From: Podarcis muralis
Taxonomy: Eukaryota
Reading direction: 5' to 3'
DNA: 64,000 nucleotides
Assembly: GCF_964188315.1 (NCBI RefSeq)
Contig: NC_135668.1
Location: 30,070,001-30,134,000, forward strand
Below are positions 1 through 64,000 of this stretch, one piece after another; positions within the stretch are counted from its first letter, which is position 1, and every line of letters starts with the position of its first letter. The translations under genes and the position numbers were made by a program. Below the pieces are notes generated by a model. The model made no database searches and was not told where the DNA came from. It saw nothing but the letters and a program-made list of their open reading frames with translations.

Positions 1-102
1 TAGCCTGGCTGGCCTCACCTGGGGATATTTGGTGCAAGACTCCTGAGCTTACTGGCTGTCTGCCCCTGACCACCAATCACAGACCCACCCCTCTCTCTGC
101 AG

Positions 103-3100
103 CCCTTCCTCATTGATGGCTTCAAGTTTGACATGCGCATCTATGTCCTGGTCACCTCCTGCGACCCACTGAAGATCTTTGTCTATGAGGAGGGGCTGGC
201 CCGCTTTGCCACCATGAGGTACATCGAGCCCAGCAGCAGCAACCTGGTAAAGAAGGGATGTTTCCCAGGAACTGGCATTTGCTTTGTAGAATAATAAGCT
301 GTTGTGGTACCTGATGTGATTTCTGGGAGCTCTCCAAGAGGGGGTGGATGGATGTAGTGTCCCTGTGGCACTTTGCAAGTGAAAGATCAACCCAGATCCA
401 TTCAATGGAGTCTTGCTTGAGAGATGCTGTCAGGAAAATGAACTGCCTTCCTTGAATCCCATGACAGGCAGCACTGAGGCATGGGGGCAAGAGGGTTCTG
501 GCGCTGCTCAGGCAGGACTGATGAATGCTGTTGGTCCAGGGAACCTAGGCAGGAGGGGAACGGGCCTCCAGGTGTGGACAGTAAACCCTCCCACTGTCTC
601 TCTTGCAGGAAGACATATGTATGCACCTGACCAACTACGCCATCAACAAGCATAACGAGAACTTTGTGCGTGATGACAATACAGGCAGCAAGAGGTATTT
701 TCCTTGCCAAGCCCCCTGCAGGAGCAGAGCTGGGCTTTCTGCTTGGGGGAAGCTGCCTTCTGCTAAAGTGACTGCTTAGATGGGCAGAGGCAGCTGGAAG
801 CAATGCAAGTTGGAAGGACAGTGCAGGGTGGGGGACAATGCACGGGTTCAGGTTTCCGCTTAGCCAAAAACTTATCCAAGGTCACTCAGGCCATCAGTAT
901 TATGGAGGAGGGGAAGAGAGGACACATTTTATATGGAGAAGATCCCATGTTCAATCTCTGGTAGCATCTCCAACTAAAAAACATGGCTGAAGGTGGGAAG
1001 GGTCTTAATGCTTGTTTGGAAATATGCCCTGCTGAAAGGGGATTGTCCTGGTTGTCCTGCTGAGCCCCTTTCTTTGTGGATGTGGGGATCAGGGTTTGGG
1101 GTTTGGCCATCCTCAGGAGCAGAGTCTGGCCTTGACATCCCTGCAGCCCATTTTCATCCCCATAGGAAGCTGTCCACGCTGAACAGCTGGATGCGGGAGC
1201 ACAGCTATGACACAGCCGAGCTGTGGCGGGACATTGAGGACATCATCATCAAGACCCTCATTGCTGCCCACCCAGTGCTGAAGCACAATTACCGCACCTG
1301 CTTCCCCAACCACATATCGGGCTGCGCTTGCTTCGAGATCCTGGGTTTCGACATCCTCCTGGACAGGAAGCTCAAGCCTTGGCTCCTGGAGGTACGTGGG
1401 GTGCTGTTGTCCTTCTGAAGCAGAATTCCCAATGGGAGCATGCACTGCTTCTTTGCAGCAAGACCCTTCCATCTCTGCAATTCTATGATTTTGAACACTC
1501 TTTTGTTCTTGATCCCAACGAAGTCTGGGAAGAATCTCAGCCTCTTCCTTGATAGTCCCTTTTCCCTGATTCAGCTAGTCTCCATCACTCAGTGGTAGAT
1601 GGTAGATGTAAGCAGGTCCCAGGTTCAGCCCAAGTAGGGTTGAGAGAGAGACTCCTGCCTGAAACTGCCTGGGAGAGCTGCTGCCAGTCAGTGTAGACAG
1701 TATCGAGTTAGATGGACCAAGGGTCTAACTCGGTATAAGGCAGCTTCCTTTGTTCCTATGTCTACTCTTTTGTATCTTGAAAGAAGCAGGAAAGATGTCT
1801 ACAAATACCTTGGAAGTCAGAGGTGAGGTGGGGTGGGTATCTTCAGACAATAGTAACACAAACAGGCACATGAGACTGAGTCGGGATGCTTCCAGATCTG
1901 ATTTAAAATTGTCAGTCCTGATTGGCTGCAAATATCAAACTTCTCCCCACACCCTCCAAGGTATGCCAGCCTGTCGTTCATTCCCAGTCCAACCACTTCA
2001 GGCTCTTGGGGAACATTTTCCATCTCCCTGAAGCACCCACTGTAATCCTGACTGCTGCAGTGTCTTGCTACCCCCTACCTGACTAGCTGCAACTGTATAC
2101 AAAAAACTGCAAACTATTTCTTGGAAAAAACTAAGCATCAGAATAGATGCCTCTATCCTAGAAGGAGTGGAGGTCCTGAAGTCTCATGGGTCAAACCAGA
2201 TCCCAGAGTGGCCATCTTGTAAGGAAGCTGCATGTAAAACCCAGGCCCTTCCCCATTGCTCTTTCCCCTCCAGGTCAACCACTCCCCCAGCTTCACCACT
2301 GACTCCCGCCTGGACCGTGAAGTGAAGGATGCCCTGCTCTGCGATGCCATCAATCTTATCAACCTGCGTGCTTGTGACAAGAAGAAGGTGCTAGAAGAGG
2401 ACAAGCGGCGGGTGAAGGAGCGCCTCCTCCAAGCCCACCAGCCGCCCCGAGAAGCCAGGTAACCCTGGGAGGGGCCCAGCCTGACTGTGGCTGTACTAAG
2501 TGCCTCCCTTGCCCTGGCCATGCTGCCTCCTTCTCCCCCAGAAACAGCTTTTCCTGGCTTTGCCTTCAGAGATGCCCAATACCCAGTCCCTGCAGCCTTG
2601 TCAGGTTGCACGTTAGCCTCCAACCACCACGAGGGAGGGGAGAAAATGGAGCAAGGAGCCAATCAGATGGGTTTGCCTTTATTTCTATGGTCCTGTAATG
2701 GGCCATGTGGCAGTGCAGGAGTCCTGGATCCTGGCATGTGGGTCATTGGTTGCCTTGGCCGAAACTGTGCAACACCCCATGCAGACAAGGTGGGGGAGCA
2801 GGGGGAAGAGAGGGAGGAAAGTGGCTTGGGTACCAGTGACAGGGGAGGCCAAGGGGGACTCGGAGGACAGCAGTGCCCATTAGTCTCTCCCTCCCCGGCA
2901 GAACCTAGGATTTCTCTGCTGCCGGGGCCCCAGCCTGAACTCTCTCCATCTGCAGGCGGGAGCAGTTGGAGAGCAGTCAGGCCGCCTGGTTGGCCCAGGC
3001 CGAGAAGTACGAGAGCAGCCACCTGGGTGGCTACCGAAAGATCTTCCCATCACGGGGCACAGAGAAGTACAACCCCTTCTTCAAGCACAGTGGATCCCTC

Positions 3101-5749
3101 TTCCAAGAGACTGTGGCCTCCAAGGCCAGGGAAGAGTGTGCCAGGTAGGGCAAGGGGAAGCCATTCCTCACAGGGCAGGCTGAGCCAGGCCTAGTCCTTG
3201 CATGTACACACACATGGACATGCAAAAGGATGACACACCCACACACAATGTCTTGTGTCTTCTGTCAGGCAACAGCTGGAGGAGATTCGCCAGAAGCAGG
3301 AGCAGAGGGAGAGTACAGCTGCGAAGAAGAAGAGGGATGTGAAGGAGAACTTGCAGGGGGAGTCAGCAGGGGAGAAGGGGAAGGGCAAGCCAGCCCTAAC
3401 TCGCATAGCCTACAGCCACAGCAAGACCTGGAACCCAAAGGTAGCTCATGGGGGAGTGAGGAGCAGCTCTTGAGTCCCTCCCTCTTCTAACACCAGGGAG
3501 GAGGAAGGACTTTCAAGGCCAGCTGCTGCACCTAGAGATGGAACTATTCTACTTTAGGAGCCTGGTGAATGTTTCTTTTTTTTTAACTTGCATGGTTTAA
3601 ATCTTCTGCCTGCCCCAGGGAAAAGTGAGAGATCCCATAGTCCCACCCCAGCCTCCCTGCTCCTTTCCATAGCTATTGCCCTCATATATTCAGCCATAAA
3701 TGCAAGTAGCCTCTTATTGCTGGAACTGAGTTTGCAGTTCTGAGGGAGCCAGTGGCTTTCCACATGCAGTGCAATTGCAGAAGGGTCATTTTTTGCCTTT
3801 GGGCAACCTGGAGCTTGAAAGAGCCTGAGTCCCGCCAGACCTGGCGATAAGGGCGGGCCTTGAGCTTTGTCTGGCATGGCTGCAGAGGAGCTGGCCAGAG
3901 GGCTCTGTGGGATACAAGCTGCAGGGCAAAACAAGACCTGGGGGCTAAAGCTGGAACACAGCGTCCTCAATCTTGGCCTTACCGAATTAGATCTGGTTTT
4001 GCTTCTTATGTGGAGAAGCAGGTGTGTTGTTTTGTTTTCTGTAAGCTGCTTGGTGAGCTATTGAGGATCTAAATATCTAAAATGAGCCCAGCTCCTCTTC
4101 TCAAGTCTGACCCAGGCTGCCTTTTCCCCTAGATATCCTCCATACCATATGACAGCATGACCCCCCAGGCCATTGTGGAGGAAGAGGAAGTGGAGAGGGT
4201 CAAAGCCCTCCTACGGAGGGAGAACCTCATCCGAGGGCTGGGCATCGTCGACCAGCTGACACGCCTGCTCCGCAACACGGAACCCAAGCCTGTGGAGGTC
4301 CAGAGGCCACACATTAACATCTCAGAAAGCCAGGTATGCAGGTGCTGTTTCCAGACCCCAAAACACACACTGGGTGGAAAGTCTTGGAGGAGATCTCTCT
4401 CCAGCAAAGGAGGAGGGTTGGAACAAACATTGTTCCCTGCCTTTGGAGGGAGCTGGGTTCCTGCTCCTGCCTTGCAATCAGCCTGCCTTGCTCTCCGGCT
4501 TTGTTCTCTGCCTGCAAACCAGAAATCCTTCTGACTAGTCTGAAAGGGCCAACTGTTGTGCCTTACCAAGGCTACGAAAATGTTTAATGGCTGGTTTGGG
4601 GAAACATGACCAATGGGGAGTGGATGCCTGCCATTCCCTTTGGATGTGCTATGTGGGTCTTTGTAAAAAAGTGGTCAGTGTGGGAGGGGACACCTCAAAA
4701 CCTGACAACAGCCACAGGTGACTCCTGTAGGGTCCCCTTTCCAAGCCTCACCCTGCTGCTTTTTTCTTTCAGCCTCACTTTCTCCAGGATATGTTTAATA
4801 ACCGAGAGCCACAGAATCTGATGACCCTCGTCCCCCTCTCCCTCCTAGGGGGCTCCGTCCAGGAGCTGGGGCAGCAGATCATGCAGCAGCAGCCCACAGC
4901 CCGTGTCCAACTTCTGGGAAACCAAGGCTTCATCCCAACCATTTTGGGTGCCCTGTCGGGTTTGGGCTCGTCTTCCCATGAGTCCTATTCCACACACTTC
5001 AAGCCGCAGCTCCACATCCAGCCCCCCAAGAACATGAGCTGGTTGGGTGCGGCCATGGTGGGCGAGCCGGGTTCTCTGGCCCGGATGCTGAAGGCTGGAG
5101 GGCGCCGGTTTGGCAGCGCCAAGAACAAGCTGGACGTTGGTGAGTATTGTGGGTGAGAGCCTTGTGGTCCTCTGGTGCTGCCCCAGTTGCTCCACGACCA
5201 CTGCCAGCAGCAGCAGGAGGGTTGAGACACCAGGAAATGTAACCTTTCCCTGTCTGCGTGCTCAGGAACCCCAAGACTCGGGAACAGGGGCAACATGAGG
5301 GCCACAGCCTGCAGTGGAGACAGGGCAAGCAAGTATCTTGGCAGGTGTGTCCAGCAGTGGTTCCAAGGGGCAGCCAGACCACTGAGGAGCAGGGAGCACA
5401 GGCGGTCTTCTTCAGCACCACCACCTCCTCCTCCCTCCCCCAGCATGTTGCTTGCCCTACAGGCATGGAGCCCGGCCACCCATGCCTCTCTCCTTCTCCT
5501 CTTTCAGGCAGCCCTGCAAGCAAGCGGCCCCTGTACATGAGCTCCGGTTCCCTGAACTGCCTGTCACACGGTGGCAAAGCTACCAGCCACATGTACAGCA
5601 GCTTTCCCTTCCCCTCTGCGGCAGCTCCGCTAAACCGCACTGACCTGCGTGGACTGGCCATCAATTCTGCGTCTGCTCCACTCATCCGGCGCACCAGCCC
5701 ACACCGCTCCAGCAACATGGCCACTCTGCATCTCAACCAGCCCAGGTAG
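103..5749 (+). CDS. TTLL13: Tubulin polyglutamylase TTLL13 (TTLL6/13 family), 3' part; gene starts upstream of the window
   Basis: GT-AG exons keeping frame: 103-246, 609-694, 1166-1391, 2274-2458, 2956-3144, 3269-3440, 4133-4333, 4788-5138 (or 4773-5138), 5508-5749. TTL motifs [64 protein letters not shown]13 preferred over TTLL6 because it is adjacent to NGRN as in mammals. A terminal exon at 5853 with stop at 5865 is also possible. Confidence 0.85.
1583..1760 (+). mobile_element. tRNA-derived squamate SINE (Squam2-like), degraded
   Basis: ctcagtggtag...ggtcccaggttca head, then gctgccagtcagtgtagac...gatggaccaa...ggcagcttcct tail; related copies near 7170-7265, 16020-16170, 27500-27560, 28290-28390, 60790-60870 and 61160-61230. 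Family name from memory. Confidence 0.6.
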
Positions 5750-6285
5750 CCTCCTCATCCTAGGTCCGCTCAGGCAGCAGCAGGATGGACCCTGCTAAGA
5801 AGGTCCTCCAGCCAAACTTCCTCATGATCTCCTTGTCTTTCTCCTCCCCCAGGAAAGGCACTTGACTTGACCTCTTGGCGGAACAGCAATCCAGGAGCCA
5901 GAAGAGCTGGGGGACTTTGCTGCTGCGGCCTGTGCCAAGAGGGGCAGTAGAGGAAGTGAAGCCCCTGCCCTGTGGAGGCAGTGGCAGCAGCAGCAGCAGT
6001 GGCCTGGTGCCATGGCCCTGGGCACAACACATCCACCCCAGCCAGGCAGTTGTCCATGAGCCCCTTGCCAACCTACTCCTCCATGCCAAATTCATTTCCC
6101 CCTTTCCCCACTCCAAAGCAGCAGCAACAAATTCTAATAACAGTATTAGACATCTTTGGCCGTGCCCCCACTTCCTCCATGCCAACTCCCCTGCCGCCAA
6201 TGCCAGTCAGCCTGCCAAAGGCCAGGTCCCAATCCTGAAGAGCACTATGGGCTGGGAACGGAGTTTCTTTTGTAACCGACTTTGT

Positions 6286-6291
6286 ATTAAA
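6286..6291 (+). terminator. Candidate polyadenylation signal (ATTAAA) of TTLL13
   Basis: ATTAAA 420-540 bp after the candidate stops, followed by T-rich sequence. Confidence 0.45.
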
Positions 6292-6539
6292 GTTTTATAC
6301 GGTTATACAATCTGGGGTCTCTCTCTCTCCTTTGACTCACAAAGCACAGCATCTTGTTCTCCCAGCAGCCACCGTCTTTGCTGGGAGCAGGAACAGGGAC
6401 TTCCTTACCCCCAAAAAAGTTTTTATCCCTCTCTCATAGCACTAGAGCTTGCAGACACCCAATGAAGCTGAATGTTGGAAGATAAAAGGGTGTCAAGCAC
6501 ACAGTGCAGAGTTAAAACTATGGCACTCCCTCCCGCAGG

Positions 6540-6800
6540 AAGCACTGATGGCCACTGAATTTGATGGCTTTAAAAGAGGATTAAACAAATTCATGGAGGA
6601 GAGGACTATCAATGGCTACTAGCCACAGTGCCTATGCTCTGCAGCCATAGTTGGAGGCAGCAATGCTTCTGAATACCAACTGCTGAAACCACAGGAGGGG
6701 AGAGGGCTCTTGAGCTCAGATCCAGCTTGCAGGTTTACCATGAAGGCATCTGTTTGGCCACGGTGGGAACAGGATGGTGGGTAGATCCAGCAAGCTCTTC
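6540..6800 (+). mobile_element. CR1 LINE 3' fragment
   Basis: gatggctttaaaagaggattaaacaaattcatggaggagagg reads DGFKRGL.KFMEER, the typical CR1 ORF2 C-terminus, followed by 3' UTR-like sequence. Confidence 0.65.
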
Positions 6801-7269
6801 AAAGAGGCAGAGGAATACAAAGAATTCATTGTTCTTTGCCCTTCATCATACTTGAATTTCAGTGAAAGGGATGCAAAGGGGGCCATGGGTGTAGGCAGGG
6901 AAGCAGCTGCCCCCTAAATCAAGTGAATAAATAAAAATACTTACGGTAACTGACCAATCGTATGGCAGATAGCTCGGTTCTCTCCCCCCCCCCCCATAAA
7001 TCCTGGCTGTGCCCATGGATGGGGGCTCTACTATTTACTTCTAGGCAAACTGTGGCAGACCCTACCCCACCCAGGGCTAGCCTCCTGGGGGGGATGGAAA
7101 GCATAAGCCTCCAGGCCCACAAGGTTTACAGGGGGGAAACGGGATGGACCTTATTTTAGGGGTAGAATATCCAGTTTGCATGCAGCAAGTCCTAGGTATA
7201 TTCAGTGAAAGACTCTCCTGAAGAGCCGCTGCCAGTCTGTGTAGACAACACTGCACTGCAGGAATTCTG

Positions 7270-7438
7270 CATCAGACCATTACCTCCGAGGCGCGCTTTC
7301 CCTACTGAAACTCAGATGGGCTAAGCTCGGCCTCCGTGGCGCCCGTTCCTGATTGCGCCCGCCTTCCGGAAGAGCCCGCCCCGCCCCCACGTGCTCCTAG
7401 GCGGCGCGGCCTCGCCAGTCTTTTTCCTCTGAGCTACA
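7270..7438 (+). promoter_or_regulatory. CpG-island promoter of NGRN
   Basis: CpG-dense, with ETS core ccggaag, GC boxes ccgcccccgccc and E-box cacgtg directly upstream of the ATG at 7439. Confidence 0.6.
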
Positions 7439-8447
7439 ATGGCCGGGTCTGGACGCTTGGTGGGTCTGAGGCGGGTTGCTGCTCGGCTGGCGGCGAGAGA
7501 GGCAGAAGGCAAACTGCCCGAGGAGCAGCCGGAGGTGGAGCAGGAGGTGGAGAGGTAGGGCCCGATCCCTCGACAGCTTCCGTCCCTGGCCCAGGAGCTC
7601 GCCTGCCCGAGACGCTCATCTCTCTCTCTCCCCGCCGACAGGTTGCTGAAGCGCCAGGAGAAGGCGATCCGCCTGCGAAAAATGCAGAGGCTGATGGAAC
7701 CGCGCGGGCCCCCTGAGCGCACCTTGACCCGCCAGGCCATGGAGCAGATCCGGTAAGAGCGGAGGCCAGGGAGGTCGACCGCAGGGAAGGTGGCGGCGGC
7801 GGAGGAGGAGGAGGAAGGGGAGCCCCGACGGCAGCTCGCGACGAGCCGCGTCTCTCTCTCTCTCCGCCCCAAGCGGGGCGCGGGCGACGCTTCTCCAACG
7901 CGCCCCTGCAACTTCTCTTTCTCCTTTTTGCGCCAGGTACCTGAGCCAGGAGCTGCCGGAGGAGTGGCCCGTCTCCCGCCTGGCACGGAGCTTCCAGGTG
8001 GAACCCGGGGTCGTCCTTCGAGTCCTCCGGAGCCGCTTCTCCCCTTCACCGGAGCGGAGAGCTAAGCAAGACGCCAAGGCCGCCGCCGCTGTGGCCTCGA
8101 CCCCCGAAAGCAGCGCCCGCCCCAGGATCGTCGTTGCCACCGAGGCCGCCGGTCATCTACTTCCCGCCCCTGGCGCTGCGGCGGCGCTCTCCCGGCCAGT
8201 CGCCCCCAGGGCGGCACGTGCGGGCCCCTCTGCGCCGGAGAAGCAGCAACAAAAGCAGCAGCAGGAGGAGGAAGAAGACGAGGAGGAGGAAGGTCGGGCT
8301 TGGCGGGGGCCGAGCCCGGCGGAGCTGGAAGCGATGGTGGCTGAGGGCACCTGGGAGTCCCAGCTGAAAGTCGTGCAGAAGGGCCGAGAGTTCTTCGACA
8401 GCGATGGGAACTTCCTCTACAGGCTTCCCCAAACCCAGCAGGCCTGA
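7439..8447 (+). CDS. NGRN: Neugrin (mitoribosome/16S rRNA maturation factor)
   Basis: Exons 7439-7554, 7642-7752, 7937-8447. LLKRQEKAIRLRKMQRLMEPRGPPERTLTRQAMEQIRYL...WPVSRLARSF and C-terminal KVVQKGREFFDSDGNFLYR match recalled NGRN motifs. Confidence 0.93.
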
Positions 8448-10472
8448 GCATCTGGCAGTGCTGGAAGGCACTGGCCTCTTTTTGCATGTCAAGGGCAATA
8501 CCTTGTCTGGATTGTCCCTGTAGCTAAAATGGCCACATCCAGCTCCTAAAAAGGGGGTGGGGTCCTGTTGTGGTGGAAAGTGTTGTGGCGCCCCTCCTCA
8601 CTAGAGTCAAAAGCTGGGACTTCCTGCTCAGATTCTGCTCCCAGGCAGCTAGGAGAACTCTGCTGCCTGCAGTACAAGGGACCATCCTTGCCTAGGCTTT
8701 TTCTGTCTGCTCAGAGCAGAATCATCAAGCATTGAGAGGTGGACACCAGGCTTATATAAAGGGTCCTGCTGAGTTTCGCCTTTACAAAGTGCTGTGATGC
8801 AGGTGGTTAGAATTTCCCTTGGACACATGCAGATAAGAGACTCAGAAAGAGCCATGTGGCCCTGCAGGGACTCAGCAGTAGTGACTGCAGCAACAGCAGC
8901 AAGGTCTCCCAGGCCTATGAAAGCAAGTACATGATGATAAGCCTCCATGCCTTTCTGAAAGCATTTTGGAAGGGATTAATAGCTTGGGATTCTTAAAGTT
9001 CCTCAGATGCCTGCTACCCCTTCTTGAGAGGAAGCCCCAGCCACATACTATGAAAAGCAGGTTGGGGAAGCTCACTTACTCTTTTAGTGTAGAAGTTGGT
9101 AGGTTGTTGCTTGGTTTTTTTGCAGGCGCCAGAGAAGTAATTCTTAGCAAACTGCCCAGCTAACCTGGGCACTCAGCCCCTCCTAGCCTGCTGCCCTCCT
9201 GGTGTTCAGGACTATAATTCCCATTGGCCCCAGCCAGCACAGCTGATAGGAGCTAGTCCAAAATATCTGGAGGGTACCAGGCTGGGCTAGCGAGGCCCTG
9301 CTTGAATGTCTGTCTCGTGGCTGGTGCGTGAAAGGGTAGCCCATAGGCCCAGGGCTTGGAAGTGCCTTGCCTGCCCTCTCCCTCCAATTACTTGGAGCTG
9401 GGTGAAAGCTGTGCTCTTGCATTGAGGCCTCATTTGGGTGCCAGAACGCTCCTGCCCTGCTCCTTGGTGACAGTTTGGCCCTTCAGATCATGAAAATAGT
9501 TACCTGGGCAGGATTGGTGGCAGGACACAGCACAAGCAATTAAAAGGATTTTTATGGATAAAATTCTTCTCAGCCTAATAGGAGGGATCCATATTCTGTG
9601 CTCCTACCCACGTCTGTCATGTCAAACAAGCCCAAACCAATTCATCCTGAGCATGAGGGAATTCCTATGTGAGGAGCATGAAGTGCCTGCTGTCAGAGGG
9701 AAATGACTTTGTGATCCTCTTAGCAATGATTTGGGATGATCAATAAAAGTGCAAGATCTGTAGGGTAAGAGGAGTGAAGAAGATGTGAGTGTGCTCTACC
9801 CTTAAAAACCTCAAGTTTTTCTTTTCTTGATGGGTTTTTAACATAATGTAAAAGATTGTGCTACAGGCAGAGGGGTCTCCCGTTTGCTGGCTTGGTGGAA
9901 TACTCTTATAGGCTTCTAAAGCTGAGGTTTCAGAGTTCCCATTCTAATCAATAGGAGGGGGGGGTGCTCCACTGCATGTTTCTTTGGTGAATGGGAAGCA
10001 CATGATTGTCTTTGCTTCCCTCTGCCCTCAGCAGAGAAGATGAGTGAGGCTGAAAAACCCAGGAAAAGAAAGTAAGCTATACTGGGCAAGGCTCACCTTT
10101 GTGGAATTGGCATTGCTCTTAGGAAGACTTCATGGGACTGGAAAAAATGGGATACCAATATGCTACATAAAAAGTCTTCACTACTCCTGTGGCATGGAAG
10201 TGGAAGCAGGAAAATAAATTTACACTTTCCAAGTTCATGAGTGAATTATAAGCAATAAAGATGTGAGACAGTCTCAGCTCAAAAGTTTTTTTCTAGTGTT
10301 TCTTACAGCTTTTTCTACCCTCAAATCCTTATTTAAGTAATAAAATACTTAAATATTTCAAGTTAATTCTTCTGTTTTATTCTACAAATGTGCACTTAAC
10401 TGCATTCTTACATAAAGCAGCAAGAAGGGTCCCCCCCCCTTTAATTGGGTGGGGATTGAGGCTTTATTGTAA

Positions 10473-10784
10473 GGAACGCGGGTGGCGCTGTGGTCTAAAC
10501 CAGAGTCTAGGGGTAAGCTCCTGTTGCTCGGTCCCTGCTCCTGCCAACCTAGCAGTTTGAAAGCACGTCAAAGTGCAAGTAGATAAATAGGTACCTTTCC
10601 AGCGGGAAGGTAAATGGTGTTTCTGCTCTGGTTCACCAGAAGCGGCTTGGCGTGCTGGCCACATGACCCAGAAGCTGTCTGCAGACAAACGCCAGCTCCT
10701 CGGCCAGTAAAGCGAGATGAGCGCTGCAACCCCAGAGTCGTCTGCGACTGGACTTAACGGTCAGGGGTCCCTTTACCTTTACCT
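10473..10784 (+). mobile_element. Sauria SINE (lacertid POM-like) with 13-bp TSD
   Basis: Head ggaacgcgggtggcgctgtgg, body aaagcacgtcaaagtgcaagtagataaataggtac, tail ggggtccctttacctttacct; TSD tgaggctttattg at 10457-10469 and 10786-10798. Confidence 0.85.
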
Positions 10785-12118
10785 CTGAGGCTTTATTGCA
10801 GTCAATCTGTGAAAGGGCTGTGCCCTTTTATTCATTTCAGTGAACTTGTGCTGCAGAACCTCCAGGTACCCTCATTGCTTTCAAGATGGGAAGGGCCACC
10901 ACTCGATAGCAGAACAGCAATGGTTGCTTTGCATGCAGTCTCCTGTATCTCTAAAGGGGAAATACATTTTGCCAGAGATCTGGAAACGTGGCTGCCTGTT
11001 GGAGATGCTACCTGCTAGATGAACCTAGTCTTGTCACAGGTAGGTAGCTGTGTTGGTCTGCCGTAGTCGAAACAAAATAAAAAAATTCCTTCCAGTAGCA
11101 CCTTAGAGACCAAGTTAGCTATTGGTATGAGCTTTCATGTGCATGGATTTTTAAAATTTTGTTTCAACTAGTCTTGTCAGTATCAGTCAGCCTTATGTCC
11201 ATCTGTTGAATAGCATGACCCAAACATACTACCAGGGCTAGAGTTGCATACATTGCCCTGTTTCTGTGATGCCTTTGTTCGTTTTACACTTTGTAGAGAA
11301 CAAAAGAACAGTGTGGCTGCAGGCTGAGTCAATAAAAGACCTATTACTGTAGGTAGCCAAGACACAGGTTTAGGGAAGACTGGCCTTTGGGGAAGACTGG
11401 CCTTTGGGGTCCAGGCCTTTTGCAGGGCATTCAAAACACCCTCAGCTGAAAGGGAATGTGGAGCAGCGGTTATGGTCCACCACAGCATTTTAAAGCCACA
11501 TTTAACAACTCTGAGGCTCCAAGTATACATGATGGTGATTGTGTATTTTAATGGAAATTCTGGTTTAATGTAGGTTGTGTACTTGATAGCAACACGGTTT
11601 ATCCTCAATGCTACCCTCCTCAGCTCATTTCCCAGGTGCATAGAGAAACAGCTGCTTAAAGATAGGGGAGCAGTTGGGGATGATCTTAATTGCGAAAACG
11701 GCCGCGTGCTGCTGCAGTCAAGTTTGCACAAACCCCCTTCAATCTGCACGCCCCTTTTCAAACAACTAAGCTTGGATTTCCCTGCCTAGGTCGAAGTACG
11801 TATTGGATTTAATAGTCCTTTCCTGGCTGCTACCATTTGGTTGAAGGCGGTGGGGGAAATCAATTGTCCAGCTGATGCCACAGTTTCCTCTGCGTCTCAT
11901 TTCCACCCCTGCGGAGGCGACGGCGGTAAAAGAACCCGGAAGGGGCCTTTCCATCCCGTTGGCAGCCCTTTCCCTTCCCAGCCAAACCAGCCCACCGCCC
12001 TCCCTCCATCGCCTTTGCAAAAGGGCTACCGGAGCGCCTGCCCGCCCCGCGTGCTCTTGGGCATTAGGCCGCCTGCGCTTTGCACCCGGGGTCAGCAACC
12101 GTTTGCCCGGCGGTGGCC

Positions 12119-13652
12119 ATGAGTGTCCCGGACGCGGTGCGCCTGCTGGACGCCGCGGATTTCGCGGCCCGGAAGCACGCGGCGCAGCGCCGCAAAGACC
12201 CGGAAGGCACGCCGTACATCAACCACCCCATCGGTGAGCAGTTTCCTGAGCATGTGCAGTGTGCGCTTTATTCCGCAATTCAGTGGGGAAGGGGGCTTCA
12301 CTTCCAGCTCGTCTTCTGTTGTGGATGCATTAGTTGAGATTCCTACATTGCAGGGGGTTGGACTAGATGGCCCTCGGGATCCCTTCCATTTCTACAATTC
12401 TATTATTCCTTTTAGAAGCTAAGTACTGCCCCTCTGTCTAACACCCCCCACAGGTGTAGCCCAGATACTGGCACAGGAAGCTGGAATAACGGAAATTGCA
12501 ATACTACAGGTAAGGGCACCCCCTCTCCCCCGCTGATATTTTCTCTGTCCTAGTTTAAAGCTTCCAAGCACAGCTTGGCAAGGCTTAGCCTGGAAAACTC
12601 ACAATAAGTGTGCCATTAAGCATGTGTGAATAGCTTTGCATTCCTGCAGAGAAGTACTTCAAAGAAGAGGGCAGGGTGTTGGGGATCAAAGTCCTTTAGA
12701 AACTGAGCATCAAGAACCTCCTATTTCCAGGCTGCTCTCCTCCATGACACTGTTGAAGACACAGACACCACCTTCTCAGAGATCGAGGAGCACTTCGGGG
12801 AGGAAGTGAGGCGAATTGTGGAGGAAGTGACGGATGACAAGACTTTGGTCAAGAAGGAGCGCAAGCGGCTGCAGATTGAACAAGCAGCTCAGAGCAGCCG
12901 AGAGGCCAAGCTGGTGAAACTGGCAGACAAGCTGTACAACCTGCGAGATCTCAACCGCTGCACACCCCGAGGTCCGTCTCTGGCCAGCCACCTTGGGTAG
13001 CCCTTCTGAAAGGAGGGGGAGTAGCTGGCATGGGATGGCAGGATCCTTGCTGTCCTTTTCTGTGTTACAGAACAGGAGCTCAATAACTAATTTATTAAGA
13101 CTTCTGCTCTGTATCTATAATCTGGTGGGGGCAGGATCTAGTACAGCATTTTAAAATATTCAGCTTGGACAAAACATAATACAAAACCTTCCTATGCTGT
13201 ACACAGTTCTGGCCACACACAAAAATGAGTTCAAATATCAAAGTCATGTAGCTTTTCCCAAATTAGTCTCTGGTGAACACTGCTGTCAACTGAAGAGTCA
13301 AATACCTATGAGAACAGATTTAGCTAGTAGACATCAATGCTGTTGTGGAACAGGTCAGGGAGATCACACAGTCTCCACCCCACTTATTGAGCGGCTCTGA
13401 TCCCCTCCTTAAAGTAGCAAAGCAAGTCCAGCTGTCACAATGTGTGGCAAAGCAGTAGTCAGGCTTGTGTATGGATGCAAGTGTGAATTTCTGACTTGTG
13501 GGTTTGTCTCTCTTTGGCCAGGCTGGTCCGAGAACCGAGTCCAGGAGTACTTCCACTGGGCTTCGAAGGTAGTGACGGGCTTGCGCGGGACAAACCCGGT
13601 GTTGGAGGAAAAATTGTGGCTGCTGTTTAAAGCCAGAGGGCTACCTGAGTGA
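12119..13652 (+). CDS. HDDC3: HD domain-containing protein 3 / MESH1 (ppGpp hydrolase, NADPH phosphatase), 180 aa
   Basis: Exons 12119-12233, 12454-12509, 12731-12971, 13522-13652 (543 nt). [39 protein letters not shown] (HD motif), [23 protein letters not shown]. Confidence 0.96.
12336..12405 (+). mobile_element. CR1 LINE 3' tail
   Basis: gggttggactagatg...cccttcca..tctacaattcta CR1 terminus; same motif at 52035-52088. Confidence 0.6.
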
Positions 13653-13975
13653 CATGGCTAAGCTGCAGCCAAATCCACTGGAAGAGAAAGGAGGCCACAA
13701 AGCTTGCTGAGCTACTAGGTAAAAAATGGAGAAGAATTTCGCCAGTTTGTCTGCAGTCCCACTTACTCTTATCCTGCCTCACTAGGTACTCTCAGTGTAA
13801 AGTGATGCCTTCTACATATATTTGGAATACTCTGAAAGTATGCTGGAAACAAGGCAATCTCGCCAGATGCCTTATCCATCCTCTGGAACAAGTGTAGACA
13901 TTATGGCATACAAGGGGAGAGGATGAAAGTAGCTCACTTCTTTCTCTGCCCCCCACCCCACCCCCAGTCTCTGCA

Positions 13976-13981
13976 AATAAA
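13976..13981 (+). terminator. Candidate poly(A) signal of HDDC3
   Basis: AATAAA 324 bp after the stop; a second at 14261-14266. Confidence 0.45.
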
Positions 13982-14689
13982 GAAGGCGGCAACCTAAGGG
14001 TACCACTTGGCCTACTCCTTTCCCCACATGGCCTGGCTATTGCAGCACCTTTGGAGGGCAGGACTACAAAGAACTCTCTCACCCCTGCAGTTCAAGCACA
14101 GCATCCTTCTCTCAGCTCATTATGGGCATCTAGAGAAGATCACATTGCACTATGGTTCCTGGAGCATAATGGAGTGTCTCCGTTCCCAGGATCTTACTTC
14201 TCTCACCCACCCACCTTGCTTGGCTGGATAGCAAAAGCATGTATGTTGAGAGTGGTTCTCAATAAAAGCCTTGAGCAAGTTGTGACTCCGCATTGGCATC
14301 AGTCTATAAAACCTGCAAGGAGGTGGGTTTATTCCCTGGCTATCGGTGAGGGGTAGTGGGAGGGTTTCCAGCTTCAAGGATGGGGTGAGTGGGAGTGCTG
14401 CCCCTGGTATAAATCACCAAAACAAAGTTTCTCCAGATGATAATGCTTTTCTCCTTGGGCTCATGGAACTGACCAGGCATTAATGCACCAATGAAGTGGC
14501 TGGCCTGACAACGTTAGAAAAGGAAACTGCCCCAAGGGTGGTCACAGTTTGCTTTGGGACTAAGGAGGGGAGAGATCTCCGAGAGGTGAACGCTCGCCTA
14601 GGAAGGGAGCTGGCTGGGTTGGGGGGGCAGCCCCCCTCCCCCAGGGATGGGGCAGTATGCACCGAAGCAGCCTGCTGCGAGGAAGACAA

Positions 14690-14959
14690 GTAGCGTTCCC
14701 TCTTAGCAGGGAAACAAATGCGGCCGCGGTTGGCTCTGCCCTCCCAGCATCACCGGGCAGCCAATGAGAAGTTTCCCCACCACCTCAACGAGGAAAAATG
14801 GGGGAGTCGGAACAATAATAAGAGCGGACGAGGGCGCGAACGGAAGCCGGCTGGGCCGCGTTGTCATGGCAGCAGGTCCATTTCCGGGCTGTCCCGGCAA
14901 CAACAGCGTTCGCTGTGGAGGGTTCCGGGAAGGAAGGGCGACGTCCTACCCTACCAGCC
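14690..14959 (+). promoter_or_regulatory. CpG-island promoter of VPS33B
   Basis: CpG-rich; CCAAT at 14761, ETS cggaag at 14841, X-box-like gttgtcatggcagc at 14860-14873. Confidence 0.55.
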
Positions 14960-17900
14960 ATGGCATCCCCCGGCCACCGCGACGCCCCGGAGCTGCCGGA
15001 CTTCAGTCTTCTGAAGCGCCTGGCGCGGGACCAGCTGGTCTACTTGCTGGAGCAGGTGGGATGGGCGGGTACTGGGGCGAAAGCGAAAGCTGCTCCCCAT
15101 GGCCCTTGCGTGGCAATGACGCTTCGCCTCTTTCTCCGTCTCGCTGCAGCTCCCCGGCAAGAAAGATCTGTTCATCGAGGCCGACCTGATGAGCCCCCTC
15201 GACCGCATCGCCAACGTCTCCATCCTCAAGGTGCGCGAGGAGCTCCCCGCTTGCTTCCTCTTCCTGCTCTTTCAGGCAGGCAGTAATTCGGCAGGAGCAG
15301 CTTCTCGCCCCCGCCCCCGTGTAGTACAGACAGCGGTGGGAAGGCTTCCCATGTTGCGACTGCCCGGGCTTTAAGGCAGCTGCTGAAAGCACAAAAGCTC
15401 ACCTAGGAGAAAAGGGCAAGGGGCGGGGAGACTGACATGAGGATGCTGGGGTGAGGAATTGAACGTGGAGGATCCCACTTGAGCTGTGCCTACTGGCAAC
15501 TTCTGTCCAATTTCGTTGCTGCATAAATCTCAGGAAATGGGGAAAGAGGAAAAGGGAGTCACACCCCCCCACCACCACCACCCTCAAGAAGCAGGGGTGC
15601 TGTGCAGGATGTGGAGCTGATCATTCTCTGCTTCCATCTCTCTTTGCAGCAACATGAAGTGGACAAACTTTACAAAGTGGAGAATAAACCAGCCCACAGT
15701 ACCAGTGATCAGTAAGTGTGAGGCAGGAGGCCTGCCCTGTCTGGCCAGGGCTTACTGAGCCTGCTGCATGGGGTTGCCTGCCTGCCTCTTTTCTGCTTGC
15801 CAGGGAAAGGCGGTGTTTCTCCATCCCTGAGCCGTGGGACAAGGTCACCCACAGGCAGACAGAGCAGAGCTGTTTCTAAGACTACTCCTTTCATGTTGTC
15901 TGTTTTGTTTCTTTCTCCCAAGATTGTGCTTTTTGGTGCGGCCACGGATCAGGAACATGAAGTACGTGGCAGGTAAGTTGGTGGTTTGCATGTGCTGGCC
16001 TGAGGGAGGAGCAATAATGGTAGTTGTCAGTGGTAGATCTGATTTACATGCCAAAAGTTCCAGGTTCAATCTCCAGGTAGGGCTGGGAATGTCTCCCTGC
16101 CTCAAACCTTGGAGAACTGCTGCCAGTCAGTGTAGAAAATACTGAACTAAATGGACCAAGGCTGCTTCTTAGCTCCCAGGCTTAGCAGGAGGTCCCAGTA
16201 TGGACAGTCTGTGCTGAGCACCTCTGAAAGGAATATGAACCGCGTAGTGGTCTGATTATAGCAGTGCCCTGAGCAATTATGGAAGAAGGGTATCATGACT
16301 AGGTTAGAGCAGAAGTCTTATCTACCCTGCCTACGGTAATGTTTCAGGCTGCTACCAGAATTCAGGGGGATGCTGGGTAATTGGGGAGTGGGTTTCAGCC
16401 TGTCTCTTCTCCTGGTTCTTGGCAGTCTGCCTACCTGCATCTATCTCAACAGGTATTTCTACCACACACCCCAAGCTGCAAGAGTATGGGACTAAGGGGT
16501 CTTTGTGCAAGTTCCTGGGGTGTTCTGTATTATTACAATCTGTTGCAAAGCTGCCTTGAGATTAAATTAAAAATATTCTAAATAAAAAAATGTGGACAGC
16601 CTTTTCCTGGATTGCCTAGAAAGGGCTTGGCCAGCCTTGCCTGCTCCTTGACTCATTTTTCCCCCCCTAGACATAGTAAACGCCGATAAGGCAGCTGGCC
16701 GGACCCGCAAGTACAAGATTATCTTCAGTCCTCAGAAGGCGAGTCTCTTGTAGCCGGGAGTTGTGGGGTCGGGTTTCTTGGGATTTACCTTCCAAGTAGT
16801 CCAGGGGTAGCTCAGCAATGATGTGATGTGTGGACCTTCTGAAGTGCTGCTGGCTGGCTGGTCCCTCTGGCTGGGTGGTATTTCCCAGTCTGGGCTGTGG
16901 CTGCTGCCTGGGCTGCCCAGCTCTAAGAAGCATTGATTTGTGGGCAATACTGAGCTAGATGAACCAATGTTTTGATTTGTTATAAGGCAGCTTCCTGTGT
17001 AGTCTGGCCAGTGGGTGGTATATGGGTGTAGAATTAGGGGGGGGTCTCTTTTATCTCCCAAGCCCCCAGACGTTTGGTTGAGCTTAACATGTTTCAATTT
17101 AGCCACTGCCAATTTCACTCTTTGCAACAGTTTAGAGGCTAAAATTGGTTGTGCCTGTAAAACACCCTCCTCTGCCCTTGGAGGAGTCTCTTCAGTTTTT
17201 CTCAGTAGAATGGGGTTCTAGGGACACTTAGACTGCTTGTTCCCAAGGCTGCCTGGAGCTGATTGTCTTCTCCAACCTTTTCCAGTTCTACACATGTGAG
17301 ATGGTGCTGGAAGAAGAGGGGATCTATGGGGGTGAGTTCAGAGACAGAGAACAGAGATTTTGCTTGGCAGAACATCAGGATCAAAGTCAGCGGGTGGGGA
17401 GGGGGCTGTACTTGAGGAAAGCAGCAGTTCAGCTGGTGATTGGCTCCCCGGCATCCCCTTCCCCAAGCTCAGAAACTTTGAGCAACGCTGTCCTGTTCAT
17501 GCTTACTCAAAAGTAAGACGCACTGTGTTTCATAAGGCTAACTTCCAGTTAAATGGCATAAGATTGCAGTCTGAATATGCCAGTGTTCATTGTTCCGTGT
17601 ATGGGATTGATCTGTGTTGTATTAATTTGTGGTTAGTTTTTCATCTTTTAAGGTATTTTGATCATGTTTTAAGATGATTGTTCACTATGCTGGACAATAC
17701 CAGGAGGAAGGGTTGGGTATAAGAAGAATGAATGAATAAGTAATATTGCTACGTTTAAAATAAAATAAAAAAAACACCTCTGACCATTCACCTGAGTTAC
17801 TCCAAGCAGCTAATTTAAGGCAGTGGAGAGGTTGTATCATGGGTCAAAGGCAAAATCCCCCTTGTGTTGTCCTGGTTCCTTGGCAGACGTGACCTGGGAT

Positions 17901-20900
17901 GAGTGGTCCTTCTACTTACTCCCTTTGGACGATGACATCATCAGCATGGAGCTCCCGGAATTCTTCCGTGACTATTTCCTGGTCAGTATTGACTCCTGCA
18001 ATGTCTCTATCTATTCACACTGCCCTCCTCCCCCTTGTTTGCCTCAGTGTCACACAGCAAGTACCAGCTCAAGAATTTTAGGCACAACTTCCATTTCCAC
18101 CCTCTTGTGTCAATCACAGCTTCCTTCTCTTGTGCCCCAGTAGGAAGGAGACCAGCGCTGGATCAGCACTGTGGCCCAGGCCTTGCAACTGATGAACTCT
18201 CTCTATGGACCATTCAGCAGGACCTACGGAATTGGCCGGTGTGCTAAGGTGGGGCTTTGTTGGTACAGGAGGATCAGCTGAAAGAATGTGAGAGGGGCCT
18301 GGTCCAGAGAGCAGAAAGTCTCTGGGTAGGATGGGGTGGGCATGTATTGAGTATATAGCAGAAAGAGCTCTGAATACAGATGTTTCCAAGAGCTTTCCTC
18401 CACATTGGTGAGACCTTAGAATCATATCATAGTGGGTAGCAAAGTTAGTGCAAGACAAGCAAGCAGCTGGATTCTGTCAAGTCACTTAAACGGGGCTGTT
18501 GGGGTCAGAGGCAGGATTCCTGCCTCCTTGATGGGGGCCCCTCCCAGCTACACTGGTTGGGCTGACGGGCAGGTCTGATCTTCTCCCAGATGGTCCATGA
18601 ACTCTGGCGCGAAGTGGTGGAGGAAAGCGACGTTGACAGTGTGGGCCGGAAGCCAGAGATTGGTCACGTATTCCTTGTGGACAGAGGTAAGGGCATGAGA
18701 AGTAGGTTCTGTTAGACGGGCAGATGGGGCCTGGTGTCATGCCTGGAGTCCTGGCCCAAGGTCGTGACTGGTAGTTTCTGAAAGAGCCTAAGCATTCATC
18801 TGTGTAATTCAAGCAAGTACAGCTATTTTTGCTAAGCTGAGATGCATGAAATGCTGTAAAACAAAACAGATCTCCTGGACGTGGGACCCTGTCTTCAGTG
18901 AATTCAGATCTTTGGTCCACCTAGCTCTAGGGGCAGCTATTCAGGATTTCAGGCAGAGTCTCTCTCCCAGCTCTTGCCTGGAGATGCCATTGAACCTGAT
19001 GCCCTCTGCATGCAAGGCAGTTTCTCTGCCTAGGATGGCCCTTCCCTCTTATGGGTGTGGGTGGGGAAGAAGCCTAGGGTGTACACCCCCTCTCCTCCCA
19101 GGAGATGTCCCCTTCTGTTCTGATACTCTTTTCTGCCACCTGCCCATCTCACCCCTCTCCTGGCTCTCTTTTCAGACGTGGATTATGTCACAGCCCTTTG
19201 TTCCCAGGTTGTGTACGAAGGCCTGGTGGACGATACCTTCCGCATCAAGTGTGGTAAGTTTCCATTCCGGGGGGGCGGGCTGCTTCCCCACCTGCTACCT
19301 CTCCAAAGGTCAGGAGGGCCTGCCTGCCTCCCAGAACAGTAATTGATCAGCTGACACTTGGGAGCAGAGGCTGCTCGCAGGCCAGATGTCCTGTCAAGCG
19401 AGCACCCTGGTGAATTCACTTTCTGCAGGGAGCGTTGACTTTGGCCCAGATGTCACCTCCTCCGATCGGAGCATCAAAGTCCTGCTAAATGCTCAGGACA
19501 AGGTGAGTGTCTGCCTTCCCTTCTCCTCCTGAAGGCAGGCTTGGTCAGGGAATTTAAGGCCTCTCGATAGCAGCAGAAGGTGCTGCCCTGTTGTGGGGGC
19601 AAGTGGTGGGAGCACTAGTGCTGTGAGCTGAGGGTTGGCCTAAATGGGGGTGGGGGGAGCTAGGTGCTGTCTGGCCACCCTACTTGCCTCTCCCTGCAGG
19701 TCTTCAGTCAGATCCGCAACGAGCACTTCTCCAGTGTCTTCGGTTTCCTGAGCCAGAAGGCCCGGAACCTGCAGGCGCAGTATGACGTGAGTGGGATAAG
19801 CGGAGAGGGGCAGTGGGGGGCGGGTAGGATTCCTGGATACCTCAGGATGCAAGAAGTGTTCTCCCTTTGCAGCGACGGCGAGGGATGGACATCAAGCAGA
19901 TGAAGAACTTTGTCTCCCAGGAACTGAAAGGCTTGAAGCAAGAGCATCGCCTGTTGAGTCTCCGTAGGTCTCCTCCTCTCCCTCCTGGGGCAACAACATC
20001 AAATGGGCGAGGAGCAGCTAGGAGCAGCAGAGTGTCATCATTGACTTCCTTCTACAGACCTGGCCCGGTAGCCTCGTTCTGGGGTGGGGAACCTGTAGCC
20101 CATGAGCCACATGCTGCCTTTTGCCCATGGAGAGCAGGAGAACAATGGGGTTGAAGTGGCACAAGGAGAGAGGGTGGGAAGAGTGCTGTGCACCCCTGCA
20201 GTGCTGTAAACTCCATCCCCTGTCAGCAACAGCTTGTGATTTGTCTTTTCCTCTGGGTCAGTGCCTCCCTTGATTAGTGCTGCCCTAGTTCAAGAGTCTT
20301 CCTTGTGCCTGCAGATATTGGAGCATGCGAATCCATCATGAAGAAAAAAACCAAGCAAGATTTCCAGGAGCTGCTGAAGACAGAGCATGGTGAGATTCTG
20401 ACCTTTCCCCACTCGATCTAGCTTCCTGAGCCCTAAGAGCCTCATTTTCAGGCATGTAAAAATCCAGGTGCTCAGTAGCTGAAGAAGCCAGGAAGCTGGT
20501 TTTACATCTTTTCAGGCTTCTAGAATATCTTACTGCCTCCTGAGTTTTGGAAAAAAACCAAAAGCCCTCAGTGCCTTAGATGTTCTTGTTGCTATTTCTC
20601 TCCCCTCAACTGAAATTCCATGCTTGCTACACCCAAGATTTGGACCACTAAACAATCAAGAATTTATCTATTGCAGTTGAAGACCTAATAACTTGATGAT
20701 AATACTCAGGTGCTGAATTTGGGGAGTTAGACTGGAAGACAAGAGAGAGAGACAATGGGGTGACCGGAGAGGGAACCCCCCCATGCTTGCCAATCTCAGG
20801 GCTCCTTTCTGTTTCAAAACTGGTACAGTTAAGAGGGTTCTCAGCCTCAACTGATGGATTCTTATGGAACAGTTTGTGCTTTCTAACCCAGAAGGTTTAC

Positions 20901-23663
20901 AAGTGCCTCTGAGCATGGCTGTTGCAAGATATGCTGCTGGGAAGCAAAGGGATTTTTTTGAGGGGAGGGGGAGCATACTGAAACTCTCTAGTAGAGTTAG
21001 AAAGAATGGGCTGATTCTGCTCTCCCCGCCCCCTGCCCCGCTTGACTTTGCAGCCCTCCTGGAAGGATTTGACCTCCGCGACAGTATCAGCTTCATTGAA
21101 GAGCACATTGACCGACAGGTAAGGGAGAGGCCCGGGGTGGGGAGAAAATGCAAGCACTGACCTCAGTTGGTGTCTGGGTTCACCAGATCATATAATTGTA
21201 CAAAAAGTTAAAACTTCTTTCTCCCTCCTTGCAGGTCTCCCCCCTTGAGAGTCTGCGCATGCTGTGCCTGCTGTCCATCACGGAGAACGGTGGGTGCTCT
21301 GCTGCAGGAGGAGGGGAGCCATGGGAGCATGCAGGGGTGTGCTGCAGCGCATTCACATCTCCTTTCTTCTGGTTGCTCCAGGGTTCGCCCCCAAGGACTA
21401 TCGCTCCCTGAAAACCCAGTACCTCCAGGTGAGGCGGGAAGGAAGCAGCCCTCCTTTGGGCAGGAGGAGAGGGAAATTGGCTTTCCTGAGCCTCTGTAGA
21501 TGTGCAGTTCCTCCTGGCTGGTGCTGGTCCTGCTGGACTCATGCTCCCCTTTGTTGTGATCCCCTGCAGTCCTCCTCTGCCCTGATGCTCATCTCCCCCC
21601 ACCCTTCCCTTCTAGAGCTATGGACCAGAGCATCTGCTGACCTTCCATAACCTGAAGCACCTGGGGCTCCTGACAGAGCAGGTGCCAGGGGAGACCCTGA
21701 CAGCCGTGGAGAACAAAGTCAGCAAGCTGGTGACAGACAGAGCGGCAGGTACAGCATCCTGCAGCAGCAGTTTCCCTTTGGAGCCTCTGTGTGTCCTGTG
21801 GAGGGGCATCCGGATGAGCCAGGAAGGAGCAGCTCCTCAGCAGAGCAGACAAGAGCTCAGTGCTCCTTGAAACATTGTTGGCCCCAATGACCAGCTTCCT
21901 TTTGCCCTCCTCTTCCAGGGAAGCTCTCGGATGCCTTCAACTCACTAGCCAGGAAGAGCAATTTCCGAGGCATCAGCAAGAAGCTGGGACTAGTGAGTGC
22001 TATGCGGGGGGTGGAGCCGTGAGGTCGGTGTGGGGCAGCAGGCATCCTGATAAGACAAATCTCTCCCCCTTCTCCAGATCCCCCGTGTGGATGGCGAGTA
22101 CAACCTGAAAGTGCCCCGGGACATGGCGTACGTCTTCAGCGGTGCCTACATCCCCCTGAGCTGCAAGTTGATAGAGCAGGTGCAAACCAGATCCCCCCTC
22201 TTCCCTTGTGGCCCTGGCCAGCCTCCCAAGAGAGGCCCCAGTGCCCATGTCCCTTATTGTGGCTTCTGCTGACTGCTGCCATCTTGGCTGCCTCATGCAG
22301 GTGCTGGAGCGCAAGAGCTGGCTGGGCCTGGAGGAGGTGGTGCGGCTCCTCGGGGGAAATGAATTTTCTGTTGCAGGTCAGTGACTGGGAGCAAAGAGTG
22401 GGCAGCACCAACATGCTCTTGTCAATGCTCTTTCACCCCATGGGGTATTCTCTTGTTATCATTTCCCCCACGTGTGATAACATACGTCCTCTGGGCATGG
22501 AGTGGCGTGGGGATTCGCCATAGCCTGAGCAGTACAGGAAGCTGTGTACGTTCCCTCTGTTGTATCTCTGGAGTGGTGGTTAGACATTATACTCATTATT
22601 TTTTAAAAATGCAGCATGCCTTCTTGACTTTTTGAAAAAACTAACCAAGGTGGTTAATACATTTTTGTAAAACACGACATTATCAAGCACCAGAGCTTGA
22701 AGTGAGGAAGGTGCTTCATACCATCTAGGACACTGACTGAGAGCAGCTCTCTGCGGATTGAGGCAGAGTTCCCCCCCCCCCCCAGCCCTCCCTGATATAT
22801 AACACTAACACACACAAACACACCTGCTTCAGTTGTGTGTTCATGCCTGCCTGGAGCTTAAGCATTTCCTTGGAATTAAACCAAGGGAGACCAGCTGCAT
22901 CCTCCTCTGTTCTCCTTGCAGATACCACTGTGGAGGAGAATCCTGCCTGGGACTCCCAGCGCATCGTTCTGGCCATCTTCTTAGGTGGCTGCACCTTCTC
23001 TGAGATCTCAGCTCTTCGCTTCCTTGGCAGAGAAAGAGGTAAAAGCACTCCTTGAGCCAGAGGCAGCAGTGGCTTGGGAACTGGCAGTGGGCCTGCCCTG
23101 GTTTATGATCCCAGACAACTGTTTGTTTGGCATAATACATCTTTTTAAAAACTATTTTAAATGTAAGAGGAAATCAAAGATCTAGCCCTTACAAAGTTTG
23201 AAAAAGGGATTAGAAGCTGGAGAGGCCTCTGTGTATAGCTCAGTGTTCCCCAACCTTGGGCCTCCAGCTGTTTTTGGACTACAATTCCCATCATCCTTGA
23301 CCACTGGTCTTGCTAGTCAGGTATGATGGGAGTTGTAGTCCAAAAACAGCTGGAGGCCCAAGGTTGGGGAACACTGGTATAGCTCCTTGTAATACATTGC
23401 TTAATAAATTATGCAGATAAGCAAACACCTGCAAGCTTCCTAAATTAACATATTTTCAAGGCTTTGAATTTAGCTATTTTTGCCTCTCTTAGAGCAAGCC
23501 AGTGGAGGCTTTTGTTCTCACCAGACTCCAGGCAGCCTGTGTTTGCCTTTTGCAATTTCACTCTCTGGCTCCCCTTTTTGCAGGGATCAGGTTCATCTTC
23601 CTGACGACAGCCATCACCAACAGTGCCCGGCTGCTGGAATCAATGATAGAGACAAGGGCATGA
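14960..23663 (+). CDS. VPS33B: Vacuolar protein sorting-associated protein 33B (Sec1/Munc18 family), 617 aa
   Basis: 23 exons: 14960-15055, 15150-15230, 15650-15711, 15923-15972, 16671-16738, 17286-17331, 17887-17981, 18144-18248, 18590-18686, 19176-19253, 19429-19502, 19700-19786, 19873-19963, 20315-20389, 21054-21118, 21235-21289, 21382-21428, 21616-21748, 21919-21992, 22078-22179, 22301-22376, 22922-23038, 23584-23663. Sum 1854 nt = 617 aa plus stop, the human length as recalled. N-terminus [19 protein letters not shown]. Confidence 0.97.
23241..23376. mobile_element. Palindromic non-autonomous hAT MITE (136 bp)
   Basis: Long perfect TIR cagtgttccccaaccttgggcctccagctgtttttggactacaa; 8-bp TSD gtatagct at 23233-23240 and 23377-23384. 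Confidence 0.9.
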
Positions 23664-26070
23664 GAGCTTCTGCAGCAAGGCATGGGCAATGGGCATACTT
23701 CAAGCAGCTGTAGCAGCCCTTGGATATTGCAGCAATGCTACCTGGAAAGTCTCCCCACTGCTTCCTGTAGGCCGGCAGCTGGAGACTTGTTTCTCTACCC
23801 AGCAAGAAATCTGGGCTTGGACGTCTCTTCCTTCTTGCTCAGCCCGCCCATGGCAGGCAACGGGCTGTTCTTTCAGGAGCTTGACTCTTCACTGCTTTGA
23901 ACGTTGGGCTGCCTCCTGTCCAGTGAGAGGGCCTTTCCTTCACCCACCCTGGAGACACTTGGCCTTCCACTGCCACTCCTCCTGGCCTGCCATAGCACTG
24001 GGAGTATGCAGGGAGAGGTGGTCACCTGCAAATGTGACTCCTCCTGCCAGTTCGAGCAGTGCAATAAAGATGTGTCTGGTAACTGGTCTGAGCACCTGCT
24101 CTTTCTTCTTTCTCCCTCCGTCTCAATATGGGGAAAGTGTGCTGGCAGGGAAACTGCTTTTGTCATTGACTACCTGGTTTAAGGTGCTTTGGAGCTTCTG
24201 CCAACAGATCAGTGAAGCCAACCAAGAAGCGGGGGGGGGGGGGGGGGGAGGGAAGGCAGGCTGCTGTAGCTGTAGGGGAGTCGCACAAAGCCAGCTTTGA
24301 AGTGGGAGCAGGGAAGGGCCCTGGCCCCCAGGGAGATCGCCTCAGCACACAGGAGAGAAGAGGAAGCCATTGCAGACCCTCTCCCCTCAACAAAGAAGAG
24401 CCTCTTTCAGCCTCAGGGTCTGTGCAAGATCCAAAAGAAAACTGAGCTGCAGTTGCCAAAATAACAACTCCACACAACTATTTACATTTATTACTAAGGT
24501 TTTATATGCCATTTTTTAGTAAAAGTGTTGGGGCTAGGGGATACATAAAAATAAAAACTCCAAATAAAATAGATCAAGACAAAAGCATAAGAGTGAAAAA
24601 GCAACAGAGAAGGGAGGTTCCCAAATATTTGAAATTCTACCTCCTTCCCTACAGACCGTCTTGGGGGCAGTGGGGGCCCTCTTGGTAGTTCCTCCACTGT
24701 CAAAGGTGGAGGGGGGGCAGCCCAGAAGAGGGCCTTCTCTGCAACAGTCCCTAAGCTGTAGAACTCCCTACAGAGGTGCATCCAGTGCCTTCATTGTACA
24801 GCTTTTGGATAATGCTGAAGATGCACTTCTTTGTCCTAGCTTTTGACATGTGAGGCGTGTTTTTAGGGTGCACCTTAATTTTATGGTTGGAAGTTGTTTT
24901 ATAATGTTTTTTAATATTGTTAATGCTGTAACCTCCGCTGGGACCTCAGGGTGAAGGACAGATAATAATAAAAGAGCAGGAAAATGAGGAACCCCCTCCC
25001 CCCCACACACACTGTTTAGAAGAGGTAGAAGGGATAAGAGAAACTGTCACCGTACAAAACAACTATGCATAATGGGGCAAAGAAAGCTCATGTCTGCTGG
25101 TGTATTGTGGAAGGTAAGAGTCATAGGCCATTCAGACCTTTGGCCGAATGAGACCCTAGGACAGTATGTCAAAAAATGCTTTCTGCTTCTGGGAAACACA
25201 CAGCAGCACTTTCCTCTATCTGCTTGCTTTCTCGACTTTCTTTGCTGCAGGAGAAGCTGCCTACTCAGACAAGGTGTGGATATTTTTCCCTTGGGAAGGA
25301 AGGTGAGTAATCCAATGCACAAGCTACAGCAAGGAGTGGAGAGAATGGCTGGCTGCCAGATCCTACAGTCATGGGGGAGGGGGGCTCAGGCGGAACAAAC
25401 ACAACCCTCGGAAGGAAATGCACCAAAAACAGAAAGGATAGCAAGACTGGCAGTGCCCACCAAGCATCAGCTGCCAGAGTCATGACACCCCATGGAAGGT
25501 GGCAGCCCCAGAACCATCTTCCCCCTTTGGCATACACAGCAATGGCACTCCAGCATCACCTTCCTATGGCAATGGTGGTAGTGCCTGCCACCCGCTGTGC
25601 AAGCAAACAGGAGTGCAAGTCACACCATTTTTGGGAGGAACAGCACAGCACAGCATAGACTTTGGTCCTTTGGCAGAAGAGATGCACAGCCTTGTAGACA
25701 AGCACTCAAGACCCCCTGAAGGGGAAATAGTGCCTTTGTCAAGAATGCTGTGCAATGCAAACCGCTGCTGGTGGTTGGTGCCCACTGGGACTGGCAGGAA
25801 GACCCAAGTAGGTAGAACCAGAGCCAATTTTTATTTTATTGATTACATTTCTATCCCATCTTTCTTCCTCCAATGACATCAAGACAGTGCGTGTGCTTCT
25901 ACCCGCTTCTCCATTTTACCCTCAGAACAACCCTGCAAGGTAGGTTAGATTGAGAGCAGTCATAGAATGGGGGAAGCAGCCCAAGGTCACCCAGTGAGCT
26001 CCATGGCTGAGCAGAGACTTAACCTCCAACCACTAAAGCACACTGGTGCTCTAGGACTGACAGGCTAGAA

Positions 26071-26206
26071 CAGGCTTCCTTAACCTCGGCCCTGCAGATG
26101 TTTTTGGCCTACAACTCCCATGATCCCTAGCTAGCAGGACCAGTGGTCAGGGATGATGGGAATTGTGGTCTCAAAACATCTGGAGGGCCGAGGTTGAGGA
26201 AGCCTG
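26071..26206. mobile_element. Palindromic non-autonomous hAT MITE (136 bp), related family
   Basis: TIR caggcttccttaacctcggccct / agggccgaggttgaggaagcctg; 8-bp TSD ggctagaa at 26063-26070 and 26207-26214. Confidence 0.88.
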
Positions 26207-26559
26207 GGCTAGAACCACCCTCTGGTCGTCAGGAAGGAGGCAGGCGGGTGGGGGGGGGGTAGCCTGAGGGTGTGGGGCAGCGCCCCATCTGCCTCCATGG
26301 CCCACGAAAGGTGTCCCGGGGCTATGGCAACTGCTCCCTCCATGCTGGCTGCAATCGCCTGGCCGTTGCCGTTTTTCTCCCCTCCCCTGGCCTGGGCACA
26401 GAACAGGGGGTGGGTGGGTGGCACCCCGTCCCTCCAGCAAAATCAGTGCGCATTCCGGGGAATCCCCGGGCCAGTTTTGCAGAGGGAGGACCCGCTCCGT
26501 CCGGCCCCCACCCTACTTTTAAAGCAGGGGCTGGAAAAGCCGGTGGGCGGGTCCCCACT

Positions 26560-26986
26560 CCAATCCACGCTCCGCTTGACCGGGCCGGCTCCTCCTCCGC
26601 AGCGCTATGTCAGAGGAGATGCTTGACGCATTGAGACTCGCCTCGCGTCAAGCCCCGTACTTGTGCAACTATTACGTTCCTTCCTTCTACGTTGCTACCC
26701 TCCGATAGGCTACAGTGAAAACAGCGCTTCCCTCTCATTGGGCAGAACGAACGCTCGGACGGAATAAACGCCAGGGAGGTGTCGTCCGTCTGGCAGTTGG
26801 GGGCGTGGCGGCGCCTTATACGGAAGCCAATCAGGGGGCGGCGGGGTAGAGTTTGAATTCTAGGCGGAGGCGCAACGGCTAGCGGAGTTGCGCGACGCGG
26901 AGCCGAATAAGCAGCGGCGGTGGCAGCGAGCTAGAGAGCAAGAGGGAGAGAAGTGGGCTGGCTGGCCTTGGCGGATACCCGCGGCC
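26560..26986 (+). promoter_or_regulatory. PRC1 G2/M-type promoter (CCAAT boxes, CHR, MYB-type sites)
   Basis: ATTGG 26737-26741, CCAAT 26827-26831, CHR TTTGAA 26852-26857, MYB-type cagttg 26794-26799 and caacgg 26873-26878 in a CpG island. Confidence 0.65.
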
Positions 26987-29900
26987 ATGAGGAAGAGGTG
27001 GGCATTTGGAGGACGAAGTAGGGGGCGCTCTCTGGTTCGCAGGCAGCTGCCCGTCCGGTGTAACTCCGCAGTCGCCTCGCTGCGAGCCAGGAGCGGCCTC
27101 TGCCCCGGAGCGCCGCTCTCTTCCCAGGTGGCTGGTCGGTCATGGGGAGGGTTCCTTTTCCGCCCCTGACGGACTACCTTCCCTCTCTCGCAGCGAGGTT
27201 TTGGCCAGCGAGTCGGTGGCCTGCCTGAACCAGGCGCTGTTCCAGCTGCGCGACATCTGGGAGGAAATCGGCATCCCGGAGGACCAGCGCCTGCAGCGCA
27301 CCGAAGTGGTGAAGAAGCACGTCAAGGTGAGCAGGGCCGAGAGATCCTGCCAACTCTGCCAGCTGAGCAAGGGCGAGGCCATGGGATGCCTTATGCTGAC
27401 TCAGAGCAGTGGCCCATCTCCCCCCGCATTGGCTGCACTGACTGGCAGCCAATGCTGGGGTTTCAGACAGGGTCTTCTCGCAGCCTGACCTGGGGGTTGG
27501 ACTTTCTGCATACAAAAGCAGGTGCACTGTCACTGAGCTGACATGGTCCTTTCCTACCAGGGCTGGCATAGATATTAGGCAGGGTGAGGCTGCCTCATAG
27601 CCCCCAGGGTGGCAGGGCGGGGCACTGCAGCTGGAGGCAGCAGGGCAGGGTGGCATTTTCCATTTTGCCTCAAGTGACTAAATGAGACACGCCATCCCTG
27701 TTCCCCATTGCACTGTTCAACCAGGTGCTTTTGGGCTACAACTTCCACTCTCCCCAGTTAGCTTAGCTAGTGGTCAGAGAGGCTGATGGCAGCTGTAGGT
27801 CCAAAAATATCTGGAGACTGAAAATTGAAAAATGCTGTTCTGGAGCAGGGGCTTGCAAACTGGTCAGAGGCTCTTCATTCATGTCACTGTGGCATGTCTA
27901 CTTTAACTGTTCATATCGATTTTTAACCATAATTTAATTGCTTGTTTCATTTGTTTGTGTTCTTCGTATTTTTTTGTATTGCTATCAATCTGTTTGTTTG
28001 TTTGTTTGTTTGTAGTTTGATTTATATACCACCCTTCATCTCAGAGCAGAATAAACCGCGGAATAAAATCATACAGCATCTGACAATAGAGCATTACAAT
28101 TGCTACAGAAGGTGGAAAAATCATTAAGCAGTCTGGGTGGGGGGAACAGAGAATAGAGGAAGCTCACCTGGCCTCACAGTTCAAGGTCAAGACCTGTAAG
28201 ATGAGTTCTGTGACTGGATTAGACCAAAAGCCCATCTTGTCACGCAACACAACACAGGAAAGTGCCTTAGTACTTTGGTCCATCTAGCTCAGTATTATTC
28301 ACTGGCAACAACTCTTCAGATTTCCCAGCCCTACCTGGAGATACCAAGGATTGAACACCTGAATGTAAAGCAGGTGTTCTACCAGAACTGTGGCCCTTCT
28401 CATCCTATAGTAGCCTCAATGCCTTCTGTGGGAGCGAATTCCGTAGCTTAACTGTGTGCTGCATGAACAATTTTCCTTCTGTTTGTCTTGAATCTCCCTA
28501 CATTCAGCTTCATTGGATGACCTGTTTGGTTATCACTGTCTGCTTTCTCCACACCATGTGTAATTTCCTACTACTATATTGTAAACAAAATCTGCCCTTA
28601 TTCCTTTATGGGGTACACAAGAGCCCTTATAGAGTCCTTTGTAGGTTCTCCATTGGTAGGAGAAAATAAAAGGCCAACCAGAGAATATTGAGAAGCAAAG
28701 CATCTAGTAAGCCTGATCTTTATTAAAGCTGTTGCAGCAGGGTGCTCCCCTCACAAGCAGGAGAGAGGAGGAGGACCCCGACCAATGGCGTGCAAGGCCT
28801 TATATAGCCATTTTGAAATTCCCTGCCCTGGAGCTCAAAACCATCCCTTCATACATCATACCTAAATCACAGAAAAGGCGGTCTACAACAGAAATTTGAA
28901 TGCTGTTCTGCCAGGTTATCTGACAATGCCTTATCTGATTGCCTTTCCTGGTAGTCTGGCCATTCCTTTGATATGGTAATTACTTAATTCCTGAGACAAT
29001 GGGAAGGTTTTTTCACCACCTTCCTCCTTGCAGAGAAACACTTGGTCAGCTTGGGAGTCAAAATGGTTTAAGGACGGTCTTCCTGTGCCGCTTCAGACAT
29101 GTGGTTTATGTGTTTATGTATGTGTTTCCTTGGTGCATTTATGAACATATACCTCTAAGACCTTAAAATTCTTATAACAATATCATGCCTCCCATTATCA
29201 CCTTTTTTCAAAATGCTGTAACCTATCCTCACAAGGGAGTTGCTTTAGCACCTTGATCATTTTGGTTGCCCTTTTCTCTACAGTTTTTCTAAGATGCAGG
29301 AACCAAAACAACCTCACAGTACAAGTTCAGCTGTACCACATTTGTATGAAGATGTTACAATATAGGCAATTTTATTTTTGGCCCCTTTCCTAACAGGTTC
29401 TCTTTGGTGAAGGACTTGTGCATGATCATCACAAAAAGCAAGCCCACATGTACAGGGCTTTCTTGGGAATGATCAGCGGGGGCCTCTGACATGCTCTACT
29501 GATGTGGAGCTGCAAGCACCAGGGGAGGGGGTTTCCTAGATTAAATTGACTGGGCTCTGCAGCTGCTGTAGTGTCCTTGCTTGCTCTGGGTTCAATGCTG
29601 CTTGCTCTTATGCCACCAGGGCTTGCTGGACATGATGATTGCGGAGGAGGAGAACCTCAAAGAGCGTCTCCTGAAGAGCATTGCAGTGTGTCGCAAGGAA
29701 TTGGTGATCCTCTGCAAGGAGCTACAATTGGCTCCTTTCGAGGTGAGACTGTGGGCTGGCGAATGTGGCTCAGACGCCGTCTCTTAGAGGGTGGTCCTGC
29801 TGAGCTCAGGAGGACTGTTTTTCTCACAGGAGGACGAGGAGACCACCATCCTGCAGCTAGAGAAGGACCTGCGCACCCGTGTGGAAGTAATGCTGAAGCA

Positions 29901-32900
29901 AAAGCGGGAGAGAAAGCAGGAGCTGAAGGTGCTGCAGGAGCGAGACCGGGAGATGTGTGACCTGCTTTGCACAGCTCCCTATGACATTGACAGTGAGGCT
30001 GTGCCCAGCTTGGCGGAGCTGGACCACTTCCGGCGCCACTTGGCAGGACTAGCAACTGAAAAGGTGGGCACACTTTGTGTGTGCATGAGCGAAGGGGGGG
30101 AGGCTGAGGTTGGGGCTTGATGGGTAATGTCCTGCTTTGTCCTGCTCCTCCAGGAGCGCCGGCAGAAGGAGTTCCTTGACACCAAGAGGCAGATCATCCT
30201 GTGCATGGAGGAGCTGGAGCACACCCCTGACACCAGCTTTGAGCGAGATGTCGTGTGTGAGGAGGAGGACGCCTTCTGTCTCTCGGAGGACAACATTGCT
30301 GCCCTGAAGGATCTCTTGCAGCAGGTCAGAGGGTGGGGTCTGGGAGAAGGATCTGGGGGGCCTTGCCTGTGACATCCCATCTCTTCTGCTGCTTTAGTTT
30401 GGCTCAGACTGGCCTTTCTGTCCCTAGCTTGAGAGCAGGAGAGCTCAGAAGGAAGCCTTGTGCCAAGAGCTGCGTTCCAGGATTCGGGTGCTGTGGGAGC
30501 GGCTGCAGGTGCCTGCGGAGGAAAGGGAAGCCTTTGCCCCCTACATGGTGGGAGCCAAAGCCGCCATCATGGATGCTGTAAGGAATACTAAAGGCCTGAG
30601 GCCTCGGACCAGCAGCAGTGGTTCCTGTGCCAAGCCAACAGGGAGAAGGGGTGCTTCGTGCTGGGCAGTTGCGCTCAGGATCAAAGGGGAGCTGTTTCAA
30701 ACCTTCCTCTGCCTGCTCCGAATCCCAGTGCACCCTGAGAGCCCCCCTCATGTTCTGTGGTGCACGCAGGAGGGGAGAGGGGGTCAGTGCCATCAGGGCG
30801 TGTGTTGACCCTTTGCTCTTCCCCGTTTAGCTGAAACTGGAAGTGGATCGTTTGCAAGAGCTGAAGTTTCAGAACATCAGAAATGTGGTGGAGGCCACCC
30901 GGGCCGAGCTGGCAGACTACTGGGACAAGTGTTTTTATGGGGATGAGCAGAGGCGAGCCTTCTACCCCTACTATGAAGGTGAGCAAGTAGACCCTTCCCC
31001 AGCTGTTGCTGCTGGGTATAGATTGCTTGACTGTGGCCTCTTCCTACTGGGCATCCTGTTTTTCCCTTCTCCTTCCCAGATGACTTCACTGAAGAGCTGC
31101 TGCAGCAGCATGAAGATGAAGTTTCCCGGTTAAAGCAGTGCTATGAAAGGCATCAAGAGCTGTTTGAATCCATCCACAAGTGGGAGAAGAACTGGCGCCT
31201 CTTCCAGGAGCTTGAGGTACAGCCAGAAGCCACACAGGTGGCCAGATGTCTGGTGCTGGGCCAGGTGGGAAGCCGCTGAGGGCCAGCCTAGGGTGGCTTC
31301 CCAAGCACAAGAGGCCTGCCCATTTCCCAACTTCTCCCTTTTCAGAGGAAGGCGACGGACCCCAGCCGCTTCACCAACCGAGGGGGTAACCTTCTGAAAG
31401 AGGAGAAGCTGCGAGCGAAACTTCAGAAGACTCTTCCAAAGGCATGTGGCCCTTTCTGCCCTTGGGAGGGACTGAGGCAGTAGGCCCAACCAGCCTGCTG
31501 TTTGCTTTGCACCCTGGTTGTGTAGCTTAGCTGAAGCCAGTTGTCTCTCGTTGCAGCTGGAGGAGGAGCTAAAGGGGCGTGTGGAGCTCTGGGAGCAGGA
31601 GCAGGAGCAGGCCTTCCTGGTGAATGGGCAGCGCTTCATGGAGTATGTGGCAGAGCAGTGGCAGCTCCACCACATGGAGAAGGAGAAGGAAAAGCAGGAG
31701 CGAGTGAGTGAACAAGCTGAGAGCCCTCAAGCAGCTTCCATCTCCGCATCACTTAACAAGGACCCCTTTGTCCTCCTTGCTTTACTCTGAAAAACAGACT
31801 CCTTTTTCTCTTCTCTGGCTGGTGACTGAAATCACAGGCGGCTTGGCCAAGGTCTCCAAAGGATGGGAATGAGCTGAACCATCCGCACTGGGTGTTTGAG
31901 GCCTTGCTTTGTGCGTCTGAAGTACAGGGGAGAGGGAGATATATTTTGGAGCAATGGTCCCAAAGCTGACACATGCTGCTGTGAGAACCACCCAGTAATT
32001 TGAAGCTTAAAATTAGCTGCTGGGCTATCTTGGGCAACCTGATCAGGAGTCATCAGTACCCCTCTGGCAGTGGGTAGGTAGGCTGAAGAGAAGATGCCTG
32101 CAGAGGACTTCAGTCCCACCAGTCTTGTAGCCAGACATGAAGGACTTCTTGCTGCCTTCCCTTTTTGTGGCTAATCTAACTCACTTGCTTGCCATCCCCT
32201 TCTGGGGCTTCTGTGAATACCAATCACCCAATTCCTTTTTCTTCCAGCAACTCAAGAAGTCCCGCCAAATTGAGGAGGAGATGATGTATGGCAGCACCCC
32301 ACGGACCCCCAACAAGAGACGGGGCTTGGGCTTCATCACACCCAGCAAAGTGCGGAAGGTCCGTGTTGCCATGTGATGCTTCATGCAGAAGGGGCACTTT
32401 CTTTCTTTCTTTGTTTGTTCGTTCCCTAGTACCACATGTGCAATGAATTATGAATTTCGGTGGTTTTTTTGGTTATTCTTGAAATAGTTATGGGATGGCA
32501 GTGTGGCTTTTGTTGAGCATTTCGATTGTACAGTAATGTAGAAAAGTGGTGTACAAATTAGCAATGAAATAAAAATGCTGGAAATGTAAACATTAGTGCA
32601 ATAAAACCAAATGGTTTTCATTGACCAAGGAAAAAATGCCCAAGGAGCCAAAGAGAATTGAGAATCCCTCACAGTGGCTGCAAGAACCTGTTTTTGCAAA
32701 ATACTGAGTGGAAACGCAAATTCCAGGAATAGCTGAAATAAAAAGCAAAGATGTGTGAATCACAAAGCTCACACAAGAGGAAAGGAGGCAAACCTAATAA
32801 ATTTCTGCAGAACTACAGTATATTTACTGATTGATAGTCTAGCAAGGTATATTCCTCAGGAGATGATGTAATAGTAAATAGCATAGCTATAACCCTTTAT

Positions 32901-34674
32901 TAATCCTGACCTTTTGCACAATATTTTCTTTTATATAAAAAAAACCAAATCCTATGGTGCAGCCACATCCAGAGCATTATACACAGTTCTGCTTGCTCTT
33001 AATATGTATCCACACACCCTTCCGATATTTGATAGGGTTGGAGATGGTGTAGAAAAGGAGAGGGGGGGAGAGCGGCACCTCCACTGTGAAGAGATGTTTT
33101 ATTGCTAGGTGCTTGGGGTGGGAAGAAAGTGCTTTTGCCACCTGGAGTTAGGGAGAGCGCACTTGTGTTAACTCATGGCTTTTTCTTGCAGCTTAACACC
33201 ACAGCTACCCCGAACAGCACCATCCGTTCAGCATTTGGGGGCTCTCTGTTCCACTCCCCAACACCCCACCCAGCACTCTCTGGAGGAAAAGTAAGCAGCA
33301 GCTGCTGGTATCTAAATTCTTCCTGTTTCCAACATTCAGACCTGGGTGCAAATCTTTATAGCTACGCATGGACCCAAGAGGGAAATTATCAGCAAGGGCT
33401 GGGGGCAACCTCATGGTTTACTGAAGTGCAAGAAATTTTTTATTTTTAAAAAAGTGTTAATGTTTATTACTTGCTTTGTAACACATTATTTAGGCAGCAT
33501 GCATTTCTTCCTCCCAACCATCTTAAGCAACGGGTACTGCAAGTAGAAAAGAGGCCACTTTTATGCCAAGTCAGAAGAATGCAGTGCCCTCGTAGAATGT
33601 TGTTCTGTGTTGTCCCCCACCCACTCCTGTGGCTTACTGGTTCTTGGTTGCTCAGTAACCTTTTCTGTGTTGCTTCTCTGCAGGGCTCCCGGAAGCTTGT
33701 TGTCAAAAGCTCTAACCTCCAGTGCTGCTCCCCTCTGCCTCCACAGCCTCTCCGGACTCCCAGCCGCATGGCCCCCAAGTCCCCTCGCCCAGGACCCATG
33801 GAGCACAACAAGGAGAACGTCGCTCAGCTCAACAGAACAGTTCTGAGCGGTGGGTGCACCCCTGCAGCCCCTGCCCAGAGCACCTGCAGCATTAACTCTG
33901 TTGCCAGCACCTATTCCGAGTTTGCGGTAATTTCCCTCTTCTCTCAACGCCTCTAACCTGACAGCCACCACTCTCAGCAACTGGGCTGCCAGCTGCCCTT
34001 GCCTGCCCCACTCATTCCCTTGGGGAGCCACAGGCCACCCAGGATGCTGTGAGCCACCCTTGAACTGTAATGAAGCATGCAGTACAACGGTAATCATTTC
34101 ACATTTTCCTTCCCAAGAGCACCCCCTCCCTAGCTGAGCCAACCTCCTAATGCAACGAGCCAGCTGTCCACTCTCCTCTGCCTGGTTGGTCTCAAACATG
34201 GATGGCACCTGGCCCCACACGTGGCTTGCAGTGGCACTTTATGGATAAACTCAGGTTGCATGTGAGCCTATGTAATAAAGCCCTAGCCCCATGTATGTGT
34301 TTTATGGAATGGAAAGCAGCTTTGGGGAGCATAGAGCAGTGGGGAGGGAAAGAGTGTACCTGGACACTGGGAGGGGGGACATTTGGAATGGGGTTAAGCA
34401 CCTCTTTATTCCCCTTGCATGTGTTTGCCTGCAATATACCTGCACGGAGCTTGGTGTCGGTGGGAAGGTGGGTTGTGTGGTGTTGGTACACCTTCCCTTC
34501 TGCCCTGGGCTGGGACTTCCACACTCACAAGAGGGTCTCCACTGCTCTTTGATCCAGCTTGCTCAGTTACATCACATAGAATTTATCTTTTCACAGCAAG
34601 AACTTTCAAAGGCTTCCAGATCTGACTTCAAATCCCGCATCCTTAACTCCACGGTTTCCAATGCTGAGAGCTGA
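26987..34674 (+). CDS. PRC1: Protein regulator of cytokinesis 1 (MAP65/Ase1 family)
   Basis: Exons 26987-26997, 27194-27326, 29620-29742, 29830-30063, 30154-30324, 30428-30577, 30831-30978, 31080-31216, 31346-31441, 31557-31703, 32248-32358, 33192-33290, 33684 (or 33747)-33926, 34597-34674. MRKSEVLA..., RKATDPSRFTNRGGNLLKEEK, INSVASTYSEFA, ELSKASRSD. Confidence 0.95.
28200..29400 (-). mobile_element. CR1 LINE fragment in PRC1 intron 2, split by a solo LTR
   Basis: Antisense CR1-like text (cattcagcttcattggatg; ccttgatcattttggttgcccttttctct) is continuous across the LTR insertion point; outer boundaries approximate. Confidence 0.55.
28580..29179 (-). mobile_element. Solo LTR (ERV- or gypsy-type), 600 bp
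   Basis: TG...CA ends, 4-bp TSD atat (28576-28579, 29180-29183); minus-strand TATA (plus ccttatatag 28798-28807) followed ~80 bp later by AATAAA (plus tttatt 28719-28724). Confidence 0.7.
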
Positions 34675-34877
34675 CGGGGAGCTTGTACACAGCGGCAAAG
34701 GAAGGTAGCCAAAGGAGCTGGCACCACTGGACTTCCCTCCTGGGGTTAGGCAAAGCCGTGTGCCTCCCTGCTTGGCCCTGTTGCCCGTGGCAATGGAGGC
34801 AGGGCCACTTTTAACTATTTGTTCCTTGTTTTTACCACACTGATTTTTTTAAACAATTTTTTTTGTATATTAAAAAG

Positions 34878-34883
34878 AATAAA
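34878..34883 (+). terminator. PRC1 poly(A) signal
   Basis: AATAAA ~200 bp after the stop, preceded by U-rich sequence. Confidence 0.6.
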
Positions 34884-35683
34884 ATGTAAATGTTGCAAAG
34901 GGTTTCTTATAAGTAAGCCTACTCTAGTGCACAACTTGCTGTCTAGTCTAGGGTTCCAGCAGCAAGGGAAGAGGGATCCTGGCCAACCCAACCTATACTC
35001 TTGCAAGCCTCTGGAACGTTGGCTCCTGCCCTCTGCTAGGCAAAGGGTGTGAGAGAGCCCACAGTGGCAGCACTCCATCCATCCTGTTTATGCGGGCAGA
35101 ATCTTTACTGCCCTCCTTGGTGCTTATGCGGTTGCTTTTGGGGGAGGGAGTAGTTGCAACAGAAGTGGGGAAGGGAAAGCAGGCAGCCCCTAAACTTGCT
35201 TGCAGTAGGAAAAAGTGATCAGGTCCTGGGGCTTTTTAGGAGGTTTTTTGCTCCAGAGGTCTTGTTCCACTGGAGAGAAGCACAGCTCACCTTTAGTTAT
35301 GACAAATGGGACGGGGCTGACTTCTTGCTGCTGCCTTTGAGCTGGGCTAGTCCTGCCTTCCTCTTGGGGATGGGGAAGGAGGAGGAGAGGCATCTGCCAA
35401 CCACCCCCACCCTCCCCATCATCGTGGCTAGATTTGCACCTTGTTTTCACTACAGTGTCCTTTTATTATTTATTTGTATGGCAGTATGTTCACATCTCGT
35501 TTATCTGCTGTTCTGTATAATGACTAATCAATTGTATTGTTCTGATGAGGGCTCTTAGCTGAGGAGAGCAGTCTAACTCTACTCCACTTCTACCGCAATG
35601 TCCTGCTGCCTGGCATCTGGCTTCTTGCCCGAAGAACTATGACTGTGTTGCAGGCTAGTAAGGATGACAGTGGCAGCAATAGC

Positions 35684-35689
35684 TTTATT
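35684..35689 (-). terminator. Candidate RCCD1 poly(A) signal
   Basis: Plus-strand tttatt = minus AATAAA, 343 bp past the stop. Confidence 0.45.
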
Positions 35690-36031
35690 CACAAAATGAC
35701 TGTTCCAACATCTGTTTTGTCCATCATGGCAATTTAGCGCTACATAAAATATGCTCTGTATAACTCTGCCTCTGTTGTGTTCTTGGAGGTGCTAAAACAG
35801 CTCCCTCTTTTATCTAAAGATGCCCTTGTGTTGTCCATTGAAGTAGCTGTTACTGGAAGGCAGGTGGAGGGAGGATTAGATGAAGCCACTACACCTGATC
35901 TGGGACTTGGATAAAGTCGGATTGAGCCTCTACTCAGACAGTAGAGCATTGGACTGGAGCAGCAGTAGGAGTAGGTCCTGTCCATGCTGTCTTCCCAAAG
36001 GTTTCTGGATTCTTGCCCTCCATCTCAGCTG

Positions 36032-39000
36032 TTATCGGGCCACAGCATGTACATAGGTAGTCCATGGTCCACATACCACGTCTACTACACGTAGACCCCA
36101 GTCCACAAAGCAGGACACCCTCTTTGCCTCATCAGAGCTGGCTGTCTGCCCATGCCCCAGTTGGCCATATTTACCTGCAACCAAGAAGAGCTATTGGCAC
36201 CAGTTTGCCCTTGGAGCAGGAAGAGAAGATGGAGTGCTAACCCTAAGGGCAGCTGTAATCCACCCCCCAGCTTACTTACCCCAGCCCCAGGTGTAGAGCT
36301 CTCCTGTACCTGAAATACAAGGATGACCTGTGTTTAACTGAGGTTGTTGAAGGATAACAGTTGAGCACCTCTTTGGGGGAATGGGGCAGATCCAAGAAAC
36401 AATGGAAAAGGAGAAACCTTCAGGACCCTTTTACGCTATGTTGTGATTTCCCAACCATGCAAAAACCAAAGAGCTTGCGCTGTTTAGGAACTCCATGTGC
36501 AGCAATTTTGACAGTAAGCAGTTTTGGGAGGGCTGCTGGGCATCCTTACACATAAACTGTGTTAGACGTCACACACATTTTACGCTTGTTTGTCCTTCAC
36601 TCTTGGATGTTTCCCCTTCCACAAATGAGGCTCAGGCGGACAGCAACAGCCCCAGGATATTTTTCAGGTACTAGGCAGTGAAGCCTTCATCCTGCTGTCC
36701 CTGTGCTCCCCTCACTGAAAGACAAACCCAGCGTCCTCTTACATGTCACAGCAGCGGTGTGTCGTGAACCACAGCTGATCTTACAGACATCTGCCCCATC
36801 TGGCATATCCAGCAAAGCAGGGAAGGCTTGGATCGAAATGAATGCAGCCTTGCAGGGTCCTTGTGCTGCCTCCTGCTCTGCCAAGCTCAACTCCGTGTTC
36901 CCTAGAAACAACCCAGTATAAATAAAACTACCAAAGTCAACTCATACCCCAGCAACAGCTGTGGGGTGTAGTGTATGTTTGCTCTGGGCCAAGTTTGCCA
37001 ACAGAGCATCTAGCTCTGTCCCAGAAGTGGCCTCACCTCTCTTCACCTCTGCCGTGGTGGCTCTACTCTCAGCCACAGATTTGGAAGGTAGGGCCAGTTG
37101 TCCCGTCTCGTTCCAGCCCCAGACGTACAAATCACCTGCTTCTGGCAGAGAGTGAGAAAGAGAGCAGCTAGGAACTCTGTCCAGGACCAACGTGGCCTTT
37201 TCCCCCAAGGAAGAGGCCTCATAGGGCTGGCAAAATATATTCTCCAGTGAAAGCTGGTTCTGGCCCTATGAGGGATTTGGCTTCTCATGCAGAGGGGAGT
37301 TTATTATTTGAAAGCGATGGGAATGGGAAGGGCTGTAGCAGAAGCCTCACCCCCATCTTTATATTTTTGGGTTTATAACTTTAAGAAAGATTAAGACAGA
37401 AAAAGTAAATAAGGGCAAAGGAGGTAACTGTTAGCAGTATCTTTAACAGCTGTGAAGAAAGGGGAACTTCACTTCTGTAGGAGATGCATCTCTCAAAACC
37501 CCCATGAACAATTTAAGCAGCAGCAGTGGCTGATTGATGGTCTTAAGTCAGCCCTGGCCATGGAGGGAGGAGGTCCAACAAAAATATGTGGACAGCCACA
37601 GGGTCCCTGCCTCTGTTCAAGGAGCAGGAGCCCAGTTAACCCCTGACACCACATCAACAAGCCTCAAGAGGTTGGCATCAACACTTCCGTTGATATTTTT
37701 GTTGCTATTGTTATTACCAATGTAAAAAAGCAACACACAAACACACAAAATGTAAATGTAAAAAAGCAACACACAAGTCTATTTTGGGGTGCTGGAATCC
37801 CTAGCTAGTCATTGCTTAAGATGGGCCACTGCAGACCATGCCCTCCTGCCCCCTTACCACTAATGCCAGCTGAATGCCATCCTCCAGCCGCCACATCCAC
37901 CAGGGGCACCCCGTACAAGGCTTCCACCAGCTGGGGCTCTGTCCTGCTCTCCAGCTCCCCATGGCCCAACTGCCCGTGCCTGGGAAGAAAAGACAGGAGG
38001 AGGAGGAGGAGTAGCCACCATGCTTCCCCTCCCCCTCCGCCCAATGCAGAAGCCCACCTAGCACTAGGTAAGAACCTAAGAAGAGATCTGCCTGATCTGG
38101 CCAATGACCATTCTAGTCCAACATCCTGTTCTCATATTGGCCAACCAGATGCCTGTGGAAACCCACAAGCAGGATCTGAGCCTAAGAGCACCTCTCCCTT
38201 CCTCTACTGGCTTCCAGTAACTATGGAGGCAGAGCTTGCCATCATGGCTAGTAGTCATTGTGAGTTTTCTCCTCTATGAAGTTGCCCAACCCTCCTCTAA
38301 AGCTGCCAGCCATCACTGCCTCCTGCGGGAGGTCGGTTGCTAGTTTTAACCATAGCCCTGCTAGGAGGGCAACGCTAGTCCTCACCTGCGCCAGACTCAC
38401 CTGCCGCCTCCCCACGAGAAGAGGGCCCCCTCTGTGTTGAGCAGCACCGCATGCTCGTAGCCCAGGGCCAGCTTGCGAGCCTGCAAGGTGGAGGGCAGAG
38501 GGGTGAAGAAAGGGGGCAGAGGGGCCACGTACCCGCCAGGCACCAGGGGCAGCTCTAGGGCAGAAGAGAAAGAGGGTTAGGGGCAGAAGGGATGGCTCAT
38601 CCTGGGGTGCAGCAACAGCTTCCTCTTCTTTCAGGACGGCGCTTCTGCCAGCGCACCCACCTACCTACGGTCGCTGCTTCCTCAGGGAGGATCTCGCACC
38701 TCCACGCCGGCTCTCCTTCCAGGACCAGGGCCGAACCCTCCACCGGCCAGCTCTCCACCGCCGCCTCCCGCAGCACCAGCACGTGCGTCTCCGACGGCAG
38801 CACATCCCGGCAGTCCTCCGGCAGCGCCGCGCACACCGCGCCTTGCAACAGCACCGGGGGGGACCCTGCGGGAGGCAGAAGGCAAGACGGGGCGAGGGGG
38901 GCGGATTGGAGCTCTCAGTCCAAGCGGAGCAGGAGGCAAAGAAAGAATATCGGGGCCACAGAATAGGAGGAACCCCCCCCCCCGCCGCCACCAGAAAGGC

Positions 39001-39474
39001 GGCTTGGGGCCACCATCAAGGCTCATGGAGAAACTTCCCGCTCTCCTCTATCGACGGGATGGGGCTTCTGTGACCTGCCTGGCGTCGTTGCATCTCCCGC
39101 AGCCCCAGCAAGCAGGGGAGGAGTTTGGGGGTGCTGATGGGGGATGCTGAGCAGCATCTCCCCCACGGCCGGGACCCCTTAGTCTGTCCCTTCCATATGT
39201 CTTGGAGCGCGCGGTTCCCCGCTCCTGCTCAGCCTAAGTAAAAGGGGTGGGGAAGCATGAACCCCGCATGGCCCCGGGACTCTGGTGGGTGCCCCTCACC
39301 GCCGGCGCGGACGATCCCGGAGAAGCTCCAGCTCGGCCTCACGCAGCGCACTGGCCCGGCCTCGCCCCCGACCAGCAGCGGCGCCACTTCCAGCCCGGCC
39401 TCCGTCGCCTTCCCGAAGCAGAAGCCGAACTGGAACCAGCCGCCGCCTCCGCCTCCCCGAGCTCCCTCCGCCAT
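36032..39474 (-). CDS. RCCD1: RCC1 domain-containing protein 1, 362 aa
   Basis: Minus exons 39474-39300, 38865-38665, 38554-38401, 37979-37858, 37141-37037, 36901-36743, 36309-36280, 36174-36032 (1089 nt, phases consistent). [80 protein letters not shown]. Confidence 0.95.
38065..38350 (-). mobile_element. CR1 LINE 3' tail in RCCD1 intron 3
   Basis: aagaacctaagaagag...tctagtccaacatcctgttctc...ggccaaccagatgcct, reverse complement of a squamate CR1 tail; similar at 60130-60200. Confidence 0.55.
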
Positions 39475-39664
39475 CTCCGCCGCCCGGAAGGCGAGCGCCT
39501 CTTGCGGCGGGTCGGGGACAAGAGGCGCCTCAGTCGGCAGTCTCCACCCTTTCTCTGACTCTGGCGGAGGCTGCCTTGGGCCGCCCCGGTGTCCCGCTAC
39601 TCTCCTCACCCCACACCCGAAAACAACAACTTGCTCTTTCCGCTCAAAGTTGATGGCTAGTGCC

Positions 39665-40852
39665 GGGACTGGGTAAAAGGCGGATCCAGATGATTTTAAA
39701 CGGATCCTCATGAATTCATATGATTTTTTCATTCAAATTAAATAAAACCACCATGATACTGTAGTGTAGACCATGTCTGTAGGCAGAACCAAAAAAAATC
39801 AGGCATCCACTGTTTCGTGGGACTATGGTGCAAAAACATGGTTAAAAAACACGGATCCTCATGATTTTTGCACTAGATCAGCCCAAAGCCACCATCGGGT
39901 CAACATCATGGCCATGGGCACAGCATGCACCACAAAAAACTCAGATCCAGTTTCCTCGCCATACCATAGCCCAAAAACATGGTTCTGAAGCACGGATCCT
40001 CATGCTTTTTGGATTGGCCCAACCCAAACTTACCGTCAAATCACACATCATAGCCAGGGGCACAGTGTTGGTACTAAAGGGTTAAGAGGTAACAAGTCAC
40101 TCTAATCACTGAGCAGCTGGAAGTCATTAAGCATCCAGGAATGTGAGTTAGTTTGTATAAATAGTCAGTTCACCCGTGTGTCCTTCCCCCCTTCCCCCCT
40201 TTGACCTGACTCGCAGACTCAGTTTGTGGCCATGGGCGTGTTTGCTGATATGAGTTAAGTTTAGAGTAAAGTTTTCTTTATGCTGGAGATAAAAGCATGT
40301 GTGCTTTATCACCAGGGTTTTTTTGTAAATAAAGTTTTTCCTGAGTTCCAAAGTGCTTGCTCCAGGATTCTTCATTGAAAGGTACTGACTCTCCTGCCTT
40401 CTTCAACCGCTGCACGAAATTCTCTGCTGAGATAAGATTTATGGCGTTGGAAGCGCACTGGACGTTTACTTAATATTAAGCTAATTAAAGTTTAATGGAC
40501 ACACAGCCTGCACCACAAAAAACTTGGATCCACAGCTTCCTTGCAACTCCATGGCCCCAAAACGTGGTTCTGAAGCACGGATCCTCATGCATATTCATGC
40601 TTTTTGCATTGGGCCACCCCAAACTCACTGTCAAATCACATATCATAGCCAGGTGCACAGCCTGCACCACAAAAAACTCTGATCCACGGCTTCCTGGCCA
40701 TACCATGGCCCAAAAATGTGGTTTCCTGGCCATACGATGGCCCAAAAACGTGGTTCTGAAGCACGGATCCTCATGGATCCTCATGCTTTTTGCATTGGGC
40801 CACCCCTAACTCACTGTCAAATCACACATAGATCCGCCTTTAACCCAGTCCC
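39665..40852. mobile_element. Non-autonomous TIR element (GGG...CCC, possible 9-bp TSD) with ~145-bp internal tandem repeats
   Basis: 22-bp TIRs gggactgggtaaaaggcggatc (39665-39686) and gatccgcctttaacccagtccc (40831-40852), one mismatch; flanks gctagtgcc / actattgcc (7 of 9 match); four related internal units each containing cacggatcctcatg. Confidence 0.75.
40066..40501 (+). mobile_element. Solo LTR (436 bp) inserted in the TIR element
   Basis: TGT...ACA ends, perfect 5-bp TSD cacag (40061-40065, 40502-40506), TATAAATA 40156-40163, AATAAA 40328-40333; an uninterrupted sister repeat unit (ccaggtgcacagcctgcacc) shows the empty site. Confidence 0.85.
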
Positions 40853-41508
40853 ACTATTGCCATTCAAATGGTGTGCGTGTTAGGATATTTCCGTTCCACC
40901 TTAAGAGAGAGCAGGCTTGTGAGTCACAGAGTCTGCGTATTTCCTGTTACAGGATGTTTATGCTTGCTGTTTCCTTTCGATTTCAGTCGGTCGGAGACAC
41001 TGACACAGAACGGTCATGTTTTCCTTTGTTCTGTTCAACGCTAAATAAAGTCTGTAAATTATGCTCTCTTCTACGGTGCAAGCTTTCTGGCTGTGGTTCT
41101 GCTGATAAAGAACAGTGTGCACAAGCCTGGAATGTGGCAATCTATTTCTGAGGCTTCGTGTCGCTAACTGCTGGATCTGCCTGGCTACGGGAGATCGATG
41201 GAAGTCCGGCAGCCGGCTTGGGGCCATGATGGACTATATCTCCCTGGCAGTTTCCCAACAACAAGGTTTCGGGCCCAGATTCACAGCACCTACAGGAGAG
41301 TAAAGCTGCAACAGACTGCGTTTGAGAGGTATGTGAAAAGCGAAAGCAGCGAGAGCGGAGGCTTTTCTGTTTACCTCAACAAGGAGCCTTTGAACTCCGG
41401 CAAGGCTTAATTGGCCTGGGAGCCAAGCCAGGGAGTTCGTGATTAATGGGCTGCCGAGATAATAAGTCTTTGAAGGCATAAAGACTTGGGCTCACGTAAA
41501 GACCTGAG

Positions 41509-44500
41509 ATGGATCTTTTACAATCCTCAGAAGTAGCTCCGTGTCCACCAAAGCTACATGGGCAGAATTATGAAACCTGGGCAAAATGGTGTGAGAGTTT
41601 GCTGCGTCAGTTTAGGGTGTGGCATACCGTGAGTGAGGCCCCCCCAGTTCCTCTGACAGAGAGATGGAAAGCCGATGATTCGAAGGCGATTGACGTAATA
41701 GTCTTATCCGTATCTCTTGAGGAAATTAAGACGCTGGCTGGCAACACCACTGCACGTGGAATGTGGTATGCTTTGATGAAAGCTCACAACTCAGTTGTCC
41801 CAGCCCAGAGTTTGACTGCATCGGAGGTCCAAGCTGTTTCCCAGAATGCGAGTGTATGCAGGGATGCTGAGGGCACCGGTTGCAAGCTGCAGGGGGAGCA
41901 GACTGTGATGTCATCCCAGGCAGCATTCCAGCCTCCAGAGGGAGCCAAGGAGTCGGCAGCTGAGAGCTCTGTTTCTCGTGAGAACCAAGGTCATCGCCTT
42001 TGCAGAGGCCGGAAAGGCAAAGGTAAACAGGCGTCTGCAGATGGCCCGAAGCAGAAGGGGGGTGAAGAGCCCACGCCAGTGGAAAACAAGGCTTTGTTAG
42101 CTGGCACTGCTTCACCAAAGGCTAAAGGCACGTCTGCTGACCAGAAGCAGGGGGGCAAGCTGCAAAAGCCCACGCCAGTGGAAGACAAGGCTATGTCTGC
42201 TGGCACAGCTTCACCAAAGGCTAAAGGCACGTCTGCTGGCCAGGAGCAGCAGGGGGGCAAGCTGCAAAAGCCCAAGCAAGTGGAAAACAAGGGTTTGCTT
42301 GCTGTGAAGGCTGCTCCAACAGCCAAAGGCAGCTTTGTTGTTGATTCGGGCTGTACCCGCCACATCTCAAAGGATCGGCACCTCTTTATCTCCTTCAAGC
42401 CTCAGGAAGGTGAGATCCACCTGGCTGATGGAAGGACGTTGCAAATTGCAGGAGAAGGGACTGTGAAACTTGCAAGTTTGCACACAACCATCAGCGGGGT
42501 ACTATATGTTCCTGGAGCTGCAAGCAATTTATTGAGCGTCCCGCAGCTTACTGGACGTGGTTTTCAGATTTCCTTCAAGAGGAGCGTCTGTGTCATCAGT
42601 AAAGGCAAAGAGGACTATTTGCATGCAAAGTTTATGGATGGTTTGTTCCATATAACTTATGATGACACTGCTGTTGTATCTAATGCTGATTCTTGTTGTG
42701 TTGCACAAACTAACAAAGTTCTTCATGCAGGTTGCATTCATGAAGCGCATCGAAGGTTTGGTCACCTCTCTTGGAAGGCACTGGCCAAGATGCCAGAGGT
42801 GGTTGAGGGTTTGAACATCAAACCCTGTAAATTTCACATGAAATGTGTATCTTGTGCAGAGAACAAGGTGAAGGTTGCTCCAAAAGGCAAGGAGTCTAGC
42901 AGGCAGGCTTCCAAACCCTACCAGCTAGTGCATGTGGACCTGGTTGGGCCACTTACGCCCTCTTTAGGAGGAGCAAGGTTCTTCATGGTTCTAATTGATT
43001 CTTTTTCTAGGTACATTCATGTGTTTATGCTCGAGCAGAAATCGCAAGCGTTTCCGAAGTTTAAGGCATTCTGTGCTTGGTTGGAGAATGTGCACGGTAA
43101 ACGTATTTCCTGTCTTTTTACCGATCGGGGCGGGGAATTCACTTCTCAGCAGTTTGAAGCTTTCCTGACTGAGAAGGGAATCCAGCATGACATGTCAACC
43201 CCCAGATCGCCATGGATGAATGGGCTTGCGGAGAGAGCAAATCAAACATTGCTGCAAGGAATGAAAACCTTGTTGCATGATGCCAATCTCCCTGATAAGT
43301 TTTGGGGGGAGGCTTTAGGGAATCTGGTTTACTCCGTTAATCGCAGATTGTCATCACCCATTGGTTGTACCCCCTATGAGAAGATGTTTGGCAAGAAACC
43401 CAACACCAAACACATGAGAATTTTTGGTTCTGACATGTGGGTACGCACCCCACAAACCAACAAGCTTGGGAAGCGTGGGGCACATGGTTTGTTCATGGGG
43501 TACGAAAAAGGTGCATACAGGGTATGGATGACTAACTCTAAGTCCATTAAGTTCACAAGGAGTGTTGAGTACAATCCTAAGTGGGGGGAAAATGTGGGAA
43601 TTTTCCAGAGTTACCCAGAGGAGGATGAAGGTGATGTCAAGCAAGCAGCTAAAGCTGAGGAAGCTGCTGAGGATGATGATGATGAGGATGATGATGATGA
43701 TGATCAGAGTTCGGATTCCAGTTCAGTGGGCGGCGCTGCTGCTGATGTCAGTGAGAGTGATGACACAGCAGACTACAAGAGTGCAAAGGCCTCAGTCAGA
43801 CCATCTGATGCGTCTGACAATGAACTGGAAGAACCACTGTTCACCATTGGTCATTTTTCTCCTAAGAAAGAGGAGATGAGTCCAGAAGACTTGCGTCTAG
43901 TACGTAGGTCTGAAAGGGCGACCAAAGGCAGACCTCCTAAGAGGTATGCTGATGAGTTTGCTAAGACAGCAACTGCTGTTCTTAGTAGCTCAGAGAAGGT
44001 GTGGGAACCTTCAAGCTTCAAAGAGGTTCAGGAGTTAACCTCTAAAGATGCTGAGCCTTGGCTAAATGCCATGAAGGCTGAAGTTGATTCCTTGAACAGG
44101 AACCAAACTTGGGAGCTGGTACCGGTAGTCCCAGGTATGAGACTGGTAGGCAGCAAATGGGTCTTCAAGGCCAAGACAGACCAGAATGGCAAGGTAGTCA
44201 GACACAAAGCCAGATTGGTTGCCAGAGGTTTTTCACAGGTACCAGGACAGGATTACCACGAGACCTACTCACCCACCGTCAAATATGAGAGCATTCGGCT
44301 GATGCTCAAGATCGCTGCGGAGGAGAAACTGCATGTTTCTCATCATGACATTAATACAGCTTTTTTGTACGGGATTTTGAACGAGGAGCTGTTTATGCTT
44401 CCACCTGACGGGATGCAGATACAGAAGGGAATGGTCTGTAAACTGCGGAAATCCTTATATGGTCTCAAGCAGAGTGCTAGGTGTTGGAACACAAAACTCA

Positions 44501-45579
44501 CTGAAACGTTGCTTTCTCTAGGTTTTCACCAGGGCAAAGCTGATCCATGTGTGTTTGTTAAGGAGGAGGGGCAAAACAAACTGTATTGTTTATGTTTTGT
44601 TGATGATCTTCTGATGTTTTGGAAGAATCAGGCTTTCTATCAAAGCACCCTAGCTCAGCTGAAGGAGCACTTTGACATGAAGGATCTTGGTGAGGTATCC
44701 AACTATCTTTCTCTGCAGGTGGAGAAGGACCAAGCAGGTAATTTTCTGGTACACCAAACACAGAAAATTGCTGATGTATTAACCAGGTTGAATTTGGTTG
44801 ATGCAAACCCAGCAGACACACCGATGGTGACAGGTTACCAGGTAGACAGTACTGCTGAAGCGTTTTCTGACACAACGCTGTACAGATGCATTCTAGGTAA
44901 GCTGAATTTCATTGCCAGATGTTCAAGACCTGACATAGCTGTAAGCTGTAATCTGCTTAGCAGACATGCCAACAATCCTACGGTTCAGGATTGGAAAGCT
45001 CTGAAGCGCATAGCCCGCTATTTGAAAGGGACTATGCACTACAGGCTGAGGTTCACCAGTCAGAAGACTGGAGGTCTTGAAATCTTTGCAGATGCAAGTT
45101 TTGGAAGTGACACCACAGATGGTACAAGCACTTCTGGAGTGTGCTACATGTACAACCACTGCCTGTTTGACTGGTTGTGCAAGAAGCAAACAACAGTGAG
45201 CCTAAGTTCCTGTGAAGCAGAACTCAATGCTCTGTCATTTTCACTCATGGATTGTGAATGGTTGATGCAACTGTTTAAGGACATCGGGGTTTCTGTGAAA
45301 TGTCCTATACAAGTGTATCAAGACAATAGATCGTGTTTGGCTTTGCTGAACTCCGAGAGTTGCAAGCAAAGAACCAAGTACTTGCAGATTAAGCTACATC
45401 GTGCAAGAGAGTGTATTCAAAAGGGACTGATTCGGGTGTCCTACATGGCAGGAAATGAAATTCCTGCTGATCTGTTGTCTAAGGTTGTTAACAAAGAACA
45501 ACTTAAGGTTTACACACAGAGGTTGCAATTGGGTGAACCACAGGTACTACAGGTTACACGGAAAGGGGGAGGATGTTAG
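41509..45579 (+). CDS. Copia Gag-Pol polyprotein, 1356 aa
   Basis: Uninterrupted ORF: Gag N-terminus PKLHGQNYETW; protease FVVDSGCTRH; HHCC zinc region (HRRFGH...CVSC); integrase LVHVDLVGP / TDRGGEF / NGLAERAN; RT HHDINTAFLYG, LRKSLYGLKQSARCW, FVDD; RNase H FADAS / EAELNA / QDNRS / ADLLSK. Stop codon (GGA TGT TAG) lies inside the 3' LTR. Confidence 0.97.
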   Translation: MDLLQSSEVAPCPPKLHGQNYETWAKWCESLLRQFRVWHTVSEAPPVPLTERWKADDSKAIDVIVLSVSLEEIKTLAGNTTARGMWYALMKAHNSVVPAQSLTASEVQAVSQNASVCRDAEGTGCKLQGEQTVMSSQAAFQPPEGAKESAAESSVSRENQGHRLCRGRKGKGKQASADGPKQKGGEEPTPVENKALLAGTASPKAKGTSADQKQGGKLQKPTPVEDKAMSAGTASPKAKGTSAGQEQQGGKLQKPKQVENKGLLAVKAAPTAKGSFVVDSGCTRHISKDRHLFISFKPQEGEIHLADGRTLQIAGEGTVKLASLHTTISGVLYVPGAASNLLSVPQLTGRGFQISFKRSVCVISKGKEDYLHAKFMDGLFHITYDDTAVVSNADSCCVAQTNKVLHAGCIHEAHRRFGHLSWKALAKMPEVVEGLNIKPCKFHMKCVSCAENKVKVAPKGKESSRQASKPYQLVHVDLVGPLTPSLGGARFFMVLIDSFSRYIHVFMLEQKSQAFPKFKAFCAWLENVHGKRISCLFTDRGGEFTSQQFEAFLTEKGIQHDMSTPRSPWMNGLAERANQTLLQGMKTLLHDANLPDKFWGEALGNLVYSVNRRLSSPIGCTPYEKMFGKKPNTKHMRIFGSDMWVRTPQTNKLGKRGAHGLFMGYEKGAYRVWMTNSKSIKFTRSVEYNPKWGENVGIFQSYPEEDEGDVKQAAKAEEAAEDDDDEDDDDDDQSSDSSSVGGAAADVSESDDTADYKSAKASVRPSDASDNELEEPLFTIGHFSPKKEEMSPEDLRLVRRSERATKGRPPKRYADEFAKTATAVLSSSEKVWEPSSFKEVQELTSKDAEPWLNAMKAEVDSLNRNQTWELVPVVPGMRLVGSKWVFKAKTDQNGKVVRHKARLVARGFSQVPGQDYHETYSPTVKYESIRLMLKIAAEEKLHVSHHDINTAFLYGILNEELFMLPPDGMQIQKGMVCKLRKSLYGLKQSARCWNTKLTETLLSLGFHQGKADPCVFVKEEGQNKLYCLCFVDDLLMFWKNQAFYQSTLAQLKEHFDMKDLGEVSNYLSLQVEKDQAGNFLVHQTQKIADVLTRLNLVDANPADTPMVTGYQVDSTAEAFSDTTLYRCILGKLNFIARCSRPDIAVSCNLLSRHANNPTVQDWKALKRIARYLKGTMHYRLRFTSQKTGGLEIFADASFGSDTTDGTSTSGVCYMYNHCLFDWLCKKQTTVSLSSCEAELNALSFSLMDCEWLMQLFKDIGVSVKCPIQVYQDNRSCLALLNSESCKQRTKYLQIKLHRARECIQKGLIRVSYMAGNEIPADLLSKVVNKEQLKVYTQRLQLGEPQVLQVTRKGGGC
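42020..42330 (+). repeat. ~99-102-bp coding tandem repeat (3 copies) in copia Gag
   Basis: gccc(acgcca/aagcaa)gtggaa(a/g)acaag recurs at ~42069, 42168 and 42270; peptide (Q)GGKLQKPTPVE(N/D)KA..AGTASPKAKGTSA. Confidence 0.9.
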
Positions 45580-47227
45580 GATATTTCCGTTCCACCTTAA
45601 GAGAGAGCAGGCTTGTGAGTCACAGAGTCTGCGTATTTCCTGTTACAGGATGTTTATGCTTGCTGTTTCCTTTCGATTTCAGTCGGTCGGAGACACTGAC
45701 ACAGAACGGTCATGTTTTCCTTTGTTCTGTTCAACGCTAAATAAAGTCTGTAAATTATGCTCTCTTCTACGGTGCAAGCTTTCTGGCTGTGGTTCTGCTG
45801 ATAAAGAACAGTGTGCACAAGCCTGGAATGTGGCAATCTATTTCTGAGGCTTCGTGTCGCTAACTGCTGGATCTGCCTGGCTACGGGAGATCGATGGAAG
45901 TCCGGCAGCCGGCTTGGGGCCATGATGGACTATATCTCCCTGGCAGTTTCCCAACATGCATCATGTGATCGATTGTGTGGGACGGGGCTTATCTGGTGCG
46001 CCCAATATTTTATTCAAGTTGGCACCCCTGCTCTGAGGAATCAACTGGAGGAATCCCCCTTGCTTCCCACCCCCGAAAACAATAGAGTGCTGACGGAAGT
46101 TCCTCATTTGCAGCATTTGATGTAGGCTGAGGCCTCAGAAATAGGCAGGCAAGCATAGGTTTTAACACCATCCTGCAAACTATAGTTGTTTCTCCTCCAA
46201 TATTCAGAATGCAGGACAAATCAGAAAATGAGCTTTTGGGATTTGTCTTCCAGCTAACTTGTGAAACGCCCTGGGCATAAGATACCATGATGACAACTTT
46301 TAATAGAATTAAACTGAAGGAACCTTACTTCTGCCAGATTCACAAAATCTGACCTGGAACAAGGAACAGCTTAGGTGCCTGGGGCAGTGAACTGGGGCAG
46401 TACTGGACTTATAGTGCTTCTTAGAAGGTAATGGTTGTTCCTTCACATCTGTCACAAGCTACAAGCAACCCAGGTTGCCCCAAGCGCAGGCAGACAGGAG
46501 CACAGTAACTGCCTCCCCTCCCCCACCCCAGTACAATGAAGCTGAGAGAGACAGTGGTAGAAGGAACTCCTCAACATAAGGCTACAGTCCTTGCGATAAT
46601 TACCTGGGTTATGTCCCCTTGGGCTTCCTGCTCAGTAGGCAAGCCTAAGAGTGCACATTAACTCTGCTTTTAAAATCACTCAAGGCTTTTCTTCCCTGCC
46701 CCTTGCCAGAGAAACAGCTTGATGCTTGTGTTACATGTGTTACCTTGAATGAAGCTGTGGAGAGAATACCCTAAATAATTCAAACCAGGAGCAGAGAGGA
46801 ACTATTATGATGCCCCTACTACTGCCAAGCAGCTGGCGAAGCTGGACCACAGAAAACCAGGGCAAGCCTGAAACCAGGTCCCCTTTCCCTGTTTGGCAAA
46901 AGGCGCTGCTTTGGCAGGAGAGGGGGCGGGGGCTGAAGAACCGGTACCTCTGCCCAGCTACTGCTGATGGTATTGCTAGTGAAGAAAACAGACAGTGGAG
47001 AGAACCAGGAGCACTTCTGTGGCTTTCTTCGCAAAGGAGTTTGAAGGATTCCTCATTCTTTGCAGTTTCAAAAACCTCTGTGGGATGGCAGACCCTCCAG
47101 ATCACCTGAGAAACTTAACCTGACAGCAACCCCTGTTGCACCCACATCAGATCGGTCCATGGCTCTCTCAAGGGTTGAAAACTAAAATCTTTCTTTCCCC
47201 AACGCATGAGGTGATATGAGGCCTTTA

Positions 47228-47473
47228 CAGTCATACCTCATGTTACGGACGCTTCAGGTTACATGTTTTTGGGTTGCAGACCGCAGGAAACCTGGAAGTA
47301 CCGGAACGGGTTACGCCATTTGTGCATGCAAAGCGCTAAATCACGCTTTGCGCATACGCAGAAGTGCCAAATCGCGCCAGCGCCTGTGCAGACGCGGCGC
47401 TTCAGGATGCAAACGCTGCAGGGTGCGGACGTGCCTCCGTCACGGATTATGACTGCAACCTGAGGTTCCACTG
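47228..47473. mobile_element. Tc1/mariner (Tigger/pogo-like) MITE
   Basis: TA on both sides, imperfect TIRs cagtcatacctcatgtta / gcaacctgaggttccactg; CpG-rich body. Confidence 0.6.
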
Positions 47474-48585
47474 TATCTTACTCTTTCCTGCAAATGACAG
47501 TTCATGCCATGACACCTAGAACCAGCTCCAGGCCCAGTTTTAAAGTGCAAAGGCAGCTGGCCTGAATTATGAATGTGCTGCAAAGCCCCCATCCCACCCC
47601 CGCTTGGTTTTTAAAAGTAAAATGGGGGGGGGGGAGAGTTTAAAACCCTCAAAAGTATGCCATCTATTAGTACATGGCAAGTGAGTGGTTGCTTTCAAGA
47701 GTTTAATGTAAAGCAGGAGGGGGGGGGCTTCAGCCTTCGCTCCTGGGCCTAGCAACACCATAGGACACGGGCTTGGTTGTTCTTCCTTGTGGGAGGGAGG
47801 TTGGTCCAAGTGGGAAGGGGTCTGATCATCTTCTCCCTCTGCCTGAGTCAGTCTGGAGGTCAGACATATCCCTAAATGGTGATGGGTCCCATCCCCTCAA
47901 TTTACATACAGCCTAGTTCAGTTCCCTCCCCATTCAATCAATGCAATATTGAGAAACACACGAAATCAGATTTACCGAAAAAGTCATCTGTATACTGTAG
48001 TTTCCCATAATCTTTTCATACAGTTTACATTCTTTCCCACATCATATTTGCTTACAATAAACGGTGGTCCTGTTTGCCACGGAGGGCAAGAGGAATGGAT
48101 TGTCAGTAAGGCAGTTTCTTCCTACCCCAAGGGAGGGGAGGAGGCCTCAGGAGCTGCAGCCTCAGACCATGAAGGAGCAGCTCCAGAGGGACAGGAAGGC
48201 TGTGATTTCCAGCAGCAGGAAATTAAAAAAAGGCAGCCATGCAGCACAAGCAGCTCCGTGACCCCAAGCCTAGGGGTAGTTGGGGAGCCCACCACCCGTC
48301 ACCACCAGCGCTGCCAAGGTGTGTAGCAGCAGCCCAGCGATACCCTCCTCTAGGTGAGAGACAGCTAAGAGCACCAAGAGGCTGCAAAACAGCCCCTGGA
48401 GCTGCCTTCTGTGTCACAAAATGGTGGCACCAGCCCCTGTGGCTCTGAAGGGTGCCAGCGGCAATCGCTGTGGCTCACTCCCCTGGTCCCAGCAGCCCCA
48501 AGCCCCCTCCCTCCTGTGCCCTGGTGTTTGTGCCCAGCAGCAGCGACAGCGCAGTGTGCCCAAGCAGGTTGGGAGGGGGCAGCTC

Positions 48586-51500
48586 TCAGTCCCCCTCCTT
48601 CTGGGCAACTGCAGGAGGGTTGGGCTTGATCAAGCCATAAGCCACAGCCTGCGCCAGGCACTCCTGGGCCACTTGGGCAATCTGGGGCTTGTCCTTGGCC
48701 TTGGCCATAACAGAAAGGATCTCCATCGTCTCGCTCTCCATCAGCTTCTCGGCCACCTCCTTGTCAGCAGCCACCATGTTCCTCACTACCACCACCCCGC
48801 GGTGCTGGAGCTCGGTGCCAGGGCTGAGGAGCAGGGCCTGCAGGATCTCCAGCCAGTGAGTCGTCTGGGGAAAGAGAGTGAGAGGTCAGTTAGCAAGCAG
48901 GAAGGAAACCCGGCATCCACCCAGTTCCTGGAGACCCTCCAAAGGTCTGCCATGCCCAGTGGGCAGCTGCTGGGCTCAGCCCACCCTCCAGGCGGTACTC
49001 ACCACTTGAGGGATGCGGGAGCAGATCTGGGGCAGCAACGAGGTCAGGACGGCCAGTGTCCCTGAAGCTGCCCGCTGGAGCCTCTCGTCGTCCTCCCCAC
49101 TGTACAGGACCAGCAGCTTGAGCCGGTCACTGCCCTCCACCAGGAACAGCTCCCCGACCTGCCCAAAAGAGAGATGTGAGTGGAGATAAACCTCCCGGGG
49201 CCCCAGCACAGCCAGGTGGCCCAGTACCCCTGCTCACCTCTGGGCTCAGCGCCATGTTGCACATGCACTCAGTGGCTGCCAAGCGGATCATTTCGTGCTC
49301 CTCAAACATGTAGCCCTCGATCATGGGCACGGCCTTCTCCTTCACAATCTTCTGCCTGCAGGAGGAGGAGCCAGCAGGAGAAGGTAATGGCCCCTGCCTC
49401 CAAGGAACGTAACCCTCCCAGAGGACAGGGAGATGGCCAGCCTGCCTGCCTGCCTCGCCAGCCTTACCGGAGCCGCTCACTGGTCCCCGCCAGGTTGGTG
49501 AGAGCCATCAGCCCTTCGAAATTCTGCAGGGCACTGCGGTTCAAGTGCAGGAGGCCCACCAGGGGCCGGACCACCTCGTAGATCTGCAGGAGGAGAGACA
49601 AAAGGCTCAGGGTGGTGGGGAGAGGAAAGGGGAACCTTGCTGTGATGCTGCCCTCACTCCACACTGACCCGTTCGCCCGGAAAAGCCATTTCGGGGGCGG
49701 TGGTGATGGTGATCTTAGCCAGGGCCTGCGCAGCCTTCGTCTGCCCTATTTCAGTGCCTTCCAGGGCCAGAGGGATGAGTGCCTAGTGGTGGAATAAAAT
49801 CCATATTCTGCTTGACTGTGAAAAGCCTTGATGCCCCAGTACTGCTGCAGGGCAAAGCCCAACAGGAGAGGGTGTGTATGCATGTGTGAGGCTCACCTTC
49901 CCGCCTCCAGCAGCCACCACAGCCCCTCGGTCCTCAGGGTCTTCCACGACAGCCAGGAACACCCTGAAGCACACAATAGCAGGCACTGAATGTGGGACCC
50001 AGAACACTCTCTCCACACACACACACACACACACACAACACACAGCAATTTGAGATTACAGGAAGGCGTCATCTTGGCTCAACTGAATTTTCTGAGCTCT
50101 TTGGCTAAGCAGAAACCCACAGGTAAGAAGGCCAGCATGTCTCCTCTGTGTAGCAGGTCTGGAGGACTTGCCTGTGAACAGCAATACCCACATTGCATGG
50201 GGTTGGGCATGATGACCCTTTGGGTCCCCTCCCTTCTATGAAAGCTCTGCAGGGGTCAAGGCCTGTGGCCGCTGGCCTCACCTGGAGATCAGCTCCCGGC
50301 AGGCGGGGCTCAAGGAGGGGCTTTCGCTCTTCACCATGCAGGTGAGTGCTGACACCACACCGGCGGCCAGCAGCTTTCTCACACGTTGGCGCACGAACTC
50401 TGGCTTGTCCTGGGCAGGAAGAGATGGAGAGAGAGGATGAGAATAGGCCGTGGGATGCCTATTATCCACCTCCTACTCCTCCTCTCACCCTCCTTGCTCC
50501 ACCCACCAGCATCTCACACAATTGTGCTAGAAGGCTTCCACTGGCCCCCTCAGGGCACTCCTCTCCCCACTCTCACCTTTGGGTGCTTCTCAGGGATGTG
50601 TTGCTTGGCATACTTCGCCAGCTCCACCATCTGGGGGTCAGGCTCCTCTTGGTCGTAGCTGCTGGTGCAATTCACCAGCGTGGAGGCCACTGCAAAGAGG
50701 ACGCTTCGGTTCTCTGACTGAGGGGAGCAGATCGGCGGCAGGAACAAAGACAAAGAAGCAGAAGAAGGTGGTCAGTCGGGATCTTCATGATTCTTTGGGA
50801 CCAAGGGCCACCACTTGTGCATTCGTTACTTCAAGACTAGGCTACTGCCAGGCAAAGTAAAGTGTGCGCGCCCTTGAGTACTATTCAGAAGCGTCAGCTA
50901 ATGCAGAACAAGACAGCCCAGCCATAGAACACCAGAAGCTGATCAGAAGTGATCTCTTAACATCTCTGCACCCCTGATGGACTGAGTTGGGCAGGTAGGT
51001 GGGGCCACCCACCTGTCAATCACCAGATGTAATGGTGATGCTGCACTTTAAAGCCTCAGTTTCCCGACTGCAAAGCACAGCATGGTGCTGTGTGAAAGGC
51101 TTTTTGGGAGCTGCCCTGCCCTGCTCTTGAAACCTCTGGAAACTGGAGACTGAAAGAGCAGTGCTAGGAGGAGCAGTTTTTCCTGAATGGAATCCACTTT
51201 CCCGCCAACTTGAGCAAGGCTGATCAGCTGATGAGAAGCTGGGAACAAGCCTTGCCTCAGCAAAGGAGCAATCCCCTTTAAGCTCTCAAGTCTTCCTTTG
51301 AAGCCCCCCCCTTACCCCCCCACCTAACATCAGGTGGCCATGCATGGCTTACCCAAAATGGTGGACCAAGTTTGGCTCACAGGCCAGAAGTTGCCAACCC
51401 CTGCTCCAGAGCCTGGTCTGGATTTGAAAGCCCTAAAGGGGCTGGGTGGGCCAACTCTACCCCCCTGGGCTGGTCCTCCTGGAGGCAACCAGCATGTCTC

Positions 51501-54500
51501 TGGGCTGTACAGAGCCCACTGCGGGGAGATATAATCAAAATGCTTCCGCACAAACAAGATATTCACACACAGAGAAGAGGTGTGTTGTGGCAAAGGGTTC
51601 TCCGAAACACTCATTTCCTATGTGGAGGAATCCTTTTCTTCTTGGGTGCTGTTGAAGTGGGGGAAGAATTTCATCATGTGAAGCTCCAGTTATGGATCTG
51701 AAGTGGTACAGTAGAGACACTTCACTGAGACTCGGGAAATTTTGCTACAGAACAGCATTTTACATCTTAAAGATTCAAACATATGAAGGGCTATCACATA
51801 GAAGACAGAGCAAGGTGGGTTTCTGCTTCTCCAGTGGCAGGAACCCAAACCAATGGATTCAAATGACAAGAAAGAAGATTCCCACTAAACATTAGGAAGA
51901 ACCTTCTGACGATAAGAGTTGTTTGACAATGGAGCAGACTCTCTCGGAAGGTGGTGGACTCCCGCTTCACTGAAAGTTTTTTTAGCAGAGGCTGCATGGT
52001 CATCTGTCAGGGATTTTTAGCTGTAATTGCTGGATTGCAGGGGTTGGACTAGATGACCCTTGGGACCTCTTCCAACTCTACAATTCTAAAAATTACTGGG
52101 TACCATATACTACAGCTGGGTTGCTATTCCTAAGCAAGGGAAATTCAACATAAACAAGGCAGAGGCAAAAAGAGCCTCTGGACATGCCCAGCTGCCCATT
52201 CCTCCCACAGGTACCCCACCCACCCACTTTGCCCTCCCTCTCTTGGAAGAGGACCTCACCCTGGCCAACCAGAAGAGAGCCTGCAGGGCAGCCTTGTCTT
52301 CCAGGAGCTCCTCCTTAACGTCCGCATCCAAGGAGAGGAAGGCAAGTCCCTCAGCTGCCCAGTAGCGGGTGCCGGCATCAATGGCCTCGTTGCACAGCCA
52401 CCTGGAAGCAGGAGAAGGAGAATCAGGATCCCTCCCTAGTGCCTCTACCAGCTGAGACCCTAGTGGGCAAGGAGCATAGGAAGCCCCACCACCCCAGGCT
52501 TCAGTGGGACATGGTCTGTTGCACAGCTGCCAGAAGGACTTGTTTTTGTCATCTGTCAGCTCCCACCAGCCCCCAAGATTTTGAGAAAGGGACAGGCAGC
52601 CTGACCTCCTTCTAAAGGGGAAGGCAGTCACGTGGCACAGAAGAGGCTAAAGCGCCTGGGACATGGGGGAAGAAAGCAGCGCTCACTCACTTCCGGCACT
52701 GCTTGGCCAACTTCAGGGTAGAGCCTTCCGCAAACTGCTTCATGCTGAAATCTGTGCCCCCTGCCGAGCCCAATTTGCAGAGACCCTGGAAAGAGAAACC
52801 GTGATGTGCTGCAGTTGCCACCTGACCCCAGAACTTCCTTCTATCGGGGAAGATGGAAGAGGAACAGTGTTGGGTCCCACTGCAGCCAGAAAATGGCTCC
52901 CTCCTTCTCCAAGATCTGCTGCCCCTCTTGCTCACCACCAGGGCCCGGATGCGAATGCTGTCACGCTCGCTGTGCTTGTAGATCTCCTTCAGTAGTGTCA
53001 CCCCATTGGCAGTGATGAAGGTGGCCCGCTTGGCCTTGTCGGCAGCATGGATCAGGGCCTCCACGGCCACAAGCTGGTCGGTCTCCCGTGACGAGGCGCA
53101 CAAGGCCAGAATGCTCTCCATGATGCCACTCAGCTCCAGCACCCTGTTCCCAGCCTCGGAGGGGCCTTGCAGGAGACAGGAGGCCGTCTGGATGGCCCGC
53201 AATTTCCCAGGGACGCCATGGTCCTGGAACCAGCCCCTGGGAGGTGAAGGAAAGGCGGCTCATCAGGAGAAGCCAGGAAGCTGCCACAGGCATTCCAAAG
53301 CTGAAACCCCAAACTCTGCACCAGAAAGAAGGCTGGAGTCTCAAATCCGAGATCAACCAACGGCATCTCCTGGCAGCAAAAGTCCTCCCCCCCACCCCCT
53401 ATTATGTATTTTTTTCATAACATCTATATATCACGTGACTGTAGAAAACCTCAAAGTGGTTTATAAAAAGAATAAAACAGTAAGATTTTTAGAACAAACA
53501 ACACATTCTAAAAATTAAAACCAGCAATAAACTAAAAGTACACCAGCATTTTAAATATATGGGTAGGCTTGCCTACACAAAAGTGTTTTCAGTAGACGCC
53601 AAAAAGAGTAGAATGAAGGCGCCTGCCTGATATCACCACACTAGAAGATCCATTTCTTATAAATGCAGAACGGGTATTATATGGCACTTGGAACAGTGCC
53701 AATTCTGCAGATGGAAGTGGTCGAGTGAGCATATCTGGTTTAAGGCAATCTCACAGGTAAATTATTAAGGGCTTTGCATACTAATAGTAACCTTTTGATC
53801 CTGTCTCGGTAGCAAATCGGCAACCAGTACAGATCTCTGAGCACGGGTGCTATATGCTGACAAGTTTTTGCTCCTTTCAGCAATCAAGCTGCAGCATTCT
53901 GCGCTAGCTTCAGCTTCCAGATCAGGTGCAAGGGAAGCCCCATATAGACTGCAGTAATCCAGTCTTGAAGCAAGCAGTACATGAACTACAGTAACTGGGT
54001 GTCTCTGGCCAAGCTGATGGGCTGTTGTGACGCTTTCAATGTCTGTCAGCAACTAAGTGCTGAGCCTCACGCCCCACCACTTCATTGCCCCCCCATGCCT
54101 TCCCAGCAGCCCCTACCAGAAGCAGCAGGGGGCAGCCCCCAAGTCAGTCACAGGCCTACCTGACATAGTCCTCGCAGAGCCGGTGGAAATTCTCCCGCTC
54201 CCCATCGCACTTCAGGTCCCCATAGAGCTTGCTGAGGAGGACGGCTGCGCTCATGAGGGTGTTCTCTGTCACCCGCAGGCCCCCAGGACTGTGGCTCACT
54301 GTGCCCCCCACCTCCAGGATCTGCTTGAGACCTAGTGAGGACAGACATGCTCACTGGCGCTGGCGAGGGACCCAGGCCAGGAAGAGGAGGGGCTCGGGAA
54401 TGGGCTAGACATACCCTGGTCAATGACCCAGAGGGTCAGGCAGTTGTTGGGGTCCTTCAGCGACTTCCTGGGCACCACACTGATCAGCAGGTTGAGGATG

Positions 54501-57500
54501 CTGTCCCGGCCATAGGAGGAAATGCTCTCCCGTGTCAGGGCTTCCAGCAGCTGCTTGAGGAGCAATTTCAGCTCTTTGGATGTATCTACAGGAGAGGAAT
54601 CAGAGTTGAGGAGGTCTGAGCCTCCTCTGCTCCAGGCCAGCATGCGCAGCCCAGCCCCACCCAAGGCATCAGCACAGAGATGAGCTTGGCACGACACAAA
54701 GTGGATGCTGAGCCCAGCAGGGAGGCACCCAAGAGACTTACCCAAGACCACAGCTTCGTCCTTGCCACGCACATCCCTCTGCAGCCCCTCCTTCAGGGCA
54801 TCAAACATAACCTGCAGCAGGCTGTAGGTTGCCAGCGAGACTTGCTCGTCCTCCATCTCTAGGATAGCAAACAGGCGCTGCGGCCCCAGCTCAGAAAGGA
54901 TCACTGCAGTCTGAAAGAAGGGCAGCATCCACTGAGACTTGGGGAGGGATCCAGGCCTGTCTCTCAAGAACCAGTTACCTCCCCCACAATGCTCAGAGCA
55001 GAGCTGGATACCTGCCTAGTAGGCAACTCTACAAGTGCAACTGTGGTTTGTCAGCAGGAACTCTGAGGACCCATAAACTTACCCAAGGAGACAGAGTTCA
55101 GGGGTTTTTTTTATACTAGAGGAATATCTAGGTTATCTTGAAGCATGTATTACTTGAGGATTCAACAGTCTTGCTAGCCCTCTGTCCCCCACGGTAAGTG
55201 ATCATAGAATTGTAGGGTTGGAAGGGACCCAATGGGTCTTTCGGTTCAACCCCCTGAAATGCAGGAATCACAGCTAAAGTATCCCTGACAGGTGGCCATC
55301 CAAACTCTGCTTTAAAACCTCCAGTGAAGGAGAGTCCATCCCCTGGAGGGCGTCCATTTCAAGAGGTTGAACAACACCAGGCCCAGGACAGAACCCTGCA
55401 GTACCCCACTTGTCACTGGACAAGGAACTGTTGGGGAGCACTCTTTCTGAATCACTGGTGGTTAGCCAGACTCCAGCAAATAGGAAGCCCTAGGTTTCCT
55501 CTCAACACTGGAGCAGCAGAGAGGGAGGGGTGATTCCATCCCCTTCCCCAGCCTGAAACATGGGCGAAAACTCAACTCTGTGCTTGCCAGGAGGATGCAT
55601 AACCTGTCAGTAAACGGACCTAACATGTTACCCCCTCCCCCCAAAAAAAGAGTGAAGAAGCTTTCATCTTAAAAAGTGGACATACCCGAGAACGATGCCC
55701 ACTGCAAAGGCCAGTGAGGGTTCGCACAGCTGCAAGCACCGTGTCCGCCCGACCTGTATCCAGCAGCTGTAGCAGGAGGCGCACCCCGTCGTTCTGGAAA
55801 ATCTTCTCAGCACCAGGCTCCTCACGAGCCAAAACAATCAAATTCTGGGCTGCCTGGACAGGAGAACAGCCAGTTAGCTGGACAAAGGGGCTCGCTTTAA
55901 CCGCTCCCCATCAGGCCACACAGCTGATGGATGGGCACAGCCAGAATTTAGAGCTGGAGAGGTTTGGGGATTCTGGCCCATAATAACTCCATTGTCCTTG
56001 CTTCTCTAAGAGCCATGGGGGTGGGGATCTCCTCCTTGGGCAGAGCTGGGAAGCCTGCAGAGTCCCTCCAGGTGCTGCTGCACTGTAACTCCCATCAACA
56101 TTAGCATGACTTTATGTTATACAAATCCCATGAGACAGAATGAATCACTCTAGACTGAGACTAATCGTACTAAAATAAGCACCACCCTAATATATTCTGG
56201 TTTTGTCAGTCACGGAAAAGGAAGTTACGGTACAATGACTCAAAGTCCTCCTCCCTTCCTCCCTCAGGTATCCTGATCCAGGCATCAGAAACCCTTCCTC
56301 TGGCTTTTGCCTACAGGCAATTTTGGAAATGCAAAACTTGCATTTTGAAATAGAAAACAGAATTGGAGACTGCCTAATTCTACAACTGCATCCCATATAT
56401 GTACAGCTGCAGCACACCCAAAATTGCTCTTCATCAGGGCACATCACACCTCCTACCTGCTTGCTGATTAGAGGGGTACCTTTTGTTTCTTGTCCAGATC
56501 TTTTTCTTCAGGGTCCAGCAGCAACTTAAACATCTGCTCCACTTTGGAGTCTGTGCGGGACATAGCTGTCATCTGAAGCAAACAGGCAGTTGGTGAGAAA
56601 CCCCACAGTCGTACTTCAGAAGCCCAGTACACACCTGAAGCCCAGAATCCTTCCTGGGTGGAGAGCTAGGCTACCCCACAAGGGAGGCGCCTACCCTGGC
56701 AATGCCCACACTCCCCCAATGCTTCTCCTACCTTCTCATGCATGCTGCTGCCAAGGTTGCGCAGAGCCTCCTGGAAGGCCTTGTTCTTGGGCTCCAGGCT
56801 CACACATCTCTGCAGGTCCAGGAGGGCCTGGTCGAAGCGGCCCAGTTTCTGCCGGGCTTGGCTGCGCCGGAAGAGGCTCTTCACGTCATGCCCATCAGCT
56901 TCTATAGCTGTGAACAGGCAAGAAAGTATTAAGAGGCAGCAAAGAGGCTTCTGCAGAGAAAGAGACTTTTGGAAGGAGAGTAATCCCCCACCCCACCCCT
57001 TGCAGCTCACCTTTAGAAGCGTCCAGTTCTGCCTGGACATAGTCCTCCTGCAAAAGAAGCAGAATGCCAGAGAGGCATTGGTGAAAGGAGATGTAAGCGG
57101 GGGAGCGGGGCGGGGGAGTGAGGGGAGAAGAAAATACTCAAGAGGAGCTCAGGCTGAAAATGACAGCCCTGACCACCTTTCTGGGGGGCATCTGTCAAAT
57201 CCTAAATTCTCTGCAGGTTACAGGAGGAGGAGGAGGAGGCAAGGCATCAGGCTGGCCTCTCACTATATGACCACTGTCTTCTCAGTCCGTCATAGCCAGA
57301 CAGCCAGGCCCGAGGGCTCCCCTTGACTGTGCATAAAGGCGCCTCAGCTTCTAAGGAGCAGCAGGGTGAAAAGAAGTCCACCTAAAGGGGCTCAGCACAG
57401 TTAAAATGAGAGATGCACAGAAACGTTGACCCTGGGGGCACAGGGAAGCTCTGTGGCCATTTAGGGGAAAACACACACACAATGCCTGCTACCTTCTGAT

Positions 57501-57974
57501 GCGTACTACGTCACTTGAGAATTTTGAGAAGAAAAGACACGAGAAGAAAAGAATTTTGAGAAGAAAAGACAATAATCCCTTAGAATTTCCCCAGGAGTGT
57601 CCAACTTTTCTCCTTCTGCAGAAGTGAGCGGCAGGTAGGCAGGCTGGCACTGCCCCTTGGGGGGCTACCATAACTCAGGCAACCCTCCCGCTTTCCCCAC
57701 TTCCCCACTCACCAGCTTGAGGTGGCAGGCGGCGCGGTTGCGGTGGAGGACAGCGCGGTGCGGGCCGGGCTCCTCGCCATCCCCAGGGCAGAGGCTGAGG
57801 GCCCGGGTGTAGGCGGCCAGCGCCTCCTCATAGCGGCCTGTCTGGAAGAGCTCGTTGCCCTCCCGGCGGAGCTCCGGGACCTGCGGAGATAAGAGGGGCG
57901 GGGTGGATGAGCGACTCGGTTTGGGGGTCAGCTGGGCTCCCACCGCCCACCCCACTCACCGCCGTCTCCTCCAT
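48586..57974 (-). CDS. UNC45A: Unc-45 myosin chaperone A (TPR + UCS), 941 aa
   Basis: Minus exons 57974-57960, 57880-57713, 57047-57011, 56907-56732, 56572-56480, 55853-55686, 54910-54742, 54585-54415, 54331-54160, 53236-52936, 52785-52691, 52401-52260, 50717-50577, 50409-50282, 49963-49897, 49782-49669, 49583-49468, 49355-49238, 49158-49003, 48864-48586 (2826 nt). [63 protein letters not shown]; next to RCCD1 as in mammals. Confidence 0.96.
51740..52088 (+). mobile_element. CR1 LINE 3' fragment in UNC45A intron 12
   Basis: aagaaagaagattcccactaaacattaggaagaaccttctgac ... gggttggactagatgacccttgg...ttccaactctacaattcta; a reverse-oriented CR1 tail lies at 55200-55345. Confidence 0.75.
53400..54050 (-). 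mobile_element. L2-clade LINE 3' fragment in UNC45A intron 9
   Basis: Minus ORF fragment [15 protein letters not shown] resembles the L2 ORF2 motif ..HALVTSRLDYCN..; AT-rich tail toward 53400. Confidence 0.6.
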
Positions 57975-59605
57975 GGCGCGCTCTAGTGACGCCACGCGAG
58001 CGCGACAGCCGCTCCCTAGCCGACCCACGTGCTGGCAGCGCCTCCCTTGGAGCGCCCAGCGGAGAAGAGACTGGGCGGCCCGGGAGCGGAGCTGCTCCAC
58101 CTCCCGCCGCGCCCGCCCCGCGTGCCTTCTTGCCGGCTTCCTGTTTCTTGCAGGGGCACCTCCCGAGGATTCGTCGGTGGAGGAGGCGGTGGAAGCTGCG
58201 CTGGTGGAGGCGGTAGAAGTGAAGGAAGTCGACGGTCATGAGGGCCAGGACGAGGCAGCCGTAGAGCCCCACGCCCAACAGCGGCCCCAGCGGGCTCCTG
58301 TGGAGGGAAAGCGGGCTCAGACGGAAGGACGGGAGGAAGAGGGGCAGAGGGGAACCCCCAACACCCCCCCCGCCCCCCCCCAAGGGCATCTCACCGGGGC
58401 GCGGCTGGCGGAGCAGAAGCCGAGGCATTGCCGCGGAGCCTCTCAAATTCGGGCCGTGGGCAGCAGGACTTGAAGCGGCGAGAGGCAGCAGGCAGGCAGC
58501 AGTAGGCGTGGGTCGGGGGGTCGGTGAGGCGTGGGCAGTAGAAGCCGGCGTGGTGGAGCCCGGCGGGGTCCAGGTAGCCCTCGCAAAGGTGCACGTTTTG
58601 GGTACCAGCTGGAAAGAGGAAGCGATTGGAACAAGCTGGGTGCTCGGGGGGCTGCCCTCCCTGCCGGGGCTCGCGGGAGAATTGCGGGGAGGGGGGAGGA
58701 TACTGCTGCTCCAGCCCTGCTGAAAGCCCACACAGGAGGACCCCGGGGAGGGGGCAGGCAGGTCCAGGGACTGCCGTTTCAGCGTCTCTTCGGTCGCATG
58801 GCTATAGAGTGGTTGGCAGTCCTGTGGAAGCGGGCTGAACAGCGAGGGAAAGTATCCTAATAAATAAGGCTGCAAAGTCGCGGACACTTCTGCTAGAGGA
58901 GAACCACTTCCTGCCCTGAGCCAGATCAGACCTCTAACAACCAGTACCCAGGGTCCAGGGACATTTGTTTCCCATAAAGAGTAAAGCCAAACCCACTAAA
59001 GACTGAAAGTGACTGGTTCTGTGCTAAGGGATTTGAGGGTACCCAGTTCCAATCAGACAGATCTGCATTGGCAAGGCACAGAAGTCTGTCTGGTGAAGTT
59101 GTCCTTGGGTTGAAAGATGCAAGGAGCTGGGAAAGGTTTTCCTCATACTGACTGGGAAACTGAGCAGAGCACTTGCAGGCAAACTGGCCTATGAACACAA
59201 GCTTAACTCTCTGTCTCAAACACATTCATGCACGCACTCCAATTGTCATGCACACAAACACAGGCCCATCATTCCTTGTCAACATGCTTGGATCCTGGGT
59301 TGATTCCTTCCTCCAGCTGGTGGGACACCCCAGAGCAAGTGGCACCCTGCAAACAGGGCTTTTACTTAGCTCTAGGATGGCCCTGAAGCCCCTGAGAGTG
59401 AGAGTCTTGCTCGAAGCAGATCTGCACATGGGCTGAGAAGCCCCTGGGAGACTATAGAGACTGCAATTTCAAAGTGTGGGTTTGGCACGGCAAGTTGGAG
59501 CTCCTGGGGGGCTACTGGGCTGGTGGGGAAGGGAGAGAAGGGAGACCAGATGCAGGTACCTGTCCTGAGAAAGGCCAGCAGCAGCAGGCAGGGCAAGAGC
59601 AGCAT
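57928..59605 (-). CDS. Shisa-like single-pass membrane protein related to SHISAL1/KIAA1644 (~209 aa)
   Basis: Minus exons 59605-59560 (signal peptide [16 protein letters not shown] at -3), 58608-58395 (six-Cys domain [31 protein letters not shown]...[13 protein letters not shown] sequon), 58297-57928 ([23 protein letters not shown], basic tail). Phases 1 and 2 match, GT-AG sites canonical. C-terminal end uncertain. Confidence 0.8.
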
Positions 59606-60364
59606 CTTCCCGGCAGCGGCAGCAGTGTTGAAGGCTGAGGCAGCTCTGACTGTCTCCTCCTAGGGAGGGAAAGCAAAGAAACCACACAGAGCTGCCTGGC
59701 TCCCGCATCCATTACCGGGTACCATCAAGCACCTCCCTGCGCCATTAGGCCAGGCTGCACTTAACGGCTTGCCTCTGCAGGGACCTTGCCAAGCTGGGGG
59801 CAGGGAAGATCCATTAGGGAAGCGACCTGGCTAATGGGAGGGGCCAGAGTTTGGCCTAGTAGTGGGGAGAAACGATGTGGTCAGGAGCCTCCCCAGCGGG
59901 GTCTTCAGCTCAGGAGAAAGGCCCAGGGGGCTTTTTACACCAAGGCAGGCCTCCACTCAGAATCCAGGCACCTGCTGTGTTCAACATCAGGAAAGACAGA
60001 CAAGCACTTTCTGGGCAGCGTCCCATATTGGCGGGGGCGGGGGGCAGGTTTCTACAGAACAAACAGCCAAGAATCCAGGAGCACTTCTCTTGGGTATGGG
60101 TTTTACTGGGCTAGATAATATTCATCTACTGTAAGAATGTAAGAAGAGCCTACTGGATCTAGCCAGCATCCTGTTTTCACAGTAGCCAACCAGGTGCTGA
60201 ACCCTAACCCTGTGGGAAACCCCCAAGCTGTAGGCAACAAAAGTTTGCATTTGGCTTCCTAATAGTGTCACTGGTGTTCTTGGTTGCATTTGTAACACTC
60301 AGGGTTTTGTCATGGTCTGGAGCTACACCTTTTGATGAGGGTAACTGATTGGTCTCTAACCCTT

Positions 60365-60415
60365 GGTCTTGTCACCTGGGAGGTCTTGTCACCTGGGTGG
60401 TCTTGTCACCTGGGA
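60365..60415 (+). repeat. 17-bp minisatellite, 3 copies
   Basis: ggtcttgtcacctggg(a/t) x3. Confidence 0.9.
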
Positions 60416-63377
60416 GATAAGGACCTCTGTATGCACTGCCCAGGCTTGGGCTCCATGGAAGGTCACTTCAGAGCTACCAATGCAGCGGTTTGACTCTTCA
60501 GGAGATGTGGTTCCATTGTCCTGTTTGTGAAATGGAACTTCCCCTCCCTCTGCCTGTGTTGTCCCCTAATACCATTCAGAGTGGGGCAGGGATTCTGGAA
60601 CAGATTTAGGGGGTGCATGGGGAGAAGAAAGTGAGGAGGGAGCTCTGTGATACAACCAGAGATTCTCACACTAATGAACCTACTTTGCTGGATGCTGCCC
60701 TATAGAATCAAAACACTGATTGTGTCCATTAAAAAAAATTCCATTGTTAAATTTTAGAACATGAAACATTGGGTCAAACTGAAGAAGTAACTGGATAGAG
60801 AATCCCTCAGGCTTTGCACACAGAAGGTCCCAGGCTCGATCCCTGGTGGTATCTCCCCCGAAAGGTTTTGGGCCATAACCACTCCATACTTCATTTCCAG
60901 GAGTTCTGCTCAGATCCTCATTTCTCATTGACCGCAATCAGAATTAGATTGCATTAATCATTCATAAAGCTGGCACAAGTCCTTTCAGAAAGGTTTGTAA
61001 TTAGGGCTTTGTTTTTTCTCTTAATTGGCCATATTTCTTTTAAGGGTGGGATCTGTGCATGCTTGCCTATGTCCTGTCATACTTCCAGTTAATGATTCAG
61101 ATGACTTTGCAGTTCTACCTTTTCCACTGCCTGCTACCTGACCTTTTTGTTTTTTCCCTTGAGCTGCTCCTAGGGATTGAATCTGGGACCTTTCAATGTG
61201 CAAAGGCGGTTGCTCTACCCCCCGTTTCCATTCTTTCCTTTTGGAGGTGCATAAAACCCCATGAGGCACATCCTGAGAACTCCCTTACTGCTTTCCCTGC
61301 CAGTGGCCTAAGCCCACAGAGCTCCCAGCATGATTCTTCGTAAGGGGTGCCCCTTCACACTTCCTGCAGGATTGGCCCTTCACTGAGAGAGCTCCTGCCT
61401 TCTGTTTATACTAGGAGTTTAGGGAATAAAGAATGGGATGGGTTGGGTGCGGTGTCTCTCACCTTTTGAGCACATTTGCAAGGAGAGATGAGTCCTCTTG
61501 CCTGTCTACTGACTGTGGGGCAGGGGAGGCAGGCTTGAGGCCAAGAAGCTGCTAGCTTGCCAGGCACTGCTCCTTGCGATGAGAGACTGGCTGCTTGACA
61601 GGTGCTCCAGTCGACTTAGGAAGCCCTACCTTTGCCCTGCCACACCTCCTGATCCCCACTTGGGAACCTGCACTACAGGTAAGGACAGGGCCTGGGAAAC
61701 AACACGTGTGACCTCTTGCTCCTTCACCCATCCTTCAGGGGCTGCCACCCACCCCACAATGCCTGAGCTCAAAGGTGCCATTCCCCTCTCAAGCATCAAA
61801 AAGCAGCCGCAGCACATGAAACCAGCCTACCTATCACAGCCCAAGCCTCTCCGCAGCTGATGTCCACATCAGTTTGCTCTCCTTCTGGCCAGGGTCTCTA
61901 CAAACCCAGGTACAATCTGGTTCTGGCCGCCGTGGTGCCTGCCCCATGAGACATGGATCGCTTCCCCTCAAAGGGAAGCTGCCTTTTCTGGTTCCTATCC
62001 TGGTGTCAGTGCAGCTGTTCTATCCACTGTCCCATTGTGCAGCAAGAAGCAACCATCCAGGAGCCACTAGAGACCATCCAGCTTGTTCAGAGCATCCCCA
62101 GGAAGACTTTTCCTGGTGCCGGATCAGTACTGCAGGTGGAACGTGGCTCTGCAGTGACCAGCATGCCCACTGGACAGAGAGAGCAGCTCTCGGGCGCTGC
62201 CTCTGTCCCTTCCTGGGGAGTTGCCTGAGCTTTGGTGATGCTGGTCCCCATGACAACCAGAGGTGCCCTAGAGGCTGGTGCTGCCAAGAGGGGAGGGAAC
62301 TGGTGCCTGAGATCCCCAGCAAGGGCTGCAGTCTTGGCAGGTGCCCTATGTACGTACCTGCAGCCAGAGCGAGGCCCTCCTTAACAGCTGTACCTGGGGG
62401 GAAGGAAAGCGTCCAGGGAGATATCCTTCCCACATCTCTCTCCCCTAACCCCAAGTAAACCTAACCTTTGGTCATTAGCCAGTTACTCAAGTGAACCGCC
62501 CTGAGACCCCCCAGGTATGAAGCAATATATAAATTTGATTAATAATAGGTAACATCCCATGCACTGCTCGGGGTTACGGGTGTCATTTGGGATTCCCTCA
62601 TATTGAGCCACAATGGCTAGAGGCGGGAAGGGAGTGGCAGTGCTGAACCCCCACACTGGGCAGAATGGCTTGGGCAAATCGCAGCACAGTAAGTTTTTCC
62701 ACCTGTAAAGTGGGAATGCCGGCACCCGCTTGACAAATTGTTAAAAACCACTGGAGAGAGATTTTAAACCACCTGGCTGTACAGACAGCAGTAGACACGC
62801 TCTGTCACTGTCTTGCTTGTTCTCCCACCCCACCCCAATCCCTACCCCCTCCTGGCCACCATTTTCTTGGGACAGAGAGAAGGGGAGCAAAAAGAAGCAG
62901 AGGGGGTTCCCCTTCCCCATCCAGTTTGAAATGGCTGTTCTGGGCTGAACACTAGCATTTTGCCCTGGAAAAAGCATGAAGTGTCCAGCATGCCTTTGCA
63001 TTTTGAATCCTTCCACTGCAAACTTGAATCTGGAGGTGGGAAGGGAAATTGACAGCCAAAGTTGCTCTGGATCCATTCACAGCAGGGACATCGACACTCA
63101 AGAAGGTCTTCCTGATAAGGCAATGGCCCTCATGCACTTTTCATTTTGGAAATTAAGCGGGGAGAGGGGCATGGGCATAGCCAGAATTTTTGTTTGGGGG
63201 GACAGAACCTTTGTTTGCTATGTGTATTTATTGAATTGTATTGATTGGGGGGCAGCTGCCCCCCTTGGCTATGCCCATGGAGAGAGGGTGAGTCTCAAGG
63301 ATTTGAGAGGGGTCAAGTGGCTCCCTCTGGTCACACGTCTTCCATGACCTTTCTGCTCTGGCTTTGCAGATCTAGAG

Positions 63378-63711
63378 CAGGGGTCTGCAACCCACGGCTC
63401 CGGAGCCGCATGTGGCTCTTTTACATCTTTGCCGCGGCTCCGGGGCGGATACTAGCGAGGGGAGGAGGCGCATTGTGCGCCCCGACACTCCTCACTGTGG
63501 CGGGCGCTGTACTGGCTGTGACGTCGCATGGGGGCGGTGCGTGCGTTAGTCACACACCGTCCCGACGTCACCTTCCCGCCCGCTGTCAGATCGCGGCTCC
63601 GGAGATATATTTGTTTTAAATGTCGCAATGGTTTTGCGGCTCCCAGTTGTTGTTTTTTCTTCGGAAACGGGTCCAAGTGGCTTTTTTTGTCTTAAAGGTT
63701 GCAGACCCCTG
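63378..63711. mobile_element. Non-autonomous hAT (Charlie-like) element, 334 bp
   Basis: Perfect 15-bp TIR caggggtctgcaacc / ggttgcagacccctg; perfect 8-bp TSD atctagag (63370-63377, 63712-63719); CpG-rich interior. Confidence 0.92.
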
Positions 63712-63833
63712 ATCTAGAGGATTGTGCACACCCACACAGAACTACCCCCGCCCCCACGTTCCCTTCCTGAGATCTGGACCACGAGAAGCCAGGCCCAAAG
63801 CACAACTTGAGAGCCAAACACTTTAAAAAACAT

Positions 63834-63839
63834 TTTATT
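63834..63839 (-). terminator. Possible poly(A) signal of an upstream minus-strand gene (MAN2A2 by mammalian synteny)
   Basis: Plus tttatt = minus AATAAA near the window edge; no coding exon of that gene is visible, so the identity is inference only. Confidence 0.25.
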
Positions 63840-64000
63840 TTGTTTCCTAAAAACTTGTTCTGAACTCCAGGAAGCTCACAAGTTGTAATGTCCTTCCAGT
63901 GTTTGCTACATCGAGTCTGTCTCCTTCTTGAAGGAGCTGTGAAACGGAGCCTCCAGGGTGCGAACTTAGAGCTCTCCTTTCCTGAAAGCTGAGAGGGCGG

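What the first reader, a model, noticed from the sequence alone, without database searches (positions are those of the whole stretch)
40878..45956. Apparently intact, very young Ty1/copia retrotransposon in an amniote genome
Seen: two 383-bp LTRs with no difference by eye, a PPT, a PBS-like site and one stop-free 1356-aa ORF retaining protease (DSG), integrase (D,D,E) and RNase H (D,E,D,D) acidic residues. Established: LTRs are identical at insertion, and intact copia elements are not known from mammals or birds and are sparse in reptiles. Inference: a recent, possibly still mobile or polymorphic insertion.
Basis: partly seen in the sequence, partly recalled or inferred. Interest (0 to 1): 0.75.

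Follow-up and report, generated by a model that had tools for sequence, protein, structure and literature searches.

The report
Young copia retrotransposon in a wall lizard
This is a real, structurally complete and recently inserted copia-type jumping gene. It is one copy of a family with roughly a hundred or more near-identical, transcribed copies in this lizard, so it is an ordinary member of an active family and not a rare relic, although its coat-protein part is oddly shortened.

Summary
Observation confirmed. At 40878-45956 lies a 5079-bp Ty1/copia element. Its two 383-bp LTRs are identical (TG..CA). A 14-nt purine tract abuts the 3' LTR. One 1356-aa ORF carries gag, protease, integrase, RT and RNase H in copia order with all catalytic motifs.

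The rarity premise does not hold. In two DNA runs of the same species, contigs identical to this copy have about 100-300 times the word depth of the unique flank. A stranded RNA run shows one-directional transcripts of family members. Differences between copies in pol are mostly synonymous (18 of 24). Papers already report polymorphic Copia insertions in the green anole and expanding, expressed Copia in sea snakes. Earlier notes of this scan list at least six more intact young copia elements elsewhere in this genome (unchecked).

Caveats:
- Identical LTRs bound the age only to under about 1.6-4.9 million years.
- No clean target-site duplication can be called.
- The primer-binding site is only a 12/14 match by eye.
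- Presence or absence at this locus could not be tested.
- Gag keeps only about 90 homologous residues and lacks the CCHC knuckle that 99 of 101 relatives have, so the element may depend on another family's Gag.

Verdict: a new member of a known kind, of modest interest.

The parts
40878..41260 (+). 5' LTR, 383 bp, TG..CA. Holds an AP-1-like TGAGTCA at 40920 and AATAAA at 41044.
   Evidence: Identical to the 3' LTR; motifs.
41265..41278 (+). PBS-like site, 4 nt after the LTR. It resembles the copia-type site for the 5' half of initiator tRNA-Met (12/14 by eye).
   Evidence: Sequence. The tRNA sequence is recalled from memory and was not checked against a tool-derived sequence.
41261..41508 (+). 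Untranslated leader
   Evidence: Lies between the LTR end and the first ATG of the ORF.
41509..45579 (+). Single gag-pol ORF of 1356 aa. Its TAG stop lies 4-6 nt inside the 3' LTR.
41521..41787 (+). Gag N-terminal part, the only stretch of Gag homologous to relatives
   Evidence: tblastn with the gag parts of six relatives; Pfam Retrotran_gag_2 matches profile positions 2-84 of 172.
41788..42333 (+). Low-complexity A/G/K/S/Q-rich region with three Lys-rich repeats of about 33 aa (repeats span about 42065-42356). It stands where relatives have the rest of the capsid domain and the CCHC knuckle.
42334..42564 (+). Aspartic protease (DSG at aa 279)
   Evidence: Pfam Pol_BBD, E 3.4e-20; motif.
42688..43575 (+). 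Integrase: zinc-binding HHCC region, D,D35E core and SH3-like domain
   Evidence: Pfam gag_pre-integrs, rve and SH3_retrovirus; aligns to Ty1 integrase 7z0h; motifs.
43576..44100 (+). Acidic, Ser-rich linker that includes a GAT-type microsatellite at 43656-43704
44101..44829 (+). Reverse transcriptase (RVT_2), FVDD at aa 1030
45076..45483 (+). RNase H with D, E, D, D residues
   Evidence: Motifs; 70% identical to P0001 over RT-RNase H.
45560..45573 (+). Polypurine tract, lying inside the ORF
45574..45956 (+). 3' LTR, with AATAAA at 45740
40856..40877 (.). Left half of the high-copy host repeat that was the insertion target
   Evidence: Read-laying loose ends and joints (tables 5, 5c, 7).
45957..46030 (.). 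Right half of the same host repeat
   Evidence: many contigs join about 40875-40880 to about 46001-46006 with 31-40 letters between them.

Best explanation
This is a recently integrated, structurally complete copy of an abundant, recently amplified and transcribed Ty1/copia LTR retrotransposon family of a wall lizard. It sits inside a copy of a high-copy host repeat.

Inferred life cycle, taken from the copia/Ty1 paradigm and not shown here:
- The 5' LTR drives a genomic RNA that ends after the AATAAA in the 3' LTR.
- The single ORF is translated into a Gag-PR-IN-RT-RH polyprotein, which the DSG protease cuts.
- Minus-strand DNA synthesis starts at the site just after the 5' LTR, probably from a fragment of initiator tRNA-Met as in Drosophila copia.
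- Plus-strand synthesis starts at the purine tract beside the 3' LTR.
- The D,D35E integrase inserts the copy.

Shown here: the anatomy, the identical LTRs, the high copy number of near-identical sequence, one-directional transcripts of family members, and purifying selection on pol.

Inferred: that this particular copy is competent, and that its unusual Gag works. That Gag has a short capsid homology, no zinc knuckle and Lys-rich repeats, which may act as a basic chaperone region like that of Ty1.
For: Anatomy.

Family membership: Pfam RVT_2 at E 1.6e-68 and the PR-IN-RT order; the integrase aligns to Ty1 integrase.

Copy number: contigs identical to this copy have word depth 1358-2527 in X1 against 7.64 for the unique flank, and 1544-2629 in X8 against 13.1 (table 8). 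A 98%-identical 286-aa fragment sits on an independent Logan contig.

Transcription: in the stranded RNA run X23, depth is 6-30 on one strand and about 0-2 on the other across 41644-45623 (table 2).

Selection: among the best-supported differences between copies, pol has 18 synonymous and 6 non-synonymous changes against 27% synonymous expected (binomial p 1e-6).

Simple insertion: both flanks are colinear parts of one host repeat (tables 5 and 5c).

Precedent for a knuckle-free Gag: Ty1 Gag has no zinc finger and uses basic clusters as chaperone (PMC4551931).
Against: - No clean target-site duplication (GTGCG against TGCAT).
- The PBS match is imperfect and was judged against a remembered tRNA sequence.
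- Most RNA reads carry fixed differences from this copy, so other members are the main expressed ones (table 3).
- Gag lacks the CCHC knuckle present in 99 of 101 full-length relatives, including the closest one, and lacks the C-terminal capsid homology.
- Differences between copies in gag show no excess of synonymous changes (3 synonymous, 9 not; Fisher p 0.010 against pol).
- Read-depth ratios are only a rough proxy for copy number, as the tool itself warns.
Confidence: 0.85

Rival explanations
1. Semi-autonomous, Gag-dependent element. The family makes working PR-IN-RT-RH but cannot build its own capsid. It is packaged by Gag from a sibling copia family in the same genome, as barley BARE2 is packaged by BARE1 Gag.
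For: Only residues of about 5-93 of Gag are homologous to relatives, and no remnant of the missing part is found in any frame. There is no CCHC, against 99 of 101 relatives that have one. Differences between copies in gag look neutral while pol is constrained (Fisher p 0.010). BARE2 is a precedent: it makes no Gag, is packaged into particles and outnumbers BARE1 (PMC3735527). Earlier scan notes report other intact copia families and an RT-less gag-PR-IN lineage in this genome (unchecked).
Against: The gag frame is kept open over 275 codons, and contigs from the gag region are as high-copy as those from pol (table 8). The Lys-rich repeats could supply chaperone function as basic clusters do in Ty1. 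Only 12 gag variant sites were available, mostly in a low-complexity linker. No helper family was identified here.
Confidence: 0.35
2. The perfection is partly an assembly artefact. In a family with many near-identical copies, collapse or short-read polishing may have pulled this copy toward the family majority, which would erase real LTR differences or frame breaks.
For: Many stretches of this copy equal the highest-depth family contigs with 0-2 differences (table 8), as a majority-like sequence would. No contig or read spanning the LTR-flank junctions was recovered.
Against: A genuinely young copy is also expected to look majority-like. At several sites the other letter holds all or nearly all of the DNA contig depth (for example 41550, 43317, 44148, 44559, table 3), which argues against full homogenisation to the majority. 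The flanks are colinear parts of one repeat copy.
Confidence: 0.1
3. This is an older insertion whose LTRs were homogenised by gene conversion, or a product of recombination between two copies.
For: There is no matching 5-bp duplication at the two junctions even though there are zero LTR differences.
Against: The two flanks belong to one host repeat in the right order and spacing, which recombination between copies at different sites would not give. The junction lies in a TGCR-rich tract where a duplication cannot be read. The ORF is fully open.
Confidence: 0.05

Closest known systems
Drosophila copia and the Ty1/copia superfamily (Pseudoviridae)
   Same: Domain order gag-PR-IN-RT-RH in one ORF, RVT_2-type RT, TG..CA LTRs, a purine tract at the 3' LTR, no env, and a primer site that does not start with TGG and resembles the internal initiator-tRNA site.
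   Different: RT-RNase H is at most about 42% identical to any named non-squamate relative found. Gag has no CCHC and a truncated capsid homology. The ORF runs through the purine tract into the LTR.
Copia families of other squamates (green anole polymorphic Copia insertions; expanding, expressed Copia of hydrophiine snakes)
   Same: Young, active-looking Copia in a squamate genome. Copia is retained in reptiles while lost in birds and mammals (PMC4350176, PMC7561263, PMC8872380).
   Different: No sequence of those families was available here, so relatedness is untested. No paper in the searched library describes Copia in Podarcis. Repbase and Dfam could not be consulted.
P0001 (unnamed ENA contig, 4.9 kb) and the copia RT piece inside an Elgaria multicarinata gene model (P0046)
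   Same: These are the closest relatives found: 59% identity over PR-RH and 70% over RT-RH for P0001, and 61% for the Elgaria piece. The three form a clade with full support on a long stem.
   Different: P0001 has a full Gag with a CCHC knuckle. The host of P0001 is unknown.
Barley BARE2 (parasitic copia without its own Gag)
   Same: A copia with usable pol but no canonical Gag that is nevertheless abundant.
   Different: BARE2 lost the gag start codon. Here the gag frame is open, but most of the capsid and nucleocapsid part is replaced by a low-complexity Lys-rich region. Dependence on a helper is not shown.
Yeast Ty1
   Same: The integrase core aligns (7z0h, E 7e-13). Ty1 Gag also works without a zinc knuckle, using basic clusters.
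   Different: Ty1 uses a frameshift between gag and pol and the 3' end of initiator tRNA. It is a distant lineage.

Membership tests
Ty1/copia LTR retrotransposons | Integrase encoded upstream of RT (order PR-IN-RT-RH) | tested here: met
   Pfam domains in that order on one ORF.
Ty1/copia LTR retrotransposons | RT of the RVT_2 type | tested here: met
   PF07727 at E 1.6e-68, covering 243 of 244 profile positions.
Ty1/copia LTR retrotransposons | Direct long terminal repeats ending TG..CA | tested here: met
   383/383 identical, with TG..CA termini.
Ty1/copia LTR retrotransposons | Polypurine tract next to the 3' LTR | tested here: met
   14 purines at 45560-45573.
Ty1/copia LTR retrotransposons | Primer-binding site complementary to a tRNA, next to the 5' LTR | tested here: inconclusive
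   12/14 match by eye to the initiator-tRNA half site, using a remembered tRNA sequence. No tRNA gene in the window and no Rfam match.
Ty1/copia LTR retrotransposons | Target-site duplication of 4-6 bp | tested here: inconclusive
   GTGCG against TGCAT. The best reading is 4 bp, TGCG against TGCA, with one mismatch. Paralogous copies of the host repeat show a variable TGCR tract at the site (table 5c).
Ty1/copia LTR retrotransposons | Gag with capsid domain and (usually) a CCHC knuckle | tested here: not met
   Only profile positions 2-84 of 172 match. No CCHC, against 99 of 101 relatives that have one. This feature is typical and not obligatory, since Ty1 lacks the knuckle.
Currently active (transposition-competent) family | Many near-identical copies | tested here: met
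   About 100-300-fold word depth over the unique flank in two DNA runs. This is a rough proxy.
Currently active (transposition-competent) family | Sense transcripts | tested here: met
   Strongly one-sided depth in the stranded run X23. The sense direction assumes the usual library type. Most reads come from other members of the family.
Currently active (transposition-competent) family | Insertion polymorphism between individuals | not testable with these tools

The most novel reading that the evidence does not exclude
The family has lost most of its capsid and nucleocapsid coding part yet reached about a hundred or more near-identical copies. One reading is that its Lys-rich repeats are a new kind of Gag C-terminus. 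That would be a set of mutually complementing defective copia lineages in an amniote.
Probability: 0.3. Interest if true: 0.55.

Novelty: new member of a known kind. Interest (0 to 1): 0.3.

Why it matters
It documents that wall lizards carry a high-copy, transcribed, recently amplified copia family. This fits what is known from anoles and sea snakes and corrects the idea that such elements are rare in reptiles. Practical value: these insertions can serve as polymorphic markers and as a source of mutation in Podarcis population genomics. The family's odd Gag offers a natural case for asking how much of Gag a copia element needs.

Tried and rejected
The cluster look-up gave no name or accession.
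- ARAGORN found no tRNA gene in the window, and Rfam at permissive E-values gave only chance-level hits in the element.
- I tested whether U5 is complementary to the PBS region, as a sense copy of the primer in U5 would imply (lead from earlier notes on other copia families). The duplex energy of -26.2 was reached by 179 of 500 shuffles, so this is not supported for this element.
- A single-sequence structure prediction of Gag residues 1-275 gave mean pLDDT 39.9, which is uninformative.
- Pfam scans of the ten longest other ORFs in the window found nothing, so the host-gene context of the insertion stays unknown.
- A look-up of earlier findings by sequence was blank, which means nothing.
- The empty-site test failed. 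The 'skipping' joints in the DNA runs are paralogous copies of the host repeat (tens of contigs, with variable letters between), not the empty allele.
- Rejected readings: an endogenous retrovirus or gypsy-type element (wrong domain order and RT family), and a domesticated host gene (LTRs, multi-copy).
- The large all-against-all protein search was not used, as the operators advised.
Full report
**Observation.** The repeat finder and a pairwise alignment show two direct repeats, 40878-41260 and 45574-45956. They are identical at all 383 positions, and identity stops exactly at both ends. A 30-nt motif from the LTR start occurs only at these two places in the window, with none expected by chance. 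The LTRs begin TG and end CA, with a 6/7 terminal inverted repeat, an AATAAA at 41044 (and 45740) and an AP-1-like TGAGTCA at 40920. A 14-nt purine run at 45560-45573 abuts the 3' LTR. Between the LTRs is one ORF, 41509-45579, of 1356 codons. The next longest ORF in the 64-kb window is 319 aa, and the ten longest others have no Pfam match. The window contains no N.

**What the ORF encodes.** Pfam gives, in order: copia-type gag (residues 29-104 only), the Pol beta-barrel protease domain, the GAG-pre-integrase domain, the integrase core, the SH3-like domain and RVT_2 (E 1.6e-68).
- Protease: DSG at 279.
- Integrase: an H..H..C..C zinc-binding pattern at 406-449, then D477, D539 and E575 with 35 residues between the last two.
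- RT: D947 and FVDD at 1030.
- RNase H: D1195, the CEAEL glutamates, D1272 and D1321.

The integrase core aligns to the solved Ty1 integrase 7z0h (E 7e-13). The domain order and RT family make it Ty1/copia, not gypsy or retroviral. The stop codon lies inside the 3' LTR, so the frame runs through the purine tract.

**Weak points of the anatomy.**
- Target-site duplication: the left flank ends GTGCG and the right flank starts TGCAT, so there is no clean 5-bp duplication. The best reading is 4 bp (TGCG against TGCA) with one mismatch. The read-laying output shows that 40856-40877 and 45957-46030 are two halves of one high-copy host repeat. Tens of contigs join about 40875-40880 to about 46001-46006 with 31-40 variable letters between them (tables 5, 5c, 7). 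This shows a simple insertion into one repeat copy. The paralogues vary in a TGCR-rich tract exactly at the site, so the duplication cannot be read from them.
- Primer site: 41265-41278 resembles the internal initiator-tRNA site used by Drosophila copia at 12 of 14 positions. I judged this by eye against a tRNA sequence recalled from memory. No tRNA gene or Rfam match was available to test it. A test for U5-PBS complementarity was no better than shuffles.

**The family.** In two DNA runs of the same species, contigs identical to this copy have word depths far above the contig that covers the unique right flank (table 8):

| Run | Element contigs | Unique flank |
|---|---|---|
| X1 | 1358-2527 | 7.64 |
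| X8 | 1544-2629 | 13.1 |

The tool warns that such depths are no exact copy number. As a rough ratio they indicate on the order of 100-300 copies' worth of identical 31-mers, gag region included. A 286-aa fragment that is 98% identical sits on an independent Logan contig.

In the stranded RNA run X23, depth is 6-30 on one strand and about 0-2 on the other from 41644 to 45623 (table 2). With the usual library type these are sense transcripts. Most reads carry fixed differences from this copy (table 3) and only 97 of 820 are at least 99% alike, so the main expressed copies are other members.

I classified the 36 best-supported differences that fall in the ORF:
- Pol has 18 synonymous and 6 non-synonymous changes, against about 27% synonymous expected (binomial p 1e-6).
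- Gag has 3 synonymous and 9 non-synonymous.
- Fisher's test of gag against pol gives p 0.010.

Pol has therefore diverged along replicating lineages. Earlier notes of this scan call the genome a wall lizard and list at least six other 'intact young copia' notes elsewhere in it. I did not check them and use them only as leads.

**Age.** Zero differences in 2 x 383 bp give a 95% upper bound of about 1.6-4.9 My for assumed neutral rates of 2.4e-9 to 0.8e-9 per site per year. The rates are my assumption. 'Very young' is fair on an evolutionary scale but does not by itself show a polymorphic insertion. Contigs break at the repeat flanks, so occupancy in other individuals could not be read.

**Gag.** tblastn with the gag parts of six relatives matches only window 41521-41787, then resumes at the protease, with no remnant in other frames. 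Residues 94-275 are A/G/K/S/Q-rich and include three Lys-rich repeats of about 33 aa. The element has no CCHC knuckle, whereas 99 of 101 full-length relatives have one, including the closest. Two readings remain:
- The basic repeats replace the knuckle, as basic clusters do in Ty1 Gag (PMC4551931).
- The family borrows Gag from a sibling copia family, as BARE2 borrows from BARE1 (PMC3735527).

The neutral-looking gag differences lean toward the second reading, but they are few and lie mostly in the low-complexity part. A single-sequence fold of Gag was uninformative.

**Relatives.** Word searches of the large protein collection found only one full-length relative above 40% identity: P0001, with 59% over PR-RH and 70% over RT-RH. 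It comes from an unnamed 4.9-kb ENA contig. A 61%-identical RT piece sits inside an Elgaria gene model. All other hits are at most about 42% identical. In a quick maximum-likelihood tree of RT-RNase H, these three form a fully supported clade on a long stem (1.34 changes per site). The clade sits within a group of animal copia elements and apart from the plant ones.

**Comparison with what is known.**
- Copia was lost in birds and mammals but is retained in reptiles (PMC4350176).
- The green anole has 1962 polymorphic Copia insertions (PMC7561263).
- Copia is expanding and expressed in hydrophiine snakes (PMC8872380).
- A Repbase library for Podarcis exists (PMC10214862), but I could not consult it.
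- No paper in the library describes Podarcis copia.

**Verdict.** The element is a new, or possibly already catalogued, member of a known kind. The truncated Gag is the one feature worth a further look.

Noticed in passing
window 39700-40877 and 45957-46220: The insertion sits in very high-copy host repeat, with summed word depth of 3000-29000 against 7.6-13 for unique sequence. Upstream there are tandem-like units of about 150-190 bp (39800-40850), possibly SINE-derived.
   Followed up: partly
window 41270: In the single-cell RNA run, 17 reads follow the LTR plus 10 nt and then continue into a different sequence (agreement 0.97). Some other transcribed element or derivative appears to share this LTR and the first bases after it.
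   Followed up: no
window 43181 and 44050: Both DNA runs show the 44050 break point; the 43181 one appears in DNA run X1 and in 9 RNA reads. At each, other family copies continue into unrelated sequence. These are deletion derivatives or nested insertions, and at least one is expressed.
   Followed up: no
window 45574-45579: The ORF's stop codon is the TAG inside the first six bases of the 3' LTR, so the coding frame covers the whole purine tract. The closest relative, P0001, ends about 15 residues earlier in the alignment.
   Followed up: partly
window 43656-43704: A GAT-type microsatellite encodes an Asp/Glu-rich run in the linker between integrase and RT. The read-laying tool skipped this stretch as a repeat.
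   Followed up: no
P0046 (Elgaria multicarinata webbii gene model): This annotated 'uncharacterized protein' combines LINE-type RT and endonuclease domains with a copia RVT_2 piece. It is probably a chimeric gene model across nested transposons.
   Followed up: no
window 40920-40926: An AP-1-like TGAGTCA lies in the putative U3. No TATA box was found. Seven single-cell RNA molecules begin at 40998, which is a weak hint of a start site about 46 nt upstream of the AATAAA.
   Followed up: no

What the first reader, a model, noticed from the sequence alone, without database searches (positions are those of the whole stretch)
57928..59659. Divergent SHISAL1/KIAA1644-like paralogue with no counterpart I know of at the mammalian UNC45A locus
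Seen: signal-peptide exon, six-Cys exon (C..C..CC..CC) and TM exon with matching phases. Recalled human SHISAL1 has VCEPY.D..G..H.GFHCPRL.D......CC......FKYCC...EF and ALLGVWIYG..VL.L...D, the same pattern, but SHISAL1 lies on another chromosome (22q13). Inference: an ancient duplicate retained in reptiles and lost in mammals. Established: Shisa-family proteins act as transmembrane adaptors for receptors and channels.
Basis: partly seen in the sequence, partly recalled or inferred. Interest (0 to 1): 0.7.

Follow-up and report, generated by a model that had tools for sequence, protein, structure and literature searches.

The report
UNC45A-linked Shisa-like gene, already annotated
A small membrane-protein gene related to SHISAL1 does sit just upstream of UNC45A in this lizard, but the same gene is already predicted at that spot in birds, turtles, frogs, fishes and several mammals, so it is an unstudied but ordinary gene, not a reptile-only relic.

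Summary
On the minus strand there are three exons (59605-59560, 58608-58395, 58297-57928) with fitting phases. They encode a signal peptide, a six-cysteine Shisa_N domain (Pfam 24.2 bits, cut-off 22) and one transmembrane helix.

The paralogue reading also holds. The gene is not the true SHISAL1 orthologue: an AU test rejects that placement (p 0.0006).

- **Already annotated.** Orthologues are RefSeq models in dozens of birds and turtles, and in newts, frogs, a caecilian, coelacanth, bichir, sturgeon and teleosts. They are named 'shisa-like-1', 'shisa-like-1a' or 'uncharacterized'.
- **Same position.** The gene lies just upstream of UNC45A in every locus read: after MAN2A2 in turtle, finch and frog, and with UNC45A next downstream in bichir.
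- **Not lost in mammals.** In the prairie vole it lies between HDDC3 and UNC45A. Whales and pangolin have it too, and a capuchin model looks degenerate.

Lizard RNA support is thin. One short contig shows the intron 2 junction, the intron 1 junction was not seen, and two bulk RNA runs gave no reads. The 3' end is unresolved, because the reading frame runs through the UNC45A start codon and no poly(A) signal follows.

Function as a Shisa-type membrane adaptor is inferred only; no PY motif is present. Interest is low.

The parts
59660..59870 (-). Conserved proximal promoter-like block with four TAATGG/CCATTA motifs (59709, 59742, 59811, 59832)
   Evidence: It aligns with L006 955-1190 with the motifs invariant and weakly with finch L002 9202-9321 (E 1e-7). 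Four motifs lie in 124 bp, against 21 in the whole 64 kb.
59560..59659 (-). Exon 1: presumed 5' UTR plus CDS 59605-59560, a signal-peptide-like leader of 15 codons plus 1 base
   Evidence: The leader and its ATG context are conserved in L006, where it lies in one reading frame with the Cys domain. The start of transcription is not mapped.
58609..59559 (-). Intron 1 (GT..AG, phase 1); splicing not seen in reads
   Evidence: An X1 contig runs unspliced from 58394 to beyond 60300, and no 59560/58608 joint was found.
58395..58608 (-). Exon 2: six-Cys Shisa_N ectodomain (Cys span 58460-58585) and an N-x-S sequon (58421-58429)
   Evidence: Pfam PF13908 at 24.2 bits. 52-64% identity to bird and turtle orthologues. 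All six Cys fall in invariant or near-invariant columns. Matches PDB 5M0W.
58298..58394 (-). Intron 2 (97 nt, GT..AG, phase 2, G-rich)
   Evidence: A spliced 58-nt contig in X1 joins 58296/7 to 58394/5. The donor and acceptor are conserved in L006.
58216..58297 (-). Start of exon 3: transmembrane helix (about 58216-58284)
   Evidence: It aligns with the TM of the orthologues (the LYG...D.xHF columns). tblastx matches turtle L001 12886-12972.
58140..58215 (-). Conserved basic juxtamembrane segment
   Evidence: It resembles the newt, frog and turtle tails (pattern YRLxQxxF..L...R.G[KR]).
57928..58139 (-). Unconserved Gly/Ala/Arg-rich tail of the reading frame, with stop TGA at 57930-57928. It runs through UNC45A exon 1 into UNC45A intron 1
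   Evidence: In L006 the frame stops 18 nt before the UNC45A ATG. Tails of the orthologues do not align. No AATAAA or ATTAAA lies downstream. The true C-terminus is unverified.
57960..57974 (-). UNC45A start codon and first coding exon (ATG 57974-57972, donor GT 57959-58), inside the Shisa-like reading frame
   Evidence: RNA reads carry loose ends at 57881 that match this exon.
57713..57880 (-). UNC45A exon 2 (TPR start), the downstream neighbour gene
   Evidence: 25-36x depth in raw RNA reads, spliced on to 57046. Collinear with turtle and finch UNC45A down to 48616.

Best explanation
This is the wall-lizard orthologue of an old, unnamed sister gene of SHISAL1 (KIAA1644). That gene has sat head-to-tail just upstream of UNC45A since before ray-finned fishes and tetrapods split.

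It encodes a small type I membrane protein with these parts:
- a cleavable leader
- a six-cysteine Shisa-type ectodomain, presumably with three disulfides
- a conserved N-glycosylation sequon
- one transmembrane helix
- a short conserved basic juxtamembrane stretch
- a free-evolving tail

By analogy with Shisa and Shisa-like proteins it most likely acts as an accessory subunit or adaptor. It would bind another membrane protein through its ectodomain and helix and affect that partner's trafficking or surface level. Because it has no PY motif, it probably does not work by recruiting NEDD4-type ligases.

Shown here: gene structure, domain, orthology, synteny, distinction from SHISAL1, presence in mammals. 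Inferred: topology, disulfides, glycosylation, adaptor role. The squamate copy is intact but fast-evolving and weakly expressed, and its 3' end relative to the UNC45A promoter is unresolved.
For: - **Domain:** Pfam Shisa_N above cut-off; profile hit to the Shisa3 CRD 5M0W with the Cys columns aligned.
- **Orthologues:** 56 annotated bird and turtle proteins at E down to 8e-17. An exhaustive profile search found only 104 representatives, which fall into clear motif groups.
- **Synteny:** MAN2A2, then this gene, then UNC45A on one strand in turtle, finch and frog. In the vole HDDC3 lies between MAN2A2 and this gene. In the bichir UNC45A is next downstream.
- **Tree:** the SHISAL1 clade has 100/99 support and the window groups with the amniote UNC45A-linked rows. 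Window-with-SHISAL1 is rejected at p 0.00057. Monophyly of the UNC45A-linked group is not rejected at p 0.17.
- **Constraint:** crude dN/dS is 0.19-0.45 against frog, turtle and finch.
- **Second squamate-like locus (L006):** it keeps the leader, all six Cys, the intron 2 splice sites, the TM and the promoter block.
- **RNA:** the intron 2 junction appears in an X1 contig. X1 also holds spliced UNC45A, so it is RNA.
Against: - Raw reads of two bulk RNA-seq runs gave no reads on the three exons, while UNC45A exon 2 had 25-36x.
- Intron 1 splicing was not seen. The X1 contig is unspliced there and continues upstream, so read-through or pre-mRNA could explain the coverage.
- dN/dS against L006 is 0.77, and the window has a long branch of 0.71.
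- No poly(A) signal lies between the stop and UNC45A exon 4.
- The tail has no PY motif and is not conserved, so the adaptor mechanism rests on family analogy only.
- Mammalian copies fall below Pfam's threshold.
Confidence: 0.82

Rival explanations
1. The lizard copy is a decaying or already non-functional remnant. The exons are still open, but selection is relaxed and the gene is no longer expressed as its own mRNA.
For: - No reads in X23 or X24.
- dN/dS is 0.77 against L006, and coding identity (about 70%) is no higher than that of the promoter block (67%).
- The branch is long.
- The frame runs through the UNC45A start codon with no poly(A) signal.
- A capuchin model shows that decay does happen in this gene.
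Against: - All six Cys, the CPRL core, the sequon, the TM, the juxtamembrane motif and canonical splice sites are intact in both the window and L006, and the one exon 2 indel is in frame.
- The promoter block is conserved.
- A spliced junction is present in X1.
- Shared GC-rich codons deflate dS in the squamate pair, so 0.77 is an overestimate.
- The tissue of X23 and X24 is unknown.
Confidence: 0.12
2. The exons are not an independent gene in this lizard. Instead they serve as upstream exons of read-through or alternative UNC45A (or MAN2A2-UNC45A) transcripts.
For: - Same strand as UNC45A, with the frame overlapping UNC45A exon 1 and no poly(A) signal in between.
- The X1 contig extends upstream beyond 60300 without a visible start.
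- A fin whale gene model fuses the two.
- An X5 contig runs unbroken across UNC45A intron 1.
Against: - No read or contig joins a Shisa-like exon to UNC45A exon 2.
- X1 depth drops from 10.9 on exon 3 to 1.5 before UNC45A exon 1.
- A conserved promoter block lies directly upstream of exon 1.
- Separate gene models exist in most species.
- Conservation of the protein over more than 400 million years makes sense only if it is translated.
Confidence: 0.05
3. It is the true SHISAL1 orthologue, moved next to UNC45A in reptiles.
For: NCBI names many orthologues 'protein shisa-like-1'. SHISAL1 is the closest named family.
Against: - The AU test rejects it (p 0.00057), and the SHISAL1 clade is starred at 100/99 without it.
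- A turtle has a separate SHISAL1-type gene on a 352-Mb chromosome.
- Chicken SHISAL1 lies beside PRR5 (PMC9641642).
- The UNC45A linkage also holds in frog, bichir and vole.
Confidence: 0.01

Closest known systems
RefSeq/Gnomon models 'protein shisa-like-1', 'shisa-like-1a' or 'uncharacterized LOC' next to UNC45A (for example XP_026640037.1 Microtus ochrogaster, XP_069077545.1 Pleurodeles waltl, XP_051776811.1 Erpetoichthys, zebra finch P0015, Carettochelys P0004)
   Same: Same position upstream of UNC45A on the same strand. Same core motifs (LCEGY, GFYCPRL, YCC, KSCC), sequon, TM and juxtamembrane segment. Same exon 2 to TM-exon split (the models' first exons were not mapped here). 52-64% identity over exon 2.
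   Different: The lizard copy was not seen as an annotated protein in the collections searched. It has a long branch, and its tail reads through the UNC45A start codon. Mammalian copies have LCQT in place of LCEGY and fall below Pfam's threshold.
SHISAL1 (KIAA1644), human 22q13 beside RTL6 and PRR5
   Same: Same architecture and the same six-Cys pattern. It is the nearest named family: its representatives score 55-88 bits against the profile.
   Different: It is a separate starred clade with different motifs (VCEPY, HFGFHCPRLSDNK, FKYCC). Its genomic neighbourhood differs (PMC9641642), and its conserved tail (MNYDICK...) is absent here.
Shisa3 cysteine-rich domain, PDB 5M0W
   Same: The ectodomain is homologous by profile (E 2.7e-6). 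Cys 1, 2, 3-4 and 5-6 align.
   Different: Shisa proper has eight Cys, and the extra pair falls in a gap here. It also has long Pro-rich tails with PY motifs, from family knowledge (PMC10531659 abstract; PMC8621455 introduction citing Pei and Grishin 2012). No PY motif is present here.
SHISAL2A/SHISAL2B (FAM159A/B)
   Same: Six-Cys Shisa-like single-pass proteins, thought to be transmembrane adaptors (PMC8621455).
   Different: Far more distant. No named vertebrate FAM159 protein was recognised among the 104 representatives of the profile search. Only a few 36-38-bit CSGY-motif proteins appear; the one whose source was looked up is from a springtail.

Membership tests
Shisa / Shisa-like superfamily (Pfam Shisa_N, PF13908) | N-terminal Cys-rich domain that matches the family profile above its curated cut-off | tested here: met
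   24.2 bits against a cut-off of 22, E 3.6e-5. Profile hit to the Shisa3 CRD 5M0W at E 2.7e-6.
Shisa / Shisa-like superfamily (Pfam Shisa_N, PF13908) | Signal peptide, then ectodomain, then a single transmembrane helix (type I) | tested here: met
   A hydrophobic leader in exon 1 and a helix of about 22 residues followed by Arg/His/Lys in exon 3, read from the sequence. Both are conserved in the orthologues. No dedicated predictor was run.
Shisa / Shisa-like superfamily (Pfam Shisa_N, PF13908) | Pro-rich cytoplasmic tail with PY ([PL]PxY) motifs | tested here: not met
   No [PL]PxY in the window's tail, in 21 orthologue tails or in 12 SHISAL1 tails.
Six-Cys 'Shisa-like' subgroup (KIAA1644 / FAM159 type) | Six rather than eight conserved Cys: C, C, CC, CC | tested here: met
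   Cys at positions 8, 24, 36, 37, 48 and 49 of the exon 2 peptide; these are invariant or near-invariant columns. The extra Shisa3 Cys pair falls in a gap. The six-versus-eight rule is from PMC8621455.
SHISAL1 (KIAA1644) orthogroup | Falls inside the SHISAL1 clade | tested here: not met
   The SHISAL1 clade has 100/99 support without it. The constrained tree is 27 log-likelihood units worse, AU p 0.00057.
SHISAL1 (KIAA1644) orthogroup | Lies in the SHISAL1-PRR5 neighbourhood | tested here: not met
   It lies directly upstream of UNC45A, with RCCD1 further down. SHISAL1-PRR5 linkage is described in PMC9641642.
UNC45A-linked SHISAL1 paralogue (RefSeq 'shisa-like-1/1a' models) | Immediately upstream of UNC45A on the same strand, downstream of MAN2A2 (or HDDC3) | tested here: met
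   The UNC45A side is met in the window. MAN2A2 lies outside the window. The full arrangement is seen in turtle, finch, vole and frog, and the UNC45A side in bichir.
UNC45A-linked SHISAL1 paralogue (RefSeq 'shisa-like-1/1a' models) | Group motifs: LCEGY, GFYCPRL(T/S)D, YCC, KSCC, N-x-S sequon, LYG...D.xHF helix, basic juxtamembrane segment | tested here: met
   Alignments A1 and A2; tails. The nearest rows in the tree are turtles and birds.
UNC45A-linked SHISAL1 paralogue (RefSeq 'shisa-like-1/1a' models) | Transcribed and spliced as a three-exon mRNA | tested here: inconclusive
   The intron 2 junction appears in one 58-nt X1 contig at depth 3.9. The intron 1 junction was not seen. There were no raw reads in X23 or X24.
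SHISAL2A/B (FAM159) | Sequence similarity at family level | tested here: not met
   No named vertebrate FAM159-type protein was recognised among the 104 hits at E below 1e-3. Only a few 36-38-bit CSGY-motif proteins appear; the one looked up is from a springtail.

The most novel reading that the evidence does not exclude
The UNC45A-linked gene is a distinct fourth Shisa-like orthogroup, sister to SHISAL1, that no paper in the searched library names or discusses. It has been held head-to-tail against the UNC45A promoter since before ray-finned fishes and tetrapods split. Its last exon overlaps the UNC45A promoter CpG island and, in the lizard, the UNC45A start codon. The tight linkage might therefore reflect coupled regulation, with transcription of one gene gating the other. 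The gene is decaying in some mammals, such as a primate, while staying intact in others.
Probability: 0.3. Interest if true: 0.45.

Novelty: new member of a known kind. Interest (0 to 1): 0.25.

Why it matters
Mostly as a correction. The gene is neither reptile-specific nor unannotated, and it is not lost in mammals. Three modest points remain:
- Automated names ('shisa-like-1', '-1a', 'uncharacterized') hide the fact that vertebrates have two old SHISAL1-type genes. The same '-1a' label is used both for this gene and for a teleost protein of the true SHISAL1 type.
- No paper in the searched library treats this gene, so its function is open.
- It is packed tightly against the UNC45A promoter in many lineages. 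That makes it a possible source of mis-annotated UNC45A 5' ends and fusion models (fin whale), and it could be used to test for transcriptional interference.

Tried and rejected
- **Joined protein.** Exon 2 and the TM piece were used apart, and the dN/dS counts were added, not the sequences.
- **Word search.** The search with exon 2 gave only birds and turtles. It also missed P0100 although they share 5-mers, so its blanks (no squamate, no mammal) were not trusted. The exhaustive profile search was used instead.
- **MAN2A2.** tblastx of the turtle and finch loci found no MAN2A2 exon at 59700-64000.
- **Synteny look-ups.** The coelacanth protein is not on record. The stingray gene has no neighbour within 10 kb. 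The Caretta SHISAL1 gene spans 80 kb with no neighbour shown.
- **Rooting.** Rooting on tunicates made the UNC45A-linked group paraphyletic, and one long tunicate row jumped into the turtles. That row was dropped and monophyly tested instead. The time of the duplication is therefore left open.
- **Literature.** Pei and Grishin 2012 (PMC3295595) is not held.
- The first dN/dS run used a wrong frame for L006 exon 3; it was redone.
- **Not done.** The structure was not predicted, because the profile hits already settle the fold family. Human sequence was not looked at or searched. Whether squamate RefSeq sets hold a model of this gene was not settled.
Full report
**What is there**

On the minus strand:
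- An ATG at 59605 opens a 15-codon hydrophobic leader that ends at a GT donor (exon end 59560).
- Exon 2 (58608-58395) follows an AG and ends at a GT.
- Exon 3 starts at 58297 after an AG and stays open to a TGA at 57930-57928.

The exon 2 peptide carries six Cys (C, C, CC, CC). It matches Pfam Shisa_N above the curated cut-off (24.2 bits against 22). Exon 3 begins with a helix of about 22 residues followed by basic residues. A profile built from this exon and its orthologues hits the solved Shisa3 cysteine-rich domain 5M0W (E 2.7e-6). The six Cys align, and the extra Shisa Cys pair falls in a gap.

All searches used single exons by reference.

**It is a known, annotated gene**

A word search with exon 2 returned 56 proteins, all from birds and turtles. 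They are 52-64% identical at E down to 8e-17 and are named 'protein shisa-like-1', 'shisa-like-1a' or 'uncharacterized LOC' by NCBI.

Their genes sit where ours does:
- In a turtle (L001) and the zebra finch (L002) the order is a glycosyl-hydrolase-38 gene (MAN2A2), the Shisa_N gene, then UNC45A, then RCCD1 in the finch, all on one strand.
- In the window, UNC45A exons run from 57880 down to 48616, with RCCD1 near 38400. MAN2A2 itself is not within 59700-64000.

An exhaustive profile search of 1.84 billion representatives gave only 104 hits, which sort by core motif.
- **UNC45A-linked type** (LCEGY, GFYCPRL, YCC, KSCC): found in newts, frogs, a caecilian, coelacanth, bichir, sturgeon and paddlefish, a mormyrid and smelts.
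- **True SHISAL1 type** (VCEPY, HFGFHCPRLSDNK, FKYCC): a separate large group.
- **Other SHISAL1-like (CEPY-type) representatives:** lamprey, hagfish, shark and ray proteins, which the tree puts on the SHISAL1 side.
- **Outliers:** tunicates have 'KIAA1644 homologs', and a few weak CSGY-type hits appear, one of them from a springtail.

The linkage to UNC45A also holds in the frog Ascaphus and in the bichir. It therefore predates the split of ray-finned fishes and tetrapods.

**Mammals have it**

A third motif variant (HLCQT..., still with six Cys) is mammalian. It occurs in prairie vole (XP_026640037.1), Alexandromys, Lemmus, gray whale and pangolin, plus Logan-only clusters.
- In the vole the order is MAN2A2, HDDC3 (opposite strand), this gene, then UNC45A 223 bp further on.
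- A fin whale model of 993 aa is this protein (residues 1-108, 98% identical to the gray whale protein) fused to UNC45A.
- A capuchin model has lost one Cys of the last pair and the RL of CPRL, and it looks degenerate.
- Mammalian copies fall below Pfam's threshold, which may be why they go unnoticed.

I did not look at human sequence.

**Paralogue, not orthologue**

I built a maximum-likelihood tree of 46 rows and 100 columns; the window is represented by exon 2 only.
- True SHISAL1 is a starred clade (100/99). SHISAL1 plus cyclostome and cartilaginous-fish sequences is another (100/99).
- The window sits with the amniote UNC45A-linked rows, nearest to turtles.
- Holding the window with SHISAL1 costs 27 log-likelihood units (AU p 0.00057).
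- Holding all UNC45A-linked rows together is not rejected (p 0.17).
- Rooting on long tunicate branches is unreliable, so I do not date the duplication.

A sea turtle has a separate SHISAL1-type gene on a 352-Mb chromosome. A paper places chicken SHISAL1 next to PRR5 on NC_006088 (PMC9641642).

**A second squamate-like locus**

P0100 comes from a 3488-nt Logan contig (L006, run SRR32478113; species not known to me). The contig is collinear with window 59838-56477 at 67-84% DNA identity.
- The same leader lies in one reading frame with the Cys domain, with no intron 1.
- The intron 2 donor and acceptor are conserved.
- The frame stops 18 nt before the UNC45A ATG.

This supports exon 1 as coding. 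It also shows that the window's last 65 or so codons, which read through the UNC45A ATG (57974-57972) and first donor into UNC45A intron 1, are lineage-specific. Tails of the orthologues do not align beyond a basic juxtamembrane segment shared by newt, frog, turtle and the window.

**Constraint**

Crude Nei-Gojobori ratios, with counts of the exon 2 and TM pieces added, are as follows:

| Comparison with the window | dN/dS |
|---|---|
| frog | 0.19 |
| turtle | 0.30 |
| finch | 0.45 |
| L006 | 0.77 |

dS is saturated in the old pairs. In the squamate pair it is deflated by shared GC-rich codons. The window also has a long branch (0.71). The gene is constrained over the long term, but constraint within squamates is not shown.

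**RNA**

The earlier notes call this genome a wall lizard; I did not test that.

*Raw reads.* About 12% of each of two bulk RNA-seq runs (X23, X24) was read. UNC45A exon 2 had 25-36x, spliced to exon 1 and to 57046. No read fell on the Shisa-like exons. The tissue is unknown.

*Contigs of run X1.* X1 is RNA, since it holds spliced UNC45A.
- Exon 3 (58036-58298) is covered at depth 10.9.
- A 58-nt contig at depth 3.9 joins 58296/7 to 58394/5, which is exactly intron 2.
- A 2020-nt contig runs unspliced from exon 2 through intron 1 and exon 1 to beyond 60300.

So one junction is confirmed and the other is not. Pre-mRNA or read-through from upstream cannot be excluded. There is no AATAAA or ATTAAA on this strand between 58300 and 56000, so the 3' end is open.

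**How it probably works**

Shown: a leader, a Shisa-type six-Cys ectodomain, a conserved N-x-S sequon, one helix and a basic inside segment. Together these indicate a type I membrane protein.

Inferred from the family: Shisa and Shisa-like proteins are described as transmembrane adaptors (PMC8621455 introduction, PMC10531659 abstract). On that basis this protein likely acts as an accessory subunit for another membrane protein. The PY-motif route is not supported, because no [PL]PxY occurs in any tail of this group or of SHISAL1.

**Literature**

115 papers mention SHISAL1 or KIAA1644. In the 25 listed (title and start of abstract seen, two of them read further) the mentions are gene lists or synteny, and none treats the UNC45A-linked gene.

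**Verdict**

The paralogue reading is right. 'No mammalian counterpart', 'lost in mammals' and the novelty claim are wrong. The lizard copy is a new member of an already auto-annotated but unstudied gene. Interest is low.

Noticed in passing
window 59660-59870 (minus strand); L006 955-1190; L002 9202-9321: A promoter-like block directly upstream of exon 1 is conserved between the lizard and the L006 species, and weakly in the finch. It holds four TAATGG/CCATTA motifs in 124 bp; the whole 64-kb window has 21, and three of its four CTAATGG sites lie here. From memory, this resembles Isl1/Nkx6-type homeodomain sites, which would fit cell-type-restricted expression.
   Followed up: partly
window 57928-58300 and 56000-58300 (minus strand): There is no AATAAA or ATTAAA between the Shisa-like stop and UNC45A exon 4. 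The Shisa-like frame contains the UNC45A ATG (57974-57972) and first donor. Where the upstream mRNA ends is unknown.
   Followed up: partly
window 57712-57969: A 1619-nt contig of run X5 (depth 92) runs unbroken across UNC45A intron 1 (57881-57959). Raw reads of X23 and X24 splice it out. This suggests an intron-retaining or alternative 5' form of UNC45A.
   Followed up: no
window 60163-60194: A stretch of about 31 nt has much higher depth in X5, reads on both strands, and loose ends on both sides that differ between runs. It looks like a piece of a dispersed repeat expressed elsewhere.
   Followed up: no
L006 1193-1320 and 1780-1970: In the L006 species the Shisa-like gene has no intron 1; about 20 extra codons link the leader and the Cys domain. 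UNC45A's start and the TPR exon lie in one open stretch (no intron 1 there), 18 nt after the Shisa-like stop.
   Followed up: partly
L002 9202-10001 (zebra finch): The finch RefSeq model P0015 starts at 10001 with a non-signal N-terminus. The conserved promoter block lies about 700 bp upstream, so the model probably misses the real first exon. N-termini of many bird models differ in the same way.
   Followed up: no
P0164 (Balaenoptera physalus, 993 aa): This gene model fuses the Shisa-like protein (residues 1-108) to UNC45A. It is probably an annotation artefact caused by the tight spacing.
   Followed up: partly
P0075/P0179 (Synchiropus) against P0063, P0067, P0072: NCBI uses the name 'shisa-like-1a' both for a teleost protein of the true SHISAL1 type and for the UNC45A-linked gene in other species, so the name does not mark orthology.
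   Followed up: partly
L005 11076-15269 (Ascaphus truei): A 1397-aa ORF with a weak DUF1759 hit (retrotransposon-like) lies on the opposite strand inside intron 1 of the frog orthologue.
   Followed up: no
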